Shown here: positions 1 through 64,000 of the stretch, piece after piece
How the letters are laid out: every line of letters starts with the position of its first letter
Numbering within the stretch: position 1 is the stretch's first letter
NCBI GenBank assembly: GCA_000388065.2
Contig: KB932201.1
DNA from: Fonticula alba ATCC 38817
Lineage: Eukaryota > Protista > Nucleariida
Strand: one strand, 5' to 3'
DNA length: 64,000 nt
Position numbers and translations under genes: made by a program
The notes under the pieces: generated by a model
Databases searched by the model: none
Seen by the model: only the letters and a program-made list of their open reading frames with translations
Told to the model about the DNA's origin: nothing

Positions 1-159
1 AGGAAGAAGGGAGAGAGCAGAGGGCGACACACATGGGGTATTGAGGCTCCGTTCCCTGGGCCGGGGCCTCCTGCCTTCTCTGTCTCTCTCGTAGCTTCTC
101 ACAAGGTTGAGGCATCGTCCCCTTCCGAAAGTGATGGAACCCCAGCGCACGCACACAAA

Positions 160-3100
160 TCACTGTAGAGTTGCCGAGGCGGATGGAGGAACAATGCGCG
201 GAGAGTGGCGCCGAGAGCGCCGAGACCCACCGCCGCCAGATGAGGGGGCATGGGCCTGATGATGGCCATTGTTGCCGCCACCGCCACCACTGTTGCCGTG
301 GTGATGATGGTGGTGATGGTGGTGATGACCGCTGCTGCTGCCGCCGCCGCCGCCGCCCATTGAAGCTTGGCCACCGCCGCGGCCAGAGCCACGACCATTG
401 CCGGAGGAGGATCCCGACGACTGGCCGCCATTGCGACGGTCCGACCCGCTGCCAACATTGCCGTTGCTGCTGCCGCCGCCGCCGCCGCCACTGCCGCCAC
501 CGCCACTGCCGCCACTGGACATCGAGGGCGCATACCCGCCCGAGGGATGGTGGTGGTGATGATGAAAGCCCCCGCCGTTGATGCCGACGCCGGCATTGCC
601 AAGGGCAGCGTACTGTGGCTGCTGTGAGAAGGGCGACGCGCCGCCGGAATTCGGATGCATGGGCGACACCTGGCCGCCAACATAATGCCCATGGTGTTGC
701 GGAGGATGGTGAGGGTGGTGAAGGTGCTGTGCCGTCGAGGGAGGAGGCGGAGGCGCGCCCGCCATGGAGGCGCCCTGCTGCACATAATGGTGGCTGCCAA
801 AGGGCAACACACCGACAGGGGTCCCCCCGGCTGCCTGATATGGGCTGGGCATTCCTCCAGCCGCCGGATGGTGATGGCCATACGCCATGCCACCAGCACC
901 TCCAGCGCCAGCGCCAGCGCCGGCACCCGCCAGAAGGTGCAGCCGGGCAGCATCACTTAAATCCATTGCCGAAGGTGACATCTGCTGCGGATGATGGTAG
1001 TGCTGCTGTTGCTGCTGCTGCTGCGCGAGACCGGTGGCCTGTTTGGGATGGTGGTGTTCCATGCTCGGGGCCATGGGGCCGGGTGCCGTTCCGACATGTG
1101 CAAGACCATGGTGCATCCCGGACAGAGAAGGTGGGCCGCCATCTCCGGGCATTTGAGACGAGGCTGAGATGTAGTATGGGTGCTGCTGATGGTGGTGTTG
1201 GAGGTGATGGTACGAGGATAGCATATGGTGTGACGGGCCTCCATTGGAGGAAGAGGCGTGCAGCTGGTGTGGATGGTGGACTGTGGGCGAATTGCTGCCG
1301 CCGCCACCGCCATTAGATGAAGACAATATCGCGGACATGGCATATGCCCCGGCAGTTGGGGCACCGGAATGATGATGCAATTGTTGCTGACCCGTTGACA
1401 TGGCCATCGACCCATGGTGGTATGACTGCGTCGGTGAGGCAAGGTGATGGTACGGCTGCTGGGCGGCTTGCTGTGGCATATGGTGATAAGCCGGCGAAGG
1501 GGGCGCCGTCCCTGGGTGGGACATGTGATGCTGCGCGTGCGGGGAGTGGGGAAGGTGCGGATGGAAGGAGCCACTGCCGGCAGCCTTCAACACCGCCTCC
1601 GTGGCGTCCCCGCCGACCGATCGGGCAGCTGGCATATCGGAGGACGCCTCATGTGCGGAACTCGTGGCAAAGGTGCCTCCATTCAAGGGGTGAGGGGTGT
1701 AGGCTGAGCGACCGCCTCCATGGGTGTTGCTGCTGCTGCTGCTGCCGCCATTGCCGGTGGAAGCAGCGACACTCGAACCACTGCGGTTGACAAGTGACAC
1801 GTTGCCGGCTGTGTGGCCGCTACTGCTGGGCTTCTTTTGGCGATGGCCAGCTGCACCGGCATTGGAGACAGAGGCAGGCGGCATGGCGGCAGTTGCGGCG
1901 GTGCCAGCAGCACCAGCGGCAGTCGTGCGAGCGGCCGATGCGACACTCGCAACAGTGGCGGTGGTCCCGGTCGAGGGGGATGTCTGGTCGGCGCCGGAGA
2001 TCACCTCCGGGCGCTTGGTTGGCTGGTCAACTGTCGCTGCGCCAGGGGGGTCCGTGGTGACATTCGAGCTCGACGGATTGGCGACGATCCCCGCGGTGCC
2101 TGACGGAACAGCCGGACCACCGACACCGGACGGCGTGGAGGTGGGGGAGGTGGGCCGCGAGGCGGCAGTGGCAGCGGCGGCCGAGCCACTGGCGGCGGCA
2201 CCAGTACTCCCGGGGGCAGTCGACGCCGAGGACACCAGCAACGACAGGGGACCGCCGCCAACAAGCACCGACCCGCGGAAGCCGGTGACCTTGGTGGCCT
2301 GTGGGCCCTTGGGGCCGACAAGGCGCGTATACTCCACCGGCTCACCATCCGCCAGGGTGTTGTGCCCGGACAGGGTCAGACCACAAATGGCCGTGTGGTG
2401 GACAAAGAGGTCCGGCTCGCTGGGAAGCAGAACTGGATCCAGATCCGAGGGGCTGAGGACCAGTCCTTTGCTGGCGGCCAGCGCAAGTACCTCTTCAGAG
2501 GAGGGGACTATGCATGGGAAGATTACCACGTCAGCGAAAGTAAAAGTGGGTAGGGCGAGAGAGAGGGAGAGAGGGAGAGAGGGAGAGAGAGGAAGAGGGA
2601 GAGCGAAGGATTGGGAGATGGAAGAGAGATGAAAATGGAGAGGATAGAAGTGGGCAAAGGTATACGCACCGGAGGGGGAAGGCGAGGCGGCGCTGTCCTC
2701 GGCGGGTGACTCGTCGGCTGACGATGTGGCCGTTGCCGGGGCGGTAGCAGCGTTTCCGGAGGAAATGAGCGATGCCACGGCGGCCAGCGCGGCCGAAGCC
2801 GCCGATCCGGAGGAGGTTGTTGTAGCCAGGACCGCTGCGATCGAGGCCGGAGAGAACCCCTCGCTCGGGATGTCGGAAGTAGCGTCCCCAAGCCCGGGGG
2901 TGGTGGTGCTGCTGTCCGCGGCCAAAGACGAGGTGGCCAAGATGCGAGCAGCCGTGTGGGCCAACTCAAGGCGACGCTCCAGCTGCTCAAGTGTCAGAGG
3001 CACAATGAAGCCATAGCCCCGGGAGAGGTTGAAGAACTTCACCAGCCCGACACGACGATTGTCGCCCTTGGCCACAACATAGGAAGGCTCATTGAAGCTG

Positions 3101-6100
3101 GGCAGCATGTGGCCAGCCGTGATGACACGCTCGAGGAGAGCCTGTGCCGCGGCCGTGGTGGTGATGTCGGTCGAGGTGGCACCGGCGGCGACGGAGCCGG
3201 AGGTGGCACAGGCGTCGGCGGTGATGAGGACAGTGGCACCGGCGGCAACAGGGCCATTGTCATCATCGCCCAGGCCGCCTCCGGAGGCCTTCGGGGCACC
3301 CTCAGTATCACTGATGTCTGACGTGCTGAGGACCGGGGCTTCGAGAGCCTGGCCGACGGAATCGACGAGACTGCTTGCAGCCGTGCCAGCAGACCCGGCG
3401 ATCGTGGCCGCGGATCCCGGGGAAGAGGACAGCCCGGGAGAGGAGGCAATCGAGGAGGCAGTATCCTCGGCCTTGGCCTCCTCCGAGTTGGTCGCGTCCT
3501 GCTCCTGCTGCTCGTGGCCCTCCTCCTCGTCCTGGTCCTCTTCGTCAGCCTCCTCGAGGGTGGTCCACTCGGGCAATTGCTGACGACTACCAGGTCCAGC
3601 ACTGGCGCCAACACCAACGCGTCCCTGTCCCGAGCGCCAGCCCGAGAAAAGGACGTTCGGCTCGCTGGCTCGGCGGCCAGTTTGCCAGACAACATTCCGC
3701 ATGAGCTTATGCATCTGGACTTCATGATGCTGGGCCGCGTGTGCTTCGTTCAAGTCCGCCGCAAAGGAGTCCGACAGGGGAGACGGGTCATCATGGTGAC
3801 CGCTGGCCGGGGGCGAATGCTCCGGCGGCGGGGTCATTCCGGGACCGCTGTCGGCCGGTGGCGACGGCTGGACATCGGCCGCGGCCGGCGAAGGGCTGGG
3901 CGAGGCGGAGATGGATGATGTGCCGCCAGTGACGACGCTGGCATCCGCGCCGGGGGCCGGCCGACGCTTGACTTGCACACTGTCATAGTGCTGGCCCTCG
4001 TTCAGGGAACAGAGGTAGAGGCAATGCGGGTGGTTGCCCGAGGTGAGGATGATCGGCGTGCGCGGACCGACGTAGGTGACGATGTCGCGGCTGAACCGGG
4101 GGGCACATTGTTGATGGTCAGACAATCGAAGGGGGAAGGGGATGTGGCAGCGGTGGCAGATGACACACCTGTAGAGTTCGGAGATGATGTCCAGCTCAAT
4201 CTGCGTGGTGTGAGGGACGCGATTTTGGGCAAGCTGCTCGATGAAGGTATCCAGGAGGAGGCGCGCGTCGATGGGGCTCGGGCTGCCCTTCGAGGAGGGG
4301 GTCTCCTCGGTCTGGGCATCCGGCTCTTCGGCTGGGAGGTCAGCCAGCTTGTCGGCCAAAAGGCGCACATACGTGTCAGCCTGCTCACGAAGGTGGCTGA
4401 TGACACTGGCCTGGATCTGGTCAACCGGGATGTCAAGCTGGGGTTTTTTTTTGGGAGCCGGAGGAGGGGAAGAGGGATGGATGAGTAGGTCAGGAGGAGC
4501 ACAGGCAAGGCGAGGAAGCAACTACACCGGAAAGGGAAGCATGGGCGCGAGTGCAGATACAACTTACCTGAGCCGATACGGCACGATACTGGACAGGGGG
4601 AGGGGGAAAGAAGGGGCAGGAGGCACAAAGAGCAAGGGGAATTGAGGGCGGGTTAGGCGGCAACATATACACACTGGAAGTGCTGATGGATCTCTGGACA
4701 GCGCGCGTGACAGGAGAGGAGGAAGAGAGAGAGAGAGAGAGAGGAGGGGGGGGGGAGTAGCGGAACGCACAAGAGACCCGGGGCCGAAGGGGATGCGCAG
4801 GCGCTCAAGGGCCTGCTGCGAGAGGAAGTTGTCCAGCTCGGTCAGCTGTGCACGCACTGCCTCACTGGCCACCGCATCGAAATACTGGTTGCCATCGGCA
4901 TCGGCGGTGGGGGTGGAGGTGCCGCTGCCGCTGCCGCTGCCGGCCGGGGAGGACGAGCCGTGGCCAGGCGCCAGGACGTCCTCGTTTTTGGAAAGAGCAC
5001 CAGCGGCTGTGGGGAGGAGGGCCATCGCCGCCGGGGCTGCACTGCCTCCATCGGCCGCCAGGGGCGATGGAGGGGTGGCCGGCCGAGAGATGGACATTGA
5101 CGAGGTCAATGGGCTGCTTTGTGAGGGGGGATGCTGCTGCTGTTGGCCGGCGGTGCCGGCCCCGAGCCGAGCCAGGGTGGCCGGATCGGTAGCCGGAGCC
5201 GACATGTGCATGTGGTGATGCCCAAGTAGGTGGTGGTAATGCCCGCCAAGCGGATGGCCGGCATGGCCGCCATTGAGGGGGTGTGTCAGGTAGGGACCGC
5301 TCGGGCCGAACAGGTCATCTGTCGGATGGTGAGGATGGTGGGCATGGTGAAAGGCGAGCCCCGAAGGCCCGGGAACCGTGCTGGCCGAGGGGGGTGGCAC
5401 CCCGAGCGAGGAGAAGATGTATGAGCTAGGGCCGGCGCCTGACAGGAAGGGCGGCCCACCTGGGGAAAGACCACCGGCAAGGGGATGGTCCCCGGCATTC
5501 GGGGGACTCAGCGCCAGGCCGGCCGCATGGAAGGTGCTTTGGGCGCCGCCGGAAAGGGATGGCCGACGGCCGCCACCGCCGCCGCCGCTAAACATGGACA
5601 GCTGCGTGGGCAGCGCGGAGTTTGGGCCACCGGTGAAGGGGTCGGAGTTGGCGGCGGCCGCCGCGGCCAGGGACAGACTGCCGGAACGCGCGCGAAAAGC
5701 CGGCGTCGGTGAGGAGGAGGCCATGGGGATGGCCGCGGTGCGAGAGCCGCTGCGACTGCGGGGCCGGCTGGAGGAGCCGGCTCCACCGCCGGAGGGACCG
5801 CCGCCGCTGCCGCCGCTGCCGCCGCCACTGTTGCCGGTGCCGCCCGGCCCGGTGCCATGGCCAACGGAGGCGGACATCAATGGCGCGCGCATCATCCGCT
5901 GGTTGCTGATGCCGGAGGGGCCGGCGCCGGAAAAGCTGGCCCGCCGAGCCGACGGGAAAACCAAATTCCCCGAGGAGAAGGACATGCCGCCGGCACCGGC
6001 CTGCCCGGGGCCCGGGAGCGATGGGCCGCCACCAGGGCCGCCATACCCGTGATGGTGTGGATGGGGAGGGTGCGGATGCTGTGCCGTCGGTGGCATCTGC

Positions 6101-6360
6101 TGCGGCGGTTGCTGCTGCTGCTGCTGCTGCTGCTGCGAAGGATGAAGGTGAGCGCTGTTGGGGCCGCCTGGCGTGCCGCTCAGGCCCAGATGCCCACCAG
6201 GGCCGGGGTAGTGGAGGCTGCCATTGCCCGGGAGGCCGGGCTGCTGCTGGGTCGGGTTGAAGCCCGAGGGGTGGATTGGCGGGACGAAGCTACTCGGCGG
6301 CGGGGAGGGCGTGTACAGCGGGAAGGGCGGGAGGAAGGCCGAGGGGGAGGGCATCGACAT
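160..6360 (-). CDS. OTU-like (OTUD4/otu-type, catalytic Cys->Ser) + cold-shock domain protein with long low-complexity N- and C-terminal regions
   Basis: Manual splicing: exons 6360-4771, 4588-4568 (21-nt microexon, YRAVSAQ), 4437-4169, 4090-2670, 2507-160. All introns are GT-AG and keep frame. Spliced product reads LDNFLSQQALERLRIPFGPGSLYRAVSAQLDIPVDQIQASVISHLREQ...QIELDIISELYSRDIVTY...LCSLNEGQHYDSV (OTU), then GLVKFFNLSRGYGFI...DLFVHHTAI...DGEPVEY...GPKGPQATKVTG (CSD). Start and final-exon boundaries are less certain. Confidence 0.8.
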
Positions 6361-7862
6361 GGTGTCGGCTGCCTTCGAAGGAGGAAGAAGAGGTGGAAAG
6401 AGCCAGGGATGTCGGGGGGGGGGGAGGGGGGAGGGAAGGGAGAGAGCGAGACGGGGAAGGATCGCACGCGCGCACGCTGACTGACCAGGCCGGGGCCAAT
6501 CTAGACGGCCGTGCTGCTGCCAGAGAAGAGGGGGGGTGTCAACCTTGCGTGGGCCTGTGGGGCTTCGTGTGAGTGGGACGACGGTCCAGGCGGGAGGAGG
6601 AGAAGGAGGAGGAGAGCGAGGAGGAGAGCGAGGAGGAGAGCGAGGAGGAGGGAGGGTGTCTGGGGCACGCGTACTAGACGCGAGCGGTGCTCCGAGGGCC
6701 GCGGGAGACGAGCGGCGAGTACGCCGAGCCGCCAGGGACAGTTGGGCGGAGCGAGGGGAAAGGGGGAGGAGGCGAGATCTCGGGTATGTGGTGGTACGGA
6801 AGGATGGGGAGGAGGAGGGGGGGCTGCAAGGGAGCAATGGGCGGGGGGAGGGAGGAAAGGAGGCGCAAGGGGAGGGAGGGAGGGAGGAAGGGAAACAGGC
6901 GGGAAGCACTCGTCCATCAGGGCAGGTAGCAGGCGCATGCGGCGGAGCGGCCACTCGGCTGAGTCAGGGACTTGCTGACGGGGCGGGCGACGATGAGGCC
7001 GCGCAGACTAGCCGGCGACAATCCTCGCTGGGCGTATCCACGCCTCGGCCAGTTGGCGGGCGGGCGGGCGGGCGGGCGGGCGGGCGGGCGGGCGGGCGNN
7101 NNNNNNNNNNNNNNNNNNNNNNNNNNNNNNNNNNNNNNNNNNNNNNNNNNNNNNNNNNNNNNNNNNNNNNNNNNNNNCCCCCGTCACAGGCGGGCCGTAA
7201 GAGTGGCATCTGCGCGCCGGTTATGGGGGACGTGGCGGGGGCGAGGCCGGGGAGGGGGGGGGGGGCCAAGTTGGATGGGCCGGACGGCGGCCCCGGTAGT
7301 GGGGGCAACGGCGGCGCGGGACGGAGCACCCCCGGCAGGGGGCGATCCGCGTCTTGACACGGAAGCGCCGGAGCCGGCCGCCAGGACACGCATGGGACGT
7401 CGGTCCGGGGCAGACCGGCGCTCAACCGCGATCGTAGCATCCCCTGGCCGCCCCCGGCCCGGCGCCCGGCCCGGCGGAAGGGACACCCCCGCTTGCCCCT
7501 CGCTCTTTCCCCGGAGAAGGGGGCAAGGCGGGCCCCGGGGCCCGAGGGGAGCGCCGCAGAGGACCGGTCGACTCGGGGGACTGCGCGACCCGAGAACAGG
7601 GGGCGCCGGAGCGAGGGGCGCCCGGGCCGCCATTATGCCGGACACTCCCTCGGGATGCCCTCGAGCACCGCCAGGGGGCGGGGGGGTGGGCGTTTCCCAG
7701 CGCCGAGTCTGGGGGGGGGGGGGGCGAGCTGTGGGCATCTCCATTACCCGGGCCTTCGTGGGCTTGGCCCTCCCCAAGTGGTGCTGTTTGCCTGAGGTCC
7801 CACCGCCAGGCCACGGGCCGGGGCAGATGGGAAAGAGCTACGCACACGCGCAAGCACCCACC

Positions 7863-7894
<32 letters not shown>

Positions 7895-8183
7895 GGCAGC
7901 AAGGCTGGCCACGGGGCTGTACTCTCCCACCACCGGCTACCCTAGGGCGGTGCGGCGGGGGGGCTCAGCCCGGCGAGAAAAGGGCAAAGACGTCGGTGCC
8001 GACCATAACCCGAGGACGGGGGGGGAAAGAACGAGCCGGAGACAGCCTCCAGGTGCAACCCTGCCTCCGTGTCTACAGCATGCGCGCCCCCCCCCCCCCC
8101 CCCCCCCGCCCCCCCATCCCCCTTCCCCCCCGTCCCTCCCGCCTCCCCAAACAGTGTTCCTCCCCCTCCCCCCCCCCCCCCCG

Positions 8184-8217
<34 letters not shown>

Positions 8218-10009
8218 CACACCCTGCACCCGCCGAGAGGCGGGTCTTGTTGCTGGTGTCAGCGCGTGTGATGATCTCCGAGCGCACGGGCAAGGGGTGC
8301 AGCCGAGACTTGCCCCCTTGTGACGAGGGGCGGGGGCATATTCACAAATATGGCCTGGAAATGAATATACCCAAATATTCTACAAAACTCCAGCATATAA
8401 ATGTGCGCCATCAGGCCGTGGTTCCCCCCTCCCATGGACGGCACATGTGCTCCAAGTGCCCGCCCCCGGGGGGGAAAGGGCGTTGATTTTGAGGGGCACG
8501 GGGTGCGTGTGTGTGTGGGATTCTTTCCCCGCCCCCCCTCCCTGACGGAGGGCTGGCGGAAAAAATCGCCGCCATGCATTTCCCGAGGCGCCTTCGGGGA
8601 ACCAGCTGGTGGCGCCAGGGGGGGGGGGGGGGGCGGGGGGCGCTGCACCGAGGCCCACGACGCCCATGGGCCTTGGCTTTCAAGGAGAGGAGACACACAT
8701 ATGCGCGCCCGAGACACACCACGTCTTTCGGCCACGCCACCGGGGGGGGGGGCGGGTGCAGGGGAGCCGGGGCAGGGCGAGGGCAGGGTGGACATGTTGC
8801 CGCCGTCCTTTTCCCCATAAGCACACGGGCCGCCCTGGCCCAGGGCGGCGGGGCCGATGGACGACCCACCCGCGTCTGACCTTTGCTCCTGCGCGGCGGG
8901 TCCTCGGCTCCTGTCTTTAGTCTGCCCCCTCTTCGCGCCTCCGTCAAGTGGCAGTGCCCCGGCAGCGGCGTCTCCCTGCTCGGGGATGTACCGAGGTCTC
9001 CGCGTCTATGGCCACACATGCGGCCGGCCGGCCGTCCCCCGCCCCCCCCCGTCTCTCCTTCCGTCCCCCGTCCTCCCCCCGCCCCGGGCAGGCTCAAGGG
9101 TCGCTCTGGCCGGGCCCTTGCCTTTCCTGGGCCCGAGATTAATTGAGCGCCCTCGGTGTCCGGGTGAATCGTTGACTCCCGTTCTTGTCGCGCGAGAGCG
9201 ACGCGTTGCCTTCTCTCGTCTCGTCCCGCGGGCATTAAGAAATACCCCTCGCGCGTGTGGCCCCATTCCAACTCCTCGGCGCCGGTGGCTGGGAACCAGG
9301 GGCCGGACACCCCGGCGCCGCCGTGTTACGGCGGCCGCCAGGGCATGCGCGCGCTCACGCGCGTGCGTACGCATGGATGCCTGTACAAGCGCACGCCTGG
9401 AGGCCCGGTGCCCCTCTCCCTCCCCCCCGGGAGGCCGGGCCTCCTCAGGGGACAAGCCCTACACCCTCGCCAGCGACGTCAGACAGCTCCTGCACTGGGG
9501 CGGGGGGCCAGGGCGCGCCGCCTCCCCTCCTGCTATGCCAGGTGGCCTTCCGCACCCTTGGCTGTGTGGCCGGTGGGTGGGGTCGTGGTGTTGGCCCTGC
9601 CCGAGCGTCGCGCACCGGCCGGGGTACCTGTTTGCCGCCGGCTGGCCGCCGGCACGCCGTCCTGGGCTCCCCATGACAGCATCCCGAGGCGATCAGCCCC
9701 CGGGCCCGAGGCCGCTGCCCTTCAGCTGGGCCGACACACCAGCCAGCCGCCCCTCACCGAAGTGGCTGATGCTCCCGAGTCCAAACGCGGCATCGGTGAC
9801 ACCCGCCCCCCCCCCCCCCGCCCCGCGAGGTGACACCCTGTCTGTGGATCGTGCCTGTGTGCATTGTGCATGGATTGTGCGCGTTGTGCCCTGTGTCGAG
9901 GCGGGCGTGGCTGGCAATGTGTGTATGTGTGTGTCGCGGTTGCCTGGGAGGCAGGCAGGCGTGCCCCCGCCCGGCCCACCCCCGCAGACGCTCTGCCGCA
10001 GCTGGCCCG

Positions 10010-10041
<32 letters not shown>

Positions 10042-13000
10042 GAGCTTCTTCCCTCGGCAGGCGTCTCATTCTCTCGCGCGCCTCTGCACCCATGGGGCGA
10101 GCCGTGTCCACGAGCATGCAGACAGGGGGTCGGCCCCTGGCTCGACCCCGGGCCCTTTTCGCCTGCTGCCTGCCCTTCTCCCTCGCCGCGTTCTACCTCT
10201 GCCTCGCTCGGCCCTGCGCTTCGGAGGCTGGTCTGGCAGTGTGTGTGTGTGGTTATGGTGTGGAGGTCCTGCGGCATTGTCGGCCGCCGCCCCGGTGGGG
10301 CTTGTGGATTGTTCGGGCATTCCTGCCCGCGCCGCGGCATGCTTGAGAGTGTGTGCGCCGCAGTGTGCGACACCCACGCACACCGGGTCCCCCCCCCGGG
10401 GGGCTGGGGGCGGGCAGCAGGCCGGCCGGGAAGGGGTGGGGCGGGCGAGGGGTCAGACGGGGAACCCTCGCCCTCGGCCCCGGGCGAGTGAAACCCATCG
10501 GCCAGGAGCGGTCATCCAGCCGATTGGACAAAACTCCCGACCTGGCTGGCGATTCCCAGGCACTCTGGCGTGCGCGCGCGCGCGCGCGAGTGTGTTCCCT
10601 CAGCGTCACAATCCCGCGCGACCTTGGCGCCTGCGCGATATGCCCCACCCTGAGGCAGCGTGAAATCGAGGCGACATTTAGGACCGGCGCGGGCCGGCCG
10701 GCAGGCAGGCTCTCGCACCCCGGAGACCGGACTGGTGCGCGGCGGGTCGCCACTTCTGTCTCGTCCCCTGCCGCGCCGGCGCCGCGTCTCTGCTCAGTGC
10801 CCCGGGCAGCCCTCGGCCCGGGCGCGAGGGGCGAGTCATTTAGCCGGTGCCCGCTGCACCCGCCAGACCCCTCTCTGACTGGCGGCCGGTGGGGGGGGGC
10901 ACCGCTGGGCGCCCATGCGCGCTCGGGTCCTGCTCGCACGCCTTGCCCCTCAAGCGTAACCCCCCAAAAAAAAGGTCCGTGGGCAGATTCGGCCTTTCCT
11001 TGTGCCCTTCTTTCCTTCCGGCGGCCTTCTGGGAATCGACCTCGCCCCCCCCCCCCTTTCGCCGTGGACCACCCAGGCGGTGGGCGATCTCTCTGACGCC
11101 GCTCCTGAGGGGCGCACGGCACGGCACTGAGGCCGGGGCACTGGCAGCGCCTCGCATGTGGCCTTTGCCGGCCGACCGCCCCGCGCACGCCAGGCGCCTC
11201 CCCGCTGCCCCCTGTATTTCGGGCCCCGCTGTGACCGTTTGCGCGGTCGTTCGGTCGGCCGGCCGGCCGGCGAGTTGGTCATCTCCCCGAGGTTTGGCCA
11301 TCATGCCGCGGAGGATACCTTCAACTGAGCTCCAGTACCGGGGGGGGGGGGAGAAGGGGCGGGGGTGAGGGTGCACCGGGTGGGGCCACACACGCCCACG
11401 CCCACACGCCCACACACACACACACACACACACACGTAACGAGAGACGAGGTCCTGCCGTTGCAAGGGTGCCCCGGGGCGGACCGGCCTGGACGAGCACT
11501 GGCCGATTGCGCCCCAACGTCTGGCAGGCTGGATGCTCGGTGGGCGTGGACAACCGGCGTCGTCCCCCGGGGGCGGCGAGGGCCAACAAACGGCCTCGGT
11601 CGCGCAGGCCGGCACCAAAATGAGCGCCTGTCTCCTGCCCCGGCCCCGTGCCGCTGCCCGGTCCCGCTGCCCGGGCGCCCCGCCTTCGCCTCCCTGAGCG
11701 CGGCTTCTACCCTGGCGTTTTTTTTTTTCCCTTCCTGTAGGGGCCCCGGCGCGCCGCGCGTCGGCCCCGCCTCCGGCAGGTCGGCCCCGCCCCTGGCTCC
11801 CAGCGCGCCTGATGGTGGCGGGGCTCTGCCCTTCTCTCGCCCCCCCTAGCCCCGTATCCCGGCCGCCTGGTGCGCTGTGGCCGCAAGGCACCGGGGGGGG
11901 GACAGGGCGAACTCACGATCACAAGCCAGTCCTGTCTGTTCTCCGGCTCTAATTTGCCTCTTCCAAGGGGCTTTCGGTGGTGCCTGGAGCGCCTGGCATG
12001 GGTGCACGCGTGTCCGTGAGGCAGGGAGGCGCCGGTGCCGGCCTCTCGGGGTCGGGATGTTCGCCAGGACCAGCCCGGCCTCGATGCCGTGTGCCCAGGG
12101 GGGTCAGTGTGTTTCAACAGCTGCCCGGAGGCGGCCCATGTGTGCCCGTTGCCCCTAGCCCCCCCGCCGGCCGGCCGGCCCGCCCCTGCCTCATAAACAC
12201 ACACGTATACGCCCGTGCGCAAGTCGCGCGAGGAGGGCCGGCCCGAGCCAGAGGGAAAGAGGGGGGTCCCGGGCGAAACGGAGCCCTGGGTCGTGGCTCA
12301 GCGGCCTGCAGCAGGGCGAGGGGCCGGGACACAGTGGCGAGACACGCGCCCGAACGAGTTGCTGGTCTGGAGGGCGCAGCCCGCCCCCCCCCCCCCGCAC
12401 CCCAAGTCGCGTCCCTACCTACTACAAGGGCAGTGGTAGAGCAGTGTCAAGCCCCCTTCCCTGAGGGTCGGGACCTTCCCTTGTGGGGCACTTGGCCCGG
12501 CCCCCGGCCTGGGGAGGGAACTACAAGAGGGCACCTGCACTGGCTGATCCCCCCCCCGCCCCCCGGAAGGCGGGGCCTGAGGCCCGGTATGAGGCGCGAG
12601 CAATGGCAGCGATGCCATGAGGCCCAGGAGAAGCCTCGACTGAGACCGAGGATTTGCAGGGTATCGCCCCCGACTTCGTTGCTCCCCCCCCGCCGTCGGG
12701 CGGTCTATGCGCAGGCGGTGAGCAACCTTGCGATGCCCCGCCCCCGGCCTTCCCTCCCCGACTCGTGCGACTTTGTCCGCTTGCCCGCGAGTGGCAAGTT
12801 GCGATCCACCTGGCCTGCCGCAATCCCGGGCTCGGGATCCCCGCCCCTGGTGCGGCGCCGCCCCTGTCCGACTGGGAGGGAGCTCAGCCCCCCGCGCGCG
12901 CCCCAGGGACGCCTGGCGCGGGGCCAACAGCAGCAACGTCGTCTAAAATAACAACAAAACAACCGACATACCACCGGGATGGGCAAAAACCCAAAGGCAC

Positions 13001-13256
13001 CCACTCTCATCCACAAGGACATGGACAACATTCCCATGGGCAGAGGCGCGCATGCGGCCGGGCCACAAGTGCTCATGCAAGGAGGGCACATCCGCGGACG
13101 CACGCCACTCTCCAAAATAGCCCGGCCCAGATGGACCCGCCCCCGTGCGCGCGCGCGCGCGCGCGCCAGGCCGGCCCATTCCGTGGCATTCTGGGGAAGG
13201 TGTCCAGATACGGAGCACCCGAGCCTCACGTGTCCACAACATACACACACATGTAT

Positions 13257-16200
13257 TTAGTCGATCATGGGATCTGCCGCCCCGCCGGCCGCCCGATGGT
13301 CCGCCGCCTGCGCCGCGGCCGAGGCCGACGAGGAAGAGGAGGAGGAGGAGGAGGAAAAGACCGTGGGCGTGGCGGAAAAGGACCTTGTGTGCAGGAGACT
13401 CCCCACGCGCGAGGAGATGTGCTGCAAGTGCGAGGGCTTCACGCGGTTGGCCGAGCCCTTGCCCACCGGGGCGGTGTAGTGCGCATCCGGGGTGGAAAGC
13501 CCGCAAATCCGCTCACAGAGCCCCGACTGGGCGCCAGTCGGCAGGAAGGCCAACATGGCGGCCTGCTCATTGAGAAGCAGGGCAAAGGCCTCGGCCGCGG
13601 CCGAGGGAATGGCATCGGCCCCGATGCATGAGCCCCCGGAGGAAGCCCCCCCGGCCGGCGAGCCCGATGATGACGCCGGCCCGCCACCACCGCCACCGGC
13701 CGACCCGGAGGAAGTCGCCGGGACAGACTGCGTCGGCGAGCCGGGCGACCCGCCAGCCCCGGCCGAGGAGAACCCACGCGAACCGGCACCCTCAGACCCG
13801 GATGCCGATGAAGCACCCGACCCTGCCGGGCCGTCGGCGGTGGGCGAGGAAAACAGGATGACCAGTCGCCGGGCGGAGGAGGTTCCCGTGTCGGCGGTCG
13901 ATCCGCTTCCGGTACCACCGCCACGGGGAGGGACCACCAGCTCCACAATCGGCTGTGTGGAGGCCAGGCTGCCAACGCGCAGGCAGCTCAGGGAAATCCA
14001 AATGAACGAGAAGCTGAAGGACTGGGCCGCACTGGGCGACGCAGGGGCCTCCCCGGGCTCCAGGGACCCACCCGACGGTGTGGGGGGGATGTGAATCTGC
14101 CCGGTGCTGGCTGCCCGGCGCCCGTACAGGATGTCCGCCGGCTTGAAAGGCGGGGCCACATTCGACTGGGATGCACCGGGGCCGGTGTCGGACCCGGGCG
14201 ACGGGTCGACCACTTCGGCCTCCCCATGCTTGCCCTGCTTCTGGAGGAGGATCGAGTCATTGAAGAGGTAAATCGAATAGGAAGAAGGAAGCTGCTGCGA
14301 AGCGGTGTCCAGCATCAGCAGCACATTACTGAAGCTATAGATGAGCCGGCGCTCGGGGGTGTTGAGGGACTATGGGACACACGTCGGTATGGGGGGCGGG
14401 GAGGCAGCGCGAGCGGCAGCGGCAGCGCGCGAAATGCCCACCCGGTTGGAACCGCGAGAGGCCAGTGTACAGGGGCAATGCAGGATGTTAGTGTGAGCGC
14501 CATGGCAAGGTGTGGCTCCCTGGATGCCCCCCCCCCTCCCCTCTTCCCTCCACTCACCGCCCATCCGCTTCATGGCAAACGTACAGGGATGCCAGTGGCC
14601 GTGGCCAGGGCGCTGATGGCCGAGCTGGAGCTACTGCCCCCGGACAGGCGGATCTCATTGCTGACGATCGAGGTGTACATCTTCCGCAGGGCCGAATCGG
14701 TGACCTCCACCGGGGCGGCCGTGGTCACCGGCTGCGGGGGGGGAACAAACTTCCGCCCAGGCGAGGCCTCCTCATTGCCGAGAGCGTCCAGACCGGAGAG
14801 GGACTTTGAGTGGGTTTGGTGCAGGTGCTCGCCGGCGATCGGCTGACCGAGGGAGTTCTTTTTGGATTGCTTCTTGCGCGAGGAGCTGGCCACCGGGGAG
14901 GAAAACCGCCGACCACCACCGCAGGAGCTCATGACCGGGGTTCCACCGGACATGGAGGCCATGGTCTTCCGCGGGGGGGCTGCCGTGGGGCTTGAATCGA
15001 GCTCCTCCTGGCCGATGGTGCCATCCAATGGCACGAGGGCCGAGTCGGTCAGGGAGGCCCCGATGCTCAGCAGCGCATCAATGTCAAAGCTCGACGGATG
15101 CCGACACGGCATGTCATCGCCCGTCTCCAGGGGAGATAGCTGCCCAAGAGCCGGGACACCCACCTGCCCGGCCAGGCTGTCGGTCGAGGCCACCAGAGCC
15201 ATTACATGATCGATGTCTCGCTGGGAGGAGGAGCTCGGGCTGGGAGAAGGGGCCCGGGGGCTGCCCGGGTAGGAGTCCCCCCCTAGGGGAGAGGCATCGG
15301 CCGCCAGATCGCCGGCAAGCGCGGTGGCCGTCAGCGCCGGGCTCAGCTGCTTGGCCGCGGCCAGGGCCGCATGCTCGGCGGCCGAGGAGGCGGACGCCGC
15401 AGCCCCCTCGGCCGATGCGCCGGTGCCGCGGCCGCCGCCACCGGCCGACAGGCCAAGCAGGGAGGACGCCGGCGACAGCGGCTCACCATCCGAAATGCCC
15501 GCCACCGAGGAGGAGGACAGGCGGGCATTGGCCGCACCGGCGGCCATGGAATTGCCAACCGAGACCAGATTCAAGACTCGATCGATGTCCTGTGCGCTGG
15601 CCAGCGACGCTTGCGAGCCGCCGAAGGACGAGCAGCTCAGGTGCCCCCCATCGGAGGCCAGCAGCTCGGACCCGGTGGAGGTGAACCCGCCAACGGAGTC
15701 AATCGATCCCAGGGAAAAGGAGGAGGTCGACCCGGCCAGCCGCAAAACATGGTCAATGTCCTGGGCACTCGTCGACCGGGTGCGCTCGGTGGTCCGAGTC
15801 AGATACCCATCGTGCTCCGGAGAATGGCCATCAATCGAGGAGTCTGATGAGGAGTACTCCGAGTCGGAATCCGAGCCGGGCGTCGTGTCCGAGCCGGACA
15901 TCGACCGGAACCCGACGTCAGGGGCAGCGGCATCCTCATCACCATGGTGTTGTTCCTGCTGCAGGGCATCGGCAGGAGTGCCAGCCGCTGGCCCTGTAAT
16001 CTCCGGGTCCTGGGAGGGGGCCATGTCCGGGGCGGGGTTGGCGGCGTCGGCGGCTGCCGCGGCTGCCACGGCCGACCGACCGGTGGCGATGGCTGCCGCC
16101 TCGGGGGCCAGGCGCGCCAGGGGCTGGAGCTGTGGCCGCAGTGACCTCCGGCAATTGTCCACGAACTCCGAGCAGGTCATGCGCCGACTGCGAGATGCCT

Positions 16201-17310
16201 TCAGCTGGGGGCTGTGGGCATCGGTATTGAGCATCAGCAGGGCAAAGGCCAGGATGAAGGCCGTGTCTGTGGGGCGTAGCGACGACAGGGGGAAGGCGGG
16301 AGAGGGGAGGGAGGGGGAGGCGGAGCAGGTAGACGGTCAGCCAGCCAGCCAGCCAGCCGGGAAATGAGGGAGGGGAGGGGGTGGCGGGCTGAAGGTGCGA
16401 CCAGGGGCCGCTGTGTGGAGGGCAGCAGGGGAGAGGGTGGCACTGGCGCACCGGAGAGCAAGAAAACCCCAGGGTTTTGCTGGCAATAGGCCTCGGAGAA
16501 GGACTCCAGGATTCGGGAGATTGCTTGGGCCTCGAGACCGGTCACCGTGAAGTTGGCCGATGTCAGGAACTTGCTGTGGTGCACATTGCGGAGCAGGAGC
16601 GCCGGGGGGCGGGGGNNNNNNNNNNNNNNNNNNNNNNNNNNNNNNNNNNNNNNNNNNNNNNNNGGATGGCAGTGGGGGACGGGCAGCCAGTGAGCTGGCA
16701 TGGCCAGTTTGTGGGAGACAGCAAGCGTGTTGACGTGTGCATGTGTGTCCAAATGTTTAAAGATGGAAATACATATATATAATAGACGTGCGAGGGGGAG
16801 GAGGAGAACGCACCGAAAGGCTGCCTCCAAATTCAGGCCCTGCATGGGAAAGTGCATGCAGAAAGCCTCCCGGACCCGGTTGGAGTGGGTGTCCCGGCCG
16901 GCGATGTAGCCGCCAACACGGTGCCGGTCGAGAGCCGGCTCGCGAAGGAGAAAGCGCGCAATGGCCTCGATCATGGGCCCGGGGAGCTCCTCGAAGTCCA
17001 GCTCCCCGGGAGCAGCAGCCAGCAGGGAGGCCATCTTGTCGGCATCAGCAGCGGAGGCCAATGCGAAGAAGCCATGGCGAATGAGGAGCTCGATGCCCTT
17101 TGTCCATGTGCATGAGTCCGGTTAGAGCGGGTGCAGTGACCGGGTATGCGCGGGGCGAGAGCGGTGATGATGGAGGTGGCCGAGACAGCAGCGGGCTCTT
17201 CCCGGGCGTACCAGCTTCGGCGAGAGATGGAAGACATAGATGTCGGCGTAGAAGAGAGACCGGACCTGCTTGGCGTCCGAGGCCTGGATGGTCGTCGAAG
17301 TGACGGTCAT
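13257..17310 (-). CDS. Sec7-domain Arf guanine-nucleotide exchange factor with a probable C-terminal PH-like region
   Basis: Sec7 motifs: GIELLIRHG, LDRHRVGGYIAG, FTVTGLEAQAISRILESFSEAYCQQNPGVF, TAFILAFALLMLNTDAHSPQL, LRKMYTSIVSNEI. Downstream YSIYLFNDSILL is PH-like. Multi-exon; the N-gap at about 16616-16663 lies in an intron; start codon tentative. Confidence 0.8.
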
Positions 17311-17884
17311 GTCTCGGAGGGAGAGTCGGGAGGGGGGGGGGGGAGCAGGCCGCCGGCAAGGGAGCGGCTGGTGTCGTGGGCAGGGGCAGGTGTCGGCAGG
17401 CGCAGAGAGAGGGAAGGGAGAGAGAGAGAGACGAAGGGGAGGAGAAGGGGGAGGGGGAGAGGAGGAAGAGAGGCGGAAGGAGAGAGAGAGGGAGAGGGGG
17501 GGAGAGAGTGATCTAGCGCCTTTGTAGGGGGCCGGGCCGCCGAGAGGCCTCTTGTTTTTGCCTCCCCTGAAGCAGAGGCCCCCCTCACCTCGGCCGCTCT
17601 CCGGCGTGGAGGATGGGGTGTTCCTCGAGGGGGCGGGGGGACTGGCGCGGAATTCCTTCTCCGTCATGGGCCGGCTTCCTGTGATATGTGGCGATGCAGC
17701 CACCTTCTGCAAGCGCCCATCTGACCCCCCCCCCCCCCCCCCCCCCCCGCCAGGCAAGGGACGGGGGGGGGGGGACGGCAGGTCTCGCGCATGCTGCCAA
17801 GCCCAAAGCAGACACCTCAAGCTTCCGGGAGCTGTGCAGCCGCCGGGAATGCCCCTCTCCATGGGCTCGCATGTGCATGGGTGT

Positions 17885-17939
<55 letters not shown>

Positions 17940-19489
17940 NNNNNNNNNNNNNNNNNNNNNNNNNNNNNNNNNNNNNNNNNNNNNNNNNNNNNNNNNNNNN
18001 NNNNNNNNNNNNNNNNNNNNNNNNNNNNNNGGCTGGCCCGAGGGGGGAAGGGGGGGGGGGGGGGCCTATGTCCTGCCCTTGTCTCTGCCCTCCGGTGCGT
18101 GGCCCCTGTGCACCCCTTGGGGCCCCGGGGCCAGCGGAGCTCCCCCGGTGCGAGGGACGGGGTGCGATCTTGCCTGATTGGTGGACCTGCGCCCGGGGTC
18201 CCACGGGCTGGGGGCGCCCCCGTCCCCGTCCCCCGGAATGTCGACGGACCCGAGGGAGGTCCTTCATAGGATGTGTCATTGAAAAGGCCGGCCCACAAGA
18301 GGGGCCATGTTGCGCCGACGTTCGGCCCCTGCCGGCGCCCCACTCTCTGCTCCCCCCCCCCCCCCCCCGGGGTGGGGGCGGCGGCGGCCTAGCTGGGCTT
18401 ACCCTATTCGACAAGATCGGAGCTGCGGCCAAACTCCGCGCGCCGCCCCGGGCGGCCCAGATGGCTAAAGGTCCGGCGGCAACCGTCAGGCGACGGCGCC
18501 AGGGGGGGGGGCGAGGCGCATGCCGTTGGAGCCGCATCTGGCGGGCTGGCGTGGCTCAGCGAGAGCCGGAGCATTTGAGCCGGGGGCCGGGGGATGTGCG
18601 GGTGCTCCTCCCAATGTTGTTTTTCCGGCGGTGACACCTACGCTGGCCACTTCGCCGGCAGCGCCCGGGGGACTTTTTTTTTTTCCCGAGCCGCGCTTTT
18701 TTCTCCCTCCAGCCGGGCCACACAATCCGGCACTTCAAGTGCGGAGGGAGCGCACGCGCATTCCAGAGCCCGGCCGCTCCCCAACCACCCGATCTTGGTC
18801 GGGCTGGGCCTGGCCACACCGCCGGCCCCCCTCGGCCTGTCCCTCCGTTGAGCGTCGGAGGTCTCGGCAAAAGGCCCGACCGGCGTGTCTCTTGGGGGAT
18901 CCTGCTCCCCCGCGTCCCGCGCCCGGCGCCCCGGTCCTCTGCCTCCCTGCGCTTGAAGATAGAGACGGCCGAGGTCCCCCCGCCCGCCCTTTGTATGCCC
19001 TCCTTCGGTGGACAAGTGCTCCCCCCTCCCCCAGAGACCCAGCAATTGGCACCGCGGGGCCCGCGGTGCCCCTGTGCGCGTCAATCGCCGTGAAATGCTC
19101 GATTCATGCAATCGTTGGCAGGTGGCATATCCGACGAATTCCTCCGCCCGCGCCCGCCCGTGCTCCCCCCATCCTGGAATCATGCCGGCTGACACGCCCG
19201 GCCGCCGCGCCGCAGGTTTTCTTCTTTCGGCATCACTCCAGCCAGCCGAGAAACGGCCCCCAGTAACCCCGGCCCGTGGTGCGTAAGTATGTGTCCCACA
19301 CACGGCGGGACATTGGTGCTCGGGGCCTCGCAGGCTCACAGATGACCGAGAAAGCTGGTGTGGATGTGGATGCGCGGAGGGAGGAGGATACACACACACG
19401 AAGAGAGAGAAAGCGAGAGAGAGAGAGAGAGAGATGGAGAGAGAGGCTGCGGACACACATGGCTTGTATTCAACCGATGAGTCACCCCG

Positions 19490-19946
19490 TCACCAGAATT
19501 CGAAGAGGGCCGTCTCGCGCATGGCCCGGAACCGGTGCAGGAGATACTGGTCACGATGCATCCAAGCGTCGCCGGTCCCATCGAAGCAGGGCCAGTCCTC
19601 CTGCTCGGGGTCTTCCTGCTTCGGGGCGGAGGCGACACAGGGCATCGGGGGAGCTGGAGTCGCGGCGCTCTCGGTCGAGGTGCCCTCTGTTGCTGCTGCT
19701 GCGGTGGCGGCGGCAGCGGCAGCGGCCTCGGCCTCGGCCGCAGCACTTTCGGCCGCCTGTGCCACGGCGGCCAGCTTGATCGCCGAGGAATTCGGCAGCT
19801 CGTTGATGTTGTCCAGTCGGGCGATGATGGAGCCGCCCTTCCAGGCCAAGTGCGCGGGGTTGATCTCCACCGAGGCCAAGGCAATCTGCCCGGCCAAGTC
19901 GGCGGCCACACGCTCGGTCAGGGGGAAGTTCTGTGCAGCCGTGGCA

Positions 19947-20006
<60 letters not shown>

Positions 20007-23000
20007 GCAGCGGCAGCAGCGGCCTGTGAGGCCTGATTACCACGGCCACGCTTGGCCGAGGGCGGTGCCGCCGGCACCTCCGGCAGGGCAATACCATTGC
20101 GGGCCGATGCATCAGGCTCGGGCGCCAGCAGCCCCTCGGGCGGGGACAAGAGCAGTGACCGGAGCCGATCGGTCACCGCCCGACCGAGGTGCTTCAAGGA
20201 CTGATCGTTGGTCCCTCCAACAATCAGCACGGCCCCGATCAGCCGGGCGAGACGCTCCTCGGAAATGCCTTGGGGGAGAGCATGTCAGCTTGGTCAGCAT
20301 GAAAGCAGAAGCACCGGCCTACATGGCTTCTGGCTTGTGCATCAACCCGCGCCTTGTGGCCTGCACTATCACGGGAAAGTGCGTATGTGTGTGCGTATGT
20401 GTGTGCGTATGTGTAGCGAGTGCGACATGTGCGCGTACCGGCTGCTTGCAGGGACTTTAGGATGGCCAGATCCAGCGGGTCCGAGGTCGTTTGGCGCACC
20501 GAGCAAAGGTCCGCACAAAGGAGCCCATGCATGCCGGGCGGAACAAAGCGCTCCAGCAGCGGATCCAAAGGCCGATCATTGTCCACCGACGAGGGAGGAA
20601 CGAGTCGGGCACCGACAAATGCCTGCCGCCCGGGGCCATGCGCCAGCAGCACACCTTGTGAGATGGATGCCTGGCTGGCAGGGGCGTTGCCCTCCTTGGC
20701 TGTGCCAGAGGCCGATGTCCCCGGGCCGGGGGAATCCGAGCGGCCGGTGGTGCCCGACCCGACGGCCTTTGCCTTCTTCTTGGAAGCGGCGGTTGTGCCG
20801 CCAGCCGCGCCGGCCGACGCAGGGCCGGCCTTGGTCAGTGACAGGAAAAGGTCCTCAGCACCATCGGTCTTGCTTTCGGCCTTGCTGGATCTGGATCCCG
20901 TGTAATGGGGCGAGAATAAAGGGCGGGACCCCCCGGGGGGTCCCATGGACGAGGTTAGGGCAGGATGTCCAAAGAGAGGCACAAGCGGGGAAGGGAAGAC
21001 AGCGCACGCACTTTTTGGATGATGTGCCGGCCGAGCCGGTGGGAGTAGCCGCAAGTGTGGCAGGAGAAGCGGCAGAGGCGGCCGTGGATGTCGAATCAGT
21101 CGATTGGCTCGGTGGAGCGGGCGGCCGGTAGGTAGTCGAAACCATGGTCGAGACACTGGGAATGGCCGTGGTGACATTGGACAGCGAGATGGCACCACGG
21201 GCGGCCGAGGCCGCGGTGGCAGAGGCACCGGCCGCAAGCGTCGTCACGCCATAGATGATTGTCGACTGAGCGAGGGAGTTGCGTGTGTATGCGTGTGTGT
21301 GTGTGTGTATGCGTGTGTGTGCATGCGTGTGTCGGAGAAGGAGAAGAAGAAAGAGGAGGAGGGAAGGTTCGGTAAGCAAAGGGCAGCACCGCAAAAAGGG
21401 CCAGGGGTCATGTCGAGGTCCAAAGGCCGGCGCACATCCTGATCCAAGGGGGGAAGGGCATCAGGCAGGAGGATATCCTGCTGGGTTTTCAGGGCCGCGG
21501 CGGCCGACTCCAGCGACACGTCCGCCGAGTTGATGGGCCCCTCGCCCGGGGCCTCCAGCAAAAGACGCAGGGAGAGGGCGGAAAATTGGCTGGCCGCATT
21601 TTCGGCACTGATAATGGCATCGTGGCTGAAATTGCCAAGCTGGTGGCTTTCCACCAAGAGGCGTAGCCCGGCGAGAATGTGGTCCAATTCCGCCACACGC
21701 TCGGCCAAGGTCGGCACCGTCGGCCGGGGGAGCAGTTTCGGGAAGAAGAGGGCCTGCGACGAAAGTATGGCCAGTTAGCTGGGCATGAGAGGACAGGCAA
21801 GAGGGAAGGCCGCCGATTGGCAGCAGCCGGCAAAGTGCCCGCGCTGGCGGGCCCTCTCGCAAGCGGCACTCCACGCACCAATGATGACATGAAGGGCTCG
21901 TCATACAGGTAATGGGAGATCTCAAAGGTGTTGGCCGCCTGATGCCGAACATGGTCCAACAGCTCCTTGATGACGGGATCAACCTTTGATGCCGCGGGAC
22001 AGTGGGATGGCATCACCACAAATGGTCAAGTTAGTGGAGGATCCCCTTCAGCCAGCCGGGGAAAGGGGTTTCCCGAAGGGAGGGGGGGAGGGGGCCACGC
22101 ACAAGTTCTAGGGTTTGGCAGGATTCACGAATTTGGCAGAGAGTGCGGAAAATGCGGTACTGGTCGACGGACACGCGGAAGGAGTGGATATCACCGCGGC
22201 CGGTGGCCCGGAGCAGGCCCCCATCCGGGAGGGCGATGCGCGCAGCCAGGGGAGACGACCGGCGTTGGAGCATCCACGCGAAGGCAGTAGCCAGTTGATC
22301 GGAGCCATATGCCAGGCGCACGCGGGAGGCCTTCAGCGACACGCCATCCTCCACGCAGGACACCTTGATTGACTGGCTGCCGATGTCGACCACCAGCGCC
22401 GAGGAGAGCCCGGCACCGAAGGCACTGCAAACGCCCTCCTGCAGGCGCGACCAGCCACCGTCGGACGGAAGGGAGGGGAAGGGAGCCGAGGAGGAGCGAG
22501 GGAGAAGGGGAGAAGAAGAAAAGGCGGAGGAAGGACCAGAGCCAGACCAGAGGACCGGAGTTAGACCAAAGGACAAGGGTCGAATCGGATGCGGCGGCGC
22601 AAGCCGAGCAGACACATGGTGCAGGTCGGGTTCGTGCCTGGTGAAAGAGCAGACCTCGCAGGCCGAGTTGGTTGAAGAAGAGTTCCGAGTAGAGATCCAG
22701 ATCCAATTCGGTTGTATGGTCGGGCACAATGAGCAGCAGGTTGATGGTCTGCCCGGGGGGGTTGGGTGAGGGGGACCAGGGAAAGGGAGAAAAAGAAAAA
22801 GAAGGCCGACACACGTGCGAGGGAGAATAGCGCGGGAACAGGGTCAGAGGCTGAGTCGGGCACGAGGGAATGCAAGGGCAGAAGGGCCAACAGCCGGGCC
22901 AAGGGGAGGAGCATGTACCCGCATGTGCTCGGCCAGTTGGGCGGGGCTGATTTCCGGGTGATGCCCCCCTCGGCGGCCGGCGGCCAACTCGTGGCCAATG

Positions 23001-24880
23001 ACCCGGCGAAAAACATGGCGGAAGAAGCCACCCGCGTCGAGCAGCCACCGCCCGGCTGCCTGGCCACGCCGGTGAATCGCGGCCAGTTCCTGGGCCCCGG
23101 TGGCAGCCGGCCGACGGCCGGCCTCCTCCGGCAGGTACGTCATGACCACGGCCTCGGCCGATTCGGTGGGATGGTCGCCACCAGGGCCGGCGGCCAAGTT
23201 CAGTGAGCTTGCCGAGGGGGAGGCAATGGCCGTGGCACCCGACCGCGAGGTGGCTCCCAGGGCCAACGGGCCGCTTCGACTGGGAAAGCGTTCCAATGAG
23301 GCGTCCATCTGATCCAGCAGCTCCTCCAGAGCACGGAGTTCCGGCGAGCCGGCCTCCAAAGCGGCCAGGTCGTAGTAGGTCGCCAGGTTCGGCCGGCCCT
23401 GGGCATTGAAGAGCCAGCGCAGGTCGCAGGGGCTGCGCTGGTCGTCCAGTTGGAGGGCCTTTGCAAAGGGTGTCAGAGGGGGCATGCAGAAGACATGGCC
23501 GGAGGGAGGCACACGCGGCGTACCTCCGCGCCGAAGTACGACTGGCCGGGCATGGCTGTCACATACTCCGCCGGATCCGGATCACTATCGATCGGGACCT
23601 CACGAAAGCCGGCCGACTGGTTGTAGGAGATCTCCTGTAAAGTGTGTCGCAAGGGGCGGGGGGGGGGGGGGGGGGGGTAGCAGGCATGAGGAAACGGGAA
23701 AGTGCACAGGGAAGCACCACCGAGCGGGGAAGAGCACAAATACTCGGAGCAGAGGTACCTCTTGGATGATGCGTCGGATGCCGAGTTTGACGAAATCGCG
23801 CAATTGACGCTCAGCCAGGCCAATCTCGATGACCGCCTGGATGGAAGTGGCCGACTGTCAGTACGCCGGGGGCAGCTGCTCGTGCACAAATGAGCCTGTG
23901 AATGGCCGGGTGCCCGTCACAGGGGGAAGAGGGGGGGGGGAGGGAGGAAAGGGAGGAGGAGGAGGAGGAGCGGGGACAGGTGACGGCGGCAGGGCTGCCC
24001 GGATGAGAGGCATCGCCCAGGCAACATGGCGTACCTCATCCGTTGCAATGCTGTCGAGGAGGGAGCTCGAATCCTCAGCTGGCGTGGCCCGGCTCGAGGT
24101 CGGGCAAGCAACGACAGGAGGGAAGGCCAGCGGGGCGACGCTCTGGCACTGGCCGGCATACAGCTGTCGAGAGCCAATGTGGATGACAACCGTCCGGGTG
24201 GGCAGCGGCGGCTGTGCCAGGGCCAGAGCTTGCAGCGAGAATTTGGCCCGACCGCATTCGACCCGCGAAGTTTCGACCTTGGGCATGCTGGTCGGCTGCT
24301 CGGCCAGGCTCGTGGGGGCATCCCGCTCGGGCAGCTCGACCTTCATCGAATCCAGGCCGCAAAGCGCCTCGGGGGCGGCAGGGTCACCGGGGGCCCCGGG
24401 ATCCTGGCCCTCAGCCGGCGCATCGGCGTTCCGGGCAGTGTCATACCCCCGCCGGAGGGCTGATCGCCGGGAGGCCGGCACCACGAAGGAGTTGGTTCGG
24501 AGGAGAAGCGACCCGAGCGAGCGCATCGGCCCGGTGATCAGCGGAATGGAGGGGATGCGAGTTTCCAGCACGGCACGCGGCGCGGGCCCGGCGGCAGCGG
24601 CCCCGGCCGCGGCGGTCGCCCCGCTGGAGGCGCCCGCCGCCTGGGTGGAAGTCAGACCTCCTGCAGCAGCCGGGCCCCGAGCGCGACCGCGCCCGCCGGT
24701 GGCTGAGGCGCCTGACCCGGCGGACCTCCGAGCAGTGGGCGCAGGGGTCGATTCTCCGGAGGCCTTGCCACTGTTGATGGTCAGGACAAGCGCCGGCTTT
24801 TTGGTGCGTCCAGGTGCATCACCTTGATCGGACTGCGCGGCGGAGCGCGCGCGCTTCCGCGCCGGGGCGGGAGTCGACAT
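19490..24880 (-). CDS. ARP8: Actin-related protein 8 (INO80 complex subunit)
   Basis: ARP8 motifs: TVVIHIGSRQLYAG, LLLIVPDH..LGLRGLLFHQ|EGVCSAFGAGLSSALVVDIGSQSIKVSCVEDGVSL, LIVGG, PAHLAWKGGSIIARLD, C-terminal AMRETALFEFW. Multi-exon with large low-complexity insertions. Confidence 0.88.
19943..20023 (-). repeat. (GCC/GCT)n trinucleotide repeat encoding a 27-residue poly-Ala tract in ARP8
   Basis: Directly visible GCG/GCA run on the + strand, in frame within ORF 19490-20230. Confidence 0.9.
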
Positions 24881-25866
24881 GTGCAGAGGGCAGGAGAAGT
24901 GGAGCGGGCGCGGGAGATGGGCAGGGGAGGAGGGGCGAGCAGGGACCGAGGAGGAAGGGCGGACAGGGAGAGGGAGAGAGAGAGAGAGAGGAGGGGAGGG
25001 ACCGACGGCGACGAGCGGAGGGAAGAAAAACCACGTTGGTGAAAGGTGAGAGGGAGGCGGGAGGGGCGGAAAGAGACTACAGCCCCGGAGCTGTCCGGGA
25101 TCCGCCTGCGCGGCTGCTGAAATGGCTTCCAGCGAGGGAGCCCAGACCTTGGGCCCCCGCCGGCTCCCTCCGGCCCGGGCCTCCGACACGGATGCATGAT
25201 GCCTGGCGCGACGAGGGAGGCACGCGCAGGGGGTGCCCGGTTTCGGCAGCGACACCCCCTCGGCCGCCAGTGCGGAGGAAAAAATAATAAAAATAAACCC
25301 GCCTGCCGCCCGCCATCCTCCGGCCCGGCAGGCGACTGGGGAGAGGTAACGGAGGAGCGCGGCCCCGAGATCAGGGAGGCAAGCGCGCACCCCGGGGGCG
25401 CGCCAGCGCCAGTTCGTGGCGCCCCCGCACGCGAAACAGAGCCATCGGGCCATTCGTTGGCAGTCAATCGGGGGGCCTCGCCTCTAGTGTCCCAGCCCTT
25501 CGCCCTTCGCCCCTCCCCCTCTCCCTCCCCCGCCGGGGTGGGCATGTGGCGGCGCGCCAAAGGTGGTTTCGGCTTCCGGTCGCCTCTTCGGCCTGGGGCC
25601 TTGGGCCCATAATGAGGGCCCAAATAGGAGGATGATGGGGTGTATTTTGGCAGAAGAATGCACATGTGGTCGCACATGCGTGTGCGTGTGCGTGTGCGTG
25701 TGAGCACAGATGGATGGATTGGTCTGTTTCTTTCATATCGCTCTCTTTCTCTTGGGGAACGCGAGAAAAGGGTCCAACTGGGCGAGATGGGGACGCCTGC
25801 GCCGGTCTCGCTCTTTTGTTTGCGCACTCGGCCGGGCCTGCTCGGCTGTGCAGAACCCAGTGCCAG

Positions 25867-27339
25867 CTAGATCTGCAGCTCGAGCTCCAGCTTGAGGTTG
25901 GTGCGGATCCAATCCGGCAGGCGGGCAAAGCGCCGGTGCACGCCAGTTGACGGCCAGTAATGCGGGGCCAACAGCAGCTGTCGGAGGGTGCGCTCCGGCA
26001 GGAGGAGCTCCAGCGCATCGGGCGATGTGACCGCCACCCCGGCTGGCCAGGGGCGCTTGACGATCAGGTCATACCGGAGTAGGCGATTCGAGTGGGCCAC
26101 CGCATCCGGGCCCGGGGTGTAGGCGCCGGACCAGCCGGCGAAGTGCGCGGAAAAGGTGCTCGGCTCGGTGCCGGCCAGTACCACAGTCACGCCGGCACGC
26201 GGGTCGAGCCCCACATGCGACGCATATTCGGCCGCCACGCGCACAAGCAACTCAAAGGAGCAGGACCCGATCGTCAGACCGAGACTTTCGAGCACCGGAG
26301 ACGACCCGGCGTCCGCGACCGAGGGCACCGGTGGCAGGAAGGCCGGGCACATCGGGCCAATCCAGAGGAAGACCCCGGGCCGAGGGGGGGCCCCCTCTCC
26401 CGGGGCCGGGTCGGTCGTGACATCGCGCAGTGAGCGAACAGCCGGGTCGACAATGTACGCGCAGTCCGGCCGCAAGTCGCGCTGGTGGAACGTCCGCACG
26501 GGAAGCCGCTCGAGATTGATGTACGGCGAGGCCAGGTTGGGGAAGGAGATTTCCAAGAGGACAGGCCAGAGGGGCTGGAGCACGGAGAGCCGGGCAGACG
26601 CGGGAGTCAGATGGGATTATCGAAAGAGGGAATGCCATCCAAGCGGAGGGGGGAGAAAGGGGGAAAGAGTGCGAGGACGAGCGAGAGAAGGGGGAGAAAA
26701 GGGACATCGGAGAGATGCATGCTGGACGGATGAATGCGCACCGTGGGCCGTGAGGGGATCGGCGGGGCCGGGATCGGGCGGCCAATCATGCCAACCGGCG
26801 TGTCGGTGTCCAGCCCCAGGTAGTGGCAAAAGTGCCGCCAAGCAGCGGCCATACGGGGAGTTGCAGCGACAGGCAGCTTCCCATCGGGCCCCGGCGGCTC
26901 GGAAATGGTCTCTGTCGCGGCCGAGGACCCCATGGCCTGGGCGATGTGCTGGGCATTGGCCACCTCGGCCGGGCTGGCCAGAGACCCAGCCCACACGACC
27001 GTGAAGGCAGTGCGATCGGGCCCGGCCCCAGCGCCAGGACCGCCCACCTCACCAGCAAGACTTCCCACGCGCGCCTGGAGGATGAAGCAGTCCCTGCTGT
27101 TTAGGGCGCTCCAGTGGCAATCCGCCTCGACGGCCAGATCGCGCATGCCAGCCAGGTAGGGCTTCAGCTGATAGAGCGTGACAGCTGTGACTGGGGTGTT
27201 GTCGGGGCCAGCCTCCGTCGACACCAAGGTCGACAGCCAGTGGAGGTGTTGCGTCAGGCTGGCCTGCCGCTGGGCGTGAGGGCCGGCAGACACCGTCACC
27301 AGGGGATCGACAGCATTGGCGGCCGTGGTGGTGGAGGTA

Positions 27340-27375
<36 letters not shown>

Positions 27376-29238
27376 GCAGTGGCGATCATTGGCTTGGAGC
27401 CGGGTGATGCTGTCTTGGGCGAGCCCGAAGTGCCGGCCTCCAGCGGCGGCACTCGGAACAGGCGACTGGGATTGTGCCTGAACGTCAGACGGGGATGGCT
27501 TGCCCCGCGACGGTACACCAGCGGCCGGCCAATGAATGTCGTAAACCAGTTCGGCTCCTCGAATTGAGAGATGATGAAGAGCTGTTTCGATTTGGCGGCG
27601 GCAGCAGCAGCAGCAGCAAGGGAAGTCACAGGGTCAGGAGGGGCGGGGGAGGGGCAGGGAAGCGCGCGGAGGCGGAGAGAGGGGGGAAGGAAAAAAACCC
27701 CGGACAAGAAACAAATCGGTGGTACGCACCCGAGGAAGGGCCCCAGCCAGCTGGAACTCATTGATCAGACCACGAGCAATCTTACGCTTGAACTGAGGCC
27801 CAGGCAAGATCGATGGCGAAAGGCCGTGCGAAAGGGGCGAGCAGAAAGAAAAGGGAAGAAGGACGAAGTCAGTGGTACAGGGGGGGGGGGGGGATCTGGT
27901 CAGCACAAGCCGAACGCCAACGCACGCGGGTCGTTTGTGAACCCTGCCACAGGATGAGGGTGCGCTCGGGTGAGAGGGCACTCTCGTCGATGTAGAAAAA
28001 CAGGCAGTCCTCCGAGAAGAGGAGCAGCGGCGGTGGCGGAACCCCGGTGGTGAAGGGAACCCCCTCGAAAAGCGCGTCGCGGGTGACATCCAGCGACTTC
28101 TGCTCGACCTCGTCCACCAGGAAGACACGCCCCTGGGCCGATGCCAGGGAGATGCCGGCCGAGTGGGAGTCCGTTTGGATGGATCCAGCACCGGCGCGCC
28201 GGCCCGGGACCAACTGCATCCAGGGGGCCTCGCGCCCGGTGGGTGAGACGACAAAGTCGTCCGCCTGGCCGAAGGTGGCCAGGACCTTGACATGCTCGCG
28301 GATTTGTGGCAGAGCTAAGGAGCGCGGAGGGGAAGGGAGGAGGAGATGGCAGTAGCAGCAGCAGCAGCAGCATGAGGATCAGCAAATCGAGGAGCCATAA
28401 GGGGGGGGGGGGCAATGGGCCGGCATGGGGAAAAAGGCAGGGGCCCCCTTGGTGCGTACTGTCCAGGGAGAGGAGCGACGAGGAGTCAAACCAGTCATCG
28501 AACTTGCTTCGCCAGAAGACACTCTCACGGCCGGAAACCTCGCTACGCACGGTGGCAAAGCAGGTGTTACTGGCCAGGCCATTGCTGGGAGTCCCGGCCG
28601 GGGCGTCGGCCGAGCGGTCATTGACTTCATGGTCGGAGTCAATGCTGCCGATGGAGGGCCGCCGGGAGTCAGGCTGCCGAGTGGGCGAGACGCCGGCGGC
28701 CGTCACAGCCGCGCCCCGGCTGCCACCGGCCCGCTTGAAGAGCCGCCGCTCAACAAAGGCCTCAGCCCGGTCGACCGCCAGCAGGGCGGCCGTCACCCGC
28801 AGGACAGTCGGCGTCCGCGGCCCGACCCAGGTGAACACCTCGCCGGCCTCGGTGTCCAAAACATAGGCGGCTCCAGGGTCCAGCGAGGGGCGCAGCCGTC
28901 CGGAGGCCGCCTGCGCCGACTCATCGGCTGATATGGCCACCCGCTCGACCACGGTGCCGCTGGCGTGATCCGAGTCGCTGGGGTTGGCAGCCACCCGGAG
29001 CAGGGTGTATGCCCGGGTCCAGGCGCCCTCCTCCACGGCATCGAGGCCGGCATCATACTCGGACGTGACATCCGCCCGGCGGCCATGTAGGGTCTGCCAA
29101 AATTCCGCCGTGTCATCTGGGGCAAGGACCGAGAGTTAGGTGGAGTCAAGACAGGGGGGCGGATGGCAAGAAGAGAAGCCCCAGCACGGGGGGACCCATA
29201 TTGGGGCGCAAAAATAATGACAATCAAACCCGATAACA

Positions 29239-29271
<33 letters not shown>

Positions 29272-32200
29272 CATTCAACACCGGCCAGGCACAAAGGTAC
29301 ATGGCAGCCCCATTCCGGAGACGCACCGGACACGGTGATGATGTTGGCCGAGAAGTAATCCTGCAGGGCAACATCGCGGGCAAAGAGACGAGCAGCATCG
29401 CGCTCCCGCCGGGAGGCCCGGCGCCCGGACCAAACGTAGATATTGGCATCAAAGGCTCGGTACTGCGACGACTGGCTCCCGGCCGGCGGGACAGATGTGG
29501 CCGCGGCTGGCTGGGACTCGATGATCAGCACGAAGGCGTCGCCCTCATTGAGGCGCGACACCGACAACTCGGGGATCAGCCGCGCGCGCACCACCGAATG
29601 GCCCTTCAGCGTGTAGAGGAATGTGCGCTGCAGGGCGCAAAGTAATGCCGGGCGAGAGCGAAAAGGCCAACACCAGGGAGGAGGCACAGCGACCGGGGGT
29701 CAGCACGCCCGAGGCAAGGGAGGACGGCGAAAGGCAGCGGAGAGGCACATGAACAGCACACCATGAGGGAGGCAAAGGGGGCAAGGGGGAAAGGAAACGC
29801 ACCGGCGCCGACACAGGCGGGATGTAATCCTGGATGCGCTCGCGCAAGGACCGGAGGAAGTCCGAAGCCGCGTCGGCCCGCTGCTCGTGGGCTGACGCGG
29901 CGGCCGGCTCGGCCTCGGGGTCGGCGGCGTCCAGGCGAGCACGCTGCTCCCGGTGCGACAGGACCGACATGGCCCAGTTGGGCAATTCCCGCGCCGCGCC
30001 GGGGCCAGCACCGGCGGAACTCGGACTGACCGGCGACAGGGGGGGCGGCGTGTGCAATGCTGAGGCCATCGTATCGGGCCCGAGGAGGAGGCTGGCCCGA
30101 GCACCGGCAAGCAGGCGAATGGTGTGGCGACGATCACGAATGAGATCTTGATTCCGCAGACGGCTCACGTTCGGCGCCCCGGACGACGCCAGGGCACCCT
30201 CGAAGCTGACCGACGCGTCGATGGCTTCCGCACTGCGGGGCGCTGCACTCTGGAGAATGGAATACCTGATGCTCTGCCGCGTGGCCACCGAGGTGGAGGT
30301 CGAAGTGGCCCTTGCCCGAGCGGCCGCCCCTGGCTGGGGGAGAACCAAATGCAAGGCATCCGACTCATCGCGCAGACGCCGCAGCAGCGCCACAACATCC
30401 GCCTGCAGGGATACCCCTGGGACCACGACAAGCACCGAGGCCGGCAGGGGAGCCGCCGGTGACACCGGCGACACCGGCGACAGCGGACTGCCCGTGGAGG
30501 AAGTAGCCGCCGAGGCCGGGCCAATGTCAATGCGCACCACATGCACGATGTCCGGCCCCGGGCCTGCCGAGTCTTCGGAGGAGGTGGGCCGCAATGTGCG
30601 CACAGTCAAAGGGGTCACCTCGCGGAGACGTGTCACCGGGATGGATAGCAAGGGAGCGGTGGACCATTCGCCCGAACCGCGAAGCTGCACATGCTCCAAT
30701 GACAAGTCCGTGCACAGAACCGCCGCCGTCTGGCGGGCCAGCAGCGGGGTGATATCCTCCTCGTCGCTGACCATGGCCAAAGGGGCGGCCAGCGAGTCGT
30801 CGCACAGGCGAACCGAAACCCCGGCCAGGAGCAGGCGTCGGACGCACGCCCGATCCAGCGAGCGACACGCCAGGTGGCGCTGCTGCACCAGCGAGCTACC
30901 CTGGGCGCTGTTTCGCAGAAGCTGAGATCAAAGCAGTGGGACAGCCCCCCATGCGTTAGGACAGGAAGAGACGCGAAGAACCGGGCAGGGGCACATGTCG
31001 TCGCTGACAAGGGCCGGGAAAAAAAAAAGGGGGACAGGCTTCGTACCAGCGAGTGGATGGTCTTCCAAGTGGTGGTGATCTGGCCGCCAACGCCGCCGGC
31101 GCCACGGGTAGCAGCCCGATAAGCGAGGATATCCTGCACCGGCAGGGGGAAGCGCCGCAAAGTGTGATTGGTCTCCAGTGCTGTCAGGAGCTTCTCGAAC
31201 CCGAGCATGGTCGATCCATTGTTGTCGAGGGAGACGGATTGCAGGGTGGAGTTGTGCTTGAGAACTCTGCAGGGGGAAGATCATGGGTCGACAAAGGGAC
31301 GGAGGTCAGGGTGCGAGAGGAAAAAGAAGAGGAGGCGGACAGATGGCAGAAGGTATGGGAATCAAGAGGAGAGAGAGAGAGATAGGGAGAGAGAGATAGG
31401 GAGAGAGAGATAGGGAGAGAGAGATAGGGAGAGAGAGATAGGGAGAGAGAGAAAGAAAGAGAGAAAGAGAGAAAGAGAGAAAGAGAGAAAGAGAGAAAGA
31501 GAGAAAGAGAGAAAGAGAGAAAGAGAGAAAGAGAGAAAGAGAAAAAGAGAGAAAGAGAGAAATAGAGAGAGAAGACGTACTCAACAAGGGCCACGAGAGC
31601 GGCATCCTCGCCAGCATGTCCACTCAGATCTACCGCCCGCAGGCTCTGATTGAACCGCAGGGCGGGCAAGATGGCTTCGACGAGATCCTGACGCAGGCAA
31701 CATGCCCCGGCCCGGCCAGATGACTGGCCATAATCCCCGCGCATGGACAGCCGTTCGATGCATGGGCCTTGGGTGACGTCGGCGCTGGGGGCGGTGGCTG
31801 CGCCATCGCTCCGATCGCTGGCCACGCAACTCCGCAGCATCTGTGCAAAGAGTTGTGCCGGGCGGGAAACCGGCGCCGGGGGGCCGGCACCCGATCGAGA
31901 CCCGCCAGTGCCCGGGCCAAAGCGCATGCGCCCATGCTCGCCGGGGCTGTGCGCCGCGCCAAAGCACCGGTCCATCACCAGCGATCGGAGGGATGACGAC
32001 CCGGCCAGCAAGGAGGAGGCAACCGCCTCGAGGCCGGCATTCCCAAGGAAGTTGTCACTAATGTCCAGGGCCACGATATTGTGCGAGATCAGGCCGAAAA
32101 TCAACTCCGCGGTTTCGGCATTCAGGCCAACGTCGCGCAACACCAGGCACACATCCGCCAGGCAGGGATTGACCAAGAGATACCGGATGAACACCGGCAG

Positions 32201-33095
32201 GGAGTCCAGGGACAGAGGGTTGTGGCTCATGTCGAGGTACTGCGCGACACACCGCGGGGATCCCACCAAGATGAAGCGGGGGGCGAGGGGGGGGGGGGNN
32301 NNNNNNNNNNNNNNNNNNNNNNNNNNNNNNNNNNNNNNNNNNNGGGCAGACGCACCTTCAAATTTTCGCAATGCTGGATAATGTCCGACAGGGGCTTTAG
32401 GCAGGAGGTTTCATTCTCGGAAATGTCCAGATACTTGAGACTCCGAGCGCAGCCCTTGGAGAAGTCCTCTGTCCAGAGGGGGTGCGAGCCGGGGCGCGAG
32501 ATCCCAGGAAGGAGGGAGGGAAGGGAAGGTCAGGGGAGGGGGGGGGGGATAAGCGAAGGCCCGCCAAGCCTGATGGACGAGCCGAAGCAGAAGCACCACA
32601 GAAGGATGGGAGGGGAGAGGGAAGAAGAAAAGAGCCCATCCAAGAAAAAAAAGCCAGCTCACGCACCGACGACATATTCCAGCTTCAGGCGGGTGCGAGC
32701 AATGTCCAGGCGCTCGAGGTTGACCGCGGCACGGAGGACCGGCGACAGGGCCGACAGCACGTAGCGGTCCAGGCGAATGGACCGAAGCTCCAGTCGGGTC
32801 AGATTGGCCGGCTGCAGGAGCAGCAACGATCGACACAGGGCGGCCATTCCCCGACCGCGGGGATTGGTCACCGACTCGGAGATGGCCAGCCCCCGGAGGC
32901 TGATGCCGCATGTGAGCAGGTAGTCCGCCAGGGAGGTGAGCGCTCGGTCGCAGAGGAGGTTGCCGCTGAGATCCAGCGAGTGGAGCTCGCTGGCCGTGGG
33001 ACCATCTGCCGGGGAGACCCGCGCAGATGTGGAGCTTGGCGAGAAGAAAGTCATCGAGGAGGAGGGAGACATCCCGACGGCCGCGGCGACACCGC

Positions 33096-33126
<31 letters not shown>

Positions 33127-35346
33127 GCCAGAGGCGATTGCCACCGAGGAGCCGGCCCCATCGACCGCCGGGTGCAAGAGACGCGCCCGGCCAGCCAACA
33201 GTTCCACCGGATCGACGGTCAGTCCCACGCGCGACGCCTCGATGTAGGCGAAGGGGGTCCGATCTCCAAGAGCCATGAGCTGTGCCAGGGCGTCCAGCGC
33301 CAGGGGCGACAAGGGCAGGTAGGCGGCGTGCGCTTTCTCACGGGCCGTCGCCCCATTGAGGCCGCTGCCACTGCTGCTGCCCAGAGCACGGTGCCGCCGG
33401 GTGCGCAAAGGCAACGCCGGCAGCGGAGCCCCGGGCGAGGAGGTGGCCTCCTCGGCGGCGAGTGCGGTCGGATTCTGGTGGTCCGGCGAGGCGACCCCCT
33501 CCGACCCGTCCGAGGAAAGAATCCCCGGACTGAAGGAGGACGCCATGGCCAGGGTCCGGCTGGCACCGAGGGCCAAAGCAACGATCGACGCCCCGAGCCC
33601 CTCGAAGCTGGTGCTGTCGCTGGTGGTGGCGGACGAGCTGACAGCCGGGCCGCCGGCCGCGCCAGCCGCGGCCAGGAAATCCAACCGGGTATTGAGCGGA
33701 TCAAATTGCGACCGGGGAACCTGGCCCCCCTGGGCGTGGATCGCCGCGAGATGCAACTCCGGCGAGGGGTCCGGCCCGAAGGTCAAGCTGCTCCAGCGTC
33801 GCGAGTAGGCCAGCGACCAGAGCAGCGCCGCCATGTGGTCGTGCACCGTGTCCAAATCCAAATCCGGCCGCCAAAAGCGCCCCATGCGGAAGGTGCCCCG
33901 CAGGAGGGGATGCCCATGGGCGGAGGAAAGCTTCCCCGGCACCTCGGACCCATCCAGGTAGCTGGCGGAGTCGGCCTGGGCCGCGTGGTGCGCGAGCTCG
34001 GCTGCAGCCAGGGCCGCTTCCTCGGCCGCCAGGGTTCCCAAAACCAAAAGGTGCGACTGCAGCGGCGTCAGGGCCTTGGGAAAGCGGAAGCACGACGCCC
34101 GGTAGGAAAGGGCGAAATCCGCCGGATCGCCATGGGGAAGATGCGCCTTGAGAACGGCGAGGCTGTTTGCGAAAGGGAGGCAAAAGCAAAGCAGGTAAGA
34201 AGACCGGCGGCGGAAGGACGTCGGGCGATTGGGGGGGGGGGAGGGGGGGGAGGGTGGAGAGGAAGGGCAGAGCGAAGCGCATGACGAACCGATCGGGTGG
34301 CGTCACCTCCAGCGAGAAGGGAAGTCTCGGGGAGGAGGGGTACACGGCGTAGAAGCGCTCCAGCAACACTCGGATGAAGGGGTCACACATGCCCGGGGAA
34401 AACCGGATGAAGACATGCAGGGTAGTCTGGGAAGCGGGAACGCTGCCACCCCCGGCAGGCAGTTCGACGCCATTGATGCTGGTGCCGGGAGGGGCATCCG
34501 GTCCGGCAGGAGGAGCATCGGCAGCGCCGGATCCGGCCGCCGGATCCGGGTCCTCGTCACCCTGACGGCGTGAGAGGGTCTCGGCGGCAATGGACGAGTC
34601 GAAGGGGGACTGGCATTCGAGGATCAGCTCGTTGGGGGACGCCTCGGAATTGACAATCGCCACGTCAAGGAGGTGAATCTGGTGGAAGATCTACGCCGAA
34701 CATGCATGTGTGAGCAAATGGAAGGGGCTCGAGGTTTGTCGTTGTTTGTTTGTTTGTTTGTTTTTTGCCTGGTGTGTGCGTGTGCGTGGCGCGCTCCGGT
34801 GGGAGAGCCCTGACAAGCTGGAGAGAGGGCACGGGCGCTCGTGCGGGGGCGTACTTTCGTGGAGTCGGCGAAAAAGATGTTGAAGTCATCAATCAACACC
34901 AGGCCCGAGGACACCGCGGCGAAGGTGCCGGGGATGGTGCTGCTGCACTGCCCGGCCATCGGGGCACGCCCCCCTTGCAGAGCCTGGGCCACCATGGAAA
35001 AGGACCCGGGCGAGCCGATCAAACGCTGACACTTGAACTCCACCGATGGGTCGGAGAAGTATTCGACGGTGCCGCGCTTTTCGAGCTCCTGCTTCAGGAG
35101 GTCTGCGAGGCGTGAGGCGTTAGCTTGAGACATGGCGCACGGGGGGGGGGGGGCAAGAAGAAAGGAGGGGCGCGCGAACAGGCCAGAGTGAGCGAGGCGC
35201 GCGAGGAAAGGTGGAGAGCGAGACGCACCCTCAGCCGAAGCGGAGGGGGCCCCGGTGGCAGCGCGTGCGGGTTGATTCCAAATGGCCAGCTTCGTGACCA
35301 GACGGTCAACCCGAGACGAGGAGACGGAAGGCGAGGCGGCGGCCAT
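25867..35346 (-). CDS. CARMIL-type PH/LRR protein fused to gelsolin repeats and a divergent villin headpiece
   Basis: N-half has RI-like LRRs, including the CARMIL-like LRFNQSLRAVDLSGH...SLKHNSTLQSVSLDNNGSTMLGFEKLLTALETNHTLRRFPLPVQDI. C-half has about 5 gelsolin repeats (LNEGDAFVLI..IYVWSG; LDPGAAYVLDT..VFTWVG; FSEDCLFF..LILWQG; LNSRDCFILQ..VVWAG; LRPDCAYIVD..VFLWIG..EPSTFSAHFAGW). C-terminus FARLPDWIRTNLKLELEL is headpiece-like. Phase-0 intron 29628-29802 joins the halves in frame. Confidence 0.78.
31371..31560 (+). repeat. Compound GA-rich microsatellite, (GAGAGAGATAGG)n then (GAGAAAGA)n, intronic
   Basis: Tandem units visible directly; lies in an intron of the LRR-gelsolin gene. Confidence 0.9.
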
Positions 35347-37501
35347 GGCTGATGGGAGCCCGGCGCACGCCGACCGGGGGAGGGCGGGGGGGAGGGGGGG
35401 GGGGGGGGGGGGGGGGACGAGCCGAGGGCCAACCGTCGGCTTGAGATTGAGGAGAGGCTGGCAAAAGGCACAAGGGGCAGGAGGCGTCAAGACGGAAGGG
35501 GAACAGGGGGCAGAGGAGGGGCAAGTGCTTGCTGGTCCCCGGGCGCCGGTGCGCCGGGCCGAACAAGCCGCCCATCAAGGGCCTCCGAGGGGGGGGGGGG
35601 ACTGAGGCGAAACACGAAGCCAAAGGGGCGTGAAAATTCCTCTATGCGCCCGACCATCAAATTCAGGGGAGGAGGGGGGCGAGGCACGATCGACCGTGTC
35701 AGCAGGGGAACACAGCCAAGGGGCTGGTTTTCCTCCACCCCACCCCTTGGCGGGTACGTCTGAGGGCGCTCTGTTCGCTCTCTGGAGGGGGCGGCCTACC
35801 CCCCGGTGCCTCCCGGCAAAGATGATCTAGCGGGGCCCGGTTTCCGGGCGGGGAGCGGGCGGAGGGGAGGGGGGGGGAACACTCAGCGAACACGCAGACT
35901 CCTGCGTTGTCGGGCAGGGTCCGCCGAAGACTCCTCGGTCAGATGCGGGGCCGGGACAGGGGGGCAGGCGCGCCCAGAAGGAACCCTTACGAAGCAAGGC
36001 CATTACTGGTCCACACACACACTCGCACACACACACGCCGGCCCTGGGGCGCCCACAGGGGCGTCCCTCTGCCAAGCAGCGTTGGCGCCGTTTGCCTGGC
36101 TGGGGGGTCTCGAGCGCGTTCTCTGCTGGCGCCCCACACACAGGACCAAGTGCAAGGCAAGGGGCAACAGCATCCCCACATTCACGGACACACCAACCGA
36201 GACACGGACTCACGAGCATACGCACACACGTACACACATGTACGCGTACACACATATACGCGTACAGACGTACACATGTACACACGTACACACACACACA
36301 CATACACATGTACACGTACACACATACACACGCAGAGGCCCAAGCAATGGCGTCCATCGGCCAGGCCGATCAGCATCGCGTGTGGCATCTCATGCCTGTG
36401 CGCAGGAGGGGGACGGGGGGGGGGGGGGGGGGGGCACCAGTATCCTCTCCCAGCCCGCCCGCCCCCCGCCCTCCTGTGAGAAGGGGGCCACGGTGCACCC
36501 CCAGCCTTCGGCATCCTCATTTCCCCCACCCCTCCCCCCTCGCCGAGCGATGCGAGCCACACGAAAGACAAATGTGTACACACTAACTTGAGCATTGTTC
36601 TGCCCTCCCCGCTCCCCTGACCCATGCCTGGCCCTCCTGGGCACCCCCGCCCCTCTTGGCCCAGGCGGGGTCTTCCCGGGCACCTCCCTCGCCCCTCCGT
36701 TGTCGCCACACCGAGCTGGGGCAGGCGACGGCGCGAATGGTTCCGGCAAGGCGCGCGGGGTCGAGGCACGAAGCTCGGGCCGGGCGAGAGCCCACGGAAG
36801 GCGCACGAGCCCCTTGTTGGCACAAAGTGGCGTGTGTCCTACTCACCTGATCATATGTTGGTCGATTGGACGGCGGTGTGATCGGCCAGACACGCGCTTC
36901 CCATTCCATCCAGAGGTCGCCCGAGGCCGGCCGCGGCCCTTTTTCTTCCCGTGCAAGAACCATTTCCGCCGGTCCCCCTCTCTCCCCCAGGTCTCTCTCC
37001 CCAGGGGGTGGCGTCCTCCTGAATAACAAATTCAACCGCGCCCACCAGGGGGACCAAGGGCAGGGCGTCCGCGAAGCATCCGGGACATCCGGGGGGTGGT
37101 AAGCGCCGGGGGCGGGCTCATGTAAGATCCGGCGCGAGCGGGCGCCCCTTTTTTAGACCAAGCTCCTAGCCCCTGGTGGGCCCTCGGCACCCCGGGCCCA
37201 GCCCCAGCCCGCGCAGGCCGGCCCAGTGTAAGCCCGCGAGCGCAGGAGCGCCCGCGCGTGCGCACGCGCGCACGCGCGATGGAAATCAGGATCGGGTCCG
37301 GGGCATACCCTCGCTGGGCCTCCGGCATATCGGCACTTTTCGGGACCCAGTGGCCTCTCCCCCTGCCCCCCGGTGTGGGGCCCCAAAAGCTCCCTACATC
37401 CCCCTCTCCCCCCCATTTCCGGCTGCATCCCCCTGCCCGCCTCTTCCTTTGCCTCTCCCCCTCCTCCCATCCTCCCCTCTCGTCAAACACATTCACACAC
37501 C

Positions 37502-40500
37502 ATGGAGGACAACCCTGCCGATGAGTACCGCGTAGAACCGCGGCCCGATGACGCGGCCATCGACCGTGTCCCCTCCGCCGGATCACTGCCGGTGGAGGAT
37601 GGCGAGGGCGAGGACCCCGACACCGGATCGGTGCCCGAGTCCCCGGACGCCGAGCTCGACCCGAATGCCAGTCTCCGCCAGCGGATTCGCGAGATCATGA
37701 TCAATTCCGAGCTCTCTGAAACCGAGAAGGCCCGGCGTGTGCAGGTCCGCGATGCCTCCCGCGCATCTGCTTCGCTCCCCCTTTTGCACTTGGCGGCGAC
37801 TAACACGGGGAAATCCCCCCCCCCCCAAACCCCAGGCCCTCTTTACTACCGGCCATGTGTATGGCGACGAGTCCCCTGGCGAAGACGTCCCCGACACTGT
37901 GTCGTGTGACGACGTCAATGACCAGGACCCCGAAGCCCCGTCTGCTTGCCTGAAGAAGGCCACCACCGTGCCTCAGCCGCTGGTTCTCAGCCATTACCAG
38001 GTGCGTGCCCGGCCGGCATTTCTCCCCGCCTGGCAGGTGTCCTCCTGTTCCACACGCGCACTTGTAGTGTCCTGTGCTTTTCCCTCCCCCGGTCGCGTCC
38101 CCCCTCCCCCCCCCCTTCCCCACGCGTGCTCACATTGATGGAATCTCCCCCTGCTCATCCAACCCTGGCCACGGTAGGATGGCACGATGTTTCCCTTCCC
38201 CCAAAGTGGCCCGGCTGATGGGGTGTCTCCGGCGATCCCTGCCGGCACGCATCTCGGCTGCCGGCACTACCAGTCGAGCGTCCTCCTGCTGGTGAACTGC
38301 TGCAACTCCTGGTTCCCATGTCGCCTGTGCCATGACGACACGGACATCCAGCAGCACTTCCGCGCGACCGCTGCCAAGTTCGCCCGGCAAGCTGGCCGGC
38401 CCGAGCCCCCGCAGCTCATCTGCCCGGAGACTGTCGACCGGTACAGCATCACCACCATGTGCTGCACTCGCTGTGGAACGGTCCAGCCGGTTGGCCAGCA
38501 CTGCACCGCCTGCGACACGGACATCTCGGATTACTATTGCGACGTGTGCCATCTCTTCCAGACTGGGGCCAAGCGCAGCATCTTCCATTGTGAACACTGC
38601 CGGATCTGTCGGATTTCCGATGGCCAGAGCTTCCACTGCTTCGACTGCGGTGTCTGCATCGACTATCAGGGGAAAGATGACCACCTGTACGTGCTCGATG
38701 TCCTTCCTCCCGGTCCTTGCTCCGGTGCCTCTCCTCGACATGCGGGAGGGGGGCTCTGATTTTCCCACCTCCTCCTCCTGTGTTTGACTAACTGCCCGTC
38801 TCGGGCACATGTGGGGCCCCCCTTGTGATGGGTGCAGGTGTGTCAAAAATCTGCTGGACCACCACTGCCCCATCTGCAATGAGTACCTGGCACATTCGAT
38901 TGCCAATTCCTGCATTTTGGTGCGCAATCCCCCATCCATACGCGCCCGCCCTCTCTCTGACTTGGTCCACGGCCTGTTGCCCCTCCCTTTGACTTTGCCT
39001 CTCTCTCTCTCTCTCCGTGTCTCTGACCCCTTGACCTCCGTACCTTTCAGCCCTGCCACCATCCCATCCACACGGAGTGTCTAAACTCCATGCTTGGCAA
39101 CAATATCTACCAGTGCCCGATTTGCAAGGCCACCTGCGTGGTGCGTCTCCTTTGATTCGATCGTGTCTCCCTTCTCGGCAGCCAACTCTCCGCCGGTGCC
39201 GCTCTCGCTCACCCTTCGTCCTTCTCTCTCTCCCTCCCTCCCTTCTCCTCCCCCTCCGCCCTGCTACAGGACATGTCTATTGAGTGGCTTCGGCGCGATT
39301 TGCTGCACTTCTTCCTTCGCTTCCCGACCGATCTCCGCAGCTGGAAGGTTCTGGTTGGCTGTAATGACTGCAAGAAAAAGTATGCATTTGGTCTTTTCTC
39401 CCATGGCGGCGGTGGCGATGATGATGATGTTGTTGTTTTTGTGACCCATTGACTTACCCCGGCCTTCCTCCCCCCCCCCCCCCCCCCAGGACTGTCACCT
39501 TCTATTCGCACTTTCCCCGCTGTGGACACTGCCCCTCATACAATGTCAGCGAACTGATGGCCCATCGGGAGGCCGATGTTCCGGAGCCGGATTGGTGTGA
39601 TCCCGGCGAGCGCGGCCTCTCCGCCGAGGGAGTGGCATATCGCTTTGGCGACCCGGTCATCGAAAAGCGCCTGGATGATCTCTACGACAAACGCACCCCG
39701 GATCAGCGTCTGGCCACCATTCAGTTCGGTGACATGCTCACCAGCATGACCGCCCAGTCGATATCGGTCAGCGTGCGCGCTCAGCTCGAAGGCGGCGATG
39801 GCTCCGCTCCATTGGACTTCCTCAGTGCCCTGAGTTCCTTGGCCGGTCAGGATGAAGATCATGACCACGACCACGACCATGACCATGACCATGACCACGA
39901 CCACGACCATGACTATGACCACGACCACGACCATGACTATGACCATGACCACGATCACGACCACGACCACGACCATGATTTTAGTCAGGATGAGGACAGC
40001 GAAGCTGCCACCATGTCCGATGAGGATGGTCACGAATTCACCGATGCCCTTGAGGAAGATGCGGCCCTGATGCCGGGTGCCCGAATCTCGGCGGCCCCCT
40101 CCTCGGCCAGGTCGGATGTGTCATCCGGGGAGAGCCTGGTCCTCGTGGAGAATGAAGTCCGCTCCGAATCAGGGTCTCTCCCCCCGGCGGGTGGTGACCA
40201 GGACTTTGTCATCTTGTCCCCGCCCCCCGAGTTGGCCATTGAGTCGGCGGCCAGTGAGTCCTCATCGGAGGCACTGGTCCCTGATGCAGGACAACAGGAG
40301 CCGGCACATGCTGACCATGACACCGATGAGGAGAGCCACTCGCCATCGCGCCACTCCGCCGCCGCGTTGGTCCCCGAGCTGGCTGGCGATTTGTACGAGT
40401 CCTCCCTGACGGCGGACCAGCTTTCGGACGCCATCGATCGAATCCGCAAGGAGATTGCCGACGAGGATGACGATGAGCACTCCGTCATTGTGGAGACACT

Positions 40501-40645
40501 GCGGCTGATCAAGCTGGCTGAGGCCGGCGAGGTTCTGCCCCACACACCCTGCGGGCCGCCATCCAAGGTCATTGAGAAGATGCTGGTTCTCTACCCGGCC
40601 ATCCACATTCTCTTCCGCCAGCGCCTGACCAACCGGCGGCCTTGA
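37502..40645 (+). CDS. RCHY1: RING finger and CHY zinc finger E3 ligase (Pirh2/RCHY1-like) with a long acidic C-terminal extension
   Basis: CHY: GCRHYQSSVLLLVNCCNSWFPCRLCHD. CTCHY: YYCDVCHLF..FHCEHCRICR..FHCFDCGVC. RING-H2: CPICNEY..PCHHPIHTEC..YQCPIC. Zinc ribbon: CNDC..CGHCPSYN. Spliced over about 7 exons. Confidence 0.9.
39857..39979 (+). repeat. Hexanucleotide repeat encoding about 20 Asp-His dipeptides (two Asp-Tyr variants) in the RCHY1 tail
   Basis: GAC/GAT-CAC/CAT units in frame in ORF 39449-40645. Confidence 0.92.
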
Positions 40646-40755
40646 AGCAAGGGCGGCCCCTCTGGTGGGTATAGCCATCACTGGCTGGGGGAATAGACTG
40701 CATCTGCGCATGCGTGCACAGGGAATACCCCCAGCCCGCCCTCCTCCTCCCCCCT

Positions 40756-40800
<45 letters not shown>

Positions 40801-40937
40801 CACATATATATGTATCCATGCATATACACCTGCACCCAGACACGTACGCACACACGCTTCTTGCAAACCGAGCACAATGCCGGAGGGAATCTATATTACA
40901 AGGAGGAGAAGGGAATGCTGAAGGGGTGCGGGGTGGA

Positions 40938-41201
40938 TTAGTCGGATGTAGCAGCGGCAGCGGGGGTCACATGGCTGTCAGAGGTGGCGGCCACCGCCGC
41001 GGCAGCCGCAGCCTCCTGGTCAAGCTGGTCCATGATCCCCTGGATCTTGGCCATCTCCTCCTCCTGCTTCTTGGAAGCGTCGAACATGGATCCGACCAGG
41101 AAGGACCCGAAGAACATACTTCCGGCGAAGGTGGCAAACTGGCGGGTCTTCACCCAGTCCATGTTGGCAATCTTCCGGCTGGCATTGTTGGCGGCGGTCA
41201 T
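40938..41201 (-). CDS. Hypothetical 87-aa single-pass membrane microprotein
   Basis: Strong GC3 codon bias like neighbouring genes. One hydrophobic segment (FATFAGSMFFGSFLVGSMF) followed by a charged helix. Pyrimidine-rich acceptor-like sequence just upstream suggests a 5'UTR intron. Confidence 0.62.
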   Translation of the reverse strand: MTAANNASRKIANMDWVKTRQFATFAGSMFFGSFLVGSMFDASKKQEEEMAKIQGIMDQLDQEAAAAAAVAATSDSHVTPAAAATSD

Positions 41202-41703
41202 GCTTGCGGTGCTGAAGCGGAAAGGAGGTGGACAGGCTGCAAGGCGCAGAGGAGGGGTGGGCAGCAGGGGGCAAAGAGAGGGAGAGAGAGAGGGGGAACG
41301 AAGGGGAGGAGATGGTGGTCGAGATGGTGGTACATCCTGCCTGCGGCGGGCTCTGGCTGCCCGTCATCCCCCTTTTGAGGCGGAGAAAGTTGCCCTCCCA
41401 ATACACGGCACCCATCTTCAGCATCCCCACCCTCGAGGGTGTGAAGGGCCCGAAGGCGCGGCGGAATGGACTGTCCTCCGCCCCCCCCCCCCCCGGCCGG
41501 GCCGCGCCCACCACGCCTGCAGCACCAAAGCCCCACGCATCGGCACCCTGAGAAGGGGCAGTTGCTATATCACGTGCATGTGAAGTGTATTTAGGTTGGG
41601 AGTATGAATCTCGACGTTCGGCGGGCGAGGGGCGAGGGGCGAGGGGCGAGGGGCGAGGGGGGGGGGGGGGGGCGGGGTGGGGTGGGGTGCAGCGAGCCCA
41701 CAA

Positions 41704-43809
41704 TTACTTCTTGCCCTTTGTGTCGGTCTCCTCGCCGGTCGGGGTGAAAAGCCCCTCCAGCGGGGGAGCATCCAGGCTGAGGGCCTGTCGCAGGGAATGC
41801 GTGGCCGAACCACGGGCGAGGGGCTTCGGCTGCCCGCCGCCGCAGGAGGAACCGGCCGCCACGCGGTCGGGATCCTCCGGACTCCAGCCGTGCATGTGCA
41901 GGATGTCGAAAGTGGCCGGGATGCTGCCATCCGGCTCGCCGTACATCTCTTTGTGTGCGCACGTACGTGTTTTGCGAATTGTCCGGCTCGCGAGTGAGTA
42001 ACTGGGCACGATTGAGAATAGATGGCCGGGGGAAAGAGCCGGCCAAAGTGAGCGAGGCAGGGAGGGGAGAAGGAAAATCCAGGCAAGGGAGGATCCCGCA
42101 GGCCCGTGACGCACCCTTGTAGATGGCGGCCGCCGCGATCAGGGTGTCCTTCGAAAGAGATGGCTGACTGCGAGGGGGAGGGAGGGTGGGAGGCGGAGAA
42201 GGAGGAAAAGAGCATGTGTGTGTGTGAGAGAGAGAGAGTGTGTGTGTGTGTGTGTGTGCGTGTGCATGTCAGTGAATCAAGAAACGAGGGAGGCCCTGCA
42301 AGAGGGAGAGAGGAGATTGACTGCGGAACTGCGCGTGCATGTTGTGTATGTGGGTGTGTCTATCCGCACCGCTGGACATCGGCGCTGGACTCGCCCATGG
42401 CCTGGAGGTCCGAAAGAAGAGCAAACATGTCGGGGTACCGGACCACGATCGAATCGATGTCGACTAGTGGGGTCATGGCAAGCGACGCGGGCGGAGAGGA
42501 GAGAGGCGGAGGGGCGATCCGTGGGAGTGAGTGGGACCATGCCACGCGGGGGCGAGGAGCGAGGGCCACCGAGGCGGGAATGTCGCGCACCGGAGGTCAT
42601 GGTAAATCCAGCACGGGTGAGAACGCCCGGGAGGTCCTTGATGTCTGTGTGGAGAGAAGCGGAACAGAGGTCAGCTTGGTCATCTCGGGAGGCATATGAC
42701 CGACGAGGATATGCGACCGTACCAATGAGCGGGGAGATATGGGGCGACATGCCACCCTCGCGGTCAAGCTGGGCCAGCATGAGGCTCGTGCTGTCGGTAC
42801 GACACAGCAAGCAGGGCAGAGGCCATGCGAAGGAGATTCAATGGGCATGAGATAAGATCGAGCAAGCCGAGAGCACCGGGCGAGCGAGGGAAAGGCGAAG
42901 ATAAAAAAGTGCCGGCGGCAGTGCGTACCGCAGCTCAAAGAGCGTCTGCCCACCGAATACACAGCCGACAAACGGAGCATCTGGCTTGAGCGCCAGGCGG
43001 ATCTGAGACAAAGCCCCAACCAGGTCGTTGGTCCAGTGGAGACTGAGCGAGGAAATGGCCGCATCAAAGGGGCCGTGCTGGTGCAGCGGCTCGCACAGGG
43101 CCAGCTGCTCCTCGTCATGCACAAAGGCCATGTAGGGGACCGCGTCCTCCTGCTCAATCAGATCCTCAGTGGAGCGATCCTCCGCGTCGGAGTCCCCATC
43201 GGCGGCGGCGGCGGCGGCGGCGGTGGTGGAGGAGGCGGCGGCGGTGGTGGCGGTGGTGGCACCGGCCGGAGCACTGCCCCCCGCCAGGAGATCGGCCAGG
43301 GGGTCAGCCCCGGCGTCAGCCGGCGGGCTGGAGGCGGCCGCAGCCGCGGCGGCCTCCATCCGCTGGGTGCGCATTTCTTGGCCCCGGCGGACCATCTCCC
43401 CACTAAGCTCCACACCGTAGACCGAGCCCATCTTCTCCGGGTCGGCAAAGCGCGCGACATGGCCAAAGCGAGCTCCAACATCCAGGACCTTCTCAAACCG
43501 GCCCATGATGTCGCGGATGCGGTCCACCGAACGCAGAGCCATGTGGTCGTGCAGGTAGGCGGCCTGCTCGGCATCCGGGTGGAAGGCCGCCCGGTCGCGC
43601 TGCAGGCGCTTGGTCTCGCGATCGAAGACAATTTGCGCACTGCGGAAAGAGGCGCCAAGCTTGGGCTTGGAAGCCGACGAGTGCAAGTCCGGGCTGTAGG
43701 GGGTGGACCCGCTGTCGGAGGTGGGCGTCGTGGTGGACAGACTCCGGGCAGCATGGGGGGCCGCCGCCATGGAGAAGGTCCGACGGGCAAGCAGGGACCG
43801 GGCGAGCAT
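41704..43809 (-). CDS. NDUFAF5: Mitochondrial complex I assembly factor, SAM-methyltransferase fold (arginine hydroxylase)
   Basis: VFDRETKRLQRDRAA, KVLDVGA, FDAAISSLSLHWTNDLVGALSQIRLALKPDAPFVG..GGQTLFELR, DREGGMSPHISP, VDIDSIVVRYPDMFALLSDLQAMGES, SIPATFDILHMHGWSP. Arg/Ser-rich presequence-like N-terminus. Confidence 0.9.
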
Positions 43810-44181
43810 ACTTTGAGGGAGGGGGGGGGGGGACAAGGAGAGAGGGGAAGAAAGCGAGGGAGTAGGGGGTCGGGGACAACACGGAGAGCGATTGGGGGGA
43901 TGGACCGGAACCCCCCGGAGCAAATCCGGCAAGCACAGTCTTGAGTGTTCTCGCAATCGAGGCACCGGGGTGGAAATCTGAGCAAGGGGACATCTATTTC
44001 GGAACGACTTGGGGCAGGGGATAGGGAGAGAGACCAGGGTGAGATACCTGTGTCCGGGGAGAAGGGAGAGCGTCGGAACGACCGCGTCGCGGTAACACGT
44101 TCCCCCCCCCCCCACGCCGCGCCGCGGGGCAGAAGCCCGAGTCGAGCGGCGGCACCTCATCATCGCGTTGAGGCCACGTGT

Positions 44182-45237
44182 TCACTCCCAGAGCTGGCGC
44201 GGGTCCGCCAGGTACTCCAGGTACATGGCCTTGTTGTAGAGGGAGATCTCAGACTCGTTGCCTGCGCGGGGGCACGTCGTGGGGGATATGGCGGGGCCGA
44301 AGGTGAGAGAGGGGCTAGCGTGTGCGCATGCGCGCATGTGTGTGTGTGTGTGTGGAGAACAGCGGCGTGCAGACAAAGGGAAGAGAGGTGGAGGAAAAGG
44401 AGCGGGTGGTTGGGGTGGATGGAGGCGGAAAACGCACGGACACCGCTGTCCCAAAGGGACATGTGGGGGTCCAGAACGAGGTGCTCGCTGCCGGTGTTGA
44501 TGATGAGGTCGCCCTTCTGCATGGGCCAGCAGCGGAGGGGAGAGGCAGAGAGGCGGGGTGTGATCGGTAAGCACATGCAGGGCGGCAGCCGGTTGGCGTG
44601 TCGGATGAGGACCACGAACCTTGCTCATGTGGGCGGTGTGGTAAATCTTGAGGGTGTCTGAGAGGGGGGGGGGGCGATTGTCAGCTCAAAACAACACCAA
44701 GCCACAGGACTTTTCTTTCTCCCAGCGGGGAGGGCCATCGCGGGCCGAAAGGAGGGCAACATACCGAAGGTGATCGTCCGGAAGGGGCGGAAGGCACTTT
44801 CAGTGGCAATCGCTGAGGAAGCCGGCAGGATGACGTAAAGCGGCGAGGGAGACGAAGGTCAGCGGACACCGGGTGAAAGGGGGAGGGATGTGTCAATGGG
44901 CATTTGGGATGTGGCGCGCACCGGCGAGGGACATCTCCAGCAGGTCCCGCCCGGTGGTGGTCTTCAGGTTGATGTTCCGCAGGATGAGGTTGCGCGAGTT
45001 GCGGAAGGTAATGGAGCGGATCTGCCAGGCAACGAGTGATGTTAGCATCGGGGACGGGGGGGGGGGAGTCTGTGAACCATGTGCGAACGTGGGGGCCGAT
45101 CGTTGGGCCCCGCGGGAGCGAGGGAGGGAAGCCTCGCGCACCACGCGGATGGTGAGGATGGCCGACTCGGAGTTCATCTGGCTGGTCATCATCGGCGGCA
45201 CCGGGGTGCCAGCAGAGGCGCTGCTATCGGAGGACAT
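44182..45237 (-). CDS. UPF0538/DUF2340 (C2orf76-like) ubiquitin-like-fold protein
   Basis: Spliced exons give ILTIRVVR|..IRSITFRNSRNLILRNINLKTTTGRDLL..|IATESAFRPFRTITF|DTLKIYHTAHMSK|..LIIN..LVLDPHMSLWDSGV|GNESEISLYNKAMYLEYLADP. This matches the C2orf76 family pattern (TITVRLIRSF.YRN..YDTLKI...SKT..LVIN..NETE.S.F). Confidence 0.75.
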
Positions 45238-45867
45238 GACGGCGAGGGATCTTCTGGCCGGGGAGGCGAGCGGGGGAGGGGCAGGAAGAGCGCGCGGGCA
45301 GACCGGCGAGCGGAAGGAGGGTGGAGGGCAATGGGGGGGGAGGGGGGGGGGGGGTGGACTGACTCATGACGGCAGGTGAAGGGGGGGGACGGCTCGGGGG
45401 CGGCCGAAAAAAAGAGAAAAATCCAGCCCCGGTCTGGGCCACCGCGCAACTGCCGATGGAAGCGCCCTGACGAACCTCCAGATATGCGGATCTCCGTTGG
45501 TATTTGGGCCTTCGATCGCCCTGGTTTGATGCGGTAAGCAAGCCCCGGATGTGGCACGCTTGTACTCGGGGGCGGGGCTCTGCGTGTGTGTGTGTGTGGG
45601 TGGGTGGGTGTGTGTGTGGGTGTGGGTGTGGGTGTGGGTGTGGGTGTGGGTGTGTGGGTGTGGGTGTGAAAGAGCGAGAGGCCGTCGCGGTTTGTCGGTG
45701 CGCTGGTCCGGGATGGCGGCAGGGCAGGGCAGAGCGGGGGCGGCCACACCTTCGGCGAGGCGGGATATTCGTCAGCCGGTGCTCTGCGGCCGGGGGACTC
45801 TCCCCGGCCCGGCAGACGCCAACCCCCCCCCCCCGCTCCTTGCCCTATTCACGTCCTCCTGTCAACC
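45238..45867. promoter_or_regulatory. Probable bidirectional promoter between the DUF2340-like gene and GSTZ
   Basis: About 630 bp between divergently transcribed start codons; contains a (GTGTGG)n tract. Inferred from gene arrangement only. Confidence 0.45.
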
Positions 45868-46640
45868 ATGTCCTGCCCTGCCTCGGCCTCCAACCCCACC
45901 ACTGATCAGCCTGCCAAGCGCCCTCGCACCGAGGAGACCGGCCCGATTGCCACCTCGCCGGCTTGCATGGCGGCCCCGGACACGTCTGCCCCCCGGCCGC
46001 CGATGATGACGGTGCCTCCCTCGATCGAGAAGATCACCCTCTACAGCTACTGGCGCTCGAGCTGCTCGTGGCGCGTGCGCATGGCCCTCAACCTGAAGGA
46101 GCTGCCGTATGAGAACCGCCCGGTGAACTTGATCCTGGATGGCGGCGAGCAGAACAAGGAGGAGTACGAGAAGCTCAACCCGAACCGCGCGGTGCCCACC
46201 CTGGTGATGGACCTCCGCCGGCATCCGGCCAAGAAGTGCGGCCAGCCCGACCCGGAGGGCCCGCCCATGGAGAACCCCATCACCACCCTCACTCTGACCC
46301 AGTCGATGGCCATCATCGAGTTCCTGGAGGACCTGCTGCGTGACCGTGGGGTCCGGCTGCTGCCGGTGTGCCCGCTGGCTCGCGCTCGCATTCGCGCCAT
46401 GGCCCTGCAGATTGTCGCCGACACCCAGCCCGTGCAGAACGCCCGTGTCATCGCCCACGTTGGTAAGCCGGTTGACCAGGGCGGTCTTGGTGGCTCTGCG
46501 CCGGAGTGGGCCAACAAGTGGATCACCACCGGTCTGGTTGGTATGTGGCCGGCCCTTCATGCCGCATGTGTTGACATTGGGTGGGTCTATTTTGTCGTCC
46601 TCTAACTCCTTGCCAACGATGCGCTCGTCCTTTCATGGGG

Positions 46641-46684
<44 letters not shown>

Positions 46685-46942
46685 CTCGCTCCTTCGCAAC
46701 CTCCCTTCTTGGACATAGCCCTCGAGAAGCTGGCCATCCAGCATGCCGGCAAGTACATGTACGGTGACACCATCTCCCTGGCCGACATTTGCCTCATTCC
46801 CCAGCTGTACAATGCCCGGCGCTTCAATGTCGACCTGTCGGCCATGCCGACCCTCCTGCGTGTGGAGGCCAACCTCCAGGAGATTGAGGCCATCGCCAAG
46901 GCGCACCCGGACCTGCAGCCTGACGCCCCGAAGCAGGAGTGA
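45868..46942 (+). CDS. GSTZ1: Glutathione S-transferase zeta / maleylacetoacetate isomerase
   Basis: LYSYWRSSCSWRVRMALNLK (SSC motif), LNPNRAVPTL, TQSMAIIEFLE, GDTISLADICLIPQLYNARRF, AHPDLQPDAP. One intron, 46541-46718. Confidence 0.95.
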
Positions 46943-48004
46943 TGTGCCATCTGCCCATGTCTCCACCTCCGCTGGAGGCCCTGAGTCCCCCTCCCCGTCT
47001 CCATGTCGAGCACGCCGCCTCCCTCCGAGCTGACACGCGTACACACATGCACGCATATGTGAGCATGCCGAGGAGGCTGCTGGACATGCCTGTGTGTGAA
47101 TGTGCGAATGCGTGTGTGTGCGCGCACATGCGCGTGCGTGTTTGTTCGTCTGCGCACATGCGTGTGCGCACACACGCACACATATACATATGCACGCCGC
47201 CGCGCCCATGGCCGCCTCGACGCCTGGGAAAAACCGCTCCCATCACGGTTCTGGCTTGTCTAACTGTGCCCTACAAATAAAGAAGAACCCCCATGGAGAG
47301 TAGCCAGCCTGGTGTCAAAGCGTTGGCGCCTCAGCGCGTGACCGCTCCGATCGGGCGCCTTCATATGNNNNNNNNNNNNNNNNNNNNNNNNNNNNNNNNN
47401 NNNNNNNNNNNNNNNNNNNNNNNNNNNNNNNNNNNNNNNNNNNNNNNNNGGGGGGGGGGTGAGGACGAGCTGTGGGACTGGTCAACCATGTCCGCCAATG
47501 GCCCGAATATGTCCGAGCCATGGGCCGCCAGTCGGATCGCGAGTGTTCTTTCACAAGGCCCCGAGGCAGGGACAGGGGGGGAGGGGGGCTAGAATCGGGG
47601 GCGACCCCCGTGCGGGGATGGGATCTCCCGTGGCTCCATGACTCGTTCAAAGGCGGATCAAGGCCGCGCGGATGTGGGCCAGTCCTGATGGAGGACTAAC
47701 TGCTCAGCCCGTTCCCTCTCTGGTTCCCCCCCCCCGCCCCCGCCCCCGCCCCCCCCCCCCCCCCCCCCCCCCCCCCGCCCCCCCCCCCCCCCCCCCCGCC
47801 CCGGCCCCCTCCTCAGGCGCGCATCTGCGGGCACTGGGCAAGATCGCTTCCTCGGCCGGCCCACCCAAAGGGAACTCTGGAGGCGCGCGCTCGCCGGCCC
47901 CGTCCGTAGGCCAATGCTCCCTCCTCTCCCCCACCCTCTCCCCCGAACCGTCGACCCTTCTTTACCTGTCCTCGCACAGCTCCCTTTGCCTCTCCTCTTG
48001 TGCT

Positions 48005-48038
<34 letters not shown>

Positions 48039-48044
48039 TCAACC

Positions 48045-49448
48045 ATGAATCGGCCACCGGTGTGGCCTCCGACGCAGGAGCCATCGCCCCACCTGCGCCA
48101 GCATCTCCGGCTGATCTTCCGCACGGTCTCGGTCACCTTCCTTGGTGTGGCAGTCGGGACGGCCCTCAACATCCAAACCCCACTGCTCCGAACGGCCTAC
48201 GAGACGGTGTACGGGCATATGCTGCATGTGCCGATCCTGTCCGGCATCCTCCACCTGCCGACACCTCTCTTCCAGATGGTTTTCATCGGGCTTTTTGTGC
48301 TGCAACTGTATCTGGCTTACCGGTGGCGCCGGTCACGCATTGACACGGGGGACCCGCCGGCTGCTGCGGCGGCGGCGGCGGCGGCTGCCTCCGCCGCCTC
48401 GGGCCCGGGCCCGGATCCGGCCTCCAGCTTTCGCGCGCACCTGAGCTCCTTCTTCACGGAAGCTTGGTCGACGCAACCGCCCCCGACGTCGGCCCCATCC
48501 GGGCCGGCTGACTGCGGCGCCACCAGCCAACGTCCCACAGCCTCCACCACGGCCCAGCCCTGGTCGCTGTCATCACTGGTGACCACCCCGGCCGGGTGGA
48601 TGAACCTGCGTCTGGGCACAATCGGCCTGATGTCGGCCATGCTCGGCCCGCGCATCCTCAGCATGATTACCCCGCTCACACACCAGCCAAGCATGCTTTT
48701 GTGCGTCCGGTCGCCGGTCCCTCCCCTCCTTCTGCTTGCTTTTTTTTTTCATGCTTCACTCACTCGAGGAGGGTGCCGCTTTTTTTTTTGCCGCCCTTCT
48801 ACTCACACACACTTTCCTGGCTCTCGGGCGGGGCTACACACGGCCGGGCGGGCAAAATGAAACCCACCTCAGCGGCACATTTGTCTTCCTCCTGCAGAGT
48901 GCTCTCTTCGGCATGGTGGCCGCCACGGAGGGCAACCTGCTGGCTCTGCCGCCATGGGTGTCACGTCGTGCGTGTGGGACTCCCACCATGCATCCCTCCA
49001 CGCGCGATGTCGCTGGAAAGGCCACTAACCGCTACTGTCCACCCTGGCCCGTCGCCGATCCTTGTGCCTGTGCCATGGCCGGGGTCGAAACACAGTCATC
49101 GAACAGGGCTCCTCGGTGGCGATGTTCGCCTTGCTTGGGTCCTTCTTTGCGCGGCATCTCTTCTCCTCGCACTACATGTCCTTCATGCTACCACTGGCGC
49201 TGCTTACGCTGAGCGTGTCATATTTCTTCACCGAGTTGCAGTTCATCGCCCGCCGACACGAGTGGGCCGTGACCATGCGGCAGCCCACCCCGGACCCGGT
49301 GCTCGAGGCCAGCCGGCTGTTGCTTCACATCAAGGAGATCATCCGCATCCTGATGCTGCTGCTGTCATCGCAGTCGACGCGCGACGGTGGCCGCCGGCGG
49401 GCCGGGGCACAGGGCGGACATCACCGGTCCCAGCGCCGCGAGGACTGA
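48045..49448 (+). CDS. Divergent Bax inhibitor-1 (TMBIM6-like) membrane protein
   Basis: Multiple TM segments. QHLRLIFRTVSVTFLGVAVG, LGP...PSML, FFTELQFIARR..DPV..LLLHIKEIIRILMLLL and a basic C-tail align by eye with the BI-1 pattern (QHL.KVY; LGP..NPSIL; LFDTQ.II..D..LFLDF..FR.L). Two introns. Confidence 0.65.
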
Positions 49449-50186
49449 CCATTTGGCCGTGTCCGGTGGGGAGACCCCCCCCCCCCCCCCCCCCCGCAAT
49501 GCCCCCCTGGCGCGGCGGCCTCCTCCCTGTCCCCCCCCCTATCCCGCGAGGCCGAGGGCGCACGTACGCCGCACAGGCGCACTCACCCACGGGGCCATAT
49601 GGCAATAGAATGGCATCCATCTTGTCGTACAAAGGGGAGATGGACAATTCAGACCACGGCAGCGGCGGCGGCGGCTGAACACCAACGCAACGCACGAGAG
49701 GGGTGGTCTAGTCTTGGATTTATTGTGAAATTTGAAAGGGCCGTCTTTTTTTGTCTCCTCGTGCCACGGAGGCGCGCACAGCACAAGTGGTGGAAATATC
49801 ATGCCAACACACACACACACACACACACACATGGCGACATGGACTTATACGCCTATGAGGAGGGAGAAGGAGGGAGGAGGACACATCTGCCAGCTGACTC
49901 GACCAGGACCCTTCGGAGATCGAGACAGCACATATGGTACATATATGCACATACACTGATACGCATGTGAAAGGCCCCATGTGTGCACTGTAACAACTAC
50001 CAGAGGGGGGGGGGGTGGCAGCATAAGTCCAAGCAGAGCAGGAGTACATGGAGGCGAGAGGGGGACTCGGCACACATGCATATTCATCATGCGCACAGGC
50101 GTGTGTGTATATGTGTGCATGTGTGTGTGTGTGTGGAGGGGCATACACACGTCCCTAGGAAGCATGCACAACACGGGCGATGGCAC

Positions 50187-52797
50187 CTAGTTCACGGGCG
50201 AGAGAACCGGGCTATCGATGTCGAAGCCCAGGGCCACCTCGCCGTCAACCCAGGAGGCCAGCTTCTTGGTGGCCGCCAGGATGAGGCCCACGAACACCGG
50301 GGAGGGCTCAAGCGGGCGCGACAGGTACTCCGGATGGAACTGAGTAGCCACGTAGAAGGGGTGGGGGAGGACGACCTCCGGGACGGAATCGCCGTCCTTC
50401 GAGGGGATGGCGGCAGCGGCAGCCACGGCATCAGAGGCCTCGGCAGGCGAGTGCCCCTCCGCGCCAGTGGCAGCCTCAGCGGCAGCGGCAGCCCGAGCGG
50501 CAAAGGCATCCGACGGGGGGATCACCGCGTCCAGGTGCGTGGCCGGCACCGAAACATGGGACAGCTCCAGGATCTCCATGCGCTTGCCCTGCTCGCACTT
50601 GGCAACGAACTTCATGCCAGCGGCCTCGATCTGGTCCACCAGCTCCGGGTTCACCTCATACCGGTGGCGGTGGCGCTCGAACACGGACTCCTGGTTGCCG
50701 TACAGGCGCCGGGCGATGGACTCCTCCTGGCTGACAACGAACTTGGACTCGCGGCGGCCAAGGCGCATTCCGCCGCCCAGCTTGGTCTTGGACACCTCGG
50801 GCATGTGGACAATGACCGGGGTCTTGGCCTCGGGACGGAACTCCTCCGAATGGGCGTCTGCGTGAGTGGTGTTCAAGCAGGCATGGGGGGGGGGGGGAAG
50901 AGGGAGAGGGGGAAGGGACATATACACGCACGAGCGCATCAGGGTCAGTGCTTGGGTGGGAACAGGAAAAGATGAAGAAAGGGGGAAAAGACGGCCATAC
51001 GCACCCTCAAGCTTCAGGACGTTGCGCACAAACTCCACAACGGCCAGCTGCATCCCCAGGCAGATGCCGAGGAAGGGGTGGCGGTTGAGACGAGCCCAGC
51101 GGGCCGCGGCGATCATGCCCTCGATGCCACGCTCACCGAAGCCGCCCGGCACCAGGATGCCATCCGAGCCGCAAACCAGCTGCCAAGCCTCGTAGTAGCG
51201 CAGCGGCTGGCGGATCTCCGTCTCCGGCTCCAGGTCCGACGACTCGACCCAGGAGATCTCCAGGCGATGACCGCCCACAGCCAGGGTCGCATGCTCCAGG
51301 GACTTGGTGATGGACATGTAGGAATCCCGGAGCTCGGTGTACTTGCCGACCAGGGCAATGCGCACGGCCGGCGAGCTCATGTCCCGGTCGAAGCGAGCGT
51401 TCAAACGCGACCAGCGATCCAGCAGCAGCGACTCGGCCGGCGGCGGGCCCAGGTTCAGACGCAGGCACAGCTGCGTCACCAGGCCCTCATTGCGCAGAGC
51501 CAGCGGCACATGGTAGATGGACCGCGAGTCGGGAACCGAAATGATCTGGTCCACGCCGACATTGCAGAACATGGAGATCTTCTCCTTGATCGAGCGCTCA
51601 ATCGGGATCTTGGAGCGGCACATGATCTGAACCGAGAGCAGGGGACCACAGAACGGAAGGAGGCGCCCAGAGGGAGGGAGGGAGGGAGAGAGAGAGAGAG
51701 AGAGGAGGGGGGGACCCGCGTCAGGAAGGTCAACACACAAAGCAGGCTCAGCCGCCACCAGCAGATGCCAAAAGGGAAGGCCACAATCGGAAGCCCGACC
51801 GTGGCATCGACGCACAAAGTCCGGCATGAGGCCCAGGCCGCGGAGATCGCGCACGCTGGCCTGCGTGGGCTTGGTCTTGAGCTCGTTCTCCGCACCGAGG
51901 GCCGGCACAAGGGACACATGCATGAAGCAGATGTTTTCGCGGCCGACACGGAACTGGAACTGGCGCATGGCCTCCACGAAGGGGGCACTCTCGATGTCGC
52001 CGACCGTGCCGCCGAGCTCGATCACACAGACGTCCGGCTCAACGCCGGACCCGTCGACGGCCACCTTAGAAACGTCCTGGATCCACTGCTGGATCTCGTC
52101 GGTGATGTGGGGAACGACTGTTTTTTTTTCACCAGCAACGAGAGGGCGGCGGAAGGTCAGTCCCATGGTGGCATGCAGAGAAGAGCCACGCCCGAGGGGA
52201 GCCCGCGGCCGGGAAAGGGGCAAAGCCCAGCGCACCCTGGACGGTCTTGCCGAGGTAGTCGCCACGGCGCTGGACATGGAAAATGTGCAAGCACACCCCA
52301 CCCGGAGAAGGAGGAGAGGCGTGGATCGACCCCGACCCCGACACACCCGCACATATATGCATGTGCGCGTAAGGACGGGCCCATACGGGGAGCACATGGG
52401 GATTAGCAAGAGAAACGCCCCTCAGGAAGCAGCAGACACACATGCGCGCAAAAACAATATGCCACGAAGAGAGCCCAAGGATCAGACGCACCTCCTTCTC
52501 GATGACCTGGTTGTACACCTTGCCGGTGGTGATGTTGTTGTTGCGGGTGGTTGTCACGCCGAGGAAACGCTCGTAGTTGCCCAGATCCAGGTCAACCTCG
52601 CCGCCATCGTCCAGCACGAACACCTCGCCATGCTCGATGGGGTTCATCAGGCCGGCGTCGATGTTCAGGTAGGGGTCCACCTTGAGGACGGTCACATGCA
52701 GGCCGAGGGAGCGCAGCAGCAGGGCCGTCGACGATGCGATGATGCCCTTGCCGATGCCGGAGATGACACCACCAGAGACGACGATGTATTTGACCAT
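50187..52797 (-). CDS. CTPS: CTP synthase
   Basis: [86 protein letters not shown]. Introns 52270-52491, 52118-52235, 51627-51815, 50858-51004. Confidence 0.97.
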
Positions 52798-53825
52798 GGT
52801 GTGTTGCCTGCGCGTGTCTGTGCATGGTCATGGAGGGGGGAGGGGGAGGTGGCCCCGAGGGGGAGAAGGAGAGGGCGGGAGAAGGAGGCGCGAGGATGGG
52901 GAAATGTCAGTGCCAGGCCAAGCGAGGAGGAGCGGCGAGGACAAATCCCCGAGCAAGCGAGGACGGGGGAGAGACAATCCCAAGGGAATGCACGAGGCAG
53001 ACGCACTGTCAAGCGGAGGGGAGGACAGGGGGGGAAGAGCTGAGATAAAGCTNNNNNNNNNNGGGGAGGACAGGGGGGGAAGAGCTGAGATAAAGCTCTT
53101 TGGGGGGGTGGGCGGGGGGGGGCACACGGGGGGTGGAGTTCTCTCCAAGCGTCCGGGAGTGGGCTGGCGGACTTCTAGGTAAAGTGCAGCTGGGGAGGGG
53201 AGCCGGGCGTCACGGTGAAGATGAGAGCAGGCCCCAGCCGGGGCACTGGCGAAGGGGGACATCCCTGAAATAGGTGCGCGCTCATGGTCGCATGCAGTAG
53301 GGCAGCGAAGGAGGGAGGCACGGCGGATGACACCCCGGAGCCGGGCCCGGGAGAGGCGAGGCCTCGGGGGACGGGGGGAACGCGCGCATGAATGTAGGCC
53401 AGGGGGGGGGGGAGGGTATGTATGTGTGCGTGCATACGCGTGTGTGCGCTCAGACGGGGACACATACACACACACACACACACGCGCGCGCGCACATGCA
53501 CGTACACAGCCGGCGCGCGAAAGCGAAAATTGCACGATGTCTGTGCGTGGGCAGGGGTGGGCAATCAGAGCAAAAAAGATGCGCAAAAAAAGGGGGACAG
53601 GGAAGGAAACCCGCCAAGCGGTGCGAGCGGGATCCGGGAACCTCGGCAATTGGGCATTTGCTCTCGGGGGGGCGGTCTTAATAGCGCTCACGATTGGCCA
53701 CCGGGGCGCCCTCACCGGCAGCAGCTGCCCTGCCGGCGCGCCGGCTGTCCGACAACATTCTGGACCCGGCCCCGGCCCCGGTGGCTTCGTCTCCTGGCGG
53801 CGCCACCCCGCCCACCGAGAATGGC

Positions 53826-53826
<1 letters not shown>

Positions 53827-53906
<80 letters not shown>
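53827..53906 (+). repeat. About 80-nt poly-C homopolymer
   Basis: Directly visible. One of many poly-C/G tracts, several of them next to N-gaps. Confidence 0.9.
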
Positions 53907-53908
<2 letters not shown>

Positions 53909-54954
53909 ACCAGGAGAAGCCGGGGTGCCCCCAAGGCCGTGCNNNNNNNNNNCGCCTTGACCAGGAGAAGCCGGGGTGCCCCCAAGGCCGTGCACTCGGC
54001 CGCACGCTACATCCTCGCACCCAGGCGCCACGAGGGCGCCGAACAATCTGCCTACCAATAGGACCATCTGTCGCTGGCCGCGGCCAGTAGCACCAACGTC
54101 ATTTCACGCGCGGGGATCTCCGGGGCTATCCCAATCCCCGGTGGTCTTGCACCAAGACAAGTGGGGACAGGGAGCGTGCGCCCGGCGGGGGCCGGGGCGT
54201 GCAGCGCGTAAAGCGGGTGGAGGCGGCGCGCCGCGTGCTCCGCCCCCCCCGGCAGCCGAGACCGCCCCCCCCCCCCCCCGGGGGGGCAAGGGCGGCGGGG
54301 CGCACATGGGCCCCGAAATAGAAAAAAAACCCTTCCTGGGCCAGCCCCACCCTGCTCCCGGGCGCGCGCGCCCATGCACGCGCAAGTCACCGGGTCCGCC
54401 TGGGCCCCTCTGGCTCGGCCCGACCTTACTCCCCCCCTACGGCCCCTATACAGAACAGGGGGGACAAGTATGCCCAAGGAAGATGGCACATTTCACAACA
54501 ATGCACCACACCCGCCGAAGGGCGTGCTTCCCGCATCATGCCCGGAGAGTGAGTCCACGCTTTCCCCTCTGCCTCCGTGCTACGGGCAAACGACGCAGCT
54601 GACCTGGCCACACTCGACTGCCTGAGTGTCCCGTCGCACCTCGGCCGCTCGGCTCGGGGCCGGCGGATCACAGACCGCCGACAAACCCGGTGAGCACGCG
54701 CGGGGCGGCCGGGTGGCAGTTATATTCTTGAATTCCAGCTCTGTGCGCTTTGAAGAACGACCCTCCAGCAGGACTCCACGCCATGCGGGGAGGGCGCTCC
54801 ATGGCCACGCGCCGGCGTCTTGCCGAGCGCGACCTGCCGCCGCACCAGCCGAGGTGCCGGAGGAAAGGCCGGAGGACCGAGGGGCGGCTGCAGAAGAACT
54901 GCCACCAGCATTGGCGTCTTGACGAAGGAATCATGCTGTTGTTTCACACCCACG

Positions 54955-55095
54955 CGCGCGCACACATACACATAACCAGACGCAAACACACACATACACA
55001 CACATACACACACATACACACACAGACAGACAGACACAAACACACACACACACAAACACACACAAACACACACAAACACACACAAACACGCACGC
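54955..55095 (+). repeat. Imperfect (CA)n/(CACATA)n microsatellite
   Basis: Directly visible, downstream of TOP3A. Confidence 0.85.
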
Positions 55096-55297
55096 GCCGG
55101 GTTCCACGACCAATACAATTGCCCCTCGGGGGAGCAGCATCCCCAGCAAGGAAGGAAGGAGGGACGCAGGGCGAGGGAGGAGAGAAGGAAGGGGGGGGGG
55201 GGGGGGCGCATGCACGCCCATCTATGTTTCTATTTACTTAGGCATCCGGAGGGGGACACCTGCCTGCACACCGGCCCGCATACCTGCCTGCTCGGAT

Positions 55298-58253
55298 CTA
55301 CGACCTCCGGAGGGGCGCGGCACGGCCGCGAGCGGCACCACCTCTGGATCCCAGGGCAGATCTTTGCGGCGGGCCTCCGCCGGCCTCAGGGCAGTTGGTG
55401 GAAAAGTGCCCAGGCTTATTGCACCGGAAGCAAATCACCCCACCTCCTGCTCCGCCCCCGCCGCCAGCAGTGTGGCCAGCCCGCGAGGGGCAACTGGAGG
55501 AGAAATGCCCCGGCTGGTGGCAATGAAAACACAGCTGCGACTGCTGGTGCTGCTGGGGACGAGACCCGGTGGGCGTGTCGGGGCCGTCGAGGCGCGTGCG
55601 TTTGCCCATCGGGGCGCTGGAATCGCGCCAGTCGGGCAGGGATCGCCGGTTGGCGCTTGGGCCATTGAAGCCTGTCCCGCCCCCGGCAACGGGTGGTCGC
55701 CACACTGGCGGGAGATTTGAGGGGGGGGCCGTGCGCTCGCCGGTGCGTGAATAGCTCGGGGCCCCAAGCATATCCTATTCATGGCATTCGCGCGTGTCAG
55801 ATGCCGGGAAGAGGAAAGAGCGAGGGGGGGGGGGGGAAGAAAAAGGGAAAACGGCAAGCAGCTGACCACCCGGAGGGGCAGTGGCACTGGAGGCAGGGGT
55901 CGCGAGAGGGCAGGCGGCACGCACGAAACTGTCACTTTGCTGATTGGGCGCCACATCCAGATGCTTCTTCACCGATAGGACCAAGGCCGTGCGGTCGGCG
56001 AACACATGGTCAAAGATCGCCCGATACAGGCGGATCTCGCGAGCAATCACATCGGCCTTGGTGTCACGTCCCTCACAAATGGCCTTCATGTCTCGCTCAG
56101 TCTGCTCGAGGTCCAGGTGTGAGGAAGGACCAGAGTGTGTACGTGTGTGTGTGTGAGAGAGAGAGTTATATTGTGGTAGAGTTGGTTTTTGTGGGATAAA
56201 TTAAAAAAGTTTGTGTAATTATTTGGCCTTTGTTTTGTGTGTTTATAGGTCTTTGGTTGGTGTTCTTTTTTCGTTGGAGGGCTATATATGTCGGGCTAGT
56301 ACAAGGGCGGGGAGGGCGGGGACGGGGGGGGAGCCCGGGGGGGGGGGGGGGGGGGGCGTACCTTCGCGCGCATGTGCGGCTTCGCGAGCAGGTACCCCAA
56401 CGAGTGGTAGGCATCAACAAGAGCCAGTCCCAGATTGCTCGGGGCCAGCTGATCGCCCGGCTTCCGGCGGATGACATACTCCCGTTGGAGGACCTTCTGG
56501 ATGTGCTCATGGATGGTGGCATCCGTGCCGATGCCATTGGCATCCATCAGGGCAATGAGCTCCGCCTCGGTCAAGTTGTTTGGCGGGGTGGTCTGGCCAC
56601 TTTCCAGGCAGAAGGTGTCCGGCTCCAGCACGGTCCCCGGCTCATAATGGCCGATGGCCCGGTCGGTCCAGGTCACATAGGGGTAATACACATCGAGCCA
56701 GTGACGCTCGCGAACTTGCAGCCCGCTGGCCGTGAAGGTCTCCTCGCCGACGGACAGAGTGACTGTCGTTTGACTGGCCACGGCATTTTGACTGACGCAA
56801 GCCAAAAACCGCCGGGTCACGAGCTCATAAACTCGGCGCTCGCGCTCGGAAAACTCCGACCCCGGCGGCCGAGTCGGATGAATGGGCGGATGCGCATGGT
56901 CATTGTTCCGGCCAGCGCGCGGCCAGGTGATCCCGCCGCCGCCATTTGGCGCCAGCAGCCAGCGCGCATAGCCACCGATGGTGGACCGGTCGCCAGCGGG
57001 ATCCGCCTGGCCCAGGCGCTCGGCCAGCCCGCGCAAGTCAAACCCCTGTTCAAATTGGTCGGTTTCCGTGCGGGGATACGAAATGTACCCCATGTTGTAA
57101 AGGCGCTCGGCCACATCCATCAGCTCCTTCGAGGGGATGCGCAAGCGCGAAGAGGCCACCTTCTGCATCTCGACCGTGGTCAATGGGAGCGGTCGCAGTC
57201 GATTGACCGGGCGCTCATTGACCGAACACACCCGGGCCTCTCGACCACCGGCGCTCTGGCCAAGGGCCCGAAAGAAGAGCGCCTCAACCAGGCCCAAATC
57301 AAATAGATGCCCGCGTCGCCAACGGAAGGCCGTGGTCACCGGAGGAGCCAGCGACTGGGATCCGGCCCCGTCGCCGGGTGCCGTATGCAGCAGGGCCATC
57401 TTCCAGAAGGGCTCCGCCACAAAGTGACTGATGCGCACTTGCCGATCCACCACAAAGCCAAGGGTCGGGAATTGACATGGCCCATAGGATACCACCCCAC
57501 TGATGGCCGTGGGGAAGCGTGACTGCAGAGTGATCGACTGGAGGCGGGTGAAGGCCGCCCCAATGCGCAAGTCCAGCTCCGTGCGGGTTTCCACCGCATC
57601 GGCCAGCCGCCGATCCAGGCTACGCAACTGCCGCATGGCCGCGTGGATATCCCGCGGGATGATGGACGAGAAGTGCGCCCGGAGAACGCGCAAAGAGGGG
57701 TTCACCCGGCGGCACACCTCGGCCACCTGCGCGCCGATGTACTCGCCCTCGCGATCGCAATCGGTCCAGATGACGAGCGCCTGCACACCGCGTGCCTCGG
57801 CCTCCAGGTTCCTGCACACCCGACGGGTTTTGTCATCATCAGATATGCGATTCTCCACCTTCAGGTAGAAGAGATCCGCCGGGTGAAAGTGTCGCCAGGA
57901 GCGCGCCTCATCCGGGAAGCTCAGTTCGGTGATATGCCCTAGCACCGAAGTCATGGTCATGTCGACCCCGGGCCGGCCCTCGAAGTCATAGACAAAGTCC
58001 ATGTTCGAGTTGAATTGGCTTGGGCCAGTGCGCTAGATCCGGGGGGGGGGGGGAGGGGGGAGGGGGGATTTCAGAGGACGCCGACTGCTGTGAGTAGCTG
58101 TACTTTCGTGGAATCTGCCGTGGGGCATAATCATCCGGAATCCCGGATCTGGAAGGCAAGGCGCACAGTCTGGTAGCCGCCTGTCGCATGGGCCAAAATG
58201 CCGGCCAGCTGTTTGGCGACCGAGGGCTTCTCCGCGACATGGAGGACCCTCAT
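55298..58253 (-). CDS. TOP3A: DNA topoisomerase III alpha-like (type IA) with two C-terminal CCHC zinc knuckles
   Basis: MRVLHVAEKPS, TSVLGH, TDCDREGE (Toprim), SYGPCQFPTLGFVV, GYISYPRTET (catalytic Tyr), GIGTDAT, then CFHCHQPGHFSSSC and CFRCNKPGHFSTNC. Introns include 58033-58166. Exact 3' end tentative. Confidence 0.92.
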
Positions 58254-59027
58254 TGTGGCCCCTTGTGTGTCGACCAGCGGGAGGCGGCAGATGCCGGGGG
58301 GTAGGTGGCGAGGAGGTCCAGCAGGTGGCGAGGGGGAGAGCGAGGGACGTGTAGGTGGAAGAGGGGCAAAAGATAGGCAGTGGAGGGAAGGGGGGGGGGA
58401 AGTAATGGACAAATCCGGGTCCACACGTCCGACACTGCCCGAAGGCTTGAATCTGCCCGGCCCCTGGGCCGGCATGGGGCCCGATCGACCAACGGCCGAT
58501 CAAGGGCACCGGAGGTGGCGCCGCGTCACATGACAACATTTTCAGACCTCGTGGGGCTCCTCGCGCCTTGTGGCCTTTCGCCCCCGCCCCCGACCCCGCC
58601 GGTCCCCGGGCGGCGAGTGTGCCTGTCTCCCAGCCCTGTGCAGGAGCGCCCACGACACCGGCGGGGGAAGGGTGCGCGCGGGGGCCACAACCGGACGTGC
58701 GGGGGATAAGCCCCATCATGGCCAGCACAGGCCCGGTATTTTTGTTTCTTTCACAGGCGCGAGGCCGGGAGGAGGACGAGGCGGGTCGAGCGGGGGGGGG
58801 GGGGGGGGGGACACGGGGGGCGTTCCGGCGGCAAGAAACCACCTCCCTTTGGGACAGAGGACCGCGCGGCGCACGCATTCCCTTGACGAGGGCGGTAGGG
58901 TGCGCGTGGGCCCGGGCCTCTCCCACGGCCCCTTGGTCAATCTGCTGTTGACATTATTGGGCCACTCATACGCCGGGAACCATCCCCCTCGCTGCATCCT
59001 CACCACCTTGCGCAGTTTCTACCCCCC
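58254..59027. promoter_or_regulatory. Probable bidirectional promoter TOP3A / NIFK
   Basis: Short interval between divergent genes; the NIFK start falls in the adjacent N-gap. Confidence 0.4.
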
Positions 59028-59162
59028 NNNNNNNNNNNNNNNNNNNNNNNNNNNNNNNNNNNNNNNNNNNNNNNNNNNNNNNNNNNNNNNNNNNNNNNNN
59101 NNNNNNNNNNNNNNNNNNNNNNNNNNNNNNNNNNNNNNNNNNNNNNNNNNNNNNNNNNNNNN

Positions 59163-61023
59163 NCCAAGGTCGCTGCTGCCGCCAAGGCGGCCGCCGCTCC
59201 CGAGCTCAAGAAGCGCAAGGCCCCCACCTCGGCTTCTGCCGCCTCGGCCGCCGCCGGCAAGGTCGCCAAGAAGCCCGCCTCGGCCGCCGCCAACAAGGTG
59301 GTCAACCGCCAGAGCGCCCCCCCGAAGGCCGCCAAGAAGTCGGCCCCTGTGAAGAAGGCCCTGGCCGCGGCCAAGGCTCTCGGCGATGCGGTCGAGTCCG
59401 AGGAGGAGGCTGATGACGCCGCCAACCCCGCCTTCATCTCCCTTGGCTCGGATGATGAGGAGCCCGCCTCCATGGGCGAGGGCTCCGACTCGGACGATGA
59501 GGACGACGAGCCGGCCCCTGCCTTCGTTGTGCGTGGAATAGCCGGCCCCATTGCTTTCTCTCACGATGCCGCCCTCCTGCCTGCATGCAACACAGCAACA
59601 ACGCGCACAAGTGCATATACCCACGACCCGGCCCCTTTCTCACTCATGCCCATCCATCCCCCTCCCCTCCCCCCTCTCTCCGCCTCCCCACCAATGGCAC
59701 CTGTCTCGCCGTTCTCTTGTGGCCCTCACGCCCGGCGTAGGATGATGACGACTCCGGTAGCGAGGCCGAGGAGGAGGCCGACGGCGCGACCGACAGCAAG
59801 ACTCGCTTCGACATGGACTTCGAGATGGGTGTCGGTGATGATGCTGAGTCGCGCGCGCGCGCCGAGAAGCTGGCCCTCCTGCGGTCGCGCATCAACGAGA
59901 TGCTGGACACTCGCGCCAAGAAGGATGGCGCCAAGGAGGGCGACGCCCAGGCCACCGGCGCCACTGTCCGCCCGGACCGCGGTGTCGTCTACCTGTCTCG
60001 CATCCCGCATGGCTTCTATGAGCCCCAGATGTTCGGCTTTTTCTCCCAGTTTGGCACTGTCACTCGCATCCGTCTGTCGCGGAATCCCCGCGTGCGTCGG
60101 CGCACCGCACTGGCGGGCTAATCCCTGCGCGGATTTCATGCTTTCCTCTTCCTTCTCCCACCTCTCGTCGCATGTCGCTCCTCCCAGCACGGAGTCTCCT
60201 TCCTCTCTTTTTCTCTCCCTCCCCCCTCTGACCCCTCATTCCACACTCCCTCTGCTTCCCCCCGGCATGCTGTCACACCCTCTTGCATTCCCCCTCCCCC
60301 CCCCCTTCCGCAGACTGGCAAGTCCCGCCACTACGCCTGGATTGAGTTCGAGGTTCCCGAGGTTGCTCGCATTGTGGCCGATTCCATGCATTTCTACCTG
60401 CTCGGTGGTCGTCTGCTCCGTGGTATGTTGCCGACCGCCGCGTGCCCTTTCCTCCTTTCCTGCGCCTCCTCCTCTCTAATGCCTTTCATAATGTCGCATG
60501 CTGCCTTCCTTCCCCTCCGCTCTCCGACTCCCTCCCCACCAGCCTTCTTCGTGGAGAAGGAGAAGCTCCACCGGAACACCTTCCGCGGCGCTGTCCGCTC
60601 GGCCGAGGCGGTCAAGCTTCGCCGTGGCGGTGCCTCCTCTCTGATCGCCCCCCGCCGCAAGGATTCCATCAACCAGCGCAAGGCCGATGCCGAGGTGGCT
60701 GTCTCGTCGGCCGAGGCCCGCCAGCGCCGTCTGGACCGCGTGGTTGAGCGCGAGAACAAGCGCCTGGCCAAGCTTGCCGCTGCCGGGGTTGACTTCACCT
60801 TCAGCGCTCTGGTACGTTCAACTAAGGGGCAGTGGCAAGGAGTAACTGCTGCATTTTGGTCCTGCCTCCTTTGCGTTTGCCCGGTGGATTACCAACACCT
60901 TGAACCCCTCCCCCTCCCCCTTGGGTCTTCCTGCATTTACACATGCGCCTGTGCATGCGCGCGCACGCTCAACAGGATACTTTCAAGACCCAGACTGCCT
61001 CGCGCACCACCTTCGACGAGTAA
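59163..61023 (+). CDS. NIFK: Nucleolar RRM protein NIFK/Nop15 (5' end hidden in assembly gap)
   Basis: RGVVYLSRIPHGFYEPQMFGFFSQFGTVTRIRLSRNPR|TGKSRHYAWIEFEVPEVARIVADSMHFYLLGGRLL. Lys/Ala-rich then acidic N-terminus. Last exon DTFKTQTASRTTFDE-stop. Confidence 0.9.
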
Positions 61024-61370
61024 ATACCGCCTGCTTTGGGCTCCGTTGGTCCCTTCCTCCTCAGGCAGGGCCACCTCTCCCCTTGGCCGGCATGCCCGGT
61101 GTGTTCCCCCTTGTCCCCTTTCTCCGATAATAGAGTTGTTGTATAGTTTCACAAGCCACTGGCAACATGGACGCCAGCGCCTGCATCGGGTGAAGATAGA
61201 GAGAGGGAGGAGGGGGATGTGTTTCTCGAGCACACATGTGTATATATATATATGTATATATTGGTGTCTCCGCACACCGCTCCAGGAGGGAGGAGGGCGA
61301 TGGAGAAAGGTGGCATTGCGCATTCATGGGCGACTCCCGTGCTCCTGGGCGCTGGTCGGTGCACGCCATT

Positions 61371-62367
61371 TTAACGGGAATGCCTGCAGGCGAGCAATGC
61401 ACGGACAGGGGAAAGGAAATGAGGTGTCAGGTTGGCATGCATACGTGCACTTGTATGGTGATGGAGGGAGAATGGAGGAGAGACGGAGAGGAGGGGGGGG
61501 GGGGGGGGGGGGGGGGGGGCAGAGCGTCACGTACTTGGTGTAGCTCCACTCCCGGTTGTCAAGCGGGCAGACATTGCGCGCGCGCAGCCACTTATTGATG
61601 CAGTGATAGTGGAAGGCGTGCTGCGCAGGGGCGAGAACAGGAGCGACATGAGAACAAAGGGCAATCAGCAGGGTGCGGAGGGCAAGAGCCGTGCGCCAGA
61701 TGCGGGAGGAGGGGGAAGGAAAAAAAGAACGGAAAAAGGACGGCGAGGACATCTAAAGAAGGCACCAAAAGCAACGCACCCCGCACTGCCCCCAGGAGAC
61801 ACTGCACTCCGTCTCGCCCGTGGAGGATGACCCGGATCCGGGGGTGTCGCCTGGACCAGAGGCGGACGATTGCCGGGCCTGGCAGTTAATGCCTGCATGG
61901 ATGGGCAAGGAGGGGGGGGGGGGGGGGGGAGAAAAAAGGAAAAGGGAGAAAGGAAAATGGCGAAGGGAACACAGTGAAGAGAAAATGACGGAGGAGCGTA
62001 CAGCGATCCATGATGTGGTTTCGACAGATGGCGCAGTTCTCGATCGCGAGATCTTATCAGAAGGAGAGATCGATTAGTGACGGAGGAACACATCCAGAAA
62101 GGCAGGGGAAATACGAAGAGCCAATACAATGGGCAGACGCCGCGACGAAGAGGGGCAGAGAGGGGACACGGCACAGACATACCCCAGGACCAGAGAGCAA
62201 CAGCGTTCCACTGTGAAGCGCAGACAACGGGAGTAGAGTCAGTGGCCAGGCAGATTTCGCGGGATGCGCCACAGGGGGATTCGAACCTTGCGGATCTCGA
62301 AATAGGGCCGGTCAGCGTCGGCGCTCTGCCCGGAGGGCACCATCTGGACGTCCGAGGAGTAGGACAT
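61371..62367 (-). CDS. RBX1: RING-box protein 1 (cullin-RING ligase subunit)
   Basis: Exons: [13 protein letters not shown] | WNAVALWSW | [17 protein letters not shown] | [16 protein letters not shown] | [28 protein letters not shown] | KHSR-stop. All introns GT-AG; last exon tentative. Confidence 0.93.
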
Positions 62368-63539
62368 GACTTGAAGGGGGAAGAGGGGTTGCCTACTTTC
62401 CTGGGGGACGGACCCGAGTGCACGAAGGGATTGGCGAGAGAGAGGGGGAAAGGAAGAGAGGGGGAAAGAGAGATGAAGAAGAAGAGGAGGAGGAGGAGGA
62501 GGAGGAGGAAGAGGAAGAACAGGGGGAGGGGAGGCGGAGAGGACTGTGAGGGGGGCTGGACAACAGGACAGGCCGGGGCTCCGGCCCTGGCGGCCCAAGA
62601 GGGGCTCAAGCAAACAAGCACACACAGCACACGCCCCCGGGTCCACAGCACGGACAGATGCCGCCAGGGCCATCTCCCCTCTGGGGAAAGGTTGGCGTCG
62701 ATTAATGAGCAAGATGTCCCGGCCCTTTCCACCGGGAAGCTGGCACACACCCAGGCGCCAGAGGGCGGGGGCGGGGGGGGGGGGGGGGGGGCGCAAGGCC
62801 CAGAAACATGGCTCGCCGCAAGGGGCCGGGGCACGAGTGCCACAATGCCGAAAGGGCCTCGCAAGCATGGGTGTCAACCACCGTTCTGCACACCTGCACA
62901 GGAAGCGGGACCCGGCGGGGCGACGGGGCGGAGGCCGGACGACGGTAAGCTCGGACAGACACCGCCAGTGCGGCCGACGGTTGCGCCGCCCCGGTGCCCC
63001 AGGCGCCTCCGGGAGGGTGATCGCAGGGGCCGGCCCTTCCCAAACACACACACGCCCGGAACGCGCGACCGTGCAAGGGGGGGGGGGGGGGGCGAGGGCT
63101 TGACGCCGCTCCCAGGCAGCGGCAGGCAGAGGCCCCCCGCCCCCCCTACAAACTCGCCCTCCGAGCGGTGCTGGGAGAAAGAACAGCGAGACGCCAACCG
63201 AGCCGGTGTTTGGCGACACGTGCCTCCTGGTCATGCTGCTTCCTCTCTTTGACATCATGTGACCCATACGTGGCCCACAATCACCGTCCAGGACAGGCAC
63301 CGAGTTCCCCTTCTCCGACGAGGGGGCACGCCAGCAAAGCACACCTCGGCGGTGGCATACACATGCCGGGATTGGACCGCAAGGCTCGTGAGTAAGGCCA
63401 CGCTTTCCGTGCGACCGTGAAGGAGGGTAAAGAGTGGAGATGGAGGGGGGGGGGGGGGGGGCAAGGGAGCGCGGGAGGAAGAAAAAGCACTGGCCTGGTG
63501 CCGCTCACCGGGTCAGGCCCGCGCGAGTGTGCACGCATT

Positions 63540-64000
63540 TTATTGATGATTGTTGAAGTGCACCGAGGACAACAGGAGATATGTGGCGGCGATCTCCTTG
63601 CAAAACTCCGACAGGATAACCATGACAAGGCAGATGTGGTACTGGGCATGTGTATGGTCTGACGCGTCGGGCGGGGGGCCTGTGGGGAGGGGGAATTTCC
63701 GTGGGGCGTTGTTGTTGTTGTTGTTGTTGTTTTTGGGGAGGGTTCAGAGAGTTTTTTCGCACGAGAAACGCGCAGGGAGTCAGTGTGGGATGCGGAGGGA
63801 GAGGGGCGGGGCTGGGACGCAATGACATCGCATGATGGCACCCGCGTGCTGCCGGGCATGTGTGTGTGTGTGTGTGTGTACCTTCTAGAAGGCCCTGGGA
63901 GATGAGGCCACGCGGCGGTGGAGACTCGGGACCTGCTCGCCAAGGGCACTGACAAGCGACAGGAGAGAGGGCCAAGCGGAGGGGTTGCCATGCAAGCATG
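63540..64000 (-). CDS. Probable 3' end of a gene that extends beyond the window (unknown product)
   Basis: Phase-1 GT-AG intron 63659-63881 joins ..GLISQGLLE to DHTHAQYHICLVMVILSEFCKEIAATYLLLSSVHFNNHQ-stop. The last exon has GC3-rich codons. Confidence 0.4.

Follow-up and report, generated by a model that had tools for sequence, protein, structure and literature searches.

A divergent OTU-like domain and a cold-shock domain encoded by one spliced gene of Fonticula alba

Drosophila Otu, the founding OTU protein, carries a serine (S40) at its active site. D37, S40 and H143 are each needed for the in vitro activity reported for this protein, and the activity is abolished by the S40A exchange, but S40 is dispensable for germline function and the status of Otu as a deubiquitinase is debated (PMC12012553). 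Otu has been linked to RNA-binding proteins (PMC12012553, PMC12263153). Human OTUD4 binds RNA, is found in stress granules and neuronal RNA granules (PMC6602300, PMC12012553), and has non-catalytic scaffold roles (PMC12012553). Pseudo-deubiquitinases in general are commonly scaffolds or allosteric partners, and several one-time "pseudo-DUBs" were later found to be active (PMC10919355).

Here we describe a locus in a 64,000-nt stretch of genomic DNA (hereafter, the window) of the GC-rich unicellular eukaryote Fonticula alba. It is a single spliced, transcribed nuclear gene encoding a protein of 1882 residues. The entire coding region (160..6360, on the minus strand, as are all features below) consists of five exons and 1882 codons, with the stop codon at 160-162. 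We read the product as a largely disordered RNA-binding scaffold that combines a cold-shock domain (CSD) with an OTU module, the latter most likely a binding module that is non-catalytic or at best very weakly catalytic; the probability that we give to this reading is about 0.54.

The combination of OTU and CSD appears undescribed. No protein of this kind was described in the literature we found, the pairing was absent among the large ESM Atlas clusters, and no CSD partner occurred in any of 113 viral and metagenomic OTU ORFs, in agreement with the initial annotation of the window, to which the architecture had been unfamiliar. No orthologue was present in the protein collections searched.

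OTU-like domain and its active site

Judged by profile comparison, residues ~506-668 (3967..4845, encoded across introns 1-3) form a genuine but highly divergent domain of the OTU family (Pfam PF02338, MEROPS C85), placed by hhalign, HMM searches and Atlas neighbours. The similarity is colinear from the first helix through the His loop, with a hydrophobic core pattern that is recognisable over 131 columns. The segment running from L-D-N-F-L to L-Y-R-A-V, which the initial annotation had aligned by eye to OTUD4, is exactly the splice product at aa 509-534. The OTU motifs that it had listed further downstream are present as well, although their spacing is slightly off the patterns given; the actual strings are QIELDIISELYSRD and LCSLNEGQHYD. 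Exon B aligns with L-F-R-A-v-s-d-q of the OTU profiles, in the helix that normally begins with the catalytic Cys. Exon C carries the Q-I-E-L-D-I-I-S-E-L-Y helix and a 29-aa acidic/Pro/Ser insert in the helical lobe.

In place of the D-G-N-C of the Cys loop, the profile alignments put G-P-G-S. Ser529 (codon TCT, 4774..4776, located by these alignments and the codon map) thereby occupies the position of the catalytic Cys, and Gly526 that of the Cys-loop Asp, so that the equivalent of Drosophila Otu D37 is absent from the protein. The RNA contigs show no letter differing from the genome in the Ser529 codon. There are four Cys residues in the whole protein and none in the Cys loop. The His loop, His661-Tyr-Asp663 (3982..3990), is canonical: its counterpart in the OTU profiles is the invariant H-Y, or H-Y-(D/N), and the second residue after the catalytic His is, as in those profiles, acidic or an amide. 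Since the nucleophilic Cys and the Cys-loop Asp are both lost, this OTU domain with its serine would most probably serve as a ubiquitin- or protein-binding module, non-catalytic or at best very weakly catalytic, and not as an efficient isopeptidase. The label "pseudo-deubiquitinase" is likely but not certain, because Drosophila Otu also has an active-site serine and an activity that is debated. The Otu serine, its need for the in vitro activity and the debate around that activity had been missed by the initial annotation.

A decaying OTU relic that plays no part in ubiquitin biology, within what would then be a plain CSD RNA-binding protein with disordered tails, is a doubtful reading that keeps some weight. 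The divergence is so great that single-sequence searches return no OTU relative, the Cys loop is fully degenerate, and the insert in the helical lobe is of low complexity. Nevertheless, the core pattern and the His loop can still be recognised in the aligned columns, and the microexon and three introns are spliced precisely, with the domain kept in frame, although neither observation proves selection.

We consider it unlikely that the domain works, in the manner of Drosophila Otu, as an active deubiquitinase or esterase with a serine nucleophile, using Ser529-His661-Asp663 and perhaps switched on by concentration on RNA via the CSD and the disordered regions. Exchanging Cys for Ser is the usual laboratory route to inactive OTU enzymes, and none of the four Cys-loop residues agrees with D-G-N-C, the Asp required in Otu being among those replaced. 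On the other hand, a full Ser-His-Asp set is retained, canonical H-Y-D loop included, and the activity of Drosophila Otu is said, going by the title of one study (Ji et al. 2019), to depend on coalescence of its low-complexity domain. Otu also has Ser at the same position, with the reported in vitro activity lost in S40A, but that deubiquitinase activity is itself debated and S40 is not required in the germline (PMC12012553).

The identification of the domain was scored with home-made OTU profiles whose members, OTU proteins of viral and metagenomic origin verified with Pfam, match the structures of OTUD3, OTUD5 and OTUD1 (PDB 4BOU, 3TMP and 4BOP). In hhalign, the spliced aa 496-680 matched a 74-sequence OTU alignment with a probability of 96.6% (E 6.2e-10, 131 columns), to be read in the light of the OTU hypothesis having been picked by eye from motifs that the profiles then scored. 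Two smaller OTU alignments gave 93%, compared with 0.0-0.2% for the reversed sequence and 9.1% for the best of 100 shuffles. In hmmsearch the spliced OTU segment reached 20.0 bits. Among 2000 shuffles the highest score was 10.0 bits, and among 652 ORFs of the same window it was 2.4 bits. The signal climbed stepwise with each intron taken out; for intron 3, the OTU probability in hhalign was 4-18% before removal and 65-93% after it. By protein language-model features, 60 of the 100 Atlas clusters nearest to the fragment were OTU, at a recognition score of 2082 (mark, 2300).

No single-sequence search returned OTU relatives. A homologue search gave no match for the OTU-coding portion of the downstream ORF, nor for a 246-aa query when E values up to 10 were allowed. 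When the fragment from exons C and D was compared by phmmer with 1.84 billion representatives, the only hit was P0001, a spurious tandem-repeat protein. A phmmer search of the PDB gave only a chance LIM match (E 1.4). The Pfam OTU model did not match the unspliced pieces. AlphaFold2 gave a pLDDT of 38, on a fragment with intron 3 retained and the Cys loop missing, and with no alignment. When the unspliced fragment was compared by hhalign with a 10-sequence OTU alignment, the probability was 3.8%, because the intron was retained and the N-terminal helix was missing.

A chance match of short motifs in a compositionally biased protein might be read from the blank Pfam and phmmer results on unspliced pieces, the 3.8% and the Atlas score below its mark, but it is very improbable given the colinear spliced domain at E 6e-10 (hhalign) and 20 bits (HMM) and the clean shuffled, reversed and same-window controls. 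The presence of an OTU domain in the spliced protein, proposed in the initial annotation, is thus backed by a similarity far above chance.

Cold-shock domain and disordered regions

Downstream of the OTU domain, where a CSD had been predicted, residues ~973-1177 are, by their Pfam match, a genuine cold-shock domain (PF00313) with intact RNP1-like and RNP2-like motifs. The match scored 37.6 bits (cutoff 27, E 2e-9) and fell in two stretches. The first is the N-terminal half, beta1-beta2 (aa 973-997, 2980..3054), with the RNP1-like G-Y-G-F-I, and corresponds to residues 4-20 of the bacterial Csp 5xv9. The second is the C-terminal half, beta3-beta5 (aa 1132-1177, 2278..2415), with the RNP2-like F-V-H-H, and corresponds to PF00313 positions 24-62 and 5xv9 residues 25-64. 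G-Y-G-F-I-V pairs with G-F-G-F-I-T of 5xv9, and L-F-V-H-H with an identical L-F-V-H-H. The CSD was the only Pfam match on the two ORFs at E up to 1, and the Tudor domain that follows the OTU domain in the OTUD4/Otu/ALG13 subfamily, to which OTUD4-like in the initial annotation would point, was not found.

The two halves of what would be a five-stranded barrel are separated by a 134-aa insert rich in A, S, L and T (aa 998-1131) in the beta2-beta3 loop; its DNA (2416..2979) also contains intron 4. The insert is retained in the mRNA: over 2728-3687, genome and RNA contigs are colinear. We considered a large intron by which it would be excised and rejected this, for want of a suitable donor and because of the colinear RNA contigs.

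Both domains are flanked by long disordered stretches rich in G, S, A, P and H, so the low-complexity flanks described in the initial annotation are evident in the composition. The N-terminus (aa 1-495) is rich in G, P, S and A. Runs of His and of Gln occur in the C-terminal region (aa 1181-1882, 163..2268; G 18%, S 15%, A 13%, H 11%), as does a short G-R-G-S-G-R-G-G-G element (373-396). Low-complexity sequence is common in the window, and the flanks therefore need not be condensate-specialised. In a scaffold that carries an OTU binding module, attachment to single-stranded RNA or RNP assemblies would come from the CSD together with the short RG-rich element and the disordered regions.

Splicing and transcription of the gene

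The ORF track of the window has two minus-strand ORFs here, 160..4521 and 4564..6954, which the initial annotation had joined by splicing into one protein. All four of its predicted GT-AG introns were found as joints in RNA contigs from X1 and X2, two public runs with a word depth of 0.5-10. The spliced translation is a 5646-nt frame of 1882 aa with zero internal stops, beginning with the ATG at 6360 and closed by the stop codon at 160-162. Two raw-read runs from 2026 that carry the species label (X12 and X17) contributed no reads and do not bear on the gene model.

Exon A (4771..6360, aa 1-530) encodes the disordered N-terminus and reaches through the first helix of the OTU domain to its degenerate Cys loop, G526-P-G-S529. 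The exon is followed by intron 1 (4589..4770, GTGCGT..CAG), which is frame-shifting; the joint 4588/4771, skipping 182 nt, was seen in both X1 and X2. Exon B (4568..4588) is a 21-nt microexon that encodes Y-R-A-V-S-A-Q (aa 531-537) and has joints on both sides in both runs. Intron 2 (4438..4567, GTAAGT..CAG) corresponds to the joint 4437/4568, skipping 130 nt. Exon C (4169..4437, aa 538-627, the final codon being split) covers the OTU helical lobe according to the spliced translation and the OTU profile alignments. Intron 3 (4091..4168), matched by the joint 4090/4169 (78 nt skipped), is in frame and stop-free, and for that reason it goes unseen in the ORF track. Exon D (2670..4090, aa 627-1101 in the spliced translation) supplies the beta-sheet of the OTU domain together with its His loop. 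After an A/S/G-rich linker of 300 aa, it continues into the N-terminal CSD half and the greater part of the insert in that domain. Intron 4 (2508..2669, GTGCGT..TAG) is also in frame, and its joint, 2507/2670 (162 nt skipped), was present in X1 and X2. The initial description of the protein as hidden holds for a prokaryote-style ORF track and for that track only.

A 645-nt contig (X2 record 13) traverses exons D, C, B and A, which places both ORFs on one mRNA. Overlapping RNA contigs tile 519-6093. The ATG at 6360 is the earliest in-frame ATG and the contigs end at 6093, beside a CAG repeat, so the 5' end of the gene and its start codon are predicted ones. The contig end at 6093 was rejected as an intron, being a break at the CAG repeat. 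A fifth joint, 5587/5749 (CT..CC, one run, side 20), was regarded as a repeat artefact, a colinear contig covering 5520-5939. That the ORFs are two separate genes, or the joints assembly artefacts, is scarcely credible: RNA coverage is thin, X1 and X2 are only guessed to be RNA and no single contig covers the whole gene, but four independent GT-AG joints lie at exactly frame-preserving positions in two runs, one contig bridges both ORFs, and the tiling contigs overlap.

Comparison with known systems

A role in granules and ubiquitin sensing, as suggested by the initial annotation, is speculation. It would be a long shot to propose that a non-animal lineage, close to where the fungal branch begins, independently built an Otu/OTUD4-like set (OTU, small barrel and low-complexity tails) sharing the active-site serine of Otu, with the OTU domain acting as a conditional hydrolase or ubiquitin sensor whose engagement requires the protein to be concentrated on RNA by its CSD and disordered regions. 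A functional architecture of this kind would connect OTU domains with RNP assemblies for a second time, independently of animal Otu/OTUD4, and would add a second natural serine-type OTU active site. It would also offer a simple comparative test of serine OTU domains as enzymes versus binding modules, which in the case of Drosophila Otu is still under debate. More generally, in-frame introns and a 21-nt microexon can conceal a domain from ORF-based and single-sequence searches. The scope here is one gene in one poorly tractable organism.

Among CSD proteins, the best solved matches were bacterial Csp, then YBX and Lin28. The Fonticula CSD shares the RNP1-like G-Y-G-F-I and RNP2-like F-V-H-H with CspA/CspB, Y-box proteins and Lin28, but is broken by its 134-aa beta2-beta3 insert and lies within an 1882-aa OTU-bearing protein. 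The profile that recognises the OTU domain is of the OTUD3/OTUD5/OTUD1 type, and the helix, W-G-G-x-x-E-l-x-A-l-S and H-Y-(D/N) elements of that type are colinear in both. Nevertheless, identity is ~20%, and the Fonticula domain differs by its G-P-G-S Cys loop, H-T-T for W-G-G, and the 29-aa insert.

Like the pseudo-deubiquitinases, the Fonticula OTU domain is without the canonical catalytic residue, although it differs from them in that a potential Ser-His-Asp triad remains. Human OTUD4 resembles the protein in having an OTU domain followed by long disordered regions, but it has the catalytic Cys, is an active enzyme and is without a CSD. Drosophila Otu differs in keeping the Cys-loop Asp (D37), where the Fonticula protein has Gly, and in having a Tudor domain downstream instead of a CSD; the Fonticula protein is more than twice as long, with an extra disordered N-terminus of ~500 aa. 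The two proteins share an OTU domain on the N-terminal side with serine for the catalytic cysteine and the histidine kept, a downstream small beta-barrel ligand-binding domain, and then a C-terminal low-complexity region (PMC12012553, PMC12263153).

A single transcribed and spliced gene

The minus strand at 160..6360 carries one transcribed, spliced gene, whose product combines a serine-type OTU domain, a split cold-shock domain (CSD) and long disordered regions. GC content was 60–74% across the first 10 kb of the window. Two long minus-strand ORFs, at 160..4521 and at 4564..6954, abound in low-complexity sequence. An exon–intron model was built from the minus-strand reading and the placement of junction strings. 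It comprised exons A (6360–4771), B (4588–4568), C (4437–4169), D (4090–2670) and E (2507–160), all on the minus strand, separated by introns 1 to 4 of 182, 130, 78 and 162 nt, respectively, of which introns 3 and 4 are in frame. All four introns had the ends 5′ GT(G/A)(C/A/T)GT and 3′ (C/T)AG, and splicing yielded an open frame of 1882 codons. Exon B is a microexon of 21 nt that contributes seven residues to the catalytic helix of the OTU domain; both of its junctions were present in RNA contigs of the public runs X1 and X2.

The contigs of these two runs were compared with positions 400–6399. The joints 2507|2670, 4090|4169, 4437|4568 and 4588|4771 each occurred in both runs, with ends reading CT..AC on the plus strand, i.e., GT..AG on the gene strand, as the exon–intron model had predicted. 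A single 645-nt contig ran from 3943–4090 through 4169–4437 and the microexon to 4771 onward, placing both ORFs on one mRNA, so that two separate genes are extremely improbable. Overlapping RNA contigs tiled 519–6093 with no differing letters, and RNA depth was lower in intron bins. In four small runs from 2012, 55–69% of sampled words from 2300–4900 were present, a proportion consistent with a spliced copy; two raw-read runs from 2026 gave no aligned reads and carry no weight either way. An additional joint, 5587|5749, with non-canonical ends (CT..CC), was found in one run only, is contradicted by a colinear contig (5520–5939) and was rejected as a repeat artefact; it sits within a GGC/GCC-rich repeat, where the assembler probably collapsed the sequence.

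Because the RNA contigs end at 6093, adjoining a CAG repeat, we can only infer that ATG 6360, the first in-frame ATG, is the start codon. An assembly gap (N run, 7099–7177) lies ~740 nt upstream of it and could conceal a further 5′ exon or a promoter element. Seven other N runs are located at 16616–16663, 17940–18030, 32299–32343, 47368–47449, 53053–53062, 53943–53952 and 59028–59163.

OTU and cold-shock domains of the spliced protein

The first positive sign of an OTU domain came from protein language-model features: 60 of the 100 nearest Atlas clusters were OTU families (score 0.92, 177 shared features), with a recognition value below the reliable mark. No OTU was found by Pfam on ORFs or unspliced pieces, by phmmer against PDB or by two word-indexed protein searches. 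An exhaustive phmmer search of 1.84 billion representatives with the exon C–D fragment likewise gave no OTU, its sole match being P0001, a metagenomic protein of 371 aa (E 3.6e-4) that was judged spurious, as a short stretch before the His loop alone matched. P0001 is built from some six tandem repeats of 59 aa, nearly identical to one another. AlphaFold2 on the unspliced OTU fragment gave a pLDDT of 38.

For an OTU reference set, the Cys-loop motif was written as a degenerate DNA pattern, which retrieved 33 viral contigs. Pfam was applied to ten of their ORFs: seven scored above the OTU cutoff, one scored below it, and one matched otubain (Peptidase_C65) alone, weakly. Four further proteins were retrieved with one viral OTU as query. 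A 10-sequence alignment, A1, retrieved 80 metagenomic loci and matched the structures of OTUD3, OTUD5 and OTUD1 at E 1e-31 to 1e-21, and is thus a bona fide OTU profile. Two viral-contig ORFs joined OTU to other domains, namely MORN repeats (L032:192-1622:+) and PUB and UBA-like domains (L018:3448-5076:-).

Profile comparisons were run locally with spliced residues 496–680. A 74-sequence HMM scored 20.0 bits (E 4.8e-5, 2002 targets), against a top score of 10.0 bits for 2000 shuffles, at most 2.4 bits for all 652 six-frame ORFs of the window and no score for the reversed sequence. In hhalign, a colinear alignment of 131 columns, reaching from the helix ahead of the Cys loop to past the His loop, had a probability of 96.6% (E 6.2e-10), compared with a top probability of 9.1% for 100 shuffles; two smaller alignments gave 93%. 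The signal grew at each splice step, from 1.7–18% for the unspliced fragment (including 3.8% in one separate hhalign run) to 65–93% with intron 3 removed and 93–96.6% with exons A and B added, a trend that speaks for the proposed splicing as well as for the assignment to OTU. At the level of sequence profiles, the predicted OTU homology can be regarded as established, and a chance resemblance, for which the failed direct searches might speak, is very unlikely given the low controls.

The CSD was detected by Pfam in two stretches (37.6 bits, cutoff 27). Its first half aligned to residues 4–20 of 5xv9, a bacterial Csp, and its second half to residues 25–64; further PDB matches were other Csp proteins, YBX and Lin28. 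The halves (2278–3054, minus strand) were closer to bacterial Csp (~60% identity to 5xv9 over aligned parts, E 3e-6) than to Y-box or Lin28 domains (E 2e-3 and 0.03). RNP1-like and RNP2-like motifs are intact. An A/S/L/T-rich insert of 134 residues parts the halves at the beta2–beta3 loop of the mature protein, where the topology would be expected to tolerate it; colinearity of genome and RNA contigs over 2728–3687 indicates that it is exonic. The remaining lengths are rich in G/S/A/P/H (~495 residues upstream of OTU, 300 between the domains and 702 downstream) and hold His and Gln runs and a single short G-R-G-S-G-R-G-G-G element. Other ORFs in the window had a similar composition, so the low complexity may partly be a genome-wide trait.

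Active site and comparison with known OTU proteins

In the alignments, D-G-N-C was matched by G526-P-G-S529 and the following L-F-R-A-V by L-Y-R-A-V. The Ser529 codon (TCT, 4776–4774, minus strand) was the same in RNA contigs and genome. The protein has four cysteines (650, 654, 921 and 1142), none in the Cys loop. The His loop, G-Q-H661-Y-D663, is canonical, and the family position W-G-G-x-l-E-l-x-A-l-S is occupied by H-T-T-Q-I-E-L-D-I-I-S-E-L-Y. Drosophila Otu, whose status as a deubiquitinase is debated, requires each of D37, S40 and H143 for activity in vitro, and S40 is not needed for its germline role (PMC12012553). Like Otu, the present protein has an active-site serine and histidine; unlike Otu, it has no equivalent of D37. 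Judged from these residues, loss of catalytic activity is likely, not proven, and an active serine hydrolase, to which the shared Ser and His would point, is unlikely. Somewhat less unlikely, though still doubtful beside the canonical His loop, is a functionless OTU relic inside a CSD protein, with which the replaced Cys-loop positions would agree.

A full-text literature search on deubiquitinases with OTU and cold-shock domains returned unrelated papers alone, and one for the organism and OTU returned none. In the Atlas, the 716-aa stretch from OTU to CSD and the CSD stretch, each used as query, found OTU-only and CSD-only clusters and no mixed one; among 113 ORFs with an OTU domain, taken from viral and metagenomic loci, none carried a CSD motif, and no sequence search run yielded an orthologue. 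Within these limited tests, OTU+CSD is an orphan architecture of one organism, and the protein is a variant of known OTU family and CSD proteins.

We propose that the protein would act as an RNA-tethered scaffold, its OTU domain binding ubiquitin or a partner rather than cleaving efficiently. The initial annotation had described an OTUD4-like pseudo-deubiquitinase fused to a CSD; its observations (splicing of the two ORFs into one protein, OTU domain, CSD) were confirmed, and its interpretation was borne out in part. The mode of action may resemble that of the Otu/OTUD4 group, whose members pair an OTU domain with low-complexity regions, binding to or association with RNA, and functions that do not depend on catalysis; membership of that subfamily would be putative, and its defining Tudor domain is absent from the protein. 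The OTU+CSD protein offers an instructive parallel to Drosophila Otu.
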